Below are positions 1 through 64,000 of a stretch of DNA of 64,000 bases, in pieces. The notes below the pieces were generated by a model. It ran no database searches. It had not been told where the DNA came from and saw only the letters and a program-made list of their open reading frames with translations. The number at the start of each line of letters is the position of its first letter. Position 1 is the first letter of the stretch. A program made the translations under genes and the position numbers. Location: the NCBI GenBank assembly GCA_965230975.1, contig OZ246402.1:101771-165770 (forward strand), read 5' to 3'. This DNA comes from an uncultured Candidatus Saccharibacteria bacterium. GTDB taxonomy: Bacteria; Patescibacteriota; Dojkabacteria; J137.

Positions 1-244
1 AGCAAATTACTTAACACCAGTTTCAAATACTTGTATTTTTCAATTGCAAGCTTTGCTTGGAGAAGATTTTATTGAATCTGGAGCATCTGCAAATGCAGAA
101 AATTTCAAGAATTTTAATTTTACAAAAACCCAACTAAGCATTACCTTTGATGCTTATCAAGTTGGGTCATACGCTATAGGCACACCAGTAGTAGAAATGG
201 ATTTAGCAGATTTTAACCCAATTTTAAAACCTGAATTTAAATAA
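1..244 (+). CDS. C-terminal fragment of a protein truncated by the window start (hypothetical; DUF3298/RsiV-like tail possible)
   Basis: Frame +2 is open from position 2 to the TAA at 242-244. The tail ...QLSITFDAYQVGSYAIGTPVVEMDL... was read directly. No complete domain is visible. Confidence 0.4.
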   Translation, partial: ANYLTPVSNTCIFQLQALLGEDFIESGASANAENFKNFNFTKTQLSITFDAYQVGSYAIGTPVVEMDLADFNPILKPEFK

Positions 245-756
245 TGCATAAGCCTTTATCAAAAAAGCAGATTAAAGATTTAAATGAGAAATTTTCATCT
301 CAAGTGAACCGAAAAGAGCTTGTCTTTGTATTGCAAGATGTAATTGACCCAATAAATGTGGGTTCTATATTTAGAATTGCAGATGGAGTTGGGGCAAAAA
401 TAGTCTTAAGTGGGCAATGTCCTATTCCACCACACAAGCAAATATCAATGACATCACGTGGGTTAGAAAGAAGTGTTGAATGGGAATATATTGAAAAGTT
501 TGAAGATGCAATTTCAAATTTAAGAGAAGATGGATTTTCAATTATAGGATTAGAATTATCGGACACTTCTAAGCTATACTCTGAATACAAATATTCAGAG
601 AAGGTAGCATTAATTCTTGGGAGCGAAGCTCATGGAATTTACAAAAAGAACTTGGATTTGTGTGATGATATTGTTTGTATTCCAATGTTAGGAAAAGGGC
701 CTTCGTTAAATGTTAATGTAGCAGCTGCCATAGTTGGCTATAAAATTATTTCATAA
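244..756 (+). CDS. SpoU/TrmH-family RNA 2'-O-methyltransferase (SPOUT)
   Basis: 170 aa. Motifs LILGSEAHGI and CIPMLGKGPSLNVNVAAAIVGYKI are typical of the SpoU_methylase C-terminal knot. The start overlaps the upstream stop (TAATG). Confidence 0.8.
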   Translation: MHKPLSKKQIKDLNEKFSSQVNRKELVFVLQDVIDPINVGSIFRIADGVGAKIVLSGQCPIPPHKQISMTSRGLERSVEWEYIEKFEDAISNLREDGFSIIGLELSDTSKLYSEYKYSEKVALILGSEAHGIYKKNLDLCDDIVCIPMLGKGPSLNVNVAAAIVGYKIIS

Positions 757-765
757 GAAAAATTT

Positions 766-1269
766 ATGTTAAATCAAACAGATAATGTATTTACAAAGGC
801 ACCTGAACTTTTTAGTACAGGAGGCCTATCACCCGAAGAAAATGTAAGATATTTAGAGCTTACTAAGTCTATACCAAATGGTGTGAGTTACTTTTTGTAT
901 AAAGGGGAATCATATGCAATTAAAAAAAGTACCTTAGCACATGGACCACTACCAAAACTCCCAAGCGACAAGAGACCAATTGTATCTGTGCATATAGACA
1001 TTGCAAAGGTTGATCAATCATTGCTAGCCAACACTAGTTTATTGATAAGCGAAATGTCTGATTCCTATAGACAATTTGAGGAGCATTCATTGTTTGTTTT
1101 ATCCCTTGATCAATCACAAGGGAGTCATACTACTAGCGATCCATTTGTCCCAAGCATTGCTTCTACAGCACCTTACAATCTTTCACTCGAAAGTATGTTA
1201 GTTGAAGCTTTGAATTCAAGAATTGAAGTGCCAAGTTTTATTGGGCAAGCTCAATTAGCAGAACTATAG
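766..1269 (+). CDS. hypothetical protein
   Basis: 167-aa ORF with no recognisable motif. Its 3' end overlaps the convergent gene by 19 nt. Confidence 0.4.
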   Translation: MLNQTDNVFTKAPELFSTGGLSPEENVRYLELTKSIPNGVSYFLYKGESYAIKKSTLAHGPLPKLPSDKRPIVSVHIDIAKVDQSLLANTSLLISEMSDSYRQFEEHSLFVLSLDQSQGSHTTSDPFVPSIASTAPYNLSLESMLVEALNSRIEVPSFIGQAQLAEL

Positions 1270-2405
1270 ACAACAAGGTAATCAAACTTACCCCCAAAAT
1301 CTTTAAGTGTTTTTTCGTTTGAACTTGTTTCCCATGGGTCTGTTAAAATGTATTCATTACCCCTCTTCTCTTTTACTAAAACCCAGTGTTGAAGATTTGT
1401 ATATGGCACCTTTTTAAAACCCATAATTACCTGGTTACCATTTGAAAGTTCATAATCTATTCTTTCTAAACCTTTTACACTATCGTAAGAACCTTTAAAT
1501 GTTAATCCTTGTACAAAATTTGGAATAGAATACCATTTCACATCGCAACCATTAACATAACCTTGAAAGTTGTTTTCTGAAAGTCTACTGTTTAGCTCTT
1601 CGGGACTTAAATCAAAGCCAAAACCTTTTAAAGCCATTGAAATACTAGATACTGCGCAACCAGCAGAACCGATCGTTTGGTTTTCGCAACCACCTAATAT
1701 TAAATCCTTCCAAGAGTCATCTCTTTGGCTGTAAAAAGATGTATTCGAAAAAACAAAATCGACTAAACTACCTTGCGAAACTTTAGAAATCTTTTTAGAA
1801 CTAACATTTATAGAATATTTAGCTTCAGGAATTGACTGATTGTTTTCAAAAATTATCTCGTCTCCATCCCAAACCAAAACAGATCTACCCTCTTTTGAAA
1901 TTGATGGGTTAAGCAAATTATTATCTTTATCATCAAATTTAGTTATTAATAGTTCTTTTTCTAATGTTTGTGGGTTTACAGAATAGATCTCGGTAGGCCA
2001 AATTTTTAAATATGCAAATGCCGAACTATCTTCTTTCCAAACAATTCCGCTAAAAAAGGAGTATTTTTTATCTTTATCTTCAAGATCCTGTTTATCTAAA
2101 AGTCTTTTTTGAGTTCCATCAGAATTTATAATCCAAAGTTTTGCATTAGTAAAGCCTAAATCTTCTACTGTTGTATAAACTATGTATTTATTGTTTGGAG
2201 ATGCGCTTGTTAAGCTAGACATTATTATCTCTTTTTCTGCCTTAACACTTTCTAAATTGAATTGAGTTTCGTGAGATTCTGGTGATTTTTCACTTTCATT
2301 ATTATTGAGACCAATTGCCTGCTCACCATTTTTTGTTGAATAAATAGATATTCCAATTGCAATTAATGCGATTAAAAATACTAAAATAACTAATTTTTTA
2401 AACAT
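1251..2405 (-). CDS. membrane-anchored protein with a beta-propeller-like middle region and a C-terminal C39-like cysteine peptidase domain
   Basis: N-terminal TM segment LVILVFLIALIAIGISIY. C-terminal GGCENQTIGSAGCAVSSISMAL (Cys), QHWVLVKEKRGNEYILTDPWE (His/Asp) resemble Peptidase_C39_2. The middle region has TolB-like YIVYTTVED...LWIINSDGTQK repeats. Confidence 0.5.
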   Translation of the reverse strand: MFKKLVILVFLIALIAIGISIYSTKNGEQAIGLNNNESEKSPESHETQFNLESVKAEKEIIMSSLTSASPNNKYIVYTTVEDLGFTNAKLWIINSDGTQKRLLDKQDLEDKDKKYSFFSGIVWKEDSSAFAYLKIWPTEIYSVNPQTLEKELLITKFDDKDNNLLNPSISKEGRSVLVWDGDEIIFENNQSIPEAKYSINVSSKKISKVSQGSLVDFVFSNTSFYSQRDDSWKDLILGGCENQTIGSAGCAVSSISMALKGFGFDLSPEELNSRLSENNFQGYVNGCDVKWYSIPNFVQGLTFKGSYDSVKGLERIDYELSNGNQVIMGFKKVPYTNLQHWVLVKEKRGNEYILTDPWETSSNEKTLKDFGGKFDYLVVYSSAN

Positions 2406-2426
2406 ATTTAAAAGGATTTTGAATAT

Positions 2427-3416
2427 TTATAGTTTATTTACTAATAAGGCGTGGGTATCTTCATCTAGATCTAGTGTTCCATTCTCCACTGCTTTATTTC
2501 GCATTTTTAAAGATTGTTCTCCTGGATAGTATATTTCATCTACACCATCCGCCTTAGGCAAGGACTTGAGTTCTATAATTGCTTGATCAACTACCTCTTT
2601 AAATTCATAAATTGGTCTAAAGATTTCTGGATTAATCAAAATGAAAAAAGACCCCCACCCACCTTTTGTGTTATAACCTACTCTACTTAAACTTAACGCA
2701 CCTGCTAATAATTCAACTGCCATTCCCAACCCCGAACCTTTATGTTCTGCCATTGCTAGCAATCCTCCATTCCACCCATCTTCTGGCTTGTTTGATGGGT
2801 TACCATTTTCATCTAAAATTGTTCCTGTTGGCAAATCTTTATTTTGCTTTAATGCTTGTAAAATATCTCCATAAGTAATTTTTGTAGAAGCAAAGTCTAA
2901 AATAAATGGATCCTCTTTTGAAGGGATTCCAATTGTTAAAGGATTGGTTCCCCAAATATCTTTTATTGCACCATGCGGTATTAATCCGCCCGATGAATTG
3001 TGAAAACCTATAAATATCAAGTCTTTTTCTACTGCTTTTCGAGCATATATTCCTATGCTACCAGAATTTACTCCAAAGGTAGATGCAACGCTGTACATTC
3101 CGACCTGTTTTGCATTTTCTATTGCGTATTCTAAAAACTTTTCGATTGTATAAATGCCTGACCTCGAATATCCATTTACTCTTAATGAAACACTTGTTTC
3201 TTTTTCTATTACAGGTTCTGGCGAATTAGGGTCAAACATCTCGCTGCCTAGTTTATCTTTAAAATGCTTGATTCTTGATATTCCATGACCCTTTTTACCT
3301 AGAAGTTCTGCTTCTACTAAATGTAATGCCACAATTTCGGCCTCTTCTTTTTGAAATCCGATTTCAATTAGTTTTGAAATTGCTAAGTTTGTTAATTTTG
3401 ATATTTCGATTTTCAT
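2427..3416 (-). CDS. Ldh_2 family malate/L-lactate/(sulfo)lactate dehydrogenase
   Basis: 329 aa. N-terminal LVEAELLGKKGHGISRI and the overall length and composition are typical of the Ldh_2 family (pfam02615). Confidence 0.75.
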   Translation of the reverse strand: MKIEISKLTNLAISKLIEIGFQKEEAEIVALHLVEAELLGKKGHGISRIKHFKDKLGSEMFDPNSPEPVIEKETSVSLRVNGYSRSGIYTIEKFLEYAIENAKQVGMYSVASTFGVNSGSIGIYARKAVEKDLIFIGFHNSSGGLIPHGAIKDIWGTNPLTIGIPSKEDPFILDFASTKITYGDILQALKQNKDLPTGTILDENGNPSNKPEDGWNGGLLAMAEHKGSGLGMAVELLAGALSLSRVGYNTKGGWGSFFILINPEIFRPIYEFKEVVDQAIIELKSLPKADGVDEIYYPGEQSLKMRNKAVENGTLDLDEDTHALLVNKL

Positions 3417-3438
3417 AAGTATTTACAGTAATAATTTA

Positions 3439-3525
3439 CGGAGAGTGTGAGATTCGAACTCACGATCCAATTGCTTGGACACTCGTTTTCGAGACGAGCC
3501 CTTTCGGCCACTCAGGCAACTCTCC
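3439..3525 (-). tRNA. tRNA-Ser (anticodon CGA), type II with long variable arm
   Basis: The reverse complement reads GGAGAGTTGCCTGAGTGGCCGAAAGGGCTCGTCTCGAAAACGAGTGTCCAAGCAATTGGATCGTGAGTTCGAATCTCACACTCTCCG. It has a 7-bp acceptor stem, a GTTCGAATC T-loop, a CTCGAAA anticodon loop (CGA), and no encoded CCA. Confidence 0.8.
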
Positions 3526-3750
3526 CCAAACACAGTTAGTAGTTTGAGTTTGAAATATACAAAAATTTGTAATTTTTGTATGCTCGGAACGCTAACGCTA
3601 TTAAAATCCGTTTCGTTTGATCTTTATTGTTCAATTATACCTCGACATTTACACAAAAAGTTATATTATAGTTGTAGAAAAGAAGCAATATTGCTAACCC
3701 AATTTTCTAAAATGGATTATAATCAACCTAATAGTATTTAAAAGTTACTT

Positions 3751-4179
3751 ATGGAAATTAAGAAAGTAGAATTACTAAATAAAGAGGGCTTAGAAAAATT
3801 CCTAAGCATTGGATCTGGTTGTGTAATTATTAACAACAACAAAGTCTTATTGGTAAGAGGTATTGGTGGTGATTCTTTTAAATTCCCAGGAGGGCATATT
3901 AAAGATGATGAAAATTTAAAACAATCTGCTCAAAGAGAGTGTGAAGAAGAGATTGGTTGCAAAGTAGAAACAGTAGGAGACCCAACATTTTTTTTGTTTA
4001 AAGCAAGTGATGATTTAAGTATTGTACTTGTTCACTACATGGCTAAAATCGTAGAAGGAGAACCAAAACCAACTACAGAAATAGATGAGATTCAGTGGTT
4101 TGATGTAAATAAACTTCCCCTAAACGTTTTTGAAAATGTTAAACCTGTATTAGATTTCTTTAAAAAAGAGATTATTTAA
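3751..4179 (+). CDS. NUDIX hydrolase
   Basis: Nudix box GGHIKDDENLKQSAQRECEEEIG (GX5EX7REUXEEXGU). Confidence 0.8.
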   Translation: MEIKKVELLNKEGLEKFLSIGSGCVIINNNKVLLVRGIGGDSFKFPGGHIKDDENLKQSAQRECEEEIGCKVETVGDPTFFLFKASDDLSIVLVHYMAKIVEGEPKPTTEIDEIQWFDVNKLPLNVFENVKPVLDFFKKEII

Positions 4180-4180
4180 A

Positions 4181-4924
4181 ATGAACAAAGCTATTCGATT
4201 TTTAAAATACAATCGAATTAGAATCTTACAAATAATACTAGCCTTTTTAGTTGTCATAATAATCTTTGCATCTGTTTGGATAGCTACACCTTACAAAGCA
4301 TCTACAAATGCAATAACCAATTTGGTCTCCACAGACACTTTTGATTACCTGGATAGCGGTAATTTAGAATTTATACCTAAAGATGCAAAAAAGAATGGCG
4401 TAATATTTTACCCTGGAGGACGTGTAGAGGCACAAGCTTATTCTTATATTTGCAAAGAGATAGCAACAAATGGATACCCATGCATTATTGCAGTTATGCC
4501 ACTTAATCTAGCCGTTTTTAAAATAAATGCTGCTAGTGAAATAATTTCAAAGTTCGACAAAGTTGAAAGTTGGGTTATAGGAGGCCACTCACTTGGGGGG
4601 TCTATGGCTGCCAGATATGTAAAAGATAACCCAAACAAAATAAACGGCATTTTCTTTTTAGCATCTTATTCTGATGTAGATCTTTCCAAAACTAATTTAA
4701 AAGCCCTAACCATTGTTGGAACTGAAGATTCTGTTTTGAATGCTCAAGCATACAAAGATAACTACTCAAATTTTCCTGAAGACAGAAGCATTAACGTAAT
4801 ACAAGGAGGTAATCATTCTCAGTTTGGAGATTATGGATTGCAAGATGGTGACTTGGAACCTCAAATTGAGGTATCGGATCAACACAATATAGTTGTTGCG
4901 GAAATTCTTAAATTATTAAATTAA
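4181..4924 (+). CDS. membrane-anchored alpha/beta-hydrolase (esterase/lipase-like)
   Basis: N-terminal TM segment. Nucleophile elbow GGHSLGGSMAA (GxSxG), with downstream Asp/His (GGNHSQFGD). Confidence 0.65.
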   Translation: MNKAIRFLKYNRIRILQIILAFLVVIIIFASVWIATPYKASTNAITNLVSTDTFDYLDSGNLEFIPKDAKKNGVIFYPGGRVEAQAYSYICKEIATNGYPCIIAVMPLNLAVFKINAASEIISKFDKVESWVIGGHSLGGSMAARYVKDNPNKINGIFFLASYSDVDLSKTNLKALTIVGTEDSVLNAQAYKDNYSNFPEDRSINVIQGGNHSQFGDYGLQDGDLEPQIEVSDQHNIVVAEILKLLN

Positions 4925-4928
4925 AAAT

Positions 4929-5360
4929 ATGTTCGAAATTTTTAATGTTAGTGTAAACCCTTTTGTTATTGGGATTGCGGCTTTCGTATACTTTTTATTC
5001 TGTTTATTAGTTTTCAGCAATAATGGTTTTGGCAAATTTTTAAGAAACCTATTTAAGTCAAGTAAAACTGAATTTTCTGTTAATCAAAAAAATTTAATAC
5101 TGCTTTTTATAACTTCTTTAATAATTGCCGGTGGTTTAAATTCAATATTACAATACTCTGCAATGTTAAGTGGTTTAAACTTGTTGCAAAATATTTTTGC
5201 AACAGCTTTTATGACAGCAACTACAATCTCAACACCGGCGATTTTTGTGACAACACTTTTAGAAAATAAAGATAAAAAAAACATACTGCTGGTATATTTT
5301 TACAATCTAATTGGCTTTATATTAATTTGTGCAATACTCTCTTTACTTCAAACAATATAA
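4929..5360 (+). CDS. hypothetical polytopic membrane protein
   Basis: 143 aa with 4 predicted hydrophobic helices and no motif. Confidence 0.4.
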   Translation: MFEIFNVSVNPFVIGIAAFVYFLFCLLVFSNNGFGKFLRNLFKSSKTEFSVNQKNLILLFITSLIIAGGLNSILQYSAMLSGLNLLQNIFATAFMTATTISTPAIFVTTLLENKDKKNILLVYFYNLIGFILICAILSLLQTI

Positions 5361-5404
5361 ACTTGGTAATTACATTAGATTTAGATAAATGATAAACTTA
5401 ATAT

Positions 5405-6760
5405 ATGATTACCTTGCAAAAGGCTTTGCCCACAATCTTAAAAAGGATAGCAAATAACATCGAAATTATTCTTGCGAGTTTAATAATTTTCGTAGCTCCG
5501 TTAGTTGTTAACTATAATGATTTACCTAAGGGATATGAAATCCCCAAAGTTGTTTTTTTTCAAATTTCTACACTTATACTGTTCGCGATTTTTCTATCCC
5601 GAACAGTATTTAGTTTTACAAATAGCAAGCCTCTTAGGCTAGAAAAATCGCTTGTAGTTTTGATTATTACAATTGTATTAATAATAATTTCATCTTTAGT
5701 CTCTCCTTTTAGCAATGGATTTGATATAGAGTCGCTTAAAAGCAACATATCTTTAGTAGGTAATTCTTTTAGATTGCAAGGTGCATATACCCATGTTTTA
5801 ATGGCAATTTTTGCATACATTATTTATAAAAGAGCTAATAGGAAGAATGTAGGTTTAATATTTGTTGCACTTTTTCTATCTTCGCTTATTCAAGCTGGGG
5901 TGTCTTTTGGGCAACTTTCATATTTTATTAAAGTTGATCCCAAAGTTATTTTTGAAGGGTACTATATTAACGGCACATTTGGGCAAGCCAACTTTTATTC
6001 TGGTAGGATAATGCTTGGAATTTTATCTGCAATTTTTTTAACAACAATCGCTGGTAATTTTATTAGTCGATTTAAAAAATTTAAAATAGCACTTAATATA
6101 ATAGTATTTGCACTTCTTCCTATTTCTACCATTTTTTTAATTGTTGGATTGTTTATATCTTTTTCTACATGGGGAATAATTTCAAGCATATTATTGGTTT
6201 TCTTATTAATTCTTTACGAGATATCTGTTTTAAAAAAGTTTAAAAAATATCATTTTGGTTATTTGTTTGGAGTAATTTTTTCTATTGGGTTAATTACAGG
6301 AGCTATGTTTCTTGCTAAACAATATTACGATAATGTAGAAAACTTCAGACTGTTAATTTGGCAAAAGATTTTTGAAATTTCTAAAAAAAGTCCTGTTCAG
6401 AATATTATTTTTGGCTTTGGATTTGATACTTTAGGAGAAGTTTTCAAAATATTTGGTGAGTTTAAAGGCTTATATGTTGATAGGGCTCACAACTTCTTTT
6501 TAGATATTTATTCTCAAGCAGGATTATTATCTCTTGTAGGATTTTTAGGTCTTTATGTATTAAGTGCTTTGAAATTTGTATTTAACAAATCTTCTAGAAC
6601 TTTAACCTATTTGTTCATTGGCTGTATTGTTTGGATCTTTAGAAGCTTTGTTCATGAAAGCGGGATTGTTAACCTGTATGACTTTTTAATTCTGTTTGCT
6701 GCCACACTGGCTTTGCAAAGGGATTTTAGTATTGGCTTTATAAAAGTTGCAAAAAAATAA
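5405..6760 (+). CDS. O-antigen ligase-like (Wzy_C family) polytopic membrane protein
   Basis: At least 10 hydrophobic helices. The periplasmic-loop motif RAHNFFLDIYSQAGLLSLVGFLG matches the Wzy_C signature aHN.yLq...E.G..G. Confidence 0.45.
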   Translation: MITLQKALPTILKRIANNIEIILASLIIFVAPLVVNYNDLPKGYEIPKVVFFQISTLILFAIFLSRTVFSFTNSKPLRLEKSLVVLIITIVLIIISSLVSPFSNGFDIESLKSNISLVGNSFRLQGAYTHVLMAIFAYIIYKRANRKNVGLIFVALFLSSLIQAGVSFGQLSYFIKVDPKVIFEGYYINGTFGQANFYSGRIMLGILSAIFLTTIAGNFISRFKKFKIALNIIVFALLPISTIFLIVGLFISFSTWGIISSILLVFLLILYEISVLKKFKKYHFGYLFGVIFSIGLITGAMFLAKQYYDNVENFRLLIWQKIFEISKKSPVQNIIFGFGFDTLGEVFKIFGEFKGLYVDRAHNFFLDIYSQAGLLSLVGFLGLYVLSALKFVFNKSSRTLTYLFIGCIVWIFRSFVHESGIVNLYDFLILFAATLALQRDFSIGFIKVAKK

Positions 6761-6763
6761 CTC

Positions 6764-8554
6764 TTACATTTTTTCTACAGTCTCGATTCCTAATAAGGAA
6801 AGTCCGTTTTTCAAAACTTGTCCTGTTGCCCATGTTAATGCCAATCTTGCATTTTTATCTTCTTGCTCCGCTTTTAAGATTGGAAGTTCTGTATAAAATC
6901 TATTAAAGAGTTGGGCGAGATTGAATAAATATAAAGCAATATTGTTTGGTGCATAATTTAATGTTGCATCTTTTACAACTTGAGGGAATTTATATAATTC
7001 CTTTAGCAAAGATTGCTCTAAATCATGATCCAAACCGTTAATACTGCTGTAAATATTTTTAAAATCACCTTTTGAAATTACTGACCTAGACCTAGAGTAT
7101 GTGTATAGAATATATGGGCCTGAATCACCTTCTAAAGAAATGGTGTTGTCTATATCAAATATTTGATCCTGAGTTCTACTTACCTTTAACAATGAATACT
7201 TTATTGCTGCTACTGCTATTTTTTCGGAAATATCTTCTAATTCTTCTTTAGAAAACTCCGTTGTGATGTATACTTTTATTTTCTCTTTTGCAATATCAAT
7301 CAAGTCATTTACATAATATTGAGTTCCACTTCTAGAAGACATTTTTTCTGATTCACCTTTTGCATTTTTTACCAATACAAAACCGTAGGGTATGTGGTGA
7401 AAGTCTTCGTACTTACCAAATCCTAGTTGTGAACAAACTGCAAACATCTGTTTCATTGCTAAAGATTGTTCTGGTCCAATAACCCAGTAAAGTTCATCAG
7501 GGTTGAAAGTGGTTCTCTTTAAATATGATAGTTCTAAATCTTGAGTAATATATAAAGATGTACCATCATTTTTTATGACTATTGTATCTGGCAATTTAAA
7601 GTCTTTTAAGTTTGTAAGAATTGCACCATCTTCAAGTTTTCTAAATATACCTTCTCTTAAACCTCTTTCAACATGGTTTTTACCTTGTTTATAAATATCA
7701 CTTTCATGCCATATTTTGTCAAACTTCCAGCCCCCTACTCTAGATAAGGATTGTTTGTAACCTTGCCAAACCCATTCCTGTGTTAACTTCCAAAGAGCAT
7801 GGTTTTTTGGTTCTTCTGCTTCCCAATCTACAACCATTTGCCTAACTTTAGATTCTACGTCTGAATTGTTCTTAAAATCCTCAGAGCCTTTTGTATATAG
7901 TTTGTCTACAAATCTACCTGGGTTCATATTTTCGGACTCAGGAGTTTTCCACTTTTCTTGATTTTCAAACCAGTAATTTAAATCTGTAGGTAAGGATTCG
8001 TCTTTTTTTGCGAATTTTAAATAACCCCACATTAACCTTGCTATTGCAATCCCTCTGTTGTTATCTATACAATCCCTGTAAACTTTTGCTCCATTTGCTT
8101 CTAGCAAATATGATATAGATAAACCCGTTACTGTATTTTTTAAATGACCTAAGTGATACTCTTTATTAGGATTTGGCGAAGTATGTTCTATTAAGATTGT
8201 TTTGCCTTTTTTTTCTTTGTTATGACCATAAGTTTCTTTAGCCTCAAAGATATGTTGCAAAACCTGTTTATAGTAATCTTTAGATATTTTTATATTAATA
8301 AATCCAGGTTTTGCAACACTTAATGATTCAACAAAGGGTAATTTAGCAGTCTGCAAATCAGATTTAATCTCCTCTGCTATGTCTAATGGGTTTCTTTTCA
8401 AAACCCTAGAAAGAGACATGGCTATATTTGTAGCTAAATCTCCAAATGACAAATCTTTAGGTGATTCTATAACAAATTCAACATCTCTAATATCAAAAAG
8501 ATTAGCAATGCTATTTTTTATTGAGTTTTCAATTATTTGATTTATATTTTCCAC
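6764..8554 (-). CDS. argS: arginine--tRNA ligase
   Basis: 596 aa. Class-I HIGH motif (PNPNKEYHLGHLKN), KMSKS-like motif MSSRSG, and an anticodon-binding C-terminus. Confidence 0.9.
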   Translation of the reverse strand: MENINQIIENSIKNSIANLFDIRDVEFVIESPKDLSFGDLATNIAMSLSRVLKRNPLDIAEEIKSDLQTAKLPFVESLSVAKPGFINIKISKDYYKQVLQHIFEAKETYGHNKEKKGKTILIEHTSPNPNKEYHLGHLKNTVTGLSISYLLEANGAKVYRDCIDNNRGIAIARLMWGYLKFAKKDESLPTDLNYWFENQEKWKTPESENMNPGRFVDKLYTKGSEDFKNNSDVESKVRQMVVDWEAEEPKNHALWKLTQEWVWQGYKQSLSRVGGWKFDKIWHESDIYKQGKNHVERGLREGIFRKLEDGAILTNLKDFKLPDTIVIKNDGTSLYITQDLELSYLKRTTFNPDELYWVIGPEQSLAMKQMFAVCSQLGFGKYEDFHHIPYGFVLVKNAKGESEKMSSRSGTQYYVNDLIDIAKEKIKVYITTEFSKEELEDISEKIAVAAIKYSLLKVSRTQDQIFDIDNTISLEGDSGPYILYTYSRSRSVISKGDFKNIYSSINGLDHDLEQSLLKELYKFPQVVKDATLNYAPNNIALYLFNLAQLFNRFYTELPILKAEQEDKNARLALTWATGQVLKNGLSLLGIETVEKM

Positions 8555-8701
8555 ATAGCAATGATAGCAAATATAGTAAATAATTTTAAGTTAGTTCAGC
8601 AAATTAAGGTTTTCTAATATTGATATAAATTTTAGGCAACACCATTTAAATCAGTTTGTTATTCTGATATTCTGTTATAGATTATTCTAGATATTTTAAT
8701 T

Positions 8702-11700
8702 ATGAAACAGACCAAACTATTTCTTATAGCAACTGGCCTATTTGCAGTTTTAATTAGTACGTTTGGGCTTTTGAAAATATTTCATCCTCAAATCTTTGCA
8801 GATGGTGGAGATGTAACTCCGCCTACATTTAATTTTACAAGTGCTCCTACAGGTAATATTAGTGGTTCGAGCGTTACATATACTTTCTCAACAACTGATT
8901 CTGAATCTAGCATAAACAATATTGAGTATGCTCTAAATCCAGGTCCCACTCAAATTGTGCGAAAAATATATGTAGATGGCGTTCAAGTCGGCTCATCTCA
9001 CTACACATCTAATATTCCAGATATACTTGCAGATAACTTTACAATTGGTCAAGCAGGTGGCGTTGGGAGTAATTTTGCAGGTTCTATTGATGAAGTTAGA
9101 ATTTATAACAGGGCTTTAAATTCAAGAGAAGTTGATAACCTTTACGACTATCCGGCAGACACACTTAATGTGAAAATTCCAGTAGGTGGGACTATAGCCT
9201 CTTGGAACATGGATGGAGCATGGAATGGCACCCCCGGTGAAGTAACAGATGATCAAATAGGAATGAATGGGTCAATTCAGAACGGGGTAACGCAATCACC
9301 TGGTATTTTAGATGAAGCTGCAACATTTGACGGCGTAGATGATTACATTTCATTTGGAGATGTTTCATTGTTACCTTCTGGAAATAGTTACTACTCTATT
9401 AGTGCTTGGATTAAACCAGATGCAATGACTACTAGTGGCATTTTGGGTTGGGGAAACTTTGGTGCTACTTCATATGGTAGCAATGGACTTCTTTTACTAG
9501 ATACTGGTATTAATAACTTTTGGTGGGACGATGACTATTCTGAAACAACTGCAGACTTATCTGGTTCTTGGCATCATGTAGTTGTTACCTATGGTCCGGA
9601 CCGAATACCTTTAAACGCACAAGATGGAGTTTATGAAGAAACTTCTGAAGGTGCTACTGTTACCTTAAACGAAGTTGATTTCACTCTAGGAGAAGCTCAA
9701 ACCATAACTTTTTACTCTATAGATGAGTTTGGAAATACAGGCTCTACATCTTATAATTTTACATTTGTAGGTGATTCAGATGTGGATTTACCTAGCATTA
9801 CTTTTACAGAGTCACCTACGGGTCTGCAACCGGCCATTTTTACATATAGTGGAACAGCAACAGATGCTACTTCGAATATATCATACATAGACTGGCAAAT
9901 AGATTCTGGTAGTAGAAGCACTGTCTTTGCACTAGACGGAGATTATGATGAACAATCAGAGGGTTTTGAATTAGAGGTAAAAGCTTCACCTGAATTTGCG
10001 AATATTACGGGTACACACACCATAAAATTCTATGTGGTTGACATTGAGAATAACGAGCAAATGTATAGCTTTAACGTAGATGTTGATAGAGATGCTCCAA
10101 ACTGTACTCCTGGGTGGGTTTATCAAGAAAACCCTTACATAGGTAATACTGTAACATACGCAAATATTCACTGTACAGAAAATAGAGATCAAATAACAGC
10201 TGCTTACTATGATGTTTATCATGCTGTTGAAGGAACCCTAATTAGTCCTCAAAATATTAATCCCGTAGATGGGGTTTTCGATGAAAACTCTGAAGATTTC
10301 ACTTTTACTTTTACATTAGATGCCAATACAGATTTAGATGGGCCAATAATTGTTACTTTTAAAACGGAAGATGAAGCAGGTAATATAAGTTTAGATTTAG
10401 ACCCATTTGTTATTGAGTATGTAGACGATAGCGAACCTGTAATAAATCTAGACCAAGTAACTCCAGACCCGATCTCTGATACTACTCCTAAAATAACTGG
10501 TAGTTGTGTTGACGACACACAGTTTGATACAAACTCCTACATTAAATTAATTGAATATAATGTAGACGGAGGTGCTTGGAGCAATGTTGATTCATTAGAA
10601 GCACCTTATGAAGATAGTTATTCAGAAATATTCTCTTTTGAGCTACCAGAACAGTCAATTGGAAGCCATATAGTCAATATTAGATGTACAGACATGGCAG
10701 ATCAAGTATCTACTGATTCTGATACCTTTGAAATTGTAGCGGTAAACGAGGCATTATCTGCCGGCAACTTTTCTCATACAGATTCATTTACAGACCACAC
10801 TTTTCAAGACATACCCAACTCAACTTTAATTTGGGGTAATGGAAGGCTAAGATTAAAAGAAGATATAACAATTACAAGAAGTGTTATAGATAATGCAGAT
10901 TATCCTAACAGATATGCAGATGTTAGAAGTTATTATGGTGCAGTAAAAGACCCAGACGACTCAAATTTAATTTGGTATACAAAAAACAATAGAATTTATA
11001 AATATTTCATAAATTCTAATACAACTGAGGCATTGGACATGAATACTATTTTTGGATTTGATTTCTTTCAAGAATTACACAAAATTACTGTAAACAAATT
11101 TGGAACAAAGAAACTTTTGTGGGCACCAGATGCATATGGAATGTCTGTATACAACATTACAGATAATCAGACTGTAAGAATAACTATTACCGGTGGAGTT
11201 AACGAACTAGACCCAGATGTAGATAGAGGTAGATTAGGTGCTTACCTTACAACTGGTACACCTGTACCAATGGGTTACACAAACTTTATTTACTATAACT
11301 TTAATAACACGTTAACAAACACAGGAGATGATGTTACAACTCAGTGGCCTATAGATGCAAATTTCAGTGAAACAGATGCTTTAAGAATGTTTAGAGATAA
11401 AACAACAAATACTAACGATGTTTACTTAAGTTACTACACAAATGGCAAACTTGTTAAATTTAATGATAACAACACACCCAGTAACTTTGCAGATGACCAA
11501 GTGCTCAGTTATTCTGGATACACATCAATTTTTGGGTTTAGTTTAGATTCACAAGGAAGACTTATTTTTGGAACTGCTAATAACTCAAACGGAGAATTAT
11601 TTGTTGTTACTAACGATAATAATACCCCTTATATTGGTGGGGACGATACAATAACTAGAATAGCAACAAATAGGCAACTTGGTTTTGGGGGAGTGTTTGG

Positions 11701-14092
11701 AGTTGATTTCATGGAAGGTCAAAATGATGTAGGTGATCAAATTCTAGTAACAATGGCAGGCGGTGATATGGTCTACATTAATTTCAATGATACCTATACA
11801 GACTTATTAGATGATACCTTCATTCCGTTACCGGTTAGAGGAGGAATTAGGCCAGGAGATGTAACGGCTTTAATAATTGATTATGATAACCTATATGTAA
11901 ATATAGATACTTTAGGTTTTTATAAAGTACATTTAAACAGGGGTTGGGTAGATTCGGGAGAAGCCATAGGAGTTCCACAAAGACCTTCGCAAAAATTAAT
12001 ACTTGATAATTTTGTTGCAAGTGCAGAAACAGGAAGTAATATAGTTGCTGGCACTGTTCAAGAGCCTAACTTCTTTGAAAAATTGATAAATGCTTTTATT
12101 CCAAAAGTTAAAGCTGCAGAAAATGGTATAAGTTACTATATTTCTAATGATGATGGAGTAACTTGGCAGGAAGTTACGTTAGGACAAATTAAAAACTTAA
12201 ATCCAAACGACTACAGGGTTAAGTTTAAAATAGTTATGACCGAATTAACTGGACAAAGCCCTACTCTTCAGGATTATACAGTTAGTTTTGCAGGGTATAC
12301 TACACCACAGCAGGCTCAAGAGGCAACATCACTAAGCATTATTGCTCACCCAACATCTGTATTAAAGAACACTAATTTTAATATAACCGTCTCTGCTCTA
12401 GATACTTTGGGATTTGTGGTACCAACCTATTCGAATATCGTTACACTAGAGTTACTTAACAATGGTAATGTGGCATCCGGATTAACTCCATCTTCTATTA
12501 ATATTACTAATGGAACTGCAACAATTACTAATGCACAAGTGCAAAATACAGGAGTCTATAGAATTAGAGCAACTCAAGGTGCTTTGACTGCTCAATCTAA
12601 TCAGCTTACAGTGACCCAACAAAGCTTTATTCCTATATCTGCAAATGCTACATTGTCAGTAATTAACTTTGAGGCAGATAAGTACACAATAAAGAAAGGT
12701 GATTCTGTTACATTAACCTGGACAAGTGCAAACCTTGATACATTAACATTAACCCCTAACAAAGGAGTTGTAGACTCTACCGGTTCTTATACACTATCTT
12801 TAGATGAAACAACAGAATTTACCCTTTCGGGGACTGGTCCAAATGGAGAGCTCTCCTCTAGTCTAACCATTGTTGTACAAGATGAAACTTTACAAGATTT
12901 AACCCTTAAAACTTCTCAAGATATAAGTGTTAAACAAGGTGAAAAAGCTACTATAACATGGCAAACAACTGGTGCAGATACTGTATTTATCGATTTAATT
13001 GGGAAAAATGTAAGTTCTAAAGGTTCTTATGAATTTTACCCTACAGAAGATACGGTTGTCACAATAACCGCATTCCAAGGAGATAAATCTATATCTCAAA
13101 AAATAAAAATAAACGTGTTAAATGATAATAGCGAAGCAAACCAAGTTGTAGGAGTCTTATCACAGGTACCAACAGCAGGTGTATTTGTTTTAGGAATAAT
13201 AAACTCAGGTTTATTAGTAAGCTTATTATTGAACGTACTAACTAGTGTTCAAAGCAAACTTACATTAGACACCTTGTCAAATATACTTAGGATTATTGGT
13301 ATTATTCCATTCAAAAAGAGGCGTGGGTTTGTTTATCAAACAAACACAAGTAAACCGGTTGCTTTTGCAGTATTAAATATCCTAAGCAAAGGGAAAACGT
13401 TAACCTCAATAATTTCAGATCTAAATGGTATTTATTACGAACCATTTTTATCTAAAGGCGAATATATTTTAGATGTAAAGAGAGAGGAACATGCATTCCC
13501 AACCGCAAAGAAGAGGCCTGCACAGTTGACCGAATTTGATTTTTACAAAGGTGAAGAGCTAAACATTACTAGCAATAAGTTACAACAGGCAATTGTAATA
13601 CCAATGGATAAAACTAACATGTCAGATAAGAAGAGTCTAATAAACTGGAATAAAGTTAGCTTGTCGTTAACTAGACTTTTAGTGTGGTTACAATGGACAG
13701 TTTATCCTATGTGTGTACTTGCTCTTGTATTCTTGATTACATCTCCAAACATCGTTAATCTATTAGTATTTGTATTCTACTTTGTAATAGTTGCATTCAA
13801 GCTTAAAGAAAAGTTAAAAACACCATCTTTAGAAGGTTTGGTTTATGATAAAGAAGCCAACAAAGGAATTTCTGGAGTTGTAGTAGAACTTAGAGCAAAT
13901 AATCAATTAGTTGCTCTAGAAATTACAAATTCAAAAGGAAGATATTCTTTCTTTGTTCCAGAAGGTAAATATAGCATCCACTTATCTCACGAGCATTATG
14001 CAATGAGAACAGAATTCGGACAAGTTTTAGAAGTAGATATAAAAGATACAAAAAAGAAAATGAATTTTGGAATGGGTAAACTTTCTGCTTAA
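8702..14092 (+). CDS. giant (1796 aa) surface protein: signal anchor, 2x LamG-like (concanavalin-type) domains, Ig/Big-like and beta-propeller-like repeats, C-terminal polytopic membrane region with two CarboxypepD_reg-like domains
   Basis: N-terminal hydrophobic segment. LamG_3 motifs (NFTIGQAGGVGSNFAGSIDEVRIYNRALNSREVDNLY; ATFDGVDDYISFGD...SAWIKPD). Repeated TLTPNKGVVDSTGSYTLSLDETTEFTLSGTG Ig-like modules. C-terminal TM helices (LVWLQWTVYPMCVLALVFLITSPNIVNLLVFVFYFVIVAF) are interleaved with GISGVVVELRANNQLVALEITNSKGRYSFFVPEGKYSI (CarboxypepD_reg-like). Confidence 0.7.
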   Translation: MKQTKLFLIATGLFAVLISTFGLLKIFHPQIFADGGDVTPPTFNFTSAPTGNISGSSVTYTFSTTDSESSINNIEYALNPGPTQIVRKIYVDGVQVGSSHYTSNIPDILADNFTIGQAGGVGSNFAGSIDEVRIYNRALNSREVDNLYDYPADTLNVKIPVGGTIASWNMDGAWNGTPGEVTDDQIGMNGSIQNGVTQSPGILDEAATFDGVDDYISFGDVSLLPSGNSYYSISAWIKPDAMTTSGILGWGNFGATSYGSNGLLLLDTGINNFWWDDDYSETTADLSGSWHHVVVTYGPDRIPLNAQDGVYEETSEGATVTLNEVDFTLGEAQTITFYSIDEFGNTGSTSYNFTFVGDSDVDLPSITFTESPTGLQPAIFTYSGTATDATSNISYIDWQIDSGSRSTVFALDGDYDEQSEGFELEVKASPEFANITGTHTIKFYVVDIENNEQMYSFNVDVDRDAPNCTPGWVYQENPYIGNTVTYANIHCTENRDQITAAYYDVYHAVEGTLISPQNINPVDGVFDENSEDFTFTFTLDANTDLDGPIIVTFKTEDEAGNISLDLDPFVIEYVDDSEPVINLDQVTPDPISDTTPKITGSCVDDTQFDTNSYIKLIEYNVDGGAWSNVDSLEAPYEDSYSEIFSFELPEQSIGSHIVNIRCTDMADQVSTDSDTFEIVAVNEALSAGNFSHTDSFTDHTFQDIPNSTLIWGNGRLRLKEDITITRSVIDNADYPNRYADVRSYYGAVKDPDDSNLIWYTKNNRIYKYFINSNTTEALDMNTIFGFDFFQELHKITVNKFGTKKLLWAPDAYGMSVYNITDNQTVRITITGGVNELDPDVDRGRLGAYLTTGTPVPMGYTNFIYYNFNNTLTNTGDDVTTQWPIDANFSETDALRMFRDKTTNTNDVYLSYYTNGKLVKFNDNNTPSNFADDQVLSYSGYTSIFGFSLDSQGRLIFGTANNSNGELFVVTNDNNTPYIGGDDTITRIATNRQLGFGGVFGVDFMEGQNDVGDQILVTMAGGDMVYINFNDTYTDLLDDTFIPLPVRGGIRPGDVTALIIDYDNLYVNIDTLGFYKVHLNRGWVDSGEAIGVPQRPSQKLILDNFVASAETGSNIVAGTVQEPNFFEKLINAFIPKVKAAENGISYYISNDDGVTWQEVTLGQIKNLNPNDYRVKFKIVMTELTGQSPTLQDYTVSFAGYTTPQQAQEATSLSIIAHPTSVLKNTNFNITVSALDTLGFVVPTYSNIVTLELLNNGNVASGLTPSSINITNGTATITNAQVQNTGVYRIRATQGALTAQSNQLTVTQQSFIPISANATLSVINFEADKYTIKKGDSVTLTWTSANLDTLTLTPNKGVVDSTGSYTLSLDETTEFTLSGTGPNGELSSSLTIVVQDETLQDLTLKTSQDISVKQGEKATITWQTTGADTVFIDLIGKNVSSKGSYEFYPTEDTVVTITAFQGDKSISQKIKINVLNDNSEANQVVGVLSQVPTAGVFVLGIINSGLLVSLLLNVLTSVQSKLTLDTLSNILRIIGIIPFKKRRGFVYQTNTSKPVAFAVLNILSKGKTLTSIISDLNGIYYEPFLSKGEYILDVKREEHAFPTAKKRPAQLTEFDFYKGEELNITSNKLQQAIVIPMDKTNMSDKKSLINWNKVSLSLTRLLVWLQWTVYPMCVLALVFLITSPNIVNLLVFVFYFVIVAFKLKEKLKTPSLEGLVYDKEANKGISGVVVELRANNQLVALEITNSKGRYSFFVPEGKYSIHLSHEHYAMRTEFGQVLEVDIKDTKKKMNFGMGKLSA

Positions 14093-15063
14093 ATTGCTAC
14101 ACCAGCTCCTCCAAAGGGGGAGCTGTCATTGTCTAAGCTATATTTCTCAAGAATAAAATTTATTGTTACATCTATTAGGCTTAAAAATTTATTGTAAAGT
14201 TCATGACTATTTTCCAATAAATATCGTATCTCTGCTATTGGATCTTCGTGGACAGTATCTAGTATTTCATCTCCTCTACTTTTAGAAAGCATACGATAAT
14301 AATCATATGCTAAATCTTTGTAACGATTTCCTGTTGAATAATCAATAATTTTTAATATAAAGATTTTAAGTAACTCTTCTATAAATATTTCTAAACTTTC
14401 AAAATCTACATATTGGAGCATTAAATTTTTAGAAGTAATTCTTAAATTATTTAAAATATATTCTTTTAACAAAAAAATAACCTCTTCCCTATCTATACTG
14501 CTATTTACAAGATTAATATTCTTATTTTCTAAAACCCATCTTACAAGGTTATCATCTAAATAATCTTTTACTGGTTGTTGGGGCTTAACTTTATCTGATT
14601 CAAAAAAAACATCCGGCGATTTTGCTGTTGAATAATCTAATACTGTTCCAATAAGGTTGTTTATATAGTCAAAGTCTGGATCTATCTCATTAGTGTAATT
14701 TGAATCTTCTAAATACTGCTTTATAAATTTTACCTCTCCATTTACAATAAAAGCTGTTATTTTACCTCCATCCACTTTTATCTGTATTTGAAACGAACCA
14801 TTCGATATGGTAGTTCTATTAATCTTCCTAACATCATTTATATAGTCAGACAGTGCCTCAAGTATTAAAATTGATACTCCATTAATATCAGACTCTCTTG
14901 AAAAATGATCCTGACTAGACCCTCTAATAGTTGATTCATCTGTCCATAAATTTATAGATAGATTACCAAATGGAAAATCTACTTTATAAATTTCAATTTT
15001 TACTAATCCGAGACCTTCTAAATTATTTGAATCTCCTAAGGGGTGTGCAAAGTATCCAAACAT
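14089..15063 (-). CDS. hypothetical protein (convergent with, and overlapping by 4 nt, the giant surface-protein gene)
   Basis: 324-aa ORF, soluble, no recognisable motif. It ends ...SSPFGGAGVAI. Confidence 0.45.
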   Translation of the reverse strand: MFGYFAHPLGDSNNLEGLGLVKIEIYKVDFPFGNLSINLWTDESTIRGSSQDHFSRESDINGVSILILEALSDYINDVRKINRTTISNGSFQIQIKVDGGKITAFIVNGEVKFIKQYLEDSNYTNEIDPDFDYINNLIGTVLDYSTAKSPDVFFESDKVKPQQPVKDYLDDNLVRWVLENKNINLVNSSIDREEVIFLLKEYILNNLRITSKNLMLQYVDFESLEIFIEELLKIFILKIIDYSTGNRYKDLAYDYYRMLSKSRGDEILDTVHEDPIAEIRYLLENSHELYNKFLSLIDVTINFILEKYSLDNDSSPFGGAGVAI

Positions 15064-15148
15064 GTAGTTTTTTATTAACTGTAGGGGATTATATTTGACA
15101 CTTTAAAAGACGTCAAACAATATTTCTTAATTTTAAATAAAAATAGTT

Positions 15149-15772
15149 TTAAACTAAATTTGATTTAATTTCTAAAGACACTTCTTCTATGGACTTTGAT
15201 GCGTCAATCTCTATTAAAATACCTCTCTGTTTATATTTATTAACTATATCTTCAGAATCTTTATAAAAGTCTTTAAGCCTATTAAGCGCAAACTCTATTT
15301 CAGAATCATCGGTTCTTTTAACTAATCTATGTTCAATTTCTGCAGGAGGTGGATTGGTTTCTGAATTATAAATCTCGCCCGTTACAGGGTCTCTCAGTCT
15401 GTTTTTGAGCCTTTTGATTGCCTCTTCATCAGATAATTTAAAATAAAATACTTTGTCTAAATTATCTCCATAGTTTTCTAAAGTTTTATCTAACAACTCT
15501 ACTTGGGTAGATCTTCTAACACCTCCGGTTAAAACAAAATTATCAAAAGTAGATTCTTTTAAATAAACCTCTAACAAACCATAAATTAACATATCTGGAG
15601 CAAAACCTTTATTCATTTCGTTTTTTAAAGAGACCTGCATTGGCGTATCTCCTTCTGAAATCTGCCTTAACAAATCTCCTGTAGATACAATGTTATAGCC
15701 CTGATTTTTCATTAAAATATTTGCTTGAGTGTCTTTACCGCTCCCTGAAGGACCTATAAAAAGAATAACCAT
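15149..15772 (-). CDS. adk: adenylate kinase (short-lid type)
   Basis: P-loop GPSGSGKDTQA, NMP-binding STGDLLR, and a lid region R..DD (RTDDSEIE). Confidence 0.8.
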   Translation of the reverse strand: MVILFIGPSGSGKDTQANILMKNQGYNIVSTGDLLRQISEGDTPMQVSLKNEMNKGFAPDMLIYGLLEVYLKESTFDNFVLTGGVRRSTQVELLDKTLENYGDNLDKVFYFKLSDEEAIKRLKNRLRDPVTGEIYNSETNPPPAEIEHRLVKRTDDSEIEFALNRLKDFYKDSEDIVNKYKQRGILIEIDASKSIEEVSLEIKSNLV

Positions 15773-15791
15773 ACTTTTTTATTAAAAATGA

Positions 15792-16535
15792 TTAAAGAAA
15801 TATTACAAATATAAAATTAATAATTAGTGCCAAGAATGAAAGGCCAGCTAATAAAAATGAAATTTTATATATAATATTTTCTAATGACTTTGAGAAATTA
15901 TTTCTATAACCAAGAGCATGTGGTAATAACAACCCTAACAACAACCCTGTAATTAAACCTCCTAAATGAGCCCAGTTATTTATATTTGTTCCGGGCATTA
16001 ACCCAAAGAATAATGAAAATAATACCAATGGAATTATATCTTCAAAAGAAAATGGAAACGAAACTCCAAACCTAGAACGTCTTAAAGTACCACCTAATAA
16101 CAAACCCATAAGTGCAAAAATGCCACTAGAAGCACCTACCGAAAGTATATTTGTATTAGTTTGAAATATTACTCTTTCCGAAAAAAATATAACAAATGTT
16201 AATAGCGAACCTCCCAAAGAGCCTAAAATATAGGTTAATGCAAGAACTTTTTCATTATAAAAATTTGTAACAATAGAACCTAATCTATACAGAGAATACA
16301 TATTTATTAATATATGAAAAAGGTCAAAGTGTAAAAAACCAGAAGTAATTAATAGCCAAACTTGACCAACACTTACCATTTGATAATCAAAACCACCTAT
16401 TAAAGAAACTAAATCATAACTCGCTCTACTGCTAGGAGACATTGACAATAGCAAATTGGCAACTAAAAACATTAGTATGTTTAATACTATTAATATATTT
16501 AACCAGCTAAATTGGATTTTAAATTCAAATTTCAT
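15792..16535 (-). CDS. rhomboid-family intramembrane serine protease
   Basis: 6-7 TM helices. Catalytic GASSGIFALMG (GxSG) and the downstream His in AHLGGLITG. Confidence 0.85.
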   Translation of the reverse strand: MKFEFKIQFSWLNILIVLNILMFLVANLLLSMSPSSRASYDLVSLIGGFDYQMVSVGQVWLLITSGFLHFDLFHILINMYSLYRLGSIVTNFYNEKVLALTYILGSLGGSLLTFVIFFSERVIFQTNTNILSVGASSGIFALMGLLLGGTLRRSRFGVSFPFSFEDIIPLVLFSLFFGLMPGTNINNWAHLGGLITGLLLGLLLPHALGYRNNFSKSLENIIYKISFLLAGLSFLALIINFIFVIFL

Positions 16536-16700
16536 AAGTTAAACAATTATAAGCTAAGTTTTGATTTATGACTACTTTCATAAATTAATACAGAATAATG
16601 TCCAAAATAGAATTTATCAAAAACTTAAATGACGCCCGACGCCCCCCAAGGATTATTTGAATTATCGTAACAAATTACATCCAAAGTTTGGCGAATTAGA

Positions 16701-16732
16701 TAAAAACAGGACCCAAACAAAGTTGGGGTCCG
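16701..16732 (-). terminator. putative rho-independent terminator for the minus-strand gene ending at 16754
   Basis: On the minus strand this reads GGACCCC-AACTTTGTT-TGGGTCC followed by TGTTTTTATCT. Confidence 0.4.
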
Positions 16733-16753
16733 TAAGAAATTAACTTATTTTTA

Positions 16754-17545
16754 TTAACTTAATGCAGAAGCGTAAATACTACTATTAATGAATTCATCCT
16801 GATATATAAATTCGTATATAGGTTCTGGTTTTTGAAGCAGATACCCTTGCATGGTATTTGTCTTTTCTTCTGACTTTGTCTTTTTAGTATTATAAAATTT
16901 AACCTTACAATCAATTTTATATTTTGGATTAGCAACAATTTCTACCTTTGCATTTTTTGAGATTAAATAATATGCAAGACCCTTTTCTCTTCTAAACATT
17001 TCATAATTTGTTTTGTCATGATTAATTGCAGCAACCTTTGCAAATACAACCGGAGTAACTCCTGTATTAAAAAAAGTATAAAAATAACCAGTTGGAATGC
17101 TAAGTCGTTCACCTTTTCTTAAAGTGAAAATGCCAACTTCATCTACATAAGTTTCAAATTGAAGTGGATCTAACTTTTCTCTGTTTTTTTGAATTAGTAC
17201 TGTTAAATTACCGCTTAAAACCTCAATCATAGAATCATAATAACCATCTTTCGCATCGCTATAGAATATATGAGTTTTTATAAACTCTATGCCTAATAAC
17301 CCAATTGGCAAAACGACTACATCATAAGAAACATTTGGATTGCTAGGTTTACCATTTGTTAAATTATGATACTGTCTATAAACTTTTTCTGGATATCTTA
17401 AAGATTTATTTAAAAGTATTGGAATTATCTCTTTTAAAGTCACTAATTTTTCTGATTCGAATCTAACTTCTGGTGATGTGTGTATTTGACAATGCTCTTC
17501 ATCAAACTTTAAAGGGAGACCGCTAACTTCGAATAAATCTACCAT
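16754..17545 (-). CDS. hypothetical protein, possibly cupin-fold (weak resemblance to archaeal-type glucose-6-phosphate isomerase with metal ligands substituted)
   Basis: 263 aa. IKTHIFYS and RLSIPTGYFYTFFNTG loosely align with the TKGHFHAK / VPPYWAHRTVNIG of cupin PGIs, but the His ligands are missing. Confidence 0.3.
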   Translation of the reverse strand: MVDLFEVSGLPLKFDEEHCQIHTSPEVRFESEKLVTLKEIIPILLNKSLRYPEKVYRQYHNLTNGKPSNPNVSYDVVVLPIGLLGIEFIKTHIFYSDAKDGYYDSMIEVLSGNLTVLIQKNREKLDPLQFETYVDEVGIFTLRKGERLSIPTGYFYTFFNTGVTPVVFAKVAAINHDKTNYEMFRREKGLAYYLISKNAKVEIVANPKYKIDCKVKFYNTKKTKSEEKTNTMQGYLLQKPEPIYEFIYQDEFINSSIYASALS

Positions 17546-17726
17546 TCTTGTTAAGCTAAGAGTTAAAAATTTTTGGAAAGTTAATTTCTTAACATTCTAG
17601 TTAGAAGAGGCAAAAATGTCAAACTTAGCTAAGTTATACTAATTTAGCAAGCAATAAAAAACACGTAGATAACAGTTTTGATTAAAAAAACTGAAATAAA
17701 ATAATTTACCGTTTTAGTAAGTGGGT

Positions 17727-18824
17727 TTATTTACTGTTTTTTAAATTGTTCCACAGTTCTCGCTGTTCTTTACTTAAGTGAGTTGGAATATTCACTACTA
17801 GTTTCACATACTGATCACCTTGAGAATTTCCCTGAAACTTAGGGCCACCTTTTTCTTTTAATCTTAAAACTCTGCCCGATTGAGTTCCTTCAGGTACTTT
17901 CATCATTACATCTCCGTGAACTGTAGGGATTTGGATTTCACCCCCAAGAACTGCTGTAACAACATCTATTTCTTGATCTAGATAAATATCATTACCTTTT
18001 CTTTCAAGCCTTGGGTGAGATTTAACTTCAAGAGTTACAAATAAGTCTCCGGCAGCTCCACCCTTTTTACCAAAGTTACCCCTCTCTTTAAATCTTAAGG
18101 TAACTCCATCTGGTATCCCCGCAGGAACTTTTAAGCTAAATTTCTCTTTTGTTTTTACCAAACCATCTCCTTTACAATTCGGACATTTTTCTTCTGGCAC
18201 TTCACCTGACCCATCACAATTCGGGCAAGTTGTCACAACCTGCATTCTTCCAAAAAAGGTGTTTTGAACTTGTGCAACTTGCCCGCGACCGTTACATGTT
18301 GCGCAAGTTTTCTTTTTCCCTCCCTTGGCACCAGTTGCGTTACAAACACTACATTTTCCATTTCTTTCATATGTCAGTTCTTTTTCAACACCAAACACTG
18401 CTTCCATAAAATCAATTTGCATAGAAAATTGTAAGTCAGAGCCCCTGCTATCAGACCTTGAAGCTCTTTGTGAACCTCCACCAAAATCAAAACCTCCAAA
18501 ACTGCTCCCAAACAAATTACCTAAAAGATCGTCTAAACCACCCATACCACCAGAGAAACCTTCCATGCCACCAAAAGGTGAGCTTCCACCGTTAAAAGCC
18601 TGAGTTCCTGCAAAGCCGTATTGATCATAAGCAGATCTTTTTTGCTCATCAGATAACACATCGTAAGCTTCTTGAACCTCTTTAAATTTAGTGTCTGCAT
18701 CTGCAGATTTATTTCTATCTGGGTGAAATTCTTTTGCAAGTTTTCTGTATGATTTTTTTATCTCTTCTTTTGAAGCAGACTTTGATAAGCCCAAAACTTC
18801 ATAGTAATCTCTCTTATTTGCCAT
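17727..18824 (-). CDS. dnaJ: molecular chaperone DnaJ
   Basis: J-domain with HPD ([13 protein letters not shown]), a G/F-rich linker, four CxxCxGxG zinc-finger repeats ([32 protein letters not shown]), and a C-terminal substrate-binding domain. Confidence 0.9.
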
Positions 18825-18975
18825 ATTTTTAATTTTAACATTGGCATTATATCAATTAGCAGTTGATAGTGAAAAGTGATAATTACAAATTTATTAGTTA
18901 TTTTAATAATTGTGGCAATTTAATGTAGAATAAGTTGTAATCAACTTAGTATTTATTAAATTTTAAAAACTTCTT

Positions 18976-19485
18976 ATGAAATTATTACTAATATCTGGCG
19001 CTACACGACCTGGCAATATGACTAATCGAGCTGTTAAATTAGTCTGTGATTATATAAAATCAAAATACCCAAATGTTGATTTAACACTGGCCTCTCCTGC
19101 AGATTATAAGCTTGAGTACGATGATAAAAATCAAAATCCTGACTATATAAATCTTGTTAATGACTCAACTGCATTTATTATCATTACTCCTGAATATAAC
19201 CACGGGTATCCAGGAAAGTTAAAGAGTTTACTTGATTGTGCCTTTAACGAATATAAGGGAAAACCTGTTTTACTTGGTGGCGTTTCAGATGGCCCCTTTG
19301 GTGGAGCAAGAGCTATTGAAAATTTATCACCTGTAATGAAATGCCTAAGCTTAGTTATGTCAAAAAATGATCTTATATTCCCAAACATAAATAAAATAAT
19401 TGACGAAAACGGAAATAGCTTGGACCCACAGCACTACGAAAGGGTGACAAAAACTATAGATGAGTTTATAATCCGAGCTAACTAA
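18976..19485 (+). CDS. NAD(P)H-dependent FMN reductase / flavodoxin-like fold protein
   Basis: MKLLLISGATRPGNMT...FIIITPEYNHGYPGKLKSLLD matches the FMN_red family pattern. Confidence 0.7.
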   Translation: MKLLLISGATRPGNMTNRAVKLVCDYIKSKYPNVDLTLASPADYKLEYDDKNQNPDYINLVNDSTAFIIITPEYNHGYPGKLKSLLDCAFNEYKGKPVLLGGVSDGPFGGARAIENLSPVMKCLSLVMSKNDLIFPNINKIIDENGNSLDPQHYERVTKTIDEFIIRAN

Positions 19486-19518
19486 AACTCTAGTAGCTTA
19501 TATAAGCCAAATTTTGAC

Positions 19519-20877
19519 TTGAAAACCGAAGATATTGTTGATTCTATAGATATCGATAAAAACCCAATAGAAATTAAAAGCTTAGAAAACATTCGATCCC
19601 GATTGGAAAGTTTGAAGTGGCTTATTGAAAAGAAAATTTTTAACGAAATTATTGCAGACATTACTGCCCTACTTGTTTCACTAGATACTACAACCCAAGA
19701 AGGGAAAGATTTTAATAAAGCAGTAGAAGTTATTGCATCACTACTAACCAAACCAATCGAAGAAGGTTTTGTATTTTTTCAATGTATTCAAGATACAGAT
19801 AACAAACCTTTCATTATAATTTCTCCCGATAAAAGCTTTGCTGCATCTATATTCTTAAATGCAACACCAAAAAATATTCACACTGTTTTATTTCATGCAC
19901 ATATAGATGTTGTAAATACAACCCATTTAGCTGGCCAAAATAGTGTAAAACTAGCGACAAACAAATTTACTTGTACAGAATACATGTTTGGTAGAGGAAC
20001 AAATGACATGAAAGCCCAGGTTGCTTTAATGATTATGCTTATTCACTATTTCTATTACATGCAAAACTCTAACTTTTGTTGCATTATTTCAAGTGACGAA
20101 GAGATTTTTAGCCCAAGGCAAAAAGAATATATAAGAAGAATCAAAAATACTGGGATTTCTATTGATTTAGAACCTAATGGACACTCTACCGGCTTTGTTG
20201 ACCAGGTTTCTACAGAACCAAGCTTAACCTTTGTTCGAAATGAATTCATAAGCTGGCTACCTGATATTAATAGTACCGAATATAGACAAGTAAAAGATTC
20301 TTTTTTGAAAATTATTAAAATCAGGGCCTTAAGCGTACTAAACAAGAAATATATAAATACCAAATTTAAAATTAACATCATGTATTATGGCTCAGTACTA
20401 GAAGTTAATATATCCCCAGAACCAAGGGAAGAACTAGAGGAAATTGCTAGACTTGTTAAAAATGATTTTAAAAAATATTTTGACATTAATTGCCGTACAG
20501 ATAATACTCAAACATCAAGCCAAACTGTGCAATTAATGACTAATCATACCTATATAAATTTGATAAATAGAGTTTTTAAAGATTTAAATATTCCAAAAAG
20601 ATATGCAGAATTCCCCTCTAAAATTGCAACTACTCGAGAAAGTGCAGATGGGTATGCATTAACAATGTTCGAAGCTGGCTTTGGAACAGCTTTAACTTGT
20701 AGTTTTGAAAAAGAAATTGTAAATAAAAGCAGGGCAAAAAGTCAACTCATGTTTTCGAGCATTATTGAAGAAGGAGAAAGACATAGCCAAACTGAAATGG
20801 CATCTTTTAATGATTTAAACTCTGCGTTTTGGGTAATGGCAGGGATATGCAATCAAGCAATCGAACTTGAAAGCTGA
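19519..20877 (+). CDS. M20-family metallopeptidase/deacylase-like protein (divergent)
   Basis: LFHAHIDVV (HxDVV), MFGRGTNDMKAQVA (GRGxxDxK), IISSDEEI (EE metal/catalytic pair), and a late ERHSQTE His. A TTG start is possible a few nt upstream. Confidence 0.55.
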   Translation: MKTEDIVDSIDIDKNPIEIKSLENIRSRLESLKWLIEKKIFNEIIADITALLVSLDTTTQEGKDFNKAVEVIASLLTKPIEEGFVFFQCIQDTDNKPFIIISPDKSFAASIFLNATPKNIHTVLFHAHIDVVNTTHLAGQNSVKLATNKFTCTEYMFGRGTNDMKAQVALMIMLIHYFYYMQNSNFCCIISSDEEIFSPRQKEYIRRIKNTGISIDLEPNGHSTGFVDQVSTEPSLTFVRNEFISWLPDINSTEYRQVKDSFLKIIKIRALSVLNKKYINTKFKINIMYYGSVLEVNISPEPREELEEIARLVKNDFKKYFDINCRTDNTQTSSQTVQLMTNHTYINLINRVFKDLNIPKRYAEFPSKIATTRESADGYALTMFEAGFGTALTCSFEKEIVNKSRAKSQLMFSSIIEEGERHSQTEMASFNDLNSAFWVMAGICNQAIELES

Positions 20878-21163
20878 GGTTAAATCATTTCAGTAGCTGA
20901 ATTATTCCAATTTTATTAAACAAGGCTAGACAATCAAAAAAGCCATGATATAATGACCCAGCTCTATTTTCCAAAATAGAAACCAAAATAATTTGTCAAA
21001 TTCAACACTTACAAATTAAAATTAGTACAGCCAGAGAATACCTCAGGCAAACAAGTTTGATGCAAGAAACCTATGGTGCAGAACTCTGTTTTTCAGAGAT
21101 AATAACACAACTGTCAAATGCAAATAACATTTTTCAGTTATTTTATTTATTACCTTTCATAAA

Positions 21164-21517
21164 ATGAATACGGTAACAAATGCGGTTGCGACAAGTCAAT
21201 TTAACACTACAATTTTTGAACAAATTATTATTAAGAGCAAGGCAGTACAAGAATACCTAACCTCAAATCCAGAGTTTAAAGAGAAACTTATTACAATGGT
21301 GGAAAGCTTTCCAGGTCTTCCTAACTCAATCGAAGATATGATCCTTTACTACTTAAGAACGTTGGAGTATTACGACCTATATGAGTTAGACCCCTTCGAT
21401 CCAAGGTTAGATAGGGTTGATCAAAAATTAGAGGAATTAAGCACAAGGCTGGGTTTAAAATATGAAACCTCTAAAAATGTAAAATTAAAAGCAAGGCAAC
21501 TTCTTGCATATGCATAA
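21164..21517 (+). CDS. hypothetical protein
   Basis: 117-aa ORF followed by a strong terminator. No motif. Confidence 0.4.
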   Translation: MNTVTNAVATSQFNTTIFEQIIIKSKAVQEYLTSNPEFKEKLITMVESFPGLPNSIEDMILYYLRTLEYYDLYELDPFDPRLDRVDQKLEELSTRLGLKYETSKNVKLKARQLLAYA

Positions 21518-21537
21518 AAACATCGACAACGAGATTT

Positions 21538-21566
21538 TAAAAGCGGGCGAAAGCCCGCTTTTTATT
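21538..21566. terminator. bidirectional rho-independent terminator between convergent genes
   Basis: TTTTAAAAGCGGGCGAAAGCCCGCTTTTTATT is a perfect 7-bp GC stem with a GAAA loop, flanked by an A-tract and a T-tract. Confidence 0.6.
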
Positions 21567-21972
21567 AATTAGTTAAAGCCCAAAAGACTAGTTTATAGCC
21601 ATCTGGATCTTCAACTAAAAATTCTTTTCCTCCCCAATGATTCTTTTTTGTTCCAGTAATTATTTTATGAGTTGAAATATTGTCTCTTAAATAGGAGATT
21701 TCACTGACGATAGAAAAGGCCTGGCTAATATCATTTACCTCAACGTAGAAAAGTGTTCCCTGACCTCTTTTTTCAAAATTAGTTAAATATTGATATTCAA
21801 CAAATGGCTCTGTATTCTCATTGCAAAAATGAAACTCAAAATCGCCTAACTGCACTACAACCTTATCATCAGATAACTCAAGAACTTCTGCCCCAATCTC
21901 TTTGTAGAAATAGTGTGTCACATTTACATCTTTACAGTAAAGCACGTTAAAAGAAGAGCCTTTTTTATACAT
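21565..21972 (-). CDS. VOC-family (glyoxalase/bleomycin-resistance fold) protein
   Basis: 135 aa. C-terminal GGKEFLVEDPDGYKLVFW is typical of glyoxalase-fold proteins. Confidence 0.55.
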   Translation of the reverse strand: MYKKGSSFNVLYCKDVNVTHYFYKEIGAEVLELSDDKVVVQLGDFEFHFCNENTEPFVEYQYLTNFEKRGQGTLFYVEVNDISQAFSIVSEISYLRDNISTHKIITGTKKNHWGGKEFLVEDPDGYKLVFWALTN

Positions 21973-22057
21973 AAATAAATTTTAAGAACTTATATTTAAT
22001 TTTAACATTAAGTCTTTTTTTAATTTCAGCTATAATGTGAATTGTTTAAATTAAAAT

Positions 22058-22783
22058 ATGGTTTCAGTAATAATTCCAACTCTTAACGAAGAAAAGTATC
22101 TTCCCGACTTGCTATCTTGCTTAGAAAAACAATCTTTTAAAGAATTTGAGGTTATAGTTGCAGATGCCGGGTCTAAAGATAAGACTGTAGAAATTGCCCA
22201 AAGCTTTGGTGCAAAAGTTGTAGTAGGTGGTATTCCAAGCATTGGTAGAAATAATGGAGCAAATGTTGCAAATGGAGATATTCTTATTTTTATAGACTCT
22301 GATGTTAAATTTGACGAAGAATTTATTAAAAACTCTTTAAGTGAATTTAATGAAAAGAAGTTAGATTTTGCAGTCCCCTACTTTAAAACCGAAAGTGACA
22401 AGCTTAAGTATGCAATCTTTTTTTACAACGCCAATTTTTACAAAAGATTAATGCAATATACAAGGTTTCCAGATGGAACTGGCCAATTCTTTATTGCAAA
22501 ACGAGAGTCTTTTGAAGCTTTAGGTGGTTACAAATCTTTTCATGTTGCCGAAGACACAGATTTAGCTTGGAGAGCTGCAAGAAAAAAGTACAAGGTTGGT
22601 ACAGTAAGTCCAAGATTCTATTCTTCCACACGACGCTTAGAAAAAATTGGCGTGGCGTGGACACTCTTCTTTTGGTCGATTTTAGGGGTATTCATGTTTT
22701 TTGGTGTACTTCACAGAAAAGGAATTCAAGAGTTTGCACTTAAACTTTATGGAGGTTGGGGAAAACACAAAGCTCAAGCTTAA
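22058..22783 (+). CDS. family 2 glycosyltransferase
   Basis: MVSVIIPTLNEEKYL...FEVIVADAGSKDKT...FIDSDV (GT-A fold, DxD). Confidence 0.8.
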   Translation: MVSVIIPTLNEEKYLPDLLSCLEKQSFKEFEVIVADAGSKDKTVEIAQSFGAKVVVGGIPSIGRNNGANVANGDILIFIDSDVKFDEEFIKNSLSEFNEKKLDFAVPYFKTESDKLKYAIFFYNANFYKRLMQYTRFPDGTGQFFIAKRESFEALGGYKSFHVAEDTDLAWRAARKKYKVGTVSPRFYSSTRRLEKIGVAWTLFFWSILGVFMFFGVLHRKGIQEFALKLYGGWGKHKAQA

Positions 22784-23937
22784 TCACCTAAGGCTTGAAC
22801 CAGGGTATTCGCAGTTTCAAGTTTTGAGAATCTCTTCGCAAAAACTTTTAAAGACAATGATATTTGAAGATATTCATCTAAATTCATTTCTAAATAACTA
22901 CTCACCTCTTTTGAAAAATCTTTAGTATCTGCATTCTGATTTAGAATATTAACTCCAGTAATATTCTCAAAATCTTGCACTGTTTCGTTTTCTAACATTA
23001 CGACTGGCGTGCCTGATGCAATAGCTTCTAAAACAGATAAACTTTGAACTTCTAACAAAGATGCACTTACAAATACATTTGATTTGGATAAAACTTCAGA
23101 TATTACACTTTGTGAAGCCTTGCTTATTATCTCTACATCTAGTTTTTGAGCATTTATATATTCTCTTACCTCTTTTGCATAGCTTGCATCAAAATCACTG
23201 CCGATTAAAACCAATTTGGTAGCTTTGGGTAGATTTTCTAAAACTTTTAATAAATATTTTTGATTCTTTCTTTCAGAAATTAACCCAATATACGTTAAAA
23301 CTGGATTATTTAGCAAAAATTTAGGCTTCTCAGAAAAAAGTTCGTAGTCAATTGAATTTGGTACTATTTTTATAGGAACTTTTACACCCATCTTTTTTAA
23401 ATCCGTCTCACTTGCTTTATTAATTGCAATTACACCACTGGATTTATTAATAAACCTTATCACACTTGGCACTAATTGATATTTAGATAGTAGTCTTCCT
23501 ACAATATTTTCTTTAGGTACAAACTCCTCTATTTTTGAAAGTATTACATGTGGGTAAAAAAAGATTTTCTTGCTATTCTTTTTAGAATAATTTAAAGCAA
23601 TTTTTCCAATAGAACCTTCTGTTGTGGTTATAAAAACATCCGGATTAATTTGCTTTAAAGATTTAGTTAAAAAACTTCTTGTTTGAAAACCTTGGTTCAT
23701 AAATCTATCTAGCAAAGCTTTATTTGTTTGTTTGTCTCTTATTAAAGTCCAACTTTTTACCTCTACAGTAGTGTATCCACCCTGGGTTTGATAAATTTTA
23801 TTTTCATCTCCGAGGCAAAAAAGAGTTACATTATGACCTAATTCAGCCAAGCCTTCTACTTTAGATAGTGTGGCACGCAAAATTCCACCTCCTAAAGATT
23901 CAGTTGGATTATATTGAGAAACAAAAGCTATTTTCAT
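22780..23937 (-). CDS. family 4 (GT-B, group 1) glycosyltransferase
   Basis: MKIAFVSQYNPTESLGGG N-terminus, and an E..G.s.LEAIASGTPVV C-terminal nucleotide-sugar motif. Confidence 0.8.
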   Translation of the reverse strand: MKIAFVSQYNPTESLGGGILRATLSKVEGLAELGHNVTLFCLGDENKIYQTQGGYTTVEVKSWTLIRDKQTNKALLDRFMNQGFQTRSFLTKSLKQINPDVFITTTEGSIGKIALNYSKKNSKKIFFYPHVILSKIEEFVPKENIVGRLLSKYQLVPSVIRFINKSSGVIAINKASETDLKKMGVKVPIKIVPNSIDYELFSEKPKFLLNNPVLTYIGLISERKNQKYLLKVLENLPKATKLVLIGSDFDASYAKEVREYINAQKLDVEIISKASQSVISEVLSKSNVFVSASLLEVQSLSVLEAIASGTPVVMLENETVQDFENITGVNILNQNADTKDFSKEVSSYLEMNLDEYLQISLSLKVFAKRFSKLETANTLVQALGD

Positions 23938-24725
23938 TTAAGCTTTTCTATAATCATTAAGTGGCTTATGCCAAAAAAATGAAGTGGAGTTTTTTCTAAT
24001 ACCAAAATTGCGCCTCTAACTACCCTACCCACAATTCCAAATCTTCTTACCATTCCATCAAATCCTGGAAATACGTGTTTATGATAAATTATTGAATACT
24101 CATAACCTTCAACACTCTCTTGAAAAGACCTGGTAGCAGAATCTATTACCATTCTTAGCTCTTTATTTGAGTAATTTCTTACATGTGGTGCAAACTTTTT
24201 ATATATTGATTTTGGCATCCAAGGTAACAAAGGTATATTACCCCAATAGTATTTTTTTCCTATAAACATTCCATGAGTTTCAAATGGCCAACCACTGTTA
24301 GGGGTAAACAATATTATTTTCCCTCCTGGTTTTAGAACACGAAAGCATTCTCTTATTGTTTTTACATCGTCAACAACGTGTTCTAAAACCTCATTTTGAA
24401 AAACGATGTCAAACATATTACTTTCAAATTGAAGATCCTCTGCGGTGCTGACCTTTAAATTTTCCTTTTTAAATTCTGGATTTTGATCTAATGCTTTTTG
24501 TATTGACTCTGGGTCTATATCACTTCCATATACATTTTGTTCGCCTGTTAATTTTGCGAATTCTCTTAACCACACACCCTCTCCACACCCTAAATCTAAA
24601 ATCTTTCTATCTTTAAAATCTACAAGTGTTTTTAATATCTCTAACCTTCTTTGAAAGCCTTTTGAAAATGCAGTACCTGGCTTTCCAAGGTGCGCAAATT
24701 TAGTATCTTCTGGTAATTGTTTCAT
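23934..24725 (-). CDS. class I SAM-dependent methyltransferase
   Basis: Motif I ILDLGCGEGVW, and a post-I acidic loop (YGSDID), then LKPGGKIILFTPN. Confidence 0.8.
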   Translation of the reverse strand: MKQLPEDTKFAHLGKPGTAFSKGFQRRLEILKTLVDFKDRKILDLGCGEGVWLREFAKLTGEQNVYGSDIDPESIQKALDQNPEFKKENLKVSTAEDLQFESNMFDIVFQNEVLEHVVDDVKTIRECFRVLKPGGKIILFTPNSGWPFETHGMFIGKKYYWGNIPLLPWMPKSIYKKFAPHVRNYSNKELRMVIDSATRSFQESVEGYEYSIIYHKHVFPGFDGMVRRFGIVGRVVRGAILVLEKTPLHFFGISHLMIIEKLK

Positions 24726-24769
24726 AAGTCATATTTTAGACTGAAGAATTGAAAAAGTCACCCCGTGAC

Positions 24770-25696
24770 TTAACTTAATTTATCAAAAATATATTCTACA
24801 GCTGCTAAATTCTCATTCATTACACCTAGAGATTGGAAGTATATTATTTCACCTTCATTTTCCCTACCTAAAGATGGATTTAATACAACATGAGAGAGTT
24901 CAGTAAGTTTAGATTTGTCATAACCATCTTGTAAAGCCCAATAAACTGGTCCTTTTTCTTTTTCTAAATCTAGGTGAAAGTCAACAATTGTTTTAGCATT
25001 AAAAACCAAGTCTCTACTTATCTCTTCTGAATGAGCAGTAGAAATGACTAATTGACCGGGATGCAAATCCGAATACGAAAGCAATGATTCTTTTGAATAA
25101 GTTGAAGCTACAATAATGTCTGCACTTTGTATTACTTCTTCTTTGGTTGTCACTTTTACTTCTATACCTGTTTTAGATTTAATATATTCAATTGTATCTT
25201 GATGATTTTGTGGGTTTGAAGTAAAAGCATAAATCTCTTTTATATCTTTAACAGCGACTATTGCCTCAGCTTGTGTTTTCATTTGAGTACCTAAACCTAA
25301 TAAGCCAAGTCTAGTAGAATCTTTCTTTGCTAAATGTTTAACAGCAACAGCTGATTTTGCACCTGTTCTATAAACTACAATATCTGTACCATCTAAAACT
25401 GCTTCTAATTCGCCAGTCCTGAAATTAATTAACATATAGTAGCCTGTAACCACTTTATTCGAGGTTGAATTATTCCATGGCATATAAGGAGATCCCAAGA
25501 CTATAAATCTTTCAGAGTCTAGGTTAGTTGCAGCACCATAAAGATAATCACCCCCCTCTTTAGTATCTACAAAAGATCTGGGAGGTACTGTAATATTTCC
25601 ATGCCCTAATTTTTTATAAGATTCTTCTACCGCACTCACAAGCTCTTTCATATTGTAATTATCAAGAAATTGTTGGTTTGTAATGAATTTGTACAT
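24770..25696 (-). CDS. ornithine cyclodeaminase / mu-crystallin family (or archaeal-type alanine dehydrogenase) NAD-dependent enzyme
   Basis: 308 aa. Rossmann LGLLGLGTQMKTQAEAI, and overall OCD_Mu_crystall-like layout. Confidence 0.6.
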   Translation of the reverse strand: MYKFITNQQFLDNYNMKELVSAVEESYKKLGHGNITVPPRSFVDTKEGGDYLYGAATNLDSERFIVLGSPYMPWNNSTSNKVVTGYYMLINFRTGELEAVLDGTDIVVYRTGAKSAVAVKHLAKKDSTRLGLLGLGTQMKTQAEAIVAVKDIKEIYAFTSNPQNHQDTIEYIKSKTGIEVKVTTKEEVIQSADIIVASTYSKESLLSYSDLHPGQLVISTAHSEEISRDLVFNAKTIVDFHLDLEKEKGPVYWALQDGYDKSKLTELSHVVLNPSLGRENEGEIIYFQSLGVMNENLAAVEYIFDKLS

Positions 25697-25795
25697 GCTT
25701 TTTTAATAATAGATATATTTATAATAACAAGAATTACCCTGATTTAACTCCATGCATAACCGCATATTTTACATTCCATATTAGAAAATGTTAAA

Positions 25796-26611
25796 ATGGT
25801 GTCCGACATGGTGGACGTTAAAGATATAAAGCAAAATTTAATTATTTTAGGGCTAGAAGATTCAGAAGCTCGTATTTACATAGAGCTATTAAACCATGAA
25901 TCTTTAACAGTCCTTGAAATTGCATCATTACTAAACATTCCAAGAACCACTGTTTATAGGATTTGCGAGAAACTAGGTAAAAAACAGTTTGCAGAATGGA
26001 TAATCAAAGAGAATTCTACAAGAATAAAAGCTGTTAAACCTACAGATTTAAAACAGTTAATTGAATCTAAACGTGAAGAAGTTATCTCAGCAGAAACTGC
26101 ACTAAAATCTTTAGAAAGTATGATCTCTACTCCACTTAAAAATCTACCTGGAACACAAGTAAGATATTACCAAGGCAAAGAAGGTTTAAGGCAAATGATG
26201 TGGAATTGTTTAAAAGCTAAGGATGAAATTGTAGGTTGGTCTGTTTATGGTAGAGCTTCTATTATAGGAGAGTCATTTATGGATTCTTATGTAAACGAAT
26301 TTAAAAGAAGAAAGTTAGGAGATAGGGCTATTATGAACGAGAAAGGGCTTGAATATAATAAGATTCCCGAAAATCTAGTCAATCACCAACAGACCTTTGA
26401 AGATATGCGATTTATTCCAGAGAGTAAATTTTATATTGCGGGGGATACTAGTATTTACAACAATGTATTTGCATATTGTGTTTGGAATCACGGAGAAGTT
26501 ATTGGAGTGGAAATTGAAAACCCAGAAATAGTTAAGACTCAAAGATCTATTTTTAATATTCTGTGGGAAATTGCAGAACCAGTAGAGAATATACTTAAGA
26601 CTTCGAATTAA
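25796..26611 (+). CDS. TrmB-family transcriptional regulator
   Basis: N-terminal HTH LGLEDSEARIYIELLNHESLTVLEIASLLNIPRTTVYRICEKL, then a coiled region and a C-terminal effector-like domain. Confidence 0.6.
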   Translation: MVSDMVDVKDIKQNLIILGLEDSEARIYIELLNHESLTVLEIASLLNIPRTTVYRICEKLGKKQFAEWIIKENSTRIKAVKPTDLKQLIESKREEVISAETALKSLESMISTPLKNLPGTQVRYYQGKEGLRQMMWNCLKAKDEIVGWSVYGRASIIGESFMDSYVNEFKRRKLGDRAIMNEKGLEYNKIPENLVNHQQTFEDMRFIPESKFYIAGDTSIYNNVFAYCVWNHGEVIGVEIENPEIVKTQRSIFNILWEIAEPVENILKTSN

Positions 26612-27845
26612 TTATCCCTGCTACCTTCATACCGTTGTACACAGCTGTTTCCATTGTAGGAAATGACAAGTAATCTCCTGTAAAGTAAATATCATCTTTA
26701 CCTTGAAGGCTTCTTAATCTCTTAATATCTTTTACAGGTACAATAGGCATATTTTTTTGAAAGAAGGTAATTGAATGAATTTTTTTTATTTTAGCGTCTG
26801 AGAAATATCTTTTAAGTTCTTTCATCAAAATCATTCTTAACTTTACCTCTTCTAGCTCTTCGTCACTTTCAGACTTAAGATATGCTAATAAATATTTGTC
26901 TGATAATTTTCCAAATGTCATCCAGCTCAAATTAACTAAGCTTGATATCTCGTAATTTTTATATAACGGTTCTGCAAATATTCCAGCCCAAGAACCTCCA
27001 TTTAAAGGTAGCTCTTCCTCTACTTCAAAAATAATTGTGTAATACTTGGTTGTTTCAACCTTACTAATTGAAGTTTTAATAGGCATATTTTTAATGTGAG
27101 GGGTTGCTACCACAATTATATCTGTGGTAATTTCTTGGCCGTTAGCAAGGGTTACAGAACCTTTTTTAAAGCTATCCACTTGAGTATTTAAATGTATATT
27201 TACTCCATTATTACTTAAAGCCTTTGCTAATTTTGAAACAACTTTACTTGTTGGCAATAAATTTCCTGCTGACTCCATCCCTCCTTTTAAAAGCATCATC
27301 TCTAAAAAAGCAATTGCACTTATATAAGAAAGCTTATTGCCAGTTTGATAAGTAAATCCTGTAAAGAAAGAATCCACATATCTATAAATTAAATTCCTTT
27401 TCGAGAAAACTCTTCTAAAAATCTTATATAAAGTTTCTCCTTTCCCATCTGGTGTATAAAATCTTTTTTTATATGAATGTGCAAAAGGAATTGTTAATAG
27501 AATCAAAATTATTATTCTTTTAAAAGAGGTACCTTTCCCAATAATATTTGTTTGAAACTTCTTATATTTATTTCCTACTAACCAAAATCCGTAAACAGGT
27601 TTAAAATCCCTATATTCACCTTCTAAATCCAACTCTTTTACTAGTTGCTTAAAGTATTTATACCACTTGGCAACAATAAATCCACCTACGTCAATTTCTA
27701 CCCCTTCCACATTTACAGACATTACCCTACCACCTAATCTATCAGATGCTTCCACCAATTCTATTTGATAATTCCCTAACTTTGATAACTGATAGCAGGC
27801 TGTCATGCCTGATAATCCGCCTCCAATAACAACTACTTTTTTCAT
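26595..27845 (-). CDS. FAD-dependent oxidoreductase (amine-oxidase/protoporphyrinogen-oxidase-like fold)
   Basis: Dinucleotide-binding KKVVVIGGGLSGMTACYQLSK...EASDRLGGRV. C-terminal FAD motif IYFTGDYLSFPTMETAVYNGMKVA. Confidence 0.75.
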   Translation of the reverse strand: MKKVVVIGGGLSGMTACYQLSKLGNYQIELVEASDRLGGRVMSVNVEGVEIDVGGFIVAKWYKYFKQLVKELDLEGEYRDFKPVYGFWLVGNKYKKFQTNIIGKGTSFKRIIILILLTIPFAHSYKKRFYTPDGKGETLYKIFRRVFSKRNLIYRYVDSFFTGFTYQTGNKLSYISAIAFLEMMLLKGGMESAGNLLPTSKVVSKLAKALSNNGVNIHLNTQVDSFKKGSVTLANGQEITTDIIVVATPHIKNMPIKTSISKVETTKYYTIIFEVEEELPLNGGSWAGIFAEPLYKNYEISSLVNLSWMTFGKLSDKYLLAYLKSESDEELEEVKLRMILMKELKRYFSDAKIKKIHSITFFQKNMPIVPVKDIKRLRSLQGKDDIYFTGDYLSFPTMETAVYNGMKVAGIINSKS

Positions 27846-27965
27846 ATTAATGATGGTTTGTTTGAATATTAAAAAGTATATATTAATAAATTATGCACTT
27901 CCACATTAAATTGACATCTTAAACAAAAATATTGAATAATGGCAAAATAACTCTTACTTATTTTT

Positions 27966-29165
27966 ATGAATGTAGTAGACAAGCTTATACAAAATGCCTT
28001 AGAAAAAGGTGGAAAAGTTGCTACTTTTAAGGTTATTTTGCCAGATGGAACGGTCAAGCAAGCTGGAAAAGGAAAAAAAGATGACTTTGTATTTAGAATG
28101 AAAAGCAAAGAGGTATATTCTGCGGCAATACGAAAAGGCGAATTTGGCATAGGAGAACAATACATGTTGGGAAACTGGGATATTGAAGGTGATTTTATGA
28201 AAGCACTTAAACTTGCAGGGAGTGAAAGCTTAATGAAAGATGCCAGAAGGACAACAGTGTCTAGTGCTAGTCAAAAAGTTTTAAGACTTTTACAAACAAA
28301 CAACAAACACGAATCTTTAAAAAATGTAGCTTATCATTACGATTTAGGAAATGAATTTTATGCAAAATGGTTAGATAAATCTATGACTTATTCTTGTGCA
28401 TATTTCAAAACGGAGAAAGATTCTATAGATAAAGCTCAAGAACAAAAGTTAGAACATATTTGCCGAAAACTAATGCTTAAAAAGGGAGAAACTTTAGTGG
28501 ATATTGGTTCAGGTTGGGGAAGCATGCTTATTTACGCAGCCAAACATTATAGTGTAAAAGGTTATGGTGTAACATTATCAAAAGAACAGGTTGAATATGC
28601 TAACGAAAGAGCAAAAAAAGAGGGTGTTGAAAAGTTGGTTAAATTTGAACTTAAAGACTATAGAGATATCGATGGGAAGTTTGATAAGTTTGTTTCTATT
28701 GGAATGTTTGAACATGTTGGTAGAAAAAACTATAAAGCATTCTTTAAAAAGATAGATGAAATTTTAAACCCAGGAGCAATTGGACTACTTCATAGCATTT
28801 GTACAGACAGACCTTGGCCATATAATGCATATGCCTGGATTGAAAAATATATATTTCCTGGAGGAGAATTACCAACTCCTACTGAGATTCTAAACTACTC
28901 TACTTTACAAAAATTTGTACCTTTAGATTTAGAAAACCTTAGAATGCATTACGCTTTGACTCTTTCTAGGTGGTTAGAAAACTATGAAAAGATTTTTGAC
29001 CAAACAGCAAAAGAAAGAGGTATGCCATTTGCAAGAATGTGGAGGCTATATTTAGCAATGTCTCAATCAAATTTTGAGCAAGGTGATTTAAGGCTTTATC
29101 AATTGACTTTTAGTAAAGGAAGAACAAATAACATTCCTTTAACAAGAGAACATATTTATAAATGA
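27966..29165 (+). CDS. cyclopropane-fatty-acyl-phospholipid synthase family SAM-dependent lipid methyltransferase
   Basis: AYHYDLGNEFYAKWLDKSMTYSCAYF, a SAM motif LVDIGSGWGSMLIYAAKHY, and C-terminal YLAMSQSNFEQGDLRLYQLTFSK. The full CMAS architecture is present. Confidence 0.85.
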   Translation: MNVVDKLIQNALEKGGKVATFKVILPDGTVKQAGKGKKDDFVFRMKSKEVYSAAIRKGEFGIGEQYMLGNWDIEGDFMKALKLAGSESLMKDARRTTVSSASQKVLRLLQTNNKHESLKNVAYHYDLGNEFYAKWLDKSMTYSCAYFKTEKDSIDKAQEQKLEHICRKLMLKKGETLVDIGSGWGSMLIYAAKHYSVKGYGVTLSKEQVEYANERAKKEGVEKLVKFELKDYRDIDGKFDKFVSIGMFEHVGRKNYKAFFKKIDEILNPGAIGLLHSICTDRPWPYNAYAWIEKYIFPGGELPTPTEILNYSTLQKFVPLDLENLRMHYALTLSRWLENYEKIFDQTAKERGMPFARMWRLYLAMSQSNFEQGDLRLYQLTFSKGRTNNIPLTREHIYK

Positions 29166-29195
29166 TACTAACTTAACTTTTTATTTTTATTCATT

Positions 29196-30407
29196 ATGGA
29201 TACAAAAGTATACTTAGATAATTTAATGCGTCTACCTCATAGAGGATCTGCTACTATTGAAGAGAAAAAAGCTGCTGAATATTTAAAACAAGAGTACGAA
29301 AATATTGGATTACCTACCGAACTTCAAACTTTCAAAACAATATTCAAAGGTGGTGTAATTGAATTCTTAGTTCCTGCCGTCGTGTTGACAATATCATATC
29401 TCTTGTTAATGTCTGGATACCAATCCTACGCTATTGCTGTTGGATTTATAGGTTGTATTCTTTACTTTAAAATACCTGCAAATTTTATACTATTACTCAA
29501 GGGATTCTCTAACTCTTACTCTCAAAATGTAGTTGCAAAACTAACTAAACCAAGCGCAAAAAAGACACTTGTTATTGTTGGTCATTACGATACAGCAATG
29601 GAGACTGTTTATATGAAATCGATTGGTAAAGCTTATAATGCACTATTTAAAACAAAGAAACAAGAGAATAAGACTTCTAGACTAGATAGTGACAAGCTTC
29701 CATTCTTTTTAAAAACTCCAGTTATCTTACCTAATCTTGGAATTGTTTTATTATTTGTTACTTTGCTGACTGGTTATAGGAATATTGGATTAGATATTTT
29801 TATTCTTTTTGTATGTGCTTATTGCATATCCTTCCCCTTAATTGTTTGGCGTGCACCGTTTGTTCCCGGTGCTTTTGACAATGGTGTTGCTGCAGCTATG
29901 GTTGTATCTTTAGCTAAGTATTTTGTAAATAACAGACCAGAAAATATAAATGTTATTTTTTTAAATACAGGTTGTGAAGAAAACTCGGTTAAGGGCATTA
30001 ATGATTTTTTAAAGAAAAATTCAATAGAAAAAGAAACTACTTATTTTCTTAACCTGGAGTCTATAGGGGCAGATAAGCCAGTTATTTGCTACGCAGAATC
30101 TGAGCTTTGGACAGGATGGCCAATGAAATATGACAAAGAGGCTTATAAGCTTGCATCGGATTTAATTAAAGAAGACTCTAGATTTGCAAGATTTGAAGAA
30201 ACTTACATACCAGCGCCATCAGATATGATTGTTGTTGTGGAAGAAGGTTACAAAGTTATTACCCAAATCGCATCTTTATCAAAGAAAGGTTTTCCAGAGC
30301 ATTATCATCAAATGAGTGATGTAGAAGAAAACATCGACTGGGATTCTGTTAACCTTTGTTTTGAATTTGCTAAAGAGTTAGTTATAAAGTTTGATAGAAA
30401 TTTCTAA
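29196..30407 (+). CDS. membrane-embedded M28-like peptidase family protein
   Basis: LVIVGHYDTAM (HxD metal-ligand motif) and LNLESIGA (NxDxxG-like), with 4-5 hydrophobic helices inserted between them. Confidence 0.45.
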   Translation: MDTKVYLDNLMRLPHRGSATIEEKKAAEYLKQEYENIGLPTELQTFKTIFKGGVIEFLVPAVVLTISYLLLMSGYQSYAIAVGFIGCILYFKIPANFILLLKGFSNSYSQNVVAKLTKPSAKKTLVIVGHYDTAMETVYMKSIGKAYNALFKTKKQENKTSRLDSDKLPFFLKTPVILPNLGIVLLFVTLLTGYRNIGLDIFILFVCAYCISFPLIVWRAPFVPGAFDNGVAAAMVVSLAKYFVNNRPENINVIFLNTGCEENSVKGINDFLKKNSIEKETTYFLNLESIGADKPVICYAESELWTGWPMKYDKEAYKLASDLIKEDSRFARFEETYIPAPSDMIVVVEEGYKVITQIASLSKKGFPEHYHQMSDVEENIDWDSVNLCFEFAKELVIKFDRNF

Positions 30408-30474
30408 CATCTTTTGTATAAACCCTTTTCAAAGTGATAGAATAAACTGTATTCTAATTAAACGCATATATTGA

Positions 30475-32694
30475 ATGGCTCGGAAAAAACAACATATCAC
30501 TTACGATAGTAAAGAAACCCATACAATAGTTGGTCTTTTAAGCTTTTTGTTTGGATTATTCTTTCTAGTAACTCTTTTTACAAATAGCGAAGCACAAACA
30601 AATTTATTTTCTCAAGTAAAAAACCTGTTTGGTAACTCAACTGCACTAACGGCAATATTTTTAATAACAACAGGGTTACACTTTCTTGGTGCAAAATGGA
30701 GCTTTACAAAAACAAGAAGTCTTTTGGGACAATTTGCATTAGTATTTTTAATACCTGCAGTAATGACAGCATTCTCAAACTCTCCAAGAGAACTCGCCCG
30801 AATTGCCGGTAATGATACTTTAGGTGGCGAAGTTGGTTATTTAATAGTAAATACTGTATTAGGAGACGTTATTCCAACTCAACCAGCAACAAAATTTATA
30901 CTAATCGCTTTAACTTTAATCGCGTTACCTGTAGCACTCTCTTTATCTTTAAGCGAATTATTTGATACATTAGTTAAAATAATTTCTTGGATTAGTGGCT
31001 TGTTTAAATCTAAAGAATCTGAAGAAGACAATTCATCAATTCCCGAAAAAGCATCTACCTTTGGGGATTTTAACAAATTTAGAAAACAAACCGCTCCTTC
31101 AAAGCAAATAGAGGAAAAATCTCACGAAAAACCTGAAGAGATGACTTCATTTAAAAAAATTAGAACAGCAGAATCTGAAGTAGCAAACCAAATTAAAGAA
31201 GGCAAGCTTGGAGATGATGGATTAAGGCAAGATACACTAAAATACCCTAACTGGGTATTACCTAACCTCAGCCTATTAATCCCTTACAAAAAAGGTATTT
31301 CTAAAGAACCTGCAATTGAGCAAAATGCAAAAATTATAGAACAAACATTGGAAAGCTTTGATATTTTAGCCAAAGTTGAAGAATCCTATATTGGCCCATC
31401 TATTATTCAATATGCTTTAAATATTGGTATGGGAATCAATGTAAATAGAATTACAAACCTAAGTGCAAATTTAGCTTTAGCATTAGGTGTAGATTCTAAA
31501 GCGATTAGAATTGACTCTATTCCAGAAACATCGTACTTGGGTATAGAAATTCCAAGGACAAAAAGAGACATGGTTAGAATTAAAGAGCTAATGGAATCTA
31601 GCGAAATGATGGCTACAAAAGCAGAATTGCCTGTTCCAATTGGTAAAGATATAGATGGAAGTGCTGTAATTGCAGATATCAAAAAAATGCCCCATTTATT
31701 AATAGCCGGAGCAACCGGTTCTGGTAAATCTGTATTAACAAACTCGTTTATTACATCTCTATTGTTAAGAAGAACACCAGACGAAGTTAAATTTATTTTG
31801 GTAGATCCAAAACAGGTAGAACTGTCTGACTATAACGGAATTCCGCACTTACTAACCCCTGTTATTACGGACATGGACCAGGTTGTAAATGCTTTAAAAT
31901 GGGCAGTTGGAGAAATGGATAGAAGATACACAAACTTAGCTCATGAACAGGTTAGAAATATAGAAGGCTACAATCAAAAAAAGGGTTTTGCAGCAATGCC
32001 CTACATTGTCATTGTTATTGACGAAATGGCAGATATGATGATGACAGCTAACCGCGTTGAAGCAGAAAATGCAATTGTTAGACTTGCTCAAAAAGCTAGA
32101 GCTGTGGGAATCCACTTGATATTAGCTACCCAAAGACCTTCTGTAAATGTTATTACTGGAATTATTAAAGCGAACATTCCAGGGCGTGTTGCCATGAGTG
32201 TTACTAGTAGTACAGACTCTAGAGTCATTTTAGATAGAATTGGTGCAGAAAGCCTAATGGGCCGAGGAGACTTGTTATACAAAGCCCCAGATAGTCCTAA
32301 ATCCAAAAGACTTCAAGGTACAAATATTGAACAAGATGAAGTTATTAGAATTGTAGACTTTATCAAATCTCAAGCTCCAGAAGTTGAATATATGACAGAA
32401 ATTGTAGAAAAACATGTATTGCCTGGCGAACAAGCAGATGGAATTATAGCTGGAGTTTCTGAAGATAATATGTTTGAACAATCCGTTAGAATAGTAGTTC
32501 AAAGTGGAAAAGGCTCATCATCTTACTTACAAAGAAGATTAAATATTGGCTTTAATAGAGCTGCAAGACTACTAGAAGAGCTAGAAGAAGCAGGTGTAGT
32601 TGGACCAGCTAATGGGAGTAAACCAAGAGAAGTATTAATTACAGATGCAGATGCATTTTTACAAAGCTTAAGAGGTGGAAGTATAACAGAATAA
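30475..32694 (+). CDS. ftsK: DNA translocase FtsK/SpoIIIE
   Basis: N-terminal 4 TM helices and a linker. Walker A LLIAGATGSGKSV, Walker B VIVIDEMAD, and gamma-domain wHTH SSSYLQRRLNIGFNRAARLLEELEEAGVVGP. Confidence 0.9.
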   Translation: MARKKQHITYDSKETHTIVGLLSFLFGLFFLVTLFTNSEAQTNLFSQVKNLFGNSTALTAIFLITTGLHFLGAKWSFTKTRSLLGQFALVFLIPAVMTAFSNSPRELARIAGNDTLGGEVGYLIVNTVLGDVIPTQPATKFILIALTLIALPVALSLSLSELFDTLVKIISWISGLFKSKESEEDNSSIPEKASTFGDFNKFRKQTAPSKQIEEKSHEKPEEMTSFKKIRTAESEVANQIKEGKLGDDGLRQDTLKYPNWVLPNLSLLIPYKKGISKEPAIEQNAKIIEQTLESFDILAKVEESYIGPSIIQYALNIGMGINVNRITNLSANLALALGVDSKAIRIDSIPETSYLGIEIPRTKRDMVRIKELMESSEMMATKAELPVPIGKDIDGSAVIADIKKMPHLLIAGATGSGKSVLTNSFITSLLLRRTPDEVKFILVDPKQVELSDYNGIPHLLTPVITDMDQVVNALKWAVGEMDRRYTNLAHEQVRNIEGYNQKKGFAAMPYIVIVIDEMADMMMTANRVEAENAIVRLAQKARAVGIHLILATQRPSVNVITGIIKANIPGRVAMSVTSSTDSRVILDRIGAESLMGRGDLLYKAPDSPKSKRLQGTNIEQDEVIRIVDFIKSQAPEVEYMTEIVEKHVLPGEQADGIIAGVSEDNMFEQSVRIVVQSGKGSSSYLQRRLNIGFNRAARLLEELEEAGVVGPANGSKPREVLITDADAFLQSLRGGSITE

Positions 32695-32711
32695 ATAATA
32701 ATCTGAATAAA

Positions 32712-32960
32712 TCATTGAAGGTTTGTAGGTTCTATACCTGTTGCATCAACATAAGTTGGGTCAATGCCACTATTTTCAATCTTTTTATTTTCTAAAAAAG
32801 TCTTCACATTTTCTGGGAATATTGTACTTCTTGGCATTGGAATTACAGTTTGATTAACAGTAGACCTGAGTCCCGATGAAATTTGCAATACCTCCCACCC
32901 CACTATTAAAACAAGTATTAAAACACCTGTACCTACCAAATACATAAAAAGCTTGTTCAT
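32712..32960 (-). CDS. small membrane-anchored protein (third gene of pilN/pilO-like operon)
   Basis: 82 aa with a single N-terminal TM helix. Start overlaps the upstream stop (ATGA). Confidence 0.35.
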   Translation of the reverse strand: MNKLFMYLVGTGVLILVLIVGWEVLQISSGLRSTVNQTVIPMPRSTIFPENVKTFLENKKIENSGIDPTYVDATGIEPTNLQ

Positions 32961-33589
32961 TCTGTTAAGTCGTTAAAATAATAGATTATCATCTTTAAAT
33001 TAAGAATATATTCAACATTTGAGGAACCATCACTCTGTGGCACAACAGTTCTGTTTACAGATGCATTATCTATGTTTAAAAGAAGCGCAGATTTTTCTGT
33101 GTCTGAAATAAACTGTAAAACGCTATCTTTAGATCCAATACCTTGGATAGTTAAATACATTGGCACTACACTCTCACCTCCTGCAACTATTGCGACTTTA
33201 TCTATCAACTCTCTATTATCAGGGTCAAAGTTAAAGCTGTTTATAAATACATTTCTTTTGGCTGCCATAGCATTTAAGATATTAATTGTTTTTTCTTGCT
33301 CTTCTCCATTTGGCATAACATTATTAAAATAGTCTACTAGTTCTTTTTTATCATCTTGTTCTAAGGTTAATGATTTTAAATCTTGTAGCTTCTTTTCTAA
33401 ACTTGATATAACTTTATCTCTTTTTGAATTATCTTCTGATTGAGCACCTAAAGAGCTAATTGCAGGAACAACCCCTACTATAGACATAACCACAACAAAC
33501 AAGACAGTTACCCCTGCGGTAAAATAACTTTTGTTTTTTCCTGTAGCAAGAATTTGATTAAGTCTCTCCTGCCAGTTTATTTTGTTCAT
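32957..33589 (-). CDS. PilO-like type IV pilus assembly protein (putative)
   Basis: 210 aa with an N-terminal TM helix and a coiled coil (KLQDLKSLTLEQDDKK). Position downstream of a PilN-like gene, overlapping by 4 nt. Confidence 0.4.
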   Translation of the reverse strand: MNKINWQERLNQILATGKNKSYFTAGVTVLFVVVMSIVGVVPAISSLGAQSEDNSKRDKVISSLEKKLQDLKSLTLEQDDKKELVDYFNNVMPNGEEQEKTINILNAMAAKRNVFINSFNFDPDNRELIDKVAIVAGGESVVPMYLTIQGIGSKDSVLQFISDTEKSALLLNIDNASVNRTVVPQSDGSSNVEYILNLKMIIYYFNDLTE

Positions 33590-34149
33590 ATTTGATCTCT
33601 TTTAGTATCTACAATTTTTGCAACTAGAATATAGCTACCTTTGTTTTGTAAAACCTCTTTTTCACTTAAAGATAGGTCACTTACTGTTACTTGAGTAAAA
33701 CTCTTAGATGACTTTAGTGCTGTTTCTAATACTTTTATATCTGCTAAATCTTCGTACCCCAAAACGCTAACTTGGTCCCCTTTTATTGTTACAACTATTT
33801 CTGAGGATTCATTTTGAATATAAGAAAATATCTCTTGAATTGAATTACTATACTCTTTTGCTTCGTTCCAAACTAATACGTAACTATCTGACTTTGCCTG
33901 AAGCTGTCTAAATTTTGGCTCTAAATCTTGTGCATAGAAATTTAGCTCTTGAGTTAACCGTGCTATTTCTCTATCCTTGTTTTTTGCAGTTGTATCTACA
34001 ATAACTTTAAATACAAATGTAGAAGCAACAATAAGTTCTGTAATTAAGACTACTATTCTAGCCTTCCCAATTAACCAGTCATAAACCCTATCCCACGCGG
34101 TTGCCGGTGGTGTTAATGGTTTTAATAAATTAAAATTCCTCTTTTGCAT
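33586..34149 (-). CDS. PilN-like type IV pilus assembly protein (putative)
   Basis: N-terminal NFNLLKP (the INLLP motif of PilN), then a TM helix and a periplasmic domain. Confidence 0.45.
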   Translation of the reverse strand: MQKRNFNLLKPLTPPATAWDRVYDWLIGKARIVVLITELIVASTFVFKVIVDTTAKNKDREIARLTQELNFYAQDLEPKFRQLQAKSDSYVLVWNEAKEYSNSIQEIFSYIQNESSEIVVTIKGDQVSVLGYEDLADIKVLETALKSSKSFTQVTVSDLSLSEKEVLQNKGSYILVAKIVDTKRDQI

Positions 34150-34212
34150 TTTTCAATATCAAGATAATATGATTCAGAACTATTCTAGCATCATTTTAAA
34201 GACAGTTGGAAA

Positions 34213-34941
34213 ATGATTTTTAAAGAAATTTTAAACATTGGGAGCAATGAGATTGAATTAACTACCCAATCTCAGTTATCTAAAAAAACTATTTCAGAAA
34301 TACAATTCTTAATTGATTTTTTTTCAAAAGAATTAAATCATAATATTAAGGAATCTTCTGCATGGAAATTTAATAATGGGCAAATCAGAATCCCAATTTA
34401 TGTAAAGCCAGAATTTATTCAGTATTTCAAGTTTGTTTATAAAATATTTTCTAATCACCCAGATACTTTTGAACCTTTTTCAATTTCTTTTTTTAAAATT
34501 GATTATGTTAGCTTTGACAATAACTCAGAATATATAATTAAAAATACTGACTTTAAATTTGATACCTCATTTTTTCGATTAAACTTTATAGTTCAATACA
34601 TTGCAGAATACTTAAAAGAAAAAAAGTTTGATACATTTTTAATTCAATGGGATGAGAAATATATTGCATTTGGCAATTATGACTGGGAAGTTCTTCCAGG
34701 GGGTCATAAATATATTTTAAATAACTCTTCTGCTATTTTTTTTCACTACTCACCTTCAGGTTTTGAATCACATAAATTTGGGGCCATTCAAAATGAACTA
34801 AGTGAATCAGATGCACTAGTATTAGGCCAAGATTTATCTGAACTAAAGGTTTTAACCCCTCAAATCAACTACCTAAATACAAAAACTGACTTAAGCAAGT
34901 TTTCTTACGAAAATAATATTAAAGTGGTGTTTTTGGACTAA
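34213..34941 (+). CDS. hypothetical protein
   Basis: 242-aa ORF, soluble, Phe/Tyr-rich, no motif. Confidence 0.4.
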
Positions 34942-35219
34942 TGTTTGTGTTTAAGATTTTCCGGTACAGGGTCAAAGCCTCCTTTGCTTAGTGGATTGCA
35001 TCTTAAAATCCGTTTAAAACCCATCCACCCCCCTTTAAGTAGGCCAAACCTATCAATTGACTGATATGTATACTCTGAGCAACTTGGGGTAAATATGCAC
35101 ACCCTATACCCTCCGGCTAAATATGGAGCCCAAAATGAGTGATCAAAAGATAAAGTCTTTTGATAGATCCTAATTAGTAACTTTGCTATGTTTTTTGGAA
35201 GATTGATTATATTTTTCAC
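34938..35219 (-). CDS. yidD: membrane protein insertion efficiency factor YidD
   Basis: [48 protein letters not shown] is the canonical YidD signature. Confidence 0.85.
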
Positions 35220-35273
35220 AAAATAATTTTAACATCTTAGAATTTTTTAATTACTAAAAATTCTATACTATAA

Positions 35274-35291
35274 GTTATCCACATGGATAAC
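35274..35291. promoter_or_regulatory. DnaA-box inverted pair (oriC / dnaA autoregulatory element)
   Basis: gTTATCCACAtggataac. It contains the perfect consensus box TTATCCACA, and on the opposite strand TTATCCATG. It sits 107 bp upstream of the dnaA start in an AT-rich spacer. Confidence 0.55.
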
Positions 35292-35397
35292 TTTTCATGT
35301 ATAATAAAAAAAACCTTGATGATACTAACTTTCACAACGCACTTTGCATAAAAAGTTTACTCAATAAGTTCAATCTAGTTATACAACTATATAGTTT

Positions 35398-36810
35398 ATG
35401 AAAATTAAAGACGAAAAACAGCTTTGGAAAACTGCCTTAGCACAAATTGAAATAAAAATAGATGCGCCAACTACATTTAGAACTTTTTTCCAAGAAACAA
35501 AACTCATATCTATTGATGGAAATACTGCAAGAATAGGTGTTCCAAATCCATACACCGCAGAGTGGTTAAAAAATAAATACGAAAGAATGATAAAAGACAC
35601 ACTTAGCTATGTTTTTGGAGAAACCTTAAATCCTGTTTTTGAAGTTTTGCAAAGAGTTGATTCTGAACCAGAACCGATTTCCGAAATAATGAATACAGAA
35701 AAACAACCCCTTTTATCTATGGAAAATGGTGTTATGGGAAATGTATTAGATTTGGTTAGAAAAGCTGGCCTTAATCCAAAATACACCATTTCAAATTATG
35801 TAGTTGGTAATTACAATATGATGGCACATGCAGCCGCAATTGGGGTTATTAACAATCCTGGAACTGCTTACAATCCATTATTTATTCATGGAAAAACTGG
35901 GCTTGGTAAAACTCATTTAGCACAAGCAATTGCGCGCTCAATAATAGAGAGAGATCCCTCAAAAAGGATTTTGTATACATCATCTGAGGGTTTTATGAAT
36001 GATATGGTTAAAGGTATTAAAAGTGGCCAAAGTGATAGAAACAGATCAAAGTACAGATCAATAGATTTATTGATCGTTGATGATATGCAGTTAATTTCAA
36101 AATGGGTTCATACTCAAGAGGAATTTTTTAATACTTTCAATGAATTATTTAATAATGGTAAGCAGATTATCCTTATTGCAGATAGAAGACCTGAAGAGAT
36201 TCAAAATATAGAAGCAAGGTTAAAAACAAGAATGCAAGGAGGTATGGTTGTAGATATTCAAAGCCCTGATTACGAAATTAGATTGGCAATTTTAGAAAAG
36301 AAGGCAGAACTTGGTGGAGTTAATTTAAAACCTCATGTTATAGAATTTATTGCCAGGTCAATTACCGACAATGTAAGAGAACTTGAAGGTGCTTTACAAA
36401 AAGTTTCTTTGTTTAATCAAATGAAGCCCAATGGAGATTTAACTTTAGAAGAGGTTGCTCACATGATTGGTAAAGATATTTCTTCAAAACGAGAACAGGT
36501 AAAAGTTCCGCAGGTTTTAAAAGAGGTGGGAAAAACTTTTAATGTTAGTGTTAAAGAGCTTAAGGGACCAAGAAGAACTAAAGATTTGGCACTAGCAAGG
36601 CAAGTTGCCATGTACATTTTAAGAGAGGAATTCAACTATAAGCTTGAAGAGGTTGCCAACTTTTTAAATCGAGAAGATCACACTACAGTGATTCATGCTA
36701 TTGATAAAGTTAAAAGCAAAATGATGTTGCAGGATGGTTTTAATAGACAGGTTGCAAAATTAATAACTACAATACAAGATAGTGCTACTGTAACACAGGA
36801 TATGGAATAG
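35398..36810 (+). CDS. dnaA: chromosomal replication initiator protein DnaA
   Basis: Walker A GKTGLGKTHLAQAI, Walker B LLIVDDMQ, sensor motifs, and a C-terminal DNA-binding domain LALARQVAMYILRE. Confidence 0.95.
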   Translation: MKIKDEKQLWKTALAQIEIKIDAPTTFRTFFQETKLISIDGNTARIGVPNPYTAEWLKNKYERMIKDTLSYVFGETLNPVFEVLQRVDSEPEPISEIMNTEKQPLLSMENGVMGNVLDLVRKAGLNPKYTISNYVVGNYNMMAHAAAIGVINNPGTAYNPLFIHGKTGLGKTHLAQAIARSIIERDPSKRILYTSSEGFMNDMVKGIKSGQSDRNRSKYRSIDLLIVDDMQLISKWVHTQEEFFNTFNELFNNGKQIILIADRRPEEIQNIEARLKTRMQGGMVVDIQSPDYEIRLAILEKKAELGGVNLKPHVIEFIARSITDNVRELEGALQKVSLFNQMKPNGDLTLEEVAHMIGKDISSKREQVKVPQVLKEVGKTFNVSVKELKGPRRTKDLALARQVAMYILREEFNYKLEEVANFLNREDHTTVIHAIDKVKSKMMLQDGFNRQVAKLITTIQDSATVTQDME

Positions 36811-37377
36811 CTATTTAGCTTCTAATAAAAGTTCCTGATTTCTTAAATATGTTAGTTCAACATCGGGACTACACTTGTAATGGTTTCTTAATATGCTGTT
36901 AAGCTTTTCACCTTTTAATGAGTTAAATCTATCTTCGCTTGTTCTAATAATAGTTTCTTTGCCATCCACACTAAACTTTACTTTGTATAATGTAGTTATA
37001 CTTCTTGGAGCTGTTTCTGTAAATATTTCGCAACTTCCAGTATAGTAAGATTCCCCCTCTAATAAATCTTTAGTGCTCACGAATACCATAAAAATACCTA
37101 TTCCAAAAAACACAATTACACCTAATAACCATCTTGTATATATACTATTGCCAAGTTTTTTTCTTCTTTTGAATATTAGATATAAGATACTTCCAGATAC
37201 TGATACTATTGCTAGATTAAGCGTGGCTTGACCAAAATTAATTACCCTCCAATTTTCTAAACTTATTATGTTTTTATAGTCAATAATAAAGTCTGTTGTT
37301 ACTATTAAAAATATAAGTGACAAGATTATTAATATAGTCACTAACGTTTTAATTAAAGTTGTTTCTTTTAATTTCAT
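36811..37377 (-). CDS. hypothetical membrane protein (3 TM helices plus a C-terminal soluble domain)
   Basis: 188 aa. It is convergent with dnaA (stop-to-stop adjacent). No motif. Confidence 0.45.
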   Translation of the reverse strand: MKLKETTLIKTLVTILIILSLIFLIVTTDFIIDYKNIISLENWRVINFGQATLNLAIVSVSGSILYLIFKRRKKLGNSIYTRWLLGVIVFFGIGIFMVFVSTKDLLEGESYYTGSCEIFTETAPRSITTLYKVKFSVDGKETIIRTSEDRFNSLKGEKLNSILRNHYKCSPDVELTYLRNQELLLEAK

Positions 37378-37501
37378 TTATAGGATAACTTAAATATTTA
37401 ATTATACTTTATTGTGTTCTTTGTTGCTAATTTGTATTGCGGCACAATGTTTTTCTTATCTGCAAGTGCTAATATCCTTGTATAAATATTAATCAAGTTT
37501 T

Positions 37502-37981
37502 ATGTTTTTTATTTGGGGATGGGGTCATAGAAAAAACAAAGATTTAGGCTCTGTAAATAAAGCTATTTGTTCTAACTGTTCTAATATTACAAAGTTTAGA
37601 ATGCTAGATCATTCTGAGTGGTTTACCTTCTTTTTTATTCCTATTATTCCGTATTCAAAAAAGAAGTTTGTTTATTGTCCCGTTTGTGATTATGCTATTG
37701 AAATAGACGAAGATAACGCTTTAGAGTTAAAGCAGATTGCAAATCTTAATAATGCTTACGATAAAGGTGACTTAAGTGAAGATGAATACGAGAAGTTAAA
37801 CAATAAGCTTAATAGTATTTTAGAAATTGGCACCGAGACTTTAAAATCGGATGTTGTTTTTAACAAAGTGAGTATAGTACAAGAACCAGAAACAGGCTTA
37901 ACTAAATTCTTAAAAAGCAAAGAGTTAAAAATATTACTCTACTCTGTGTTTGTTATTGCAGTGTTGTATTTGGTGTTTTAG
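37502..37981 (+). CDS. zinc-ribbon plus SHOCT-domain protein with a C-terminal TM helix
   Basis: CSNCSN...CPVCDY forms a Cys4 ribbon. LKQIANLNNAYDKGDLSEDEYEKLNNKL is the SHOCT motif. The C-terminal helix is ILLYSVFVIAVLYLVF. Confidence 0.5.
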   Translation: MFFIWGWGHRKNKDLGSVNKAICSNCSNITKFRMLDHSEWFTFFFIPIIPYSKKKFVYCPVCDYAIEIDEDNALELKQIANLNNAYDKGDLSEDEYEKLNNKLNSILEIGTETLKSDVVFNKVSIVQEPETGLTKFLKSKELKILLYSVFVIAVLYLVF

Positions 37982-38075
37982 CTAAATGCCAGCACCTATA
38001 AAATCAAAGACGATGTTCTCTTTTTCATCATACAAAGCATCTGCAGAGGCTTTAATTCGATATTTGCTCATATTA

Positions 38076-38594
38076 TTATTTACTACCTTTAAAAACTTTT
38101 CCATCTATACTATCTACCCACTCTTCAAGTACATCTTTAGGAAATTTAATATTTATTAAGTGATCTTCTGGAATGGGTGTAAATCCAGAGAGAAGTTCAC
38201 CTAAAGAATATTCCTTATACAAATCCCTAAGTTTGTAATAAAAGAAAGATCTTTCTGGCTCTAAAGCATCTGATAATCTGTGATAAAAAGCCTTATTGTT
38301 TAAAATAAAGTCAAATCCTGTGTATCTCACTTTCTTAAATAAACCAGTCCGATAATTCTTACTGATCCATTCCGCTGGCTTTCGATCATCTATAACTTTA
38401 AAAAGATTTGAGTCGTATTCTTTAGTTACAAAATAATCATATGTAATTACAACATCGTCTAATCTGAAATCCATAATGTTATCATCTAGAATTTCATATT
38501 GCTTTTTTCCTTTAGCATCTTCTGAAATTCCAATAACCAAGTACTTTTTGCCTTTGGTTATAAAGTCTTTGTCTGTTAAGCTTTCCAAGATCAT
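38076..38594 (-). CDS. hypothetical protein; candidate immunity protein for the upstream RHS toxin
   Basis: 172-aa ORF that starts 6 nt after the RHS stop on the same strand. Soluble, no motif. Its position is the canonical one for an Rhs immunity gene. Confidence 0.45.
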   Translation of the reverse strand: MILESLTDKDFITKGKKYLVIGISEDAKGKKQYEILDDNIMDFRLDDVVITYDYFVTKEYDSNLFKVIDDRKPAEWISKNYRTGLFKKVRYTGFDFILNNKAFYHRLSDALEPERSFFYYKLRDLYKEYSLGELLSGFTPIPEDHLINIKFPKDVLEEWVDSIDGKVFKGSK

Positions 38595-38599
38595 ATATT

Positions 38600-41500
38600 T
38601 TATCTAATAATTAAGCTACTCATGCTAGTGATTTTAATCTGCTTACTTATTGGTAATATTGTGCTTTGCAAATAGTGTACTGTATATTTATTACCTCCTG
38701 CAACTCGAACATATTCAACTTTATTCCAAAGTGAGCTAAAGAGACGTGGGTCAGCAAGTTTTTTCCCTCCTGAACTAAATATAATATTTCCTTTTCCTAC
38801 AGCCTCTTCCATAACTAGTTTTTCTGTCAGGTTTGATGGAGAAGACGCATATTTAGGAATGCCCTTTGCAACAACTTTTGAAGCAATGGAGCTAATTCCA
38901 TAGCCTATTGCAGCGGTTACCCCCCCTGTTACACCACCTACAACTACAGCTTGAGCTAAACCTTCGACTGAAAATTGTTTTTCTTGAACTGCAACTTGTG
39001 CAGTATAGATAATAGCACCCGTCGCTGCACCAACTGCAATACCTACTCCAATTGCGCACACTACTGTCGCTAAACAAGCTGCCCCTGCTAACGCACCTGC
39101 CCCTACCGTTAATGCCGTAGACACAGCTGCACCTATTATTTCCCACTTATTTTCTTTGAAGAAATTACCTATCTCTTCCCAGAACATTCCACTAAAATCA
39201 TTCCCATTCAGCGGATCTACTGGATACACATAATCATTCTGTGTTCCACCTTCTACAGGGTCAACTTGCAAGAATCTACCTAATTCTGGAACATAAACTC
39301 TTGCACCCATTTGAATAAAATCAATATCAAACCTAACCTCTGTATCCCTTAAAGCACTACCACCAAAACCATAATCTGTAGTTGCAGCAATTTGAACCCC
39401 AAAAGGATCGTACCTAAAAATACTACCTGTATTCTTAGCAAGCACATTACCAGTTGAACTCATAATACTGTATTCAGAAACATCTGCTTTAACGGTCAAC
39501 CTTAAACCTGGTAAAGAAACATACCTTTCAATAATTGTACCTGCACCATTCTTTAAAACATCTGCAGAACTAGAACTACTACTAAACCCATAAACCTTAA
39601 CACTCTCACCCGAATTAAAATTACTGTTAATAACTCTACCTAAAACATCTCGAGTATATTGAATCCTACTACCCTCTTGAGAAACCGCTACATTTTGATC
39701 TGAAACATCATATTCAAAACTCAAATTACCCATCTCTATTGTATTACCGTGAGAATCATATTGAATCCCAGCAAACTTATTATTAGACGCTTGTATTAAT
39801 TTATCTGCAGCATCGTAACAATACTCGTTAGTAACAGTCACACCCTCAATAGTCAAAGAATCTGATGTCCTATTAAAATTCTTGTTTGAATTTTGAAAAG
39901 AACAATTAGTTGCCTGATTATAGTTATATGCAAATTGCCTATCTCCATAATCTGCTGCAACTAACCTATCTGCTTTATCAAAAGTATAGCTCTGATTATA
40001 AACTTGAGAATCTTGTGTAAACTTTTGAGCTAAAGTCAAACCTGATTGAGATTTAGTCAATTCTTCTGAAATAATTGTTCCATCACTTTGCCTCCAAGTA
40101 TATTTAATAGGCCTTTCTAAAGAATCTCTTGTAGTCCCTAAGTAAGCCAATTGTCCAGCCTCTGGATAAGTAATTGTAGAAACTCTACCTAAAGAATCGT
40201 AACTTACATTTGCATAAACAACTCCATTGTAAAGTTTAGATGTAACTTGAGAATAATCATTGTAAGTCCAAGACTCTGTACCGACTTCAGAAACCTTTTG
40301 AGTTAACCTATTTTGATTATTGTAAGTATAATTTGAAACACTTCCTAATGCATCTGTGTATTTAACTAAATTACCTAAGTAATCGTATTCAGAAATACTT
40401 ACAGTAGAACCATCCGTTACTAATCTTTTTAGTGGATTTCCACCATATGCAAAGTTATTAGTAACAGTCTTACCAGTCTTTTCATTGTTACTTGCAATAA
40501 CCTTGCTTTCTACTCTTCCTCTTGAATCATAATTTGTACAGTTCCATGCCTCGTCATTAATTTTACTCGCAACAACCCTACCAGAAGCATCATAAACAAC
40601 TTGTGTGCTTCTACCTACTTGTAAACCATCTCCATCTGGGTCTACCTCGGTTTTACCCTTTGCAAAACCAGCTTGAGAAACGGGGTCTGATGCAGGTGTA
40701 CATGGATTATCTACACTTTCTGTTGCTCCATAATATGAATATTTAGTAACAGATCCACCTGCTGAAGTTTTTGAAAGTTGCCTAAAGTAACCACTACCTT
40801 GAGGCTCATAACTTGCACTACTTTGATAATTTAAACCATTTGGATCTAAGACTTTATTTGCTACAAGACCGTATGCTGGGTCTTGATAGTTTGTTTTAGT
40901 TTCAATATTGCCGAGTTGTTGATCATAAATAACGTTTGTTGTAGCCAAGTTGTAACCAGGTGCTAAGTTGAGCCATTTATTAGTTTCTGTAATACCAGGG
41001 CCAGAAATTGTTGCATTAATAACAGGTGTAGTACCAAAACTTGCAAAATCTAATCTTACTCTATAAACCTTGCCTGCTTCTAAGGCAATTGAACCAGTTT
41101 TTTCAACACTTGTTGCAGATCTATTTGCCCAATTATCAATAATCAGTTGATCGTTAACAAATAATCTTGCACCGTCTGTATGTTGAAGTTTAAAGTTATA
41201 GGTTCCATTTTGAGCAATGCTTAATTTCCCTGTTAAAGAGAACCCTACTCCATCCATTCCCGCCTCTTTCGTAATGGGGAATGCTTGGTTTCTATAATCA
41301 AAATTCATTACTGCTTTGTCGTTATTGATTCCAAACTTGTGTAATTTTGGACTTCCGAATAACGTTGCTGTTGTTGGAGTATTACTTTTAACTTGATAAT
41401 AAGCAACTGCTGGACCTTGTAACCCCTCATCATATCTAGTTTCTGTTTTTGGAACTTGATTGACATAAGTAGATAATGGTTTTCTATCTGTACCAAACCA

Positions 41501-44500
41501 ACTTGCAGGTGCTGGGCCATAACTTTCTAAAGGTCTATCGTCTGAATCATAAATTGTAGTGCTTTTTAAACCTGTAGGACCAGTTGTACTTAAAATAATA
41601 TCTTTTGCACTATCCCATTCAGTTGTTGTACACAAAGCTATGTTGTCGCAAATCTTTGTAGTTCTATACTTAGAATCAAATTCTAAATATTTTGAATAAC
41701 CTACAGGTTCAGGTATTCCAACTAAATGTTGTTTAGAAGCTCTTGGGTAATATTCTAAGGTATGCTGTAAATTGGAATTCCCCGTATTACTTGGAAAGTA
41801 AACTTTTGTAGCTCTACCTAAAGCATCGTATTCAAAGTTGTAGCTAGCACCTTGTTCGTTTGCATTTCTTAAACCAGCCATTATGCTATCAATCATTCCT
41901 GTGTCTCTTAAAGAAGCTATTCTTCCATCTGTGTAGTAACCATACTCAAAAGATGCATCACCCGGGTAGTCAATTTTGTACAAATTGCCTTTATAGTAAT
42001 TAAACTTTGTCCATTTACCATCTGTTGTATAGAATGCACATAAGTGACCTGTTGGAATAGCATAGTCACCGCTAGTTGCGCTACACTCTGCTTCGCCTTG
42101 ATAGTAAAGTTTTCCAAACCTTGAGGAATCTACACCATCTATAATTCTTCTTAACCTTGTAAACCCACCTACATTTGCATACTCGTACTTTAATCCTGCT
42201 GGATTTTTATCATCATATGCAGTACTGGTTTCTTTTAATTTAAACTGCCCCGAGTTATCTAGTACATCATAAATATAAGTTGTGCCAGCTGTATCTGTAA
42301 AGGTATACGTACCATCATTATTTTTAACTAACCAACCATCCTCATTTACAGGTGATTTGTAACCTCCATTGTTGTAAGTGTATAAAGATTCTGTTCCATC
42401 TGTAGATATCATTACAACATCTTGATTTGCTTTTACTTTTAATGATTCAAAAGGGATAGAGCCATTAGAATCTAATGTTAAGTTCCATCCACTTGGCAAA
42501 GCTTTTACTTCTGGAATTAAATATTTACTTTCAATAACACCATTTAAACTAGGTCCAGTCCATTTTAAGGCTACTGATGCACCACCAGTTTTTTCGTACA
42601 TATCTACTACAATTTTGTTTGGTTGACCTGCCGTTAATTGAACACTGCCAGACCAAGCCTCAGTGTACCCATGGTCTGTCCAATTTTGAGCGATAATATT
42701 TCCATTTAAAGTAAGTCTGGAACCATCATCTGAACCAACTCCAAATGTATAATTGCCAGTAGTGGGAGCTATCACATAACCTTCATATCTAACTAAAAAG
42801 TTATCAACAGGGCCACCTACAACTGGTGAATACCCATCCCAATTATAGTTAATTTGAGGTTCATTTCTTAGTAAGAATCTAGTTGTATTTACATTAAAAT
42901 CATGGGTGCCATTGTCGTAATAATACTTACCTGTTAAACCCGTATTATTACTTAATGGAACAGGTGCTGTTCTAAAATATTCTGAAGGGACTACTTTTTG
43001 TGTACCATCTGGCATTTGAACATAAAGAATCGCTGTTGCTCCACCTCCAAACTCTACCATCTCCATTTTAATTGGCCATAGTTGACCCTCTGTAAGTGCT
43101 ACAGTATTGCCCATCCACTTTGTTCCGCAACATGGTGCATCTAAAATTACTGTGTTATTTCCATAAACTTTTATATTGTCATCTCCCATTACTCCAAATT
43201 TATAGTTACCTGTTGTTGGAGCAACAAAGTAACCTGACCATTGAGCCGAGAAATTATCTACACTTACTATTCCTGGGTAAGGAGACCCAGTTAGCCAATA
43301 ATTATCAATATTTGCATTTATAGTTGAATAGATTGGATCTCCGCTAAAAGTAGTGTTATTCCAATATTTAGCAGATAAACCCTCTCTGGTTATTGTTGGG
43401 GTATTGTATTCTAAGCCGATTCCAATATTCCCACCCAATGCATTCATTGAATGCGAGCTATTTGTTGTATATGCATTACCTGTTGCTAAGTTAACAGCAA
43501 AAGGACCTGCTTCATCGTAAGCTTGTGTAGGGTCTTTTCCTGCTCTAAAGTCCGTTTTGAAAGTTGCACTAAAAGACGGGCTTCCATGTTGATAATAATC
43601 GTCTCTAACGTATACACTCCACCTATATGTCTGACCATTTTGTAAAATACCATCTACCACAGTCATTGTTGGTGATGTAGTAAAACCACTTCTTTGTACA
43701 ATAGTATTATTGCTATCCCACAAAATAAATTCGTGGGTTAAGGTGTCTCCATCAGCATCATTTGCAGGGTTAGCTCTTAGGTTAACAGTTGTTGTTGTTA
43801 CTACAGAATTATCTGCAGGTGCACTTAAAGTAGCGTTATTATTTGGAATGTTGTTATAGGCCAAATTTAGTCTTGCATTGGCTGCATCAAAAGCTTTAAA
43901 TGTATCATATCTGTTTTCCTCTCCCCAAATAATTAACCAACCTCCATAAACTTTATTATCTGACAACCATTGGATTAAAGGTTTCATATCAATGTAACCG
44001 GAGGTTGTCATACGAGCACTCATTATAGGAGACCACCCAACGCAGTTAAAACTTATGCAACTTGCCCATGCAACGTTAATTTGTGCATTTGTATTGTAAA
44101 AACCGTTCCATCGATATGATTTGTAGCCCATTTGCAAATATAAATTTGCTCCTAAAACTTGCTTCCCAATTATTTCATCGTAATTAAATCTAACTACACT
44201 TCTCCAAGATTTTTGACCACCATCATTCAATCCACCTGTATTCATATCGCAATAAACATAATCACATGCATATCCATTACTTTTGTAAGAATAATATGCC
44301 CTAGATCCATTTTCTACTGTTTTTGTTGGGTAAACTGCAGGGTCTATTGATATGGGGAAGTTTTCTGGTTTTAATGATTTTAGCCAGTCTGCATTAAGAC
44401 TTACTTTAACTGTATTACCCTCAATTGTTTGACTTATTACATCTTCTGTAACTGGCCCAATGTTAGTAGCAATAATATATAGTGGTTCAATTACGAAGAC

Positions 44501-45334
44501 TTCATTACCAACTTTAATATTTAAAGCGCCTTTTTCTTCCGTTGAATATGATAATTCACCTCCAACAACTTCAAATTCAAAGTTTGGATTTTTTATGTAC
44601 TTATTTAATACAATATATTCTTTAATATAGTCATCATGAAATTCGTAAACCAAATCTACATTTTCCCAAGCATTTCTATAAATTACTGCACCTTCTAATT
44701 CTTCAGGTTTTACATTATTTATATTTTTGGGTTTGAAAGTTAGTTCTTGACCAGCTACATTAATCGTTATTCCATTAGAAAGTTTTTTATATTTAACATC
44801 TAATTTGCTTGAGTCTATCTCTAAATCTTCTTTGTTCTTTTTTACATTGTTTTTTATCTCTTTAAATGAATCATTCTCTTTTGTAAATCTATCTGTCAAA
44901 CTTTGCTCTACAATATTTAAACCTTCTTGTGTAGTATATTTTTTTGTTTTCTCATCTATATTTTTTGTATTTGAAGTATTTTTCTTTAGGTTTTCTATTT
45001 CTTCATTTTTTATAGACTTTAACTCTTGTTTATTATCGTTTGCAGTTGTACCACTTAACTTATCTGAATAATCAACCCCACTACCTAAAGGATATGGTGA
45101 TTCTTGTACTTTTAATGGGTCTATCCTATCTGCTTTCTTTATTTTGGAGTCTTGATAATTCTTATTCTCTTTGATTGCTTTCGAATTTAATCGAACAAAC
45201 TCAGATTCAGATACTTTCTTGCGTAACTCAATTATATTTTGTGCATTAATGGCTATTGGCTGAAATGTTTGAAATATTACTAAGAGGCACAGCAAGACAC
45301 CTACCCTACTTAAGTGTTTTAGGATTATATCCAT
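38600..45334 (-). CDS. secreted RHS/YD-repeat polymorphic toxin (2244 aa) with three PA14 domains and a variable C-terminal domain
   Basis: Signal peptide [34 protein letters not shown]14 hallmarks [26 protein letters not shown] and [14 protein letters not shown]. More than 15 YD repeats ([28 protein letters not shown], and others). The Rhs core ends [38 protein letters not shown]. The ~190-aa C-terminal tail has glycine-zipper hydrophobic stretches. Confidence 0.85.
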
Positions 45335-45570
45335 ATAATAAAGAGTAAAAAATATAGATTTGGTTTACAGCTATATAAATTTACCCTTTTATACCAAAAT
45401 ATTTTTTACTCCGCATTGTGCCGTGGCGCAAATTTTGAGGTTTTTTTCAAAAAATTCGTTGTGTTTAGAAATTAAATTTAATTATTACATTGAAATACTT
45501 GGTGGTAAAGCTTTATCCCAAGTAAAAAACATCACAGGTAATGTTTGTTACTATTGTCTAATATCATAAA

Positions 45571-45758
45571 TTAATCCATATTACTTTAACAGTTCTAAAC
45601 TTCTCCACCTGGCTATAATGCTTTATAGCTGAAAGCTTTCTAAAAGATATTCCTAAATTACACCAAGATAATTCCACACTAGATAATTTCTATTAAGCTT
45701 GTAGGTAAATAGTTTCAACGAAGATGCGATAGAATTAATCCACTCAACTTTTCCACAT
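45571..45758 (+). promoter_or_regulatory. cluster of DnaA-box-like motifs plus an AT-rich tract upstream of dnaN (candidate oriC half)
   Basis: There are five same-orientation TCCA(C/T) cores: TTAATCCAT, TTCTCCACC, AATTCCACA, TAATCCACT, TTTTCCACA. They score 7/9, 7/9, 6/9, 7/9 and 8/9 against TTATCCACA. An AT-rich stretch follows at 45781-45860. Confidence 0.3.
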
Positions 45759-45866
45759 ATACGAAATGGCGAGATTGCTGATATAATAAAAATATTAGAA
45801 GACATATACACATATCAACATGCCCTATAACTATAAACTTCTACTTTTTAAAATATAATATTAGTT

Positions 45867-47012
45867 ATGGAAATCAAATTAAACCATACAAACTTAGCAA
45901 AGTCTTTACAATATACAAGTAGAGCTGTAAGTGCCAAACCAAACATACCAGTATTGAGTAATGTACTTTTAGATGTAACTAAAAATGGATTAAAACTTTC
46001 TGCAACTAATTTAGACATGGGGATAAACGTGTGGATACCTGGGTTGGTAGATCACGAGGGAAAGATTACTGTATCAGCAAAATTCATTTCTGACTTTGTA
46101 AGTGCATCTAGTGGAGACAATGTAGAGTTAAAATTAGATGGAAGTGTCGTAACTGTTAAAACAGATAAATCAAAAGCAAATTTTAATACAATATTAGCAA
46201 ATGAATTTCCGGTACTTCCAGAAATTTCCGAAACACCTCTCTTTAAAATCTCGGCAAAAGAATTTATGACATCTATGGATAAAGTCATATTTTCCTGCTC
46301 TACCGATATGAGCATTGGTAAGATTCAACAAAGTGGGGTTTTATTTGAACTTAATAAAGAAGATTCAGAAGTAATTTTTGTAGGTTTAGACGGTTTTAGA
46401 CTTTCTAAAAGAAATGCTAAGGTAAAAGATTTAGCAGAAACATTGCCTACAGAACAAATTATAGTGCCTGCAAAATACTTGGCTGAAGTTCAAAAGATTG
46501 CATCAGATTACGTAGATTTAGATGAAATTGAAGTTTATTTAAGTAAAAATAACTCTCAAATAATATTCAAATTTGAAGAGATTGAATTTAGCATTAGATT
46601 AATAGAAGGTCCTTACCCTGAATACAAAAGAATATTACCAGACTCTGCATCATTTACTTTTGAGGTAAAAAGAGGTGATTTAGAGAATGCTATTAAAGTT
46701 GTTAATACATTTGCAAGAAGTAACTTAGGTTACAAGACTTTGTTTGATTTAGATTTAGAAAACTCTGCTATTAAATTAAAATCAATTGTTGCAGAGGTTG
46801 GTGAAAATGAATCTATTGTTAATGTTACAGAAGTTCAGGCCGATACAGACTTAAATACATCTTACAACTTAAAGTTTATTCAAGATGTTGTTTCTCATAT
46901 TAAAGGAGATACTATTATTTTCGAAACAAAAGGCCCTTTGGCTGCGTCAGTATTTAAAGATAAATCAGATGCAAGGTTTGTACATTTGCTAATGCCTTTA
47001 AGAAGAGAATAA
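45867..47012 (+). CDS. dnaN: DNA polymerase III beta subunit (sliding clamp)
   Basis: 381 aa. N-terminus MEIKLNHTNLAKSLQYTSRAVSAKPNIPVLSNVLLDV, with a three-domain length. Confidence 0.9.
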   Translation: MEIKLNHTNLAKSLQYTSRAVSAKPNIPVLSNVLLDVTKNGLKLSATNLDMGINVWIPGLVDHEGKITVSAKFISDFVSASSGDNVELKLDGSVVTVKTDKSKANFNTILANEFPVLPEISETPLFKISAKEFMTSMDKVIFSCSTDMSIGKIQQSGVLFELNKEDSEVIFVGLDGFRLSKRNAKVKDLAETLPTEQIIVPAKYLAEVQKIASDYVDLDEIEVYLSKNNSQIIFKFEEIEFSIRLIEGPYPEYKRILPDSASFTFEVKRGDLENAIKVVNTFARSNLGYKTLFDLDLENSAIKLKSIVAEVGENESIVNVTEVQADTDLNTSYNLKFIQDVVSHIKGDTIIFETKGPLAASVFKDKSDARFVHLLMPLRRE

Positions 47013-47016
47013 ATTT

Positions 47017-47523
47017 TTAGCTTTCAGTAAGTAAACGGTCTATAAGATCTTCAGGTATATTTTCATGACTGTAAACAGTTATTCGGTTATCCCTAAGTAA
47101 TTGAGCTACTACTCCGCTACCTGGAATTTTATTTCCTTTAAACTGACCATCATAAACAATTGAAGATCCACAAGAAGGACTATTCTCTCTTAAAACAGCA
47201 ATAGTGATTCCATTATCAAGACACATCTTTAAAGTGTTTTGCGCACCTTGTATAAATTGATCAGTAACATCTTTTCCTCTACTTCCATCTTCATTCCAGG
47301 TTTCATATATTCTTGCATTACCTGCTAAAACATCTGCGGCAGTTTTTCCTCTTTCTATTTCTGCCGGTTTTCTGGGAGTTGAAAATCCAGCGGAAACTTC
47401 TGCACAAAAATGCACAGCTTTACCATTCTGAATTAGTTTACTCAGTGTTGGTATATCTAAACAAGTCCCATTAAATTTAGTCGGATGCCCAACTAGGCAA
47501 GAACTTACAAGTAATTTATCCAT
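47017..47523 (-). CDS. DUF523-family protein (TudS-like putative thio-nucleobase desulfurase)
   Basis: Cysteine motifs SSCLVGHPTKFNG and ENSPSCGSS are characteristic of DUF523. Confidence 0.55.
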   Translation of the reverse strand: MDKLLVSSCLVGHPTKFNGTCLDIPTLSKLIQNGKAVHFCAEVSAGFSTPRKPAEIERGKTAADVLAGNARIYETWNEDGSRGKDVTDQFIQGAQNTLKMCLDNGITIAVLRENSPSCGSSIVYDGQFKGNKIPGSGVVAQLLRDNRITVYSHENIPEDLIDRLLTES

Positions 47524-47743
47524 AGCATGAGTATAACAATACTAGCCCTCTTTTATCAAAAAGCCACTCGCTTTATGCATCAAGAATATGTAATTGTGGA
47601 TGAAATTATTTACAAATATTCGTATCAAAGTACAGTTTGTTGCGACTAATAATTTACAGATTTACGAACTTTATTAACGTAACATTATGAAGTAAAAGTG
47701 CAAAACTACATGTGAATCCTGTACTCTATTTTAAAAATACTCT

Positions 47744-48862
47744 GTGAAACACTTGTTAAATATATCTTTTAGTACGCTACCCTCTACAAAAGAGATATTA
47801 CTTAGTGGTATATTAGAAGATATGTTCACATTCAAACCTTTTGATAATTCACCAGAAATTTGGGATCAATTAAATGATTCAGATAAATATTCATCATTTC
47901 TTACATCTATTGATTGGATAGATTTTCAAAAATCGCTTGGCAAAGAAATTCAGCAATTTTATATTCTAAAAAACGAGCAACAAGTTGGCCTTGTATATAT
48001 AGAAATTTATAGAAGAAAACTTCAAAAATTTGTATATGCACCATACAACCCTGTTTTTGGAGTTGAAGTTATTCAAGGAGAAAAAGACCTAGAAGAATTC
48101 TTAAATGATTTTAAAAACTTTGCTCAGGAGTTCATTAAAACAAACAATTTAACTCTGTTTAGATTTGATACGCTACTATCAAAAAGTAGTGCGCAAAATC
48201 TCGTTAAAGTGGGCTTTAAACCGTCGAATGCACCCGGTCAGTCCAAAGACAGCTGGGAGATAAATTTAGAGCAATCTGAAGAGGAATTAAGAGGTGGAAT
48301 GAGCAAATCTACAAGATACAACATCAATAAAACATCTAGAGAAGGACTTGAATTTATTCAAGCCTATTCAGATGAACACATAAAAGCTTTTGCTAACTTA
48401 ATGATAGAAACAACAGGAAGAAAAGGTTTTGGTAATTATGATTATTCTTACTTTAAAAAACAGTTTGATGAATTAAATAATAAAAAGAGAATGGATATTT
48501 TCTTAGCTAAAAAAGATGGAAAGTATTTAGCAGGTGCTTTGGTTAATTACCATAAACAAACGGCTTATTACACGCATGGGTGCTCTACTTCTGACAGAGA
48601 ATTATCAAAGTTAAGAGCTCCATATTTCTTGCAGTGGAATGTAATTCAAAAGATGAAGCAAGATGGTTTTACAAAATATAATATGTGGGGAATTTTGCCA
48701 GAAGGTGTTAAAGGCACAATTTCAGGCGTTTCAGAATTTAAAAAAAGCTTTGGTGGATACGAAATAAATTATGTTGGGCCATTTGAGGTTTCAAATGGTG
48801 GATTTAAATATACACTTCACCGACTAATTGATTGGTGGATTTACAGGAAGGATAGGTATTAA
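47744..48862 (+). CDS. FemAB-family peptidoglycan interpeptide-bridge aminoacyltransferase (paralogue 1; GTG start)
   Basis: FLTSIDWIDFQKSLGKE N-terminus, a GNAT-like duplicated fold, and length 372 aa. Confidence 0.55.
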   Translation: MKHLLNISFSTLPSTKEILLSGILEDMFTFKPFDNSPEIWDQLNDSDKYSSFLTSIDWIDFQKSLGKEIQQFYILKNEQQVGLVYIEIYRRKLQKFVYAPYNPVFGVEVIQGEKDLEEFLNDFKNFAQEFIKTNNLTLFRFDTLLSKSSAQNLVKVGFKPSNAPGQSKDSWEINLEQSEEELRGGMSKSTRYNINKTSREGLEFIQAYSDEHIKAFANLMIETTGRKGFGNYDYSYFKKQFDELNNKKRMDIFLAKKDGKYLAGALVNYHKQTAYYTHGCSTSDRELSKLRAPYFLQWNVIQKMKQDGFTKYNMWGILPEGVKGTISGVSEFKKSFGGYEINYVGPFEVSNGGFKYTLHRLIDWWIYRKDRY

Positions 48863-48863
48863 C

Positions 48864-49283
48864 ATGAATCAAAAAGATTTATACAATTTTATTCATTCAA
48901 AAAAATACATGGTTTTGTCTACAGTTAATCGACAAGGAAACCCTGAATCTGGATTAATGGCTTTTGGAGATACAGATAATCTAGAAATCATATTTGGGAC
49001 TTATAGTTCTACCAGAAAATATTCCAACTTAATAGAAAACCCTAATGTTTCAGTTGTAATAGGTACCGACGATGACATGAAATCTATTCAGTACGAAGGA
49101 ATTGTAACTCAAGTAAGTAAAGATTTAATAGACGAAATTGTAAGTCCATACTTCACTAAAAATCCATACTCATTAAATTTCAAGAATAATCTGGAACAAA
49201 CTTACTGGGTAATTAAACCTAAGTGGATCAAGTACACCGATTATAGTCAATCAGAGATATTTACTTATGAGATAACTTATTGA
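48864..49283 (+). CDS. pyridoxamine-5'-phosphate-oxidase-like FMN-binding split-barrel protein
   Basis: LYNFIHSKKYMVLSTVNRQGNPESGLMAFG. The track ORF starts at 48828 inside the upstream gene. ATG at 48864 lies 1 nt after the upstream stop and is the more likely start. Confidence 0.55.
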   Translation: MNQKDLYNFIHSKKYMVLSTVNRQGNPESGLMAFGDTDNLEIIFGTYSSTRKYSNLIENPNVSVVIGTDDDMKSIQYEGIVTQVSKDLIDEIVSPYFTKNPYSLNFKNNLEQTYWVIKPKWIKYTDYSQSEIFTYEITY

Positions 49284-49363
49284 AAAATAAGAATCTAAAA
49301 GTTTATCACCATTAACTTATGGAATCTGAAAATGAAGGTGTATAATAATCAATAAAAATAACT

Positions 49364-50344
49364 ATGGCACATTTTCTACAATCACAAATTTGGAAGGAAT
49401 GTAAAAGGAATTTGGGTAACCAGATATTTGATGTAGGTCAATACTTTTTTCATACTACTAAACTTCCTATATTGCCAAAAACAATTGGATATATGCCAAG
49501 ACCTAACCTACGAGCAATTAATTGGGAAGAATTAGTAAAAAAAGGAATAGAATCTAAAGCTATTTTTATTACAATTGACCCAGAAAATTTAAAAGATGAG
49601 ATACCTAATTCTTTAGAATACGTTAACAAAAAAATAGATAGCTTGCTTGAAAAAAATCCAAGGCTAAAAATAGATGCAAGTTTAGGTAAACCTGTGCACT
49701 TACAAGAAAATATTGTTTTAAATTTGACTATCCCTTCAGAAGAGATTTTAAACTCCATGAAGCAAAAACATAGATATAACCTAAAACTAGCTGCAAAAAG
49801 AGGTGTAGAAGTTGATATTTCTGATTCAGATAAAGCATTAGAAGAATTTTTAATTTTATATCAAGAAACGGTTAATAGACACGAATATAATGGTAGAAGT
49901 GGCGAATATATTTATGAGGTTTGGAAAACCGTGAAAGAAATGTCTAAACATGGAGCAAATCCAGGTACTGATATTCAAATTGCAACAGCCTACTTTGAAA
50001 ATAAACCATTAGCTAGCTGGATGCTATTCTTAGATGGAGATACTATTTATTATCCATACGGAGGATCTAGTGATTTAAATAAAAATGTAATGGCTCCTTA
50101 TGCATTAGTTTGGGCAATTGTTGAATGGGGAAAAGCAAAAGGTTACAAACACTTTGATTTATGGGGAATTAAAAAGAATAAAAACTTTAACCCAGATAGT
50201 GGCGAAGAACTAGAATATGATGGTTATTCTAGATTTAAATTTGGTTTTGGTGGAGAACATGTCGTTCATGCAAATACAGTTGACTTGGTTTTTGACCCAC
50301 TACTTTATAAAGCATTAAAACTTGCACAAAAGATTAGACGTTAA
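49364..50344 (+). CDS. FemAB-family peptidoglycan bridge-formation aminoacyltransferase (paralogue 2)
   Basis: MAHFLQSQIWKECKRNLGNQ is the FemAB N-terminal signature. C-terminal region YALVWAIVEWGKAKGYKHFDLWGI. Confidence 0.65.
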   Translation: MAHFLQSQIWKECKRNLGNQIFDVGQYFFHTTKLPILPKTIGYMPRPNLRAINWEELVKKGIESKAIFITIDPENLKDEIPNSLEYVNKKIDSLLEKNPRLKIDASLGKPVHLQENIVLNLTIPSEEILNSMKQKHRYNLKLAAKRGVEVDISDSDKALEEFLILYQETVNRHEYNGRSGEYIYEVWKTVKEMSKHGANPGTDIQIATAYFENKPLASWMLFLDGDTIYYPYGGSSDLNKNVMAPYALVWAIVEWGKAKGYKHFDLWGIKKNKNFNPDSGEELEYDGYSRFKFGFGGEHVVHANTVDLVFDPLLYKALKLAQKIRR

Positions 50345-51051
50345 TACCCATCTGCCAGTTTAATATTTTCAATTACTTCTAAAGGCAAAGGTTCCATTCT
50401 TGAATCAAGTTCCATGTCGTTAAAAAAATCTTTTTTGTATTCTGCGGCATTACTTTCACAAAGCCATAGATTTTCTTGAAAAGGAACTCTATCTAAAAAC
50501 TCACCTTGAAAATCTGTAACAAAAAATATATAGAAAATTGAATCCTGTACAAATACCCCATCTGTTCTATGTCTTAGCTTGTGATAAATCTTTTCTAATG
50601 TAAAATTCTTAGCAGTTAACCCTGTTTCTTCAAACAATTCTCTTTTTGCAGATTCTTCAAAAGTTTCTCCAAATCTAACTTTTCCACCGATTCTACCAAT
50701 TTGACCAAAATACGGTTGTTTCAATCTACGATTAAGTAAATGCTCTACCTCACCATCTTTTTTAACTCTTCTACCGTTTATCAAAACAGTAACTTTTGGC
50801 TGTCTTTCAACTTCTAAGGTTAATCCATCAATGGTATCAACGTAACCTTTACCTGTATCTGTAAGCGTATATAGGTCTCTTTCTTTGTTGACTAAACTGA
50901 GTTCAATTAGTTTCTTAATATGATAATTTACATGCTCACTTTCTAACCCTTCAATAAGTAACTCATTAAATTTCAAACCTAAAGACCCGGCAAGTTTTCT
51001 TAAGATTTCCTGTTGAAGGTAATGTAAATCTAATGTATTGATAGTATTCAT
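50341..51051 (-). CDS. NUDIX hydrolase with N-terminal winged-helix domain
   Basis: Nudix box GGKVRFGETFEESAKRELFEETGL. The N-terminal region is ~90 aa and HTH-like. Confidence 0.75.
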   Translation of the reverse strand: MNTINTLDLHYLQQEILRKLAGSLGLKFNELLIEGLESEHVNYHIKKLIELSLVNKERDLYTLTDTGKGYVDTIDGLTLEVERQPKVTVLINGRRVKKDGEVEHLLNRRLKQPYFGQIGRIGGKVRFGETFEESAKRELFEETGLTAKNFTLEKIYHKLRHRTDGVFVQDSIFYIFFVTDFQGEFLDRVPFQENLWLCESNAAEYKKDFFNDMELDSRMEPLPLEVIENIKLADGY

Positions 51052-51122
51052 AAGTGCTTAATAAAAATATATACAGGGATTTTAGCTTTTTACTGTAGAT
51101 GTTCAACTGAAATTGTTTTTAG

Positions 51123-52595
51123 TTAATAACGACCCAGATCAAATAGCCACCTTTGAAGATAAGTGCTGGATTCAATCTTTTTATACTCTGAAGCTAACTC
51201 TTTACCAATCCATCTGTAATGCCATGGTTCATAAATATAACCTGTTTGGCTTTGCTTACTTTCAGGGTAAGAGATAACAAAACCAAATCTATAAGCATTA
51301 TTGGCTAGCCAATCCCAGGCCGCTTGATTTCCAGTACATGAATTATTAAAAGAATCGCACCCTGCTCCATTTAAATCTAATGCAGTCCCGAGCTGATGCT
51401 CAGAAAAACCAGCTCTTGCAGAGTAAGTATTAGCTATTGCCTCGGCTTGAGCTCTTGAATAACCTTTAGACATTTCTACACTAGTCCAGTAGTTAAATGT
51501 GTTTAGCTGATCTGTGTAAGATCTATATCCAGAAGTAACCATTAAATTAACTTTATCTGCTCGTGCAGCTTTGTATAATTCATAAAAATCATTAAATGCA
51601 ACTTTATTAATCCTTTGAAATCCTGGAGCAAAATCCACCGATAAAACCTCTGGGGTATAGTCAGGTTTGACAGCATGTGTTTTATCTATTGGGTATAAAG
51701 TACATTCAATACAGGTTCCAATAAAATATCCATTTTCTTCAATAAATTGTTTAATGCATAGATTATCTAAAAATTCTTGAAAGTCTTGAAATTCATAACT
51801 TTGGTTTATGGAGTTGTATTCAAAGTTTAGTTCTCTAGATTTATTACAATTCCCAAGTTTTATATTCAACTTCCCAACTACAAAACTTTCCTGCTCGTTT
51901 AATATAATATGCTCATTTGTAAAATAAGTAATTGAATCAATCCCAATATTTTCTAGCTTGGTTTTGTCTTGAGGGTAAATAAAATTCAAGTCATTTTCAT
52001 ATATTTGTAAAAGGTTTGAAAACTTAGTCTTTATGCTTGCATCTAAAGATTCAATATCTTTTTGACCAAAATAAATAATTTCGTTCTTAGGCTCTAATTT
52101 AGATGAGTATGCATTAAAGTTTTTAGTCAATATTCTGTTTGGTTCTTTATAGTTAATATTCCAAACATAAGTAATATTAGCCCCGCGCTCACCTTTGTTA
52201 ACATAAGAGTAACCTAACGGGAATGAGTCATCATATTTTTGAATATATTTGAAATCTATTGGAATAATATTTTCACTCTGTTCTATTTTTAAGTAAGTTG
52301 GCGAAAAAGACTTATCTAGTTGAGAAAGTTTGTTTATATATGAATTAGCTAAATCATAATCAAACACTTTAAAATCTGTATTTAAATCTAACTTATCTTT
52401 ATTATCGATTAATATGTTGTTTAAAACGTTAAAATAATTAGATACACTCTCTTTAGAAGGGTAATTATAAGTGTTTAAAGCTGCGATTTTTAGATTGTAA
52501 CTATTACTAGATGTAAGAATAAAGCCAACAAGAACTAGTGCTAGTGAAAACCCAAGTAACAGTATTACTGGAAATTTAATCTTAATTTGTTTCAT
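51123..52595 (-). CDS. membrane-anchored M15B (VanY-type) D-alanyl-D-alanine carboxypeptidase family protein
   Basis: C-terminal domain has MVTSGYRSYTDQ, SEHQLGTALDL (SxHxxGxAxD), and EPWHYRWIG. N-terminal TM helix. Confidence 0.8.
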   Translation of the reverse strand: MKQIKIKFPVILLLGFSLALVLVGFILTSSNSYNLKIAALNTYNYPSKESVSNYFNVLNNILIDNKDKLDLNTDFKVFDYDLANSYINKLSQLDKSFSPTYLKIEQSENIIPIDFKYIQKYDDSFPLGYSYVNKGERGANITYVWNINYKEPNRILTKNFNAYSSKLEPKNEIIYFGQKDIESLDASIKTKFSNLLQIYENDLNFIYPQDKTKLENIGIDSITYFTNEHIILNEQESFVVGKLNIKLGNCNKSRELNFEYNSINQSYEFQDFQEFLDNLCIKQFIEENGYFIGTCIECTLYPIDKTHAVKPDYTPEVLSVDFAPGFQRINKVAFNDFYELYKAARADKVNLMVTSGYRSYTDQLNTFNYWTSVEMSKGYSRAQAEAIANTYSARAGFSEHQLGTALDLNGAGCDSFNNSCTGNQAAWDWLANNAYRFGFVISYPESKQSQTGYIYEPWHYRWIGKELASEYKKIESSTYLQRWLFDLGRY

Positions 52596-52608
52596 TAAAA
52601 CCGGAATT

Positions 52609-53811
52609 TTATATATAACTTAAATTCCACATTGCTATCCACCCTACTTGACCATTTCCAAGATCTAATTTTGCCCACAAAGTTTGATTATTTTGTTCTA
52701 ATAAGAAGAACCTTGTACCTGCCACAGCCCTTAAAGCGACTCCAGAAGATGTATATGGTTGATAGTATATATTTGCAAAACCGGCACTATTGTTTTTAAT
52801 AGCAATAATTTGTTTATCTGTTTTTTTTACATTTACCTTTATTTCTATTGCATCTGATTGAACTTTAGCTCCAGAAAATGTTCTTAATTCAAATTGCTCG
52901 GAAACCTCTCCAACATATAGTGGTGCTCTAATTTTAAAATCAAATTTAAGCTCTTGATTTGGTAAAAAACTCTGACCTTCTGCCATTATTTGTGTTTGAG
53001 TTTGACTAGACCACACATTGTTTACATAAAATATACTAGACCCACCATTATTTTTGGTAAGTATAAGTTCTGAGTTTGAATCTGCGTAATTACCATTTTG
53101 CCCACTGTTTTTTAAAGTTAGAGAGACGGTAATTTCTTGCCCAGGGTCAACCTCTTCTGTAGGTAAAACAATTGAAGATATTTGTGCGGAATATTCTTTT
53201 GCAACAGGTGCAAACCCTGTAATTGCGTTAACTAGTTTACTAACGCTACTTTCCCAGTTCCCAAATGCTTTTTCTGCAATTACCTCTATTGTCTTTGCCT
53301 CTTTATTTCTTTTAAATCTCAAGTTTTTAACAGCAGTTTTATTAGGGTTAATATTGTTGTAGTTTGCTATTTGTAAAACCAATTCTTTAAAAGCTTTCTC
53401 CGCTCTTGGATCGATATTTGTGGTTGTTCCTTTATTAATGTAACCAACAATAACGCTATGAGAGCTAAAGTCTGTAATGTTCACTTGTTTTTCATCTCCA
53501 AACTTATTTCCTTTATAAACTATACCAGATTCTGTTATTAGGTAATGAAAAGGCATATCTGGAAACCCTAGCCTATCTACGGTGTAATAGTAAACACCTT
53601 TGTACCACTCAGATTCAGATAAGCTAAAATCTCTATTTATAGTTATTGGAACTATTAAAATATCTGTAGGGTTAGAATATAAACTATCATCTTTTAAAAT
53701 ACTTTCATCTATATTTAAAGCGGTTCTATTTGTTAAATCCAGTGCATGTATAGATATAGGAGAAAATAAGGTTATTGATAAAAGTATTGTAATTAATAAT
53801 ATTGTTTTCAT
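52609..53811 (-). CDS. secreted amidase_2/PGRP-like cell-wall protein with CARDB-like and SH3b-like C-terminal regions (putative)
   Basis: Signal peptide. WYKGVYYYTVDRLGF...HYLITESGIVYKGNKFGD...HSVIVGYI matches the amidase_2 core. VDPGQEITVSLTLKNSGQ is a CARDB-like motif. Confidence 0.4.
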   Translation of the reverse strand: MKTILLITILLSITLFSPISIHALDLTNRTALNIDESILKDDSLYSNPTDILIVPITINRDFSLSESEWYKGVYYYTVDRLGFPDMPFHYLITESGIVYKGNKFGDEKQVNITDFSSHSVIVGYINKGTTTNIDPRAEKAFKELVLQIANYNNINPNKTAVKNLRFKRNKEAKTIEVIAEKAFGNWESSVSKLVNAITGFAPVAKEYSAQISSIVLPTEEVDPGQEITVSLTLKNSGQNGNYADSNSELILTKNNGGSSIFYVNNVWSSQTQTQIMAEGQSFLPNQELKFDFKIRAPLYVGEVSEQFELRTFSGAKVQSDAIEIKVNVKKTDKQIIAIKNNSAGFANIYYQPYTSSGVALRAVAGTRFFLLEQNNQTLWAKLDLGNGQVGWIAMWNLSYI

Positions 53812-53822
53812 TAACTTCTATT

Positions 53823-54731
53823 TTACAGTGTTAGAAGAAAGAGTGTAAGCCCCATTTTATCGTCAATTTCTCCAGACTTTATAGCATAATCTAGGTTAAA
53901 CAGTCTTTCGGTATATGTTTTAAGCTCTTTTAAAGTGAAATTTTTAGATTTTGTTTGAGTTTTTTTTAATATAAAAGATGGGATAGCCAAAGATTTTATT
54001 TGTTCCGAATTGTTTATTGAAACATTTACCTGTGTAATTAGCCTAAACTCTCTCTGTAGCAATGAGATTATTAACTGAGATGTATCTTCATAAGCGGTTA
54101 ACTTTAAAAGTTCATTTATTGCTTTAGATTTATCTCTATTTCCAACATAATCTAAAAAGTTCCACAGGTCTCCTTTCACAGTTAACCCAAAAATCTCTTT
54201 TATATTTTCTACAGATGGCTCGGATAAATTGATAATACTTAATTTTTTTAACTCTTTTTCTAAAACCCACTTGTCAGTACTTACATTTTCTAATATAAAA
54301 TTAATAACAGGCTCGTTCAGTTTTAACTGAATTTTTTTACTATATTCTTTCAACCATATTTTTAATTCAGGGATTTTTGGGAGATCAAAATTTTTAACTA
54401 GCTTGTGTAAATTAAGCGTTTTAAATATTTTAGTCTTAGAATCAAGTGGTTTATCTTGCCAAATAATTAAATCAACATTTTTAAATTGCTCAATATTTTC
54501 TGCAAAATAGGTAGCTATATCCTTAGAATTTAAAATTCTTTTTGCAAAAAAAACAGGCGACGAACCAAAAATATCAATACTTTCAACTTGATAAAGTAGA
54601 TCGTTAAGATTATTAACATCATCTTCGTTAATAATTTTTATATCTTTATTTTTTTCTTTAGAAATTTTAGTTACATGAAGCTTAGCAGTTTTGTAGCTAG
54701 CATATGTATCTTCTCCGGAATAAACAAACAT
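53823..54731 (-). CDS. holA: DNA polymerase III delta subunit-like
   Basis: 302 aa. MFVYSGEDTYA N-terminus (ylltGeD), and a helical C-terminal domain with the DYVGNRDKSKAINELLKL pattern. Confidence 0.5.
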   Translation of the reverse strand: MFVYSGEDTYASYKTAKLHVTKISKEKNKDIKIINEDDVNNLNDLLYQVESIDIFGSSPVFFAKRILNSKDIATYFAENIEQFKNVDLIIWQDKPLDSKTKIFKTLNLHKLVKNFDLPKIPELKIWLKEYSKKIQLKLNEPVINFILENVSTDKWVLEKELKKLSIINLSEPSVENIKEIFGLTVKGDLWNFLDYVGNRDKSKAINELLKLTAYEDTSQLIISLLQREFRLITQVNVSINNSEQIKSLAIPSFILKKTQTKSKNFTLKELKTYTERLFNLDYAIKSGEIDDKMGLTLFLLTL

Positions 54732-55501
54732 TACTGAAATAAGTTAACGTTTACAAATACATCTAAGTATAACTTATCTTTTTGAAATTCTATTCTATTA
54801 ATTTTCACATTGCCATTTTCTGCGAATAACGTGTCTAAAAAGTTGCCAGAAGAGCCTAAACCACTCGCGTTAAGGATAGATAGTATTAGATTATTTGCCG
54901 AGTCATTTGCAAATTCAGGTAAAGTGAGATTTGGTGTGCCAAGCTTGCTTATTGCAATTTTATTATCTTGTACCTTTAGTTTTACATTTGCGTAAATAGG
55001 ATTTGCAGAGTTATCTAAAGCCCAATACATAGATAGTTCTCCACTTTCTAAATCAAACCTTAAATCTTTTAACTGAGTTAATCTCTCTCTAGCAATGGCT
55101 GTAAGCTGATCTTCTGTAATGTAAATATCATTTTGACCATTTTTAATATTGCTAATAATATTTTCTTCTATAAAGGTTGAATCAGTACTAACATACTGAG
55201 GAAGGTTTATACCTGTATTCAAATAACTTACTACTCTATCCCAAATAAAAGCTGGTCTATTTACTATAATTAATAATGAACCAACGCAACATAAAATAAG
55301 TAATAATGATATTAAGCAACCAGCCAAGTTACAACCCATACCTGAAAAACAACCATTCCCTCGTTTGTACTCTATTACCTTTGTTTGTTGAACAATTGGT
55401 TGCGTTGGAGCTACTGGTTGAGCGGGCAAACTATTGCCTGTTGGTGTGCTAGTAACTAAATTGCCCGAAAGTTGTGATTTACTTGGGTTTTTGCTGTTCA
55501 T
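54731..55501 (-). CDS. hypothetical membrane-anchored protein with Pro/Gln-rich N-terminus
   Basis: 256 aa with one TM helix (LISLLLILCCVGSLLIIV). No motif. Confidence 0.4.
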   Translation of the reverse strand: MNSKNPSKSQLSGNLVTSTPTGNSLPAQPVAPTQPIVQQTKVIEYKRGNGCFSGMGCNLAGCLISLLLILCCVGSLLIIVNRPAFIWDRVVSYLNTGINLPQYVSTDSTFIEENIISNIKNGQNDIYITEDQLTAIARERLTQLKDLRFDLESGELSMYWALDNSANPIYANVKLKVQDNKIAISKLGTPNLTLPEFANDSANNLILSILNASGLGSSGNFLDTLFAENGNVKINRIEFQKDKLYLDVFVNVNLFQ

Positions 55502-55538
55502 AATTTAAAATGCTTAAGATTAGTATATCATTATTTTT

Positions 55539-56069
55539 ATGAAGCTCGTTTTTGTATTTTTAACAATTGGAGTTTTTTTTGCACTATTAACAGTTTTTAT
55601 TGTTAATAACTTTTCTCCATTTGATACTGCCAAGCTTGCCGAGATAGTTGAAGATAACACTATTTCTGCAACTTCTCCAGAACAATTAGACACTGAAGTT
55701 TCAGATTTAATAGCGAAAGGGCTGATATTTGATTATTTATCTAATAATGCATATTTAACTTTGATTACTATCTCGGCAAGCTTGGCTTGTTTTATTGCCA
55801 GCATTCACTTGTTTATAGATAAAGTGTTTTTCAAGAGTTTGTGGCAAAATCCATCAGTATTTAATGCTTTAAGAAGAGGGGTTTTGGTTTCTTTAAGTTT
55901 TGTAGTAGTTATTTATTTGAAGTTTTTGAGGGTGGAAGTAATTACATTACTTCTTATACCGGCAAGTGCTTTAGTATTGGAAATTATATATGTAAGTTTA
56001 GAAAAAGATATTATTAAGTTGATTCAAAAAGTTAAAACTCAAAGCAATAAGAATGCTAAAGTCTCTTAA
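55539..56069 (+). CDS. hypothetical polytopic membrane protein
   Basis: 176 aa with 4 hydrophobic helices. Confidence 0.4.
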   Translation: MKLVFVFLTIGVFFALLTVFIVNNFSPFDTAKLAEIVEDNTISATSPEQLDTEVSDLIAKGLIFDYLSNNAYLTLITISASLACFIASIHLFIDKVFFKSLWQNPSVFNALRRGVLVSLSFVVVIYLKFLRVEVITLLLIPASALVLEIIYVSLEKDIIKLIQKVKTQSNKNAKVS

Positions 56070-56760
56070 TTTGATTCTCGTATACTGGATTAATTTTATA
56101 CCCGCAATTGTGCACTGTAACTATTAAATTTTCATAACCTAAATATTCTAGCTTTTTTCTGACTCTGCTAATTAATGTATCAATTGCACTGTCAGATAAT
56201 GCTCTTGTTCGATTCATTATTTTAGATAAGAGCTCTGCTCTTGTATAGAGTTTGCAATCGTTATGGGTAAATAGATTAATTAGGTTGTACTCTGATCTAC
56301 TTAGTGTAAATGTAATACTCCCATTTGAAATTGTTCGCTCACTTTTATTAAAGATAAAGTTTTCAATCTTTACGGTATTGTGTACCTCGGTTTTAGATAG
56401 GTAACTATTTATTTGGGCTATTAGTAAAACGAAATCAATAGGCTTTGGGTGAAATAGTGTTGCCCTTTTTTCAAAACTTTTTACAACATTTTTTTGCTCA
56501 ATATTGTCTGTAATAACAATAATTGGAGTAATGCTGTCGTATTGCCTTATGTTTTCTATAACATCAAAACCGCTAATATCTGGTAGGCCAATATCAATTA
56601 AGAAAAGGGAATATCTGTTTTTAGAGGACTCCGATAAACCCTCTAGACCGCTTTTGACTCTGGTTAATGGGTACCCAGAATTAATAATGAATTTTTCTAG
56701 TAGGAATCCTAAATTAACGTCATCTTCTATTAATAGTATTTTTGGTTTTGAATTGTTCAT
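56056..56760 (-). CDS. OmpR-family two-component response regulator
   Basis: Receiver domain KILLIEDDVNLG...LFLIDIGLPDISG (phospho-Asp), and a winged-helix C-terminus. Confidence 0.85.
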   Translation of the reverse strand: MNNSKPKILLIEDDVNLGFLLEKFIINSGYPLTRVKSGLEGLSESSKNRYSLFLIDIGLPDISGFDVIENIRQYDSITPIIVITDNIEQKNVVKSFEKRATLFHPKPIDFVLLIAQINSYLSKTEVHNTVKIENFIFNKSERTISNGSITFTLSRSEYNLINLFTHNDCKLYTRAELLSKIMNRTRALSDSAIDTLISRVRKKLEYLGYENLIVTVHNCGYKINPVYENQIKRL

Positions 56761-56777
56761 AATAAAAATTATCTAAT

Positions 56778-57542
56778 TCATTTCTTACAAAGTCCTTGCA
56801 ATTTCAAAAAAACTTGAGTTTCTTGACCTTCTACACTCTTAATTTGTATTGTCCCATTTAATTTTTCTTTTAAAGCTTTCTTTACAAAAGAAAGTCCTAA
56901 ACCTAAACTATTTGTTTTTGTGGTGTAACCACTATCAAAAATCTTATTAATTAGAGTAGATGAAATGCCATTTCCATTATCTTTTATACTTATAACAACA
57001 AGTTCGTTTTCAATATACATATCTATTTGAATACTCTTAGTTTGTTTGTTCGTTAACGCTAACTCTTCTATTGCATTGTTAACAATATTCATTAAAACTC
57101 TTTCCAGTGTTAATGGATAGCTTTTAATATAATAATCAGATGATTTGCAAAAGATAATTGAGACCTGAAGTTTACAAGCTTTTGAATGCAAGATCCTTAC
57201 AACATTTTCAATAGTTTCGCTTAAATTAAAAACCTTTTTAACCTCTCTGCTTTTTTTAAACCTCTTAATAGTAGATAGCATCTCTACTGCAGATTCAACA
57301 GATGCTTTACCAGATTTTAAAACCTCTTTTTTGGTTGTATATTTTGGAGATTCTTCCAATAATATAAAGGTTGCTTGTAGTGAAGATAGTGGTGTTGCTA
57401 AATCATGCAAAACATAGTTTGTGATTAAACTTTCTTCTACCTGTTTTTCCAGATTCGCTTTTTTGGAATACTCTTTATTTAAAAGTTTTTCGTATTGTTT
57501 GAACTGAATATTTAAAGCCTTTGGTAGGTGGGTATTTTTCAT
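56778..57542 (-). CDS. sensor histidine kinase (cytoplasmic, no TM segment)
   Basis: H-box LHDLATPLSSLQ. HATPase_c N, G1 and G2 boxes (NIVNNAIE, IKDNGNGI, GLGLSFVKK). Confidence 0.85.
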   Translation of the reverse strand: MKNTHLPKALNIQFKQYEKLLNKEYSKKANLEKQVEESLITNYVLHDLATPLSSLQATFILLEESPKYTTKKEVLKSGKASVESAVEMLSTIKRFKKSREVKKVFNLSETIENVVRILHSKACKLQVSIIFCKSSDYYIKSYPLTLERVLMNIVNNAIEELALTNKQTKSIQIDMYIENELVVISIKDNGNGISSTLINKIFDSGYTTKTNSLGLGLSFVKKALKEKLNGTIQIKSVEGQETQVFLKLQGLCKK

Positions 57543-58432
57543 AATGCATAGTAATTGACGTTATATTCTTTTAAAGAAATTTTAGAAACATCTTTGCCTA
57601 AAACAAATAATGCAGTTGCCCAACCATCTGCATCGGTAGCATTACTTGCCATTACATAAATTGTTTTAAAATCATTTTGAGGTTTGCCAGTTAAAGGGTT
57701 TATTAAGTGGTGAAATTGTTTAACTTTTCTTGCCCAAGACCCACTACATGCTAATGCTTGATTACTAAGATTAACTTTTGAATGAATAACCTCTTTTCCA
57801 GTATCGTCCATTGTTTTTAAACCAATGCTCCACTCTTTATCTTTTTCATTTAAGCCAACAGCCATTAAATCACCACCTGCATCAATTAGAAAATTTTTTA
57901 TATTAAATTTATTTTTTAAAACATTAGTAGCGCAGTCAATAGCATAGCCCTTGCCAATTCCACCTAAATCTATTTTTTGATCTTTACATAATTTAACTTT
58001 GCAATTTTTACTATCTAAGTCTATGTCTTTATAGCTTGGTCTATTTTTTACTCTATCTATAACAATATTGTCCAATTCAGGATTTTCTAGCTTTGAAAAA
58101 TCATAATTTTTATCGTAACCATAAAGTTCTAAAAAGTCTATTACTGTTGGGTCAAAAGCCCCGCCAGTAGCGTTGGCTAAGCTTAACATTTGATTTATAA
58201 GACTAAAGAATTCTGATGTAACTTGAACCCATTCCCCTGCTTTTCTATTTAAGTTAGACAGTTCGCTATTTTCATTAAACCTGGTATAGGCTTTTACAAT
58301 ACGCTCAAATTCAGAAAACCCCTCTTCAATTGCATCTAAAATCGTAACTGTATTTTCTAAATCTTTAACAACTTTAAAAGTTATTAAAGTATTCATAAAA
58401 CTTTTTTGTTTTACAATTAGTTGTTTGCTCAT
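57539..58432 (-). CDS. FAD:protein FMN transferase (ApbE family)
   Basis: KIDLGGIGKGYAIDCA, GGAFDPTV, and a C-terminal ADGWATALFV are typical ApbE motifs. Confidence 0.8.
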   Translation of the reverse strand: MSKQLIVKQKSFMNTLITFKVVKDLENTVTILDAIEEGFSEFERIVKAYTRFNENSELSNLNRKAGEWVQVTSEFFSLINQMLSLANATGGAFDPTVIDFLELYGYDKNYDFSKLENPELDNIVIDRVKNRPSYKDIDLDSKNCKVKLCKDQKIDLGGIGKGYAIDCATNVLKNKFNIKNFLIDAGGDLMAVGLNEKDKEWSIGLKTMDDTGKEVIHSKVNLSNQALACSGSWARKVKQFHHLINPLTGKPQNDFKTIYVMASNATDADGWATALFVLGKDVSKISLKEYNVNYYAL

Positions 58433-58541
58433 TATGTTTTGATTTTAATATAAAAAGGTATATAAACAATGTATTGTGGCACAAATTATCAATAAATTTA
58501 ACATGATATACTAAAGAGTAATATTTATTACCAAAAATTTT

Positions 58542-59141
58542 ATGCACACATTATCACCATTACCTTACAAAACATCAGCTTTAGAGCCTTTTATAGATGC
58601 TTTAACAATGGAAATTCATCATGATAAACACCATCAATCTTATGTAAATAATTTAAACAACTTGTTACAACCATACTCGCAACTTCAGTCAATGAGTGTA
58701 GAAGAGTTGTTAACAAGCATTGAAGCTGTTCCACAAGAGGTTAGACAAGGAGTTATTAATAATGCGGGTGGCCACGCAAATCACACGTTCTTTTGGAACT
58801 TAATTACTCCTGGTGGTGCAAAAACACCATCGGATGAATTACTCGAGATTTTTGATAATGACTTTGGATCTTTTGAAGATTTTAAAACTAAATTTACAGA
58901 AGTTGCTACCAAGCGGTTTGGAAGTGGTTGGGCTTGGTTAGTAAGAAATTTAGAGGGTAAGTTTGAGGTTTACTCTACTGCAAATCAAGATTCTCCTTTA
59001 ATGGAAGGTAAAACACCAATTATAGGGTTAGATGTTTGGGAGCATGCATACTATTTAAAATATCAAAATAGAAGACCAGAATATATAGAGGCTTTTTGGA
59101 ATATTGTAAATTGGGATAAAGTTGAAGAGAATTTGGCATAA
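58542..59141 (+). CDS. sodA: Fe/Mn superoxide dismutase
   Basis: [14 protein letters not shown], and C-terminal [18 protein letters not shown]. Confidence 0.9.
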
Positions 59142-59181
59142 AATAAAGTTATTTATAAACTCTATTTTTTAAATAGTTAAA

Positions 59182-59688
59182 ATGGTTATATACCTACCTG
59201 GGTTTGGCATTCATAATAAATCAGAGATGGAAAGTATCTCTTCTACTTTGCGTTCCAATGGATTTGATGTTTTAACACATGAGTGGAGGCACTGGAAAGA
59301 TGAATCAGTGAAATGGGATGTAAATGCAGAAATCGAACTTATTAAGCAGGAAATAGCAACATCTCAAGTCGATTTTGTAGTTGCAAAGTCTTTAGGTTCT
59401 TATGTTGCGGCAACTATGGTTTGGCAAAAAGTTATTGATCCACAAAAGGTTGTTTTAATGGGAGTTCCCTTAAATGACCTAAGTACTGATGAAAAAGAGT
59501 TTGTGGGTTTGGCAATAAAAAGAATGAGTGGCAAGCTTACAGTTATTCAAAATAGCCAAGATGAACATTGTTCTTTAGAAGACCTGAACTTTTTAATTGC
59601 AAATGTTCAACACGATTTAATAATTAAAGAATCAAATACTCACGAATATAATTACCCGGAAGGGGTTTTGAAGGTTTTACAAAGTTAG
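59182..59688 (+). CDS. alpha/beta-hydrolase-fold protein (putative)
   Basis: FVVAKSLGSYVAA (GxSxG-like nucleophile elbow), short at 168 aa. Confidence 0.4.
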   Translation: MVIYLPGFGIHNKSEMESISSTLRSNGFDVLTHEWRHWKDESVKWDVNAEIELIKQEIATSQVDFVVAKSLGSYVAATMVWQKVIDPQKVVLMGVPLNDLSTDEKEFVGLAIKRMSGKLTVIQNSQDEHCSLEDLNFLIANVQHDLIIKESNTHEYNYPEGVLKVLQS

Positions 59689-60059
59689 GGTGTTTTGATT
59701 TTTAAATTTGGAATATTTTTGTAATGCTTTGTATTTCTAGTCACTAATGTCAAATTATTGTTTATTGCCGTAGAGGCAATTAAGGCATCAAAAAACATTA
59801 AGCCACTGCTCAAATGAAACATCTCAAGTAGATTAATCGCATCTTCTTGGATTTTGTTATCTATAGATATTGGTTCGAATAAAGACAAAAAAAGTTTTAA
59901 ATCTTTCAAATTATCTTTGTTTTTGCTACCTTGCAAAACCTCCCCGTAAGAAATTAATGAGATATTAGAAATTGTATAATACTTTTCTAAAAAAGATAAA
60001 TCACTTTCAATAGCTTTTAAACAGTTAATTAAAACATCTGAATCTATTAAATATTTCAT
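59685..60059 (-). CDS. vapC: PIN-domain ribonuclease toxin (VapC-like)
   Basis: MKYLIDSDVLI (first acidic residue), then FDALIASTAINNNLTLVTRNTKHY. It overlaps the upstream antitoxin via TAATG. Confidence 0.7.
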   Translation of the reverse strand: MKYLIDSDVLINCLKAIESDLSFLEKYYTISNISLISYGEVLQGSKNKDNLKDLKLFLSLFEPISIDNKIQEDAINLLEMFHLSSGLMFFDALIASTAINNNLTLVTRNTKHYKNIPNLKIKTP

Positions 60060-60340
60060 TAAAACCTCCTACGAATCTTATTAACTATCTCTACCCCGTT
60101 CATGTATGGGTAATCTGATTCAAATATACCTTTTGTTTTTTGTGTTAACTTTTTAAAGTCTGGCTGCTTCTTTTTGACTTGTTTTTGTTCTGATTTAAGA
60201 TTTTCTATACAGGTTAAAACCAAACCGGTATCTTTGTTGTTTTCTGTAATTCTATAAGTTAATCCATCTAGTAAAATCGCATCTTTTACAATAGAAAGAT
60301 TTTCTCTTAACTTTGATGAAGGTATGTATTTAATATTCAT
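60059..60340 (-). CDS. Phd/YefM-type antitoxin (partner of the PIN toxin)
   Basis: 93 aa. SSKLRENLSIVKDAILLDGLTYRITENNKDTGLVLTCIENL matches the YefM/Phd fold pattern. Confidence 0.55.
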   Translation of the reverse strand: MNIKYIPSSKLRENLSIVKDAILLDGLTYRITENNKDTGLVLTCIENLKSEQKQVKKKQPDFKKLTQKTKGIFESDYPYMNGVEIVNKIRRRF

Positions 60341-60453
60341 ATTTATATTCTAACATCTTTGTACAAATTGTACAAAGTTAATTTATGTGATACTAAGATA
60401 ACTAGTTTGTGTGGTGACTGAAATATCCATCCATAAATGATATAATCTAATTC

Positions 60454-61647
60454 GTGAAAGAATATTTAACACTAGCAATTGATACATCTTGTGACGAAAC
60501 TTCTGCATCTGTTGTCAGAGGTTTAACTACCCTTTCTAATGTAATGCCATCTCAAATGGAGTTTCATAAAAAATTTGGTGGAGTTGTTCCATCGTTAGCA
60601 AAGTTAGCTCATCAAGACAGAATCGACAATGTAATAAAAGAGGCATTAAAAAAAGCTGGAGTAAATGTAGAAGATTTAGATGCAATTGCAGTAACTTATG
60701 GTCCAGGATTGGCAATCGCTTTAGAAATTGGAGTTAATAAAGCTAAAGAACTGGCTACTGAATATAAAAAGCCTTTGGTTGCAATAAATCACATGGAAGG
60801 TCATTTGTTATCTTCCTTCGCACAAAGAAATTTTGCGAATGCGCTTAAAACCTCTAACTTAAAACTTACAACTTCTTTTCATTCTCTTGGAGTTTTAGTT
60901 TCGGGAGGTCACACAGAGCTTATTTTGGTTAAAGACTTTGGAGTTTACGAAAAGATAGGTGAAACTTTAGATGACTCTTGTGGAGAAGCTTACGATAAGT
61001 GTGGAAGAATTTTAGGGTTGGGTTATCCTGCTGGTCCTACAATTTCTAAATTTTCTAAAGAGCATAGAAAAAACGTAGATATTAAAATTTACAGAAAAAA
61101 CTTAAGCACAATAGTTAGTGTAATTAATAAAAATAATGGAAGTACTTACGAACTACCAATTGCAATGGCAAATTCTGGAGATTTAAACTTTAGTTATTCA
61201 GGGTTAAAAACTGCTTTTAAACAGCTAGTAGAATCTTTGGTAAATAAAAAGTTAACTCATCAAGATGAAGTTGAGGGTGTAGAAAAATCTTTAAATAAAG
61301 AACAAATTTTAGATTTATGCGTCTTAATAGAATCTGCAGCCCTAGGGCAACTTTTAATTAAAGTAGAAAAAGCAGTTAAACAGTATCAACCAAAAGAGAT
61401 TTGGCTTGGAGGAGGCGTTGTTGCAAGTGCAAGATTAAGAGAGTTGATTAGAAATATTTGCAAAGAATATGGTTTAAAACTAAGATTCCCCTACTCTAAC
61501 AAACTAACAGGAGATAATGCTGTAATGATTGCGGTTGCCGCAAATATCAAACTTTCAAAACTAGAATCTATATCTCATAATCCTGAAAATGGAATTTATT
61601 TAAAAGATTTTGAACTTATAGATAGAGATCCAAGCTTAACCTTCTAA
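60454..61647 (+). CDS. tsaD: tRNA N6-adenosine threonylcarbamoyltransferase TsaD (Kae1/Qri7 family) with insertion
   Basis: LAIDTSCDETSASVV, INHMEGH (metal-binding HxxH), and SGGVVAS. A ~60-aa insertion relative to typical TsaD. Confidence 0.85.
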   Translation: MKEYLTLAIDTSCDETSASVVRGLTTLSNVMPSQMEFHKKFGGVVPSLAKLAHQDRIDNVIKEALKKAGVNVEDLDAIAVTYGPGLAIALEIGVNKAKELATEYKKPLVAINHMEGHLLSSFAQRNFANALKTSNLKLTTSFHSLGVLVSGGHTELILVKDFGVYEKIGETLDDSCGEAYDKCGRILGLGYPAGPTISKFSKEHRKNVDIKIYRKNLSTIVSVINKNNGSTYELPIAMANSGDLNFSYSGLKTAFKQLVESLVNKKLTHQDEVEGVEKSLNKEQILDLCVLIESAALGQLLIKVEKAVKQYQPKEIWLGGGVVASARLRELIRNICKEYGLKLRFPYSNKLTGDNAVMIAVAANIKLSKLESISHNPENGIYLKDFELIDRDPSLTF

Positions 61648-61718
61648 ATAAGATATTAAATCTTGTTGAAAATTATATTTAATATTGTATATTATGTATA
61701 TTCTTCAATACATAAACT

Positions 61719-62009
61719 ATGGTAGAAGCACTTCATCTTGTTAAGTCAGATCCAGATCTTGATCTAAAAGAGTTGCAAGAAATTGTTGCTCAGTTAGATA
61801 CAGAAGAATATTTAGAACCTAGCCCCAATGATCTTGAATATTATGATCTTACCTTTTCAATTGATTTATATTCTGTGCAACCATGGCTTAGAGAGCTTTT
61901 AGTATATTTAGGTAGAAATAGAAGCTATCTCACTTTCTTGGGAAGAGAAAAAACTAGGCAAATTATGGAGTTAGCTTTACATGAGCAAGATGCTTTAATA
62001 GAGCAATAG
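61719..62009 (+). CDS. hypothetical protein
   Basis: 96-aa acidic ORF, no motif. Confidence 0.35.
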   Translation: MVEALHLVKSDPDLDLKELQEIVAQLDTEEYLEPSPNDLEYYDLTFSIDLYSVQPWLRELLVYLGRNRSYLTFLGREKTRQIMELALHEQDALIEQ

Positions 62010-62189
62010 ATTTGCTTAACCAAAAAAAATATTTAGCATAAATAAATTAAATTCAATCTTCATTTTTTCAATTTGTGAGCCAATTTTTCAAATTGTGGGC
62101 TAATTTGAAATTTCTTAAGTACAAAATTTCAATTTGTAAGAAGTTTGTAAGAAACACCTATTAAAATGAAGCATACTTAAATTAAAACT

Positions 62190-63707
62190 ATGCTCTCACA
62201 ACTCTATTCTGCATCTTTAGTTGGTTTAGATTGCAAACTTATAACTGTAGAAGTTGATTACAGACGTGGTAATTACGCCTTCCACATTGTTGGGTTGGGA
62301 GATAAATCTGTACAAGAATCTAAAGAACGAGTAAGTGCAGCTATTAAAAATTCAGGTTTTCAGTTTACTCCAATGGTTATTATTGCAAACTTAGCACCTG
62401 CAGAACTCCCTAAAAGTGGCAGTATGTACGATTTACCAATTGCCTTGGGGTACTTATCCTCATCGGGTCAACTGATTGCAGATTTTGCGAAAAGTATGTT
62501 TGTAGGAGAATTAGGCTTAGACGGCTCACTAAAGCGTGTTAACGGAATTTTATCAATCACAGATTTTGCTTTAAAAAGTGGTTTTAAAGAGATTTATGTG
62601 CCATTCGATAATTATGAAGAAGCATCTTATATAAACGGTATAAAAATAAATGCCGTAAAATGTTTAAAAGACCTAGTTTGGCATTTGCAAGGATTTTGTG
62701 AATTAGAAAAGGTAACTACAACCCCGGCTGCACAAGCCAAAGCCATTGCAACTATTGATTTTTCCGAAATAAAAGATCAGTACCACGCAAAAAAGGCACT
62801 AGAGATTTGTGCAGCCGGAGGGCATAACATTATTTTGCATGGTCCACCGGGTTCGGGTAAAACCATGCTTTCTAAGGCTTTGCCCGGAATAATGCCTAAT
62901 TTAACAATAGAAGAATCTATTGAAGTTACAAAGATTTATAGTATTTCTGGTTTAACAAATGAAAAAATATCTTTAATTAAAACAAGACCATTCAGGTCCC
63001 CACACCACACAGCTTCCTATTCGGCGTTGATTGGCGGTGGAATTTACCCAAAGCCTGGAGAAATCTCATTGGCTCACCGGGGAGTTTTATTTTTAGATGA
63101 GTTTCCAGAATTTTCTAATGCTTCAATTGAGGCGTTAAGGCAACCTTTAGAAGATAGAGTTGTTACAGTTTCTAGAGTTAATGCTACCCTTACCTACCCA
63201 GCTAATTTTATATTAGTAGCAGCTATGAATCCATGTAAATGTGGGTTTTATGGAGATTCACACAATAAATGTACATGTTCGATTATGGATTTAAACAGGT
63301 ACAAAAGCCGATTGTCAGGTCCGATTTTAGATAGAATCGATTTGTCTGTAAATGTACCCAAGGTTGAAAACAGTAAATTATTTAAAGATATAAATATTGA
63401 AAATTCAGATACTATTAAGTATAGAGTGCAAATGGCCAGAGATATGCAACTTAAAAGATATAAAGATTTAAATATAATTTGTAACTCAGAGCTAAAACAA
63501 TCAGATTTTGGCAAATACTTAAAAATGAATCCAGATGCCCAAGAATATTTAGAGCTTGCTACCTCAAAAATTAATATGTCCGCCCGGGCTGTTTATAAAT
63601 TAATGCGTGTAAGTAGAACTATTGCTGATTTAGCACAATCTTTAGAAATACAAAAAAAACATTTACTTGAGGCATTTAGCTACAGGGTGAATTCTTTGAA
63701 AGACTGA
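62190..63707 (+). CDS. yifB: YifB/ComM-family Mg-chelatase-like AAA+ ATPase
   Basis: N-terminal ChlI-like domain, Walker A LHGPPGSGKTML, Walker B VLFLDEFPEF, and the C-terminal Mg_chelatase_C domain. Confidence 0.85.
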   Translation: MLSQLYSASLVGLDCKLITVEVDYRRGNYAFHIVGLGDKSVQESKERVSAAIKNSGFQFTPMVIIANLAPAELPKSGSMYDLPIALGYLSSSGQLIADFAKSMFVGELGLDGSLKRVNGILSITDFALKSGFKEIYVPFDNYEEASYINGIKINAVKCLKDLVWHLQGFCELEKVTTTPAAQAKAIATIDFSEIKDQYHAKKALEICAAGGHNIILHGPPGSGKTMLSKALPGIMPNLTIEESIEVTKIYSISGLTNEKISLIKTRPFRSPHHTASYSALIGGGIYPKPGEISLAHRGVLFLDEFPEFSNASIEALRQPLEDRVVTVSRVNATLTYPANFILVAAMNPCKCGFYGDSHNKCTCSIMDLNRYKSRLSGPILDRIDLSVNVPKVENSKLFKDINIENSDTIKYRVQMARDMQLKRYKDLNIICNSELKQSDFGKYLKMNPDAQEYLELATSKINMSARAVYKLMRVSRTIADLAQSLEIQKKHLLEAFSYRVNSLKD

Positions 63708-63750
63708 ATTGGAATTGTTCGCTATATTAATCTGAAATTGCAATAACGTT

Positions 63751-64000
63751 CTATTTTTTAGAAAGAACAATTACCCACTCCCCCACTACTTTTGACTTCT
63801 TAAGTTCTGTTATAACTTCTTGAATGTTTCCTTTTATAACCTTTTGAAACTTTTTGGTCAGGTCGTTTATTGCTGCAATATTTAACTCTGAATTCTCTTC
63901 TGCTATAACTTCTAAGCTTTTTAAAACTCTAAAAGGTGATTCGTAATAAAGAATTGAAGAAGCGGGGGACTCTAAAGCTGCTTTTATTTGCTTTTTAATT
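63751..64000 (-). CDS. rsmI: C-terminal part of 16S rRNA (cytidine1402-2'-O)-methyltransferase RsmI-like protein (truncated by the window end)
   Basis: Minus-strand translation ...LYYESPFRVLKSLEVIAEE...DLTKKFQKVIKGNIQEVITELKKSKVVGEWVIVLSKK* matches the RsmI C-terminus (ELTKKFE...GE.V.V). Stop at 63751-63753. Confidence 0.55.
   Translation of the reverse strand, partial: IKKQIKAALESPASSILYYESPFRVLKSLEVIAEENSELNIAAINDLTKKFQKVIKGNIQEVITELKKSKVVGEWVIVLSKK

Follow-up and report, generated by a model that had tools for sequence, protein, structure and literature searches.

A conserved, putative DnaA-binding module upstream of dnaN in Dojkabacteria as a candidate part of the replication origin

The DNA analysed here (the window, 64,000 nt long with a GC content of 32%) belongs to a genome of the Candidatus Dojkabacteria (WS6) type, and the closest protein matches of both its DnaN and its DnaA are found in Dojkabacteria metagenome-assembled genomes. 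As listed in Table 1, dnaN lies downstream of dnaA, the gene order being yidD(−), dnaA(+), a 188-aa ORF(−), a zinc-ribbon gene(+), a 172-aa ORF(−), an RHS gene(−), a spacer and dnaN(+). The spacer between the RHS gene and dnaN, at 532 bp, is the longest intergenic region of the window. It contains a series of DnaA-box-like motifs (numbered I to VI), a promoter-like element and an AT-rich tract leading up to dnaN, which we refer to collectively as the module.

Table 1. Genes and sequence elements of the dnaA–dnaN region (window coordinates)
Feature	Position	Strand	Remarks
yidD	34938-35219	-	
dnaA promoter operator, palindrome GTTATCCACATGGATAAC	35273-35290	+	9 bp before TATAAT (35300-35305)
dnaA	35398-36810	+	matches Pfam DnaA_N, Bac_DnaA and Bac_DnaA_C
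Cargo cassette	36845-45598 (approx.)	.	orf188, Zn-ribbon protein, orf172, RHS protein; ~8.75 kb
2244-aa PA14/GLEYA/RHS protein	38600-45334	-	domain matches
Motif 1 of the earlier note, TTAATCCAT / TAATCCATA	45571-45580	+	left of homology start; outside the conserved module
Predicted DnaA box I, TTCTCCACC	45601-45609	+	TCCAC-type in 12/14 loci; identity 0.72 vs 0.52 in flanking spacer
Predicted DnaA box II, AATTCCACA	45670-45678	+	CCACA conserved, 65-69 bp from box I, in 12/14 loci; identity 0.70
Predicted DnaA box III, TAATCCACT	45736-45744	+	TTATCCACA-type in 13/14 loci; identity 0.83; first of tandem pair
Predicted DnaA box IV, TTTTCCACA	45749-45757	+	14/14 aligned loci; identity 0.89
Extended -10, TGATATAAT	45779-45787	+	GCTGnTATAAT; column identity 0.90
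Overlapping double box V/VI (predicted), ATATACACA + ATATCAACA	45804-45820	+	starts at 45804 and 45812; 8 bp start-to-start
GC cluster TGCC	45821-45824	+	between box pair and triplets
DnaA-trio-like triplets and AT-rich tract	45825-45866	+	CTA TAA CTA TAA...; candidate unwinding element, predicted dnaN leader
dnaN, DNA polymerase III beta clamp	45867-47012	+	matches all three Pfam beta-clamp domains
Two reverse-oriented box-like sites, TTATCCCCA and GTATCCACA	46018-46038	-	dnaN codons 51-58

For comparison, a DnaN protein search yielded 6 loci from genomes and about 10 close ones from metagenomes, to which DnaA look-ups added 9 further relatives' loci (L038, L043–L049). The alignment comprised 14 non-redundant dnaN-upstream regions, at DnaN identities of 52–89%, and on inspection the module proved to be present in 19/19 loci.

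An earlier note on this DNA had placed the motifs at the classical dnaA–dnaN intergenic position and had supposed that an inserted cassette separates dnaA from them; the relatives bear out both points. In L007 and L013, whose DnaN proteins are 88–89% identical to that of the window, the cassette is absent, and dnaA stands directly upstream of the module and dnaN; the same holds for L012, L010 and L046, so that all these loci carry a homologous module between the two genes. This adjacency in close relatives means that the RHS cassette is a real insertion. Moreover, L040, whose DnaA is 100% identical to that of the window, matches the window DNA at 99.8% identity as far as position 36844 and carries other genes from 36845 on. 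The insertion point lies between the dnaA stop codon and box I, and boxes I–VI are all still beside dnaN. At the cassette we found no flanking repeats or target duplication (the longest shared word was 8 bp) and no integrase or attachment site. No empty-site variant of the same strain was found either, as the contigs with an identical DnaN keep the RHS cassette.

In this lineage, cargo has repeatedly landed in the interval from the dnaA stop codon to box I. At this place L001 has two ORFs, L047 has two small ones and L049 has a gene for a 727-aa beta-helix protein, and TPR proteins are also among the cargo beside the module in relatives. In other loci, rearrangements extend as far as the left edge of the module, which there adjoins yidD (L002–4, L008, L043 and L048), a methyltransferase gene (L005), the gene for a 1370-aa surface protein (L006) or an ABC transporter gene (L009), while in L045 dnaA and dnaN diverge from a common spacer of 363 bp. 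The box array itself was uninterrupted in every relative examined. We regard the recurrent insertion at the left edge as a modest observation on genome plasticity beside an essential site.

Five TCCAC-type motifs had been described upstream of dnaN, and all five are indeed found there, on the + strand and within 187 bp. The first of them, TTAATCCAT at 45571–45579, reaches a 7/9 match only with a 1-nt shift (TAATCCATA, 45572). Homology with L007, L013 and L017 starts at about 45598, meaning that the motif at 45571 is part of non-homologous DNA on the cassette side. The four boxes at 45601, 45670, 45736 and 45749 recur with fixed spacing, both in the 14 aligned loci and, on inspection, in all 19, and the motif at 45571 is not conserved. 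The comparison also brought out boxes that were absent from the earlier list, namely the overlapping pair at 45804/45812 and two reverse-oriented ones inside dnaN (46018 and 46030).

As a detector of boxes, the consensus TTWTNCACA with up to one mismatch was uninformative in this AT-rich genome and was abandoned, its 248 matches in the window comparing with 247.9 expected.

The density of the motifs was assessed with a matrix derived from the relatives' boxes only, the window being left out, and with 200 simulated first-order Markov sequences. A cluster equally dense or denser occurred somewhere in 12.5% of the simulations under the most favourable setting, which required the same strand within 200 bp, and in as many as 99% under others, so that the density seen in the single sequence is not above the window-wide background and not significant. 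Only when the location was fixed beforehand did the count become significant, with 5 same-strand matches versus 0.36 expected in 200 bp. The earlier note had asked for a matrix scan against background and had stated that a density no higher than expected would speak against its cluster; taken literally, that is the outcome of the scan.

One could accordingly argue that the module is nothing but a chance concentration of TCCAC-like words without function, given that equally dense clusters arise in 12.5% to more than 70% of random sequences and that the consensus is not enriched. However, the position, orientation and spacing of the boxes are kept at DnaN identities of 52–89%, among loci whose spacers have diverged, and this comparative conservation excludes chance as an explanation to an extent that leaves it hardly credible. 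It is conservation, not density, that demonstrates the reality of the element.

Homology with the relatives begins at box I, and from there on the columns of the 14-locus alignment show identities of 0.70–0.89 in the boxes and of 0.50–0.59 in the spacers between them. The spacing of the elements is nearly constant, at 69/66/13/27/28/15 bp (I–II, II–III, III–IV, IV to −10, −10 to V, and V to the first CTA, respectively), the distance between boxes II and III being 65–66 bp in 12/14 loci and that between boxes III and IV 13 bp start-to-start. Box IV is the fourth-best matrix match in the whole window. When the ±10 kb around dnaN were scanned in ten loci, the 300-bp window densest in box-like motifs lay just upstream of dnaN, or tied for first place there, in 10/10. 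Compared with the intergenic cluster of at least three boxes that is looked for in an oriC, the module comprises six boxes between 45601 and 45820, plus the two inside dnaN. Boxes I–IV are co-oriented and point toward the AT-rich tract, the geometry that origin unwinding requires. No DnaA-trios were found directly after the tandem boxes III/IV, where the sequence is poorly conserved and runs into the promoter. Overall, we are highly confident that positions 45599–45866 (~270 bp) represent a conserved module attached to dnaN throughout the lineage, to which, we infer, DnaA binds.

The element TGATATAAT, located between boxes IV and V, is very likely the dnaN promoter, since all four extended −10 sites of the TGNTATAAT type in the window are intergenic, upstream of a gene and in the correct orientation. 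Box IV ends 24 bp 5′ of the −10 hexamer and box V starts 17 bp 3′ of it, the arrangement expected of a DnaA-regulated promoter, and from this we infer that the dnaN promoter is regulated by DnaA.

Because a strongly conserved promoter occupies the centre of the module, control of transcription by itself could account for much of the conservation. The module might then be a DnaA-controlled promoter and leader of dnaN only, in which boxes III/IV (at −35) and V/VI (at about +10 to +27) would repress or tune clamp transcription, the origin being elsewhere in the genome. This possibility is in keeping with the extended −10 being among the best-conserved elements and marking other promoters in the window, with the dnaA promoter showing the same design of a DnaA box plus a −10, and with the module staying with dnaN through at least six different upstream contexts. 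On the other hand, six boxes at fixed spacing over ~220 bp, plus two in dnaN, exceed the needs of a simple operator, and no other box cluster is present in the 64-kb window or within ±10 kb of any locus. A GC cluster and invariant CTA triplets have, furthermore, no obvious role in transcription, whereas they match known unwinding modules (see below). We take the promoter-only explanation seriously, as the main rival, but as a minority option.

Past the −10 element, the module follows the order known for origin unwinding on the box strand, that is, one or more boxes, a short GC cluster, CTA-type triplets and AT-rich DNA (PMC8287927, PMC7561715). The ACACATATCnAC block (45804–45820), which constitutes the V/VI pair, has an identity of 0.87, one of the highest in the module. 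With a matrix not trained on box V, that box reaches a score of at least 6 in 12/14 loci. The two boxes are co-oriented and are followed by TGCC, as expected of a tandem second box with a GC-rich spacer, and a C-rich spacer of 3–4 bp (TCC, CCC, GCC or CGCC) is found at this place in nearly all loci. Of the triplets, the first is an unvarying CTA, and the third reads CTA or CTG in 13/14 loci. From 45825 to 45866, running to the dnaN ATG, the tract is 86% AT, a comparable AT-richness being common in this genome.

According to the rules of Pelliciari 2021 (PMC8287927), a box with at most 2 mismatches should lie 0–16 bp from the triplets, and at least three consecutive NTN triplets (top strand) should be present. 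In the window, 4 bp separate box VI (ATATCAACA, 2 mismatches) from the first CTA downstream, which is within the permitted distance. The CTA frame reads T.T.., which makes fewer than three consecutive triplets under a rule that is very permissive in AT-rich DNA; four consecutive NTN triplets (CTT CTA CTT TTT) do occur, starting 17 bp after box VI, where the limit is 16 bp. The triplets of the window are in fact the weakest of all loci compared, and at least three consecutive ones are found in 9/14 relatives, clearly so in L012 and L046.

These two GC-richer loci are particularly informative. They are 51–55% AT overall and 74–79% AT in the last 42 nt before dnaN, and both display the canonical series at the homologous place: a double box and a GC cluster, then three or more triplets in a row, then an AT-rich tract. 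L012 reads CCC-CTA CTA AGA CTA CTA CTA, and L046 reads TGTTCACATATACACA-CGCC-CTA ATA ATA ATA, with the same 8-bp overlapping double-box arrangement before the triplets. That arrangement also recurs, ahead of a textbook DnaA-trio array, in the distant dnaN locus L030 (TTATCCACATATCCACA-GCAC-TTA-CTA x5), and L026 is similar. The orientation of the unwinding module is confirmed by the oriC2 sequence of PMC7561715, by the rules of PMC8287927 and by L030 and L026.

A stretch at 45781–45860 had been put forward as the unwinding element on account of its AT-richness. Its placement and its association with the box pair, the GC cluster and the triplets speak for that proposal, whereas the AT-richness as such is unexceptional: the stretch is 81% AT, 6.4% of intergenic 80-bp windows are at least as AT-rich, and the 64 kb contain about 12 non-overlapping sites of lower stability.

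The promoter separates boxes I–IV from the unit made of the V/VI pair, the GC cluster and the triplets, which would put the unwinding unit inside the dnaN 5′ leader. A structured RNA in this leader received no support, as we found no consensus structure, a single-sequence z-score of −0.9 and no Rfam match. Shine-Dalgarno sites were detected in 2/55 genes, and the leaders of other genes are short and unconserved. With no conserved RNA structure and hardly any use of Shine-Dalgarno sequences, neither feature explains the conservation of the leader.

Two further box-like sites, in reverse orientation, occur inside dnaN at +151/+163 in nearly all loci. The codon GGG within these sites is used in 9/11 loci (GGG makes up 13.6% of the Gly codons in the window) and GTG in 7/7 loci (8.3% of the Val codons), while neighbouring synonymous sites vary freely. 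The stretch of codons 51–58 is not, however, the top window of the gene for synonymous constraint. These data are suggestive of intragenic boxes held in place by rare codons.

On the dnaA side, the only perfect TTATCCACA of the window sits in the dnaA operator, where 6 loci share the palindrome plus TGTATAAT without any change. Beyond this one palindromic box pair, we found no second conserved box cluster on the upstream side of dnaA, where a bipartite origin should have one. The palindrome combined with the TATAAT is, by its sequence, the layout of an autoregulated promoter and not a box cluster. In the genome represented by L006 and L038, a single contig carries dnaA and dnaN at a distance of 95 kb; the entire module is found at dnaN, and the unlinked dnaA (L038) has only two promoter boxes and no skew step. 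More generally, unlinked dnaA genes keep the operator-type site only. Considering all layouts, dnaA and the dnaN module can be adjacent, inverted, 5.6 kb apart, 10 kb apart (as in the window) or 95 kb apart, so that two sub-regions acting in cis at short distance are not a constant of the lineage.

These observations bear on the proposal of the earlier note that the cassette had created a bipartite origin, whose halves would cooperate over ~10 kb, and that DnaA would co-regulate the RHS gene. B. subtilis, C. difficile and H. pylori do have bipartite origins that flank dnaA (PMC7561715, PMC3479198), a perfect box is present upstream of dnaA in the window, and the RHS gene and dnaN face away from each other over the 532-bp spacer. 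Yet the dnaA side offers one palindromic operator over the −35/spacer region of the promoter instead of a cluster, and the cassette lies outside the box array, which is unsplit. In relatives, the operator is inverted, or 5.6 or 95 kb away from the module, implying that the two are not an obligate cis pair, that cooperation in cis is not conserved, and that a bipartite layout was not created by this cassette. An operator-only dnaA upstream region, together with the 95-kb separation, leaves the split origin unsupported. As for the RHS gene, the 264 bp beside its start are cassette DNA with promoter-like sites of their own (45351–45509); the sole box-like motif in this DNA (45572) is unconserved, and co-regulation by DnaA is not supported. 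A distance of 267 bp separates the RHS start from box I, and all boxes point away from the RHS gene. We consider the bipartite, toxin-regulating arrangement very unlikely.

The earlier note had also suggested an analysis of GC skew. Raw cumulative GC skew was discarded, being dominated by coding-strand bias, and for this reason we used a regression of gene-wise skew with two terms, the coding strand and the side relative to a candidate switch point. At the module, the corrected skew of the window rises from −0.048 on the left to +0.014 on the right (t = 3.2), and a similar step is seen for GC3 (t = 3.1–3.8), with a flat optimum at ~22–54 kb. Pooling 12 relatives (±10 kb each) gave a step of +0.027 (95% CI 0.005–0.051), which was heterogeneous among loci (chi-square 32.8, 11 df). 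The step is clear and positive in L005, L045 and L047, is missing in L002, L048 and L049 (same sign on both sides) and is opposite in L006. Gene-orientation bias around the module showed a trend only, which was not significant. A negative-to-positive step of the kind expected of an origin is seen in the window, albeit at low resolution, and the signal is weak and heterogeneous in the relatives. All in all, the skew is mildly supportive of an origin in this window but not decisive. The lack of a skew switch in several relatives, and a sign change in L006 that seemingly falls between dnaA and dnaN, are in line with a module that only controls the dnaN promoter; frequent rearrangements at the module site could, for their part, scramble the local skew.

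Taking these lines of evidence together, we think it reasonably probable, though well short of certain, that the module is the DnaA-assembly and unwinding part of oriC combined with a DnaA-controlled dnaN promoter. In such an origin, DnaA would occupy the co-oriented boxes and form an oligomer growing in the direction of dnaN, and the oligomer would engage the bottom-strand triplets (3′-GAT-5′) and then open the AT-rich tract. Since the DnaA sites flank or overlap the dnaN promoter, their occupancy would also set the transcription of the clamp gene. More tentatively, one may imagine an unwinding unit contained in the transcribed dnaN 5′ leader, a convergent box pair maintained by rare codons at dnaN codons 51–58, and, in these reduced bacteria that hardly use Shine-Dalgarno sites, origin firing and clamp expression forming a single switch that moves with dnaN, not with dnaA, and whose left edge is preferred by surface and toxin cargo; this fuller picture is attractive, but on balance we would not bet on it.

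If the module is indeed the origin, it provides a concrete and testable origin anatomy for an uncultured lineage of the Candidate Phyla Radiation, and would show that the functional unit has remained attached to dnaN in spite of many rearrangements. It would then be useful for orienting and checking assemblies and for estimating replication rates from metagenomes. Current understanding is not overturned by these findings.

Our literature searches for replication origins in this bacterial group retrieved no paper. In staphylococci, the 'oriC environ' with SCCmec is an origin-proximal hot spot for cargo. Variable accessory genes beside the origin/dnaA region are likewise seen here but, unlike the staphylococcal case, no integrase, attachment site or flanking repeats were found at the cassette. 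The dnaA promoters of E. coli and B. subtilis are autoregulated by DnaA, with boxes that overlap the core promoter. Boxes are similarly placed at dnaA (35273–35305) and at dnaN, where IV and V/VI flank the −10; the dnaN module differs from such promoters in having many more boxes, a fixed long-range spacing and a unit of triplets and AT-rich DNA. Synechococcus elongatus has a dnaN-linked origin and an unlinked dnaA. The present box cluster also travels with dnaN, and dnaA can be elsewhere (L006/L038, 95 kb), but the ancestral and commonest layout of the lineage, unlike that of S. elongatus, has dnaA beside dnaN.

In H. pylori, oriC consists of two sub-origins separated by dnaA, both of them with box clusters (PMC3479198). 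The Dojkabacteria loci depart from it in having a box cluster on one side only and a separation that ranges from 0.3 kb to 95 kb among relatives. H. pylori is the model behind the split-origin idea of the earlier note. A closer parallel is oriC2 of C. difficile, which in the dnaA-to-dnaN direction presents co-oriented boxes, CACC, CTA repeats and an unwinding element (PMC7561715). The module shares with it the dnaA–dnaN intergenic position, several co-oriented boxes, the GC cluster and the CTA triplets. C. difficile has, in addition, a rich cluster upstream of dnaA (oriC1) that is needed for melting in vitro (PMC7561715), whereas the dnaA side of the window holds an autoregulatory palindrome only.

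Finally, the basal unwinding system of B. subtilis is made up of DnaA-boxes 6/7, a GC cluster, DnaA-trios and an AT-rich element (Pelliciari 2021, PMC8287927). As in that oriC, the module lies upstream of dnaN and proceeds from a box pair to a 3–4 bp GC cluster, 3′-GAT-5′ triplets and an AT-rich run. The B. subtilis system is also reported on in Richardson 2016 and 2019. Unlike in B. subtilis, the box pair of the window overlaps by 1 bp (8 bp start-to-start), the triplets alternate between CTA and TAA, a promoter is interposed between the upstream array and the unwinding unit, and there is no cluster upstream of dnaA. Irrespective of these differences, the design is a familiar one, that of a dnaA–dnaN type origin, and the element is of an ordinary kind.

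Cargo insertions or rearrangements recur at the left edge of the DnaA-box module upstream of dnaN, as seen at five comparison loci (L001, L006, L009, L047 and L049) upstream of dnaN. The cargo at this edge often consists of divergently oriented genes for large proteins that are secreted or lie at the surface, such as a 727-aa beta-helix protein, a 1370-aa surface protein and the RHS protein of the window. L040 (positions 1-3228, set against window 34583-36844), a contig from another sample whose encoded DnaA is 100% identical to that of the window, matches the window with 99.8% identity up to a point 34 nt beyond the dnaA stop. Past this junction, other genes, including a TPR-like ORF, take the place of the RHS cassette; the two sequences differ by a strain-level replacement of cargo at the same junction.

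Relatives fall into two groups that carry the yidD-dnaA block in opposite orientations, with one breakpoint at the module's left edge. The arrangement is dnaA(-)/yidD(+)-dnaN in L002-L004, L008 and L048, and yidD(-)/dnaA(+)-dnaN in the window, L001, L007 and L046.

The RHS cassette has a GC content of 33.5%, versus 31.8% in the rest of the window. Its RHS protein carries a C-terminal extension beyond the DPxGxxxD-type end of the core. A 172-aa ORF directly downstream of the RHS gene gave no Pfam match; it is positioned like an immunity gene.

Features in and around the dnaA-dnaN region (window positions)
Feature	Position	Strand	Remarks
Palindromic DnaA-box pair GTTATCCACATGGATAAC	within 35273-35305		9 bp upstream of the dnaA -10 hexamer
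RHS protein region	38076-45334	-	three PA14 matches, GLEYA, RHS repeats
Inverted repeat GCTATAA-tgct-TTATAGC	45612-45629		directly after box I, overlapping a TATAAT
Two reverse-oriented DnaA-box-like sites, TTATCCCCA and GTATCCACA	46018-46038	-	dnaN codons 51-58, 12 bp apart

The inverted repeat shows no conservation beyond the closest relatives. The box-like pair inside dnaN, at +151/+163 of the gene, occurs in nearly all relatives; the rare codons GGG and GTG maintain these sites, and synonymous sites nearby are variable. The pair is oriented toward the upstream boxes, with the dnaN start in between. At the dnaA promoter, the palindrome and its distance to the -10 are perfectly conserved in six loci, and it is likely an autorepression operator.

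Across the 55 gene starts of the whole window, a Shine-Dalgarno-like sequence precedes only two, and many genes have a TATAAT some 20-30 nt upstream of the ATG, implying short leaders without Shine-Dalgarno sites. The conserved dnaN leader, of about 72 nt, is an exception. Three low-coverage contigs from different assemblies (L035, L036 and L037), with dnaN identical to the window's, begin within this leader, 30-41 nt 5' of the ATG (window 45826 and 45837). These start points could be coincidental, or the assemblies could have broken where strains vary.

In one genome, dnaA (L038) and dnaN (L006) both lie on contig CAZLOI010000001.1. After correction for coding strand, the skew has a value of -0.056 in the surroundings of dnaA (91-113 kb) but is positive immediately left of dnaN (187-197 kb); the sign seems to change between the two genes and not exactly at either.

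As positive controls for orientation, we used two distant dnaN loci (27-28% identity), L030 and L026. Both have textbook unwinding modules upstream of dnaN (at about 380-540 and 4000-4165, respectively), comprising a double box, a GC cluster and CTA repeats.
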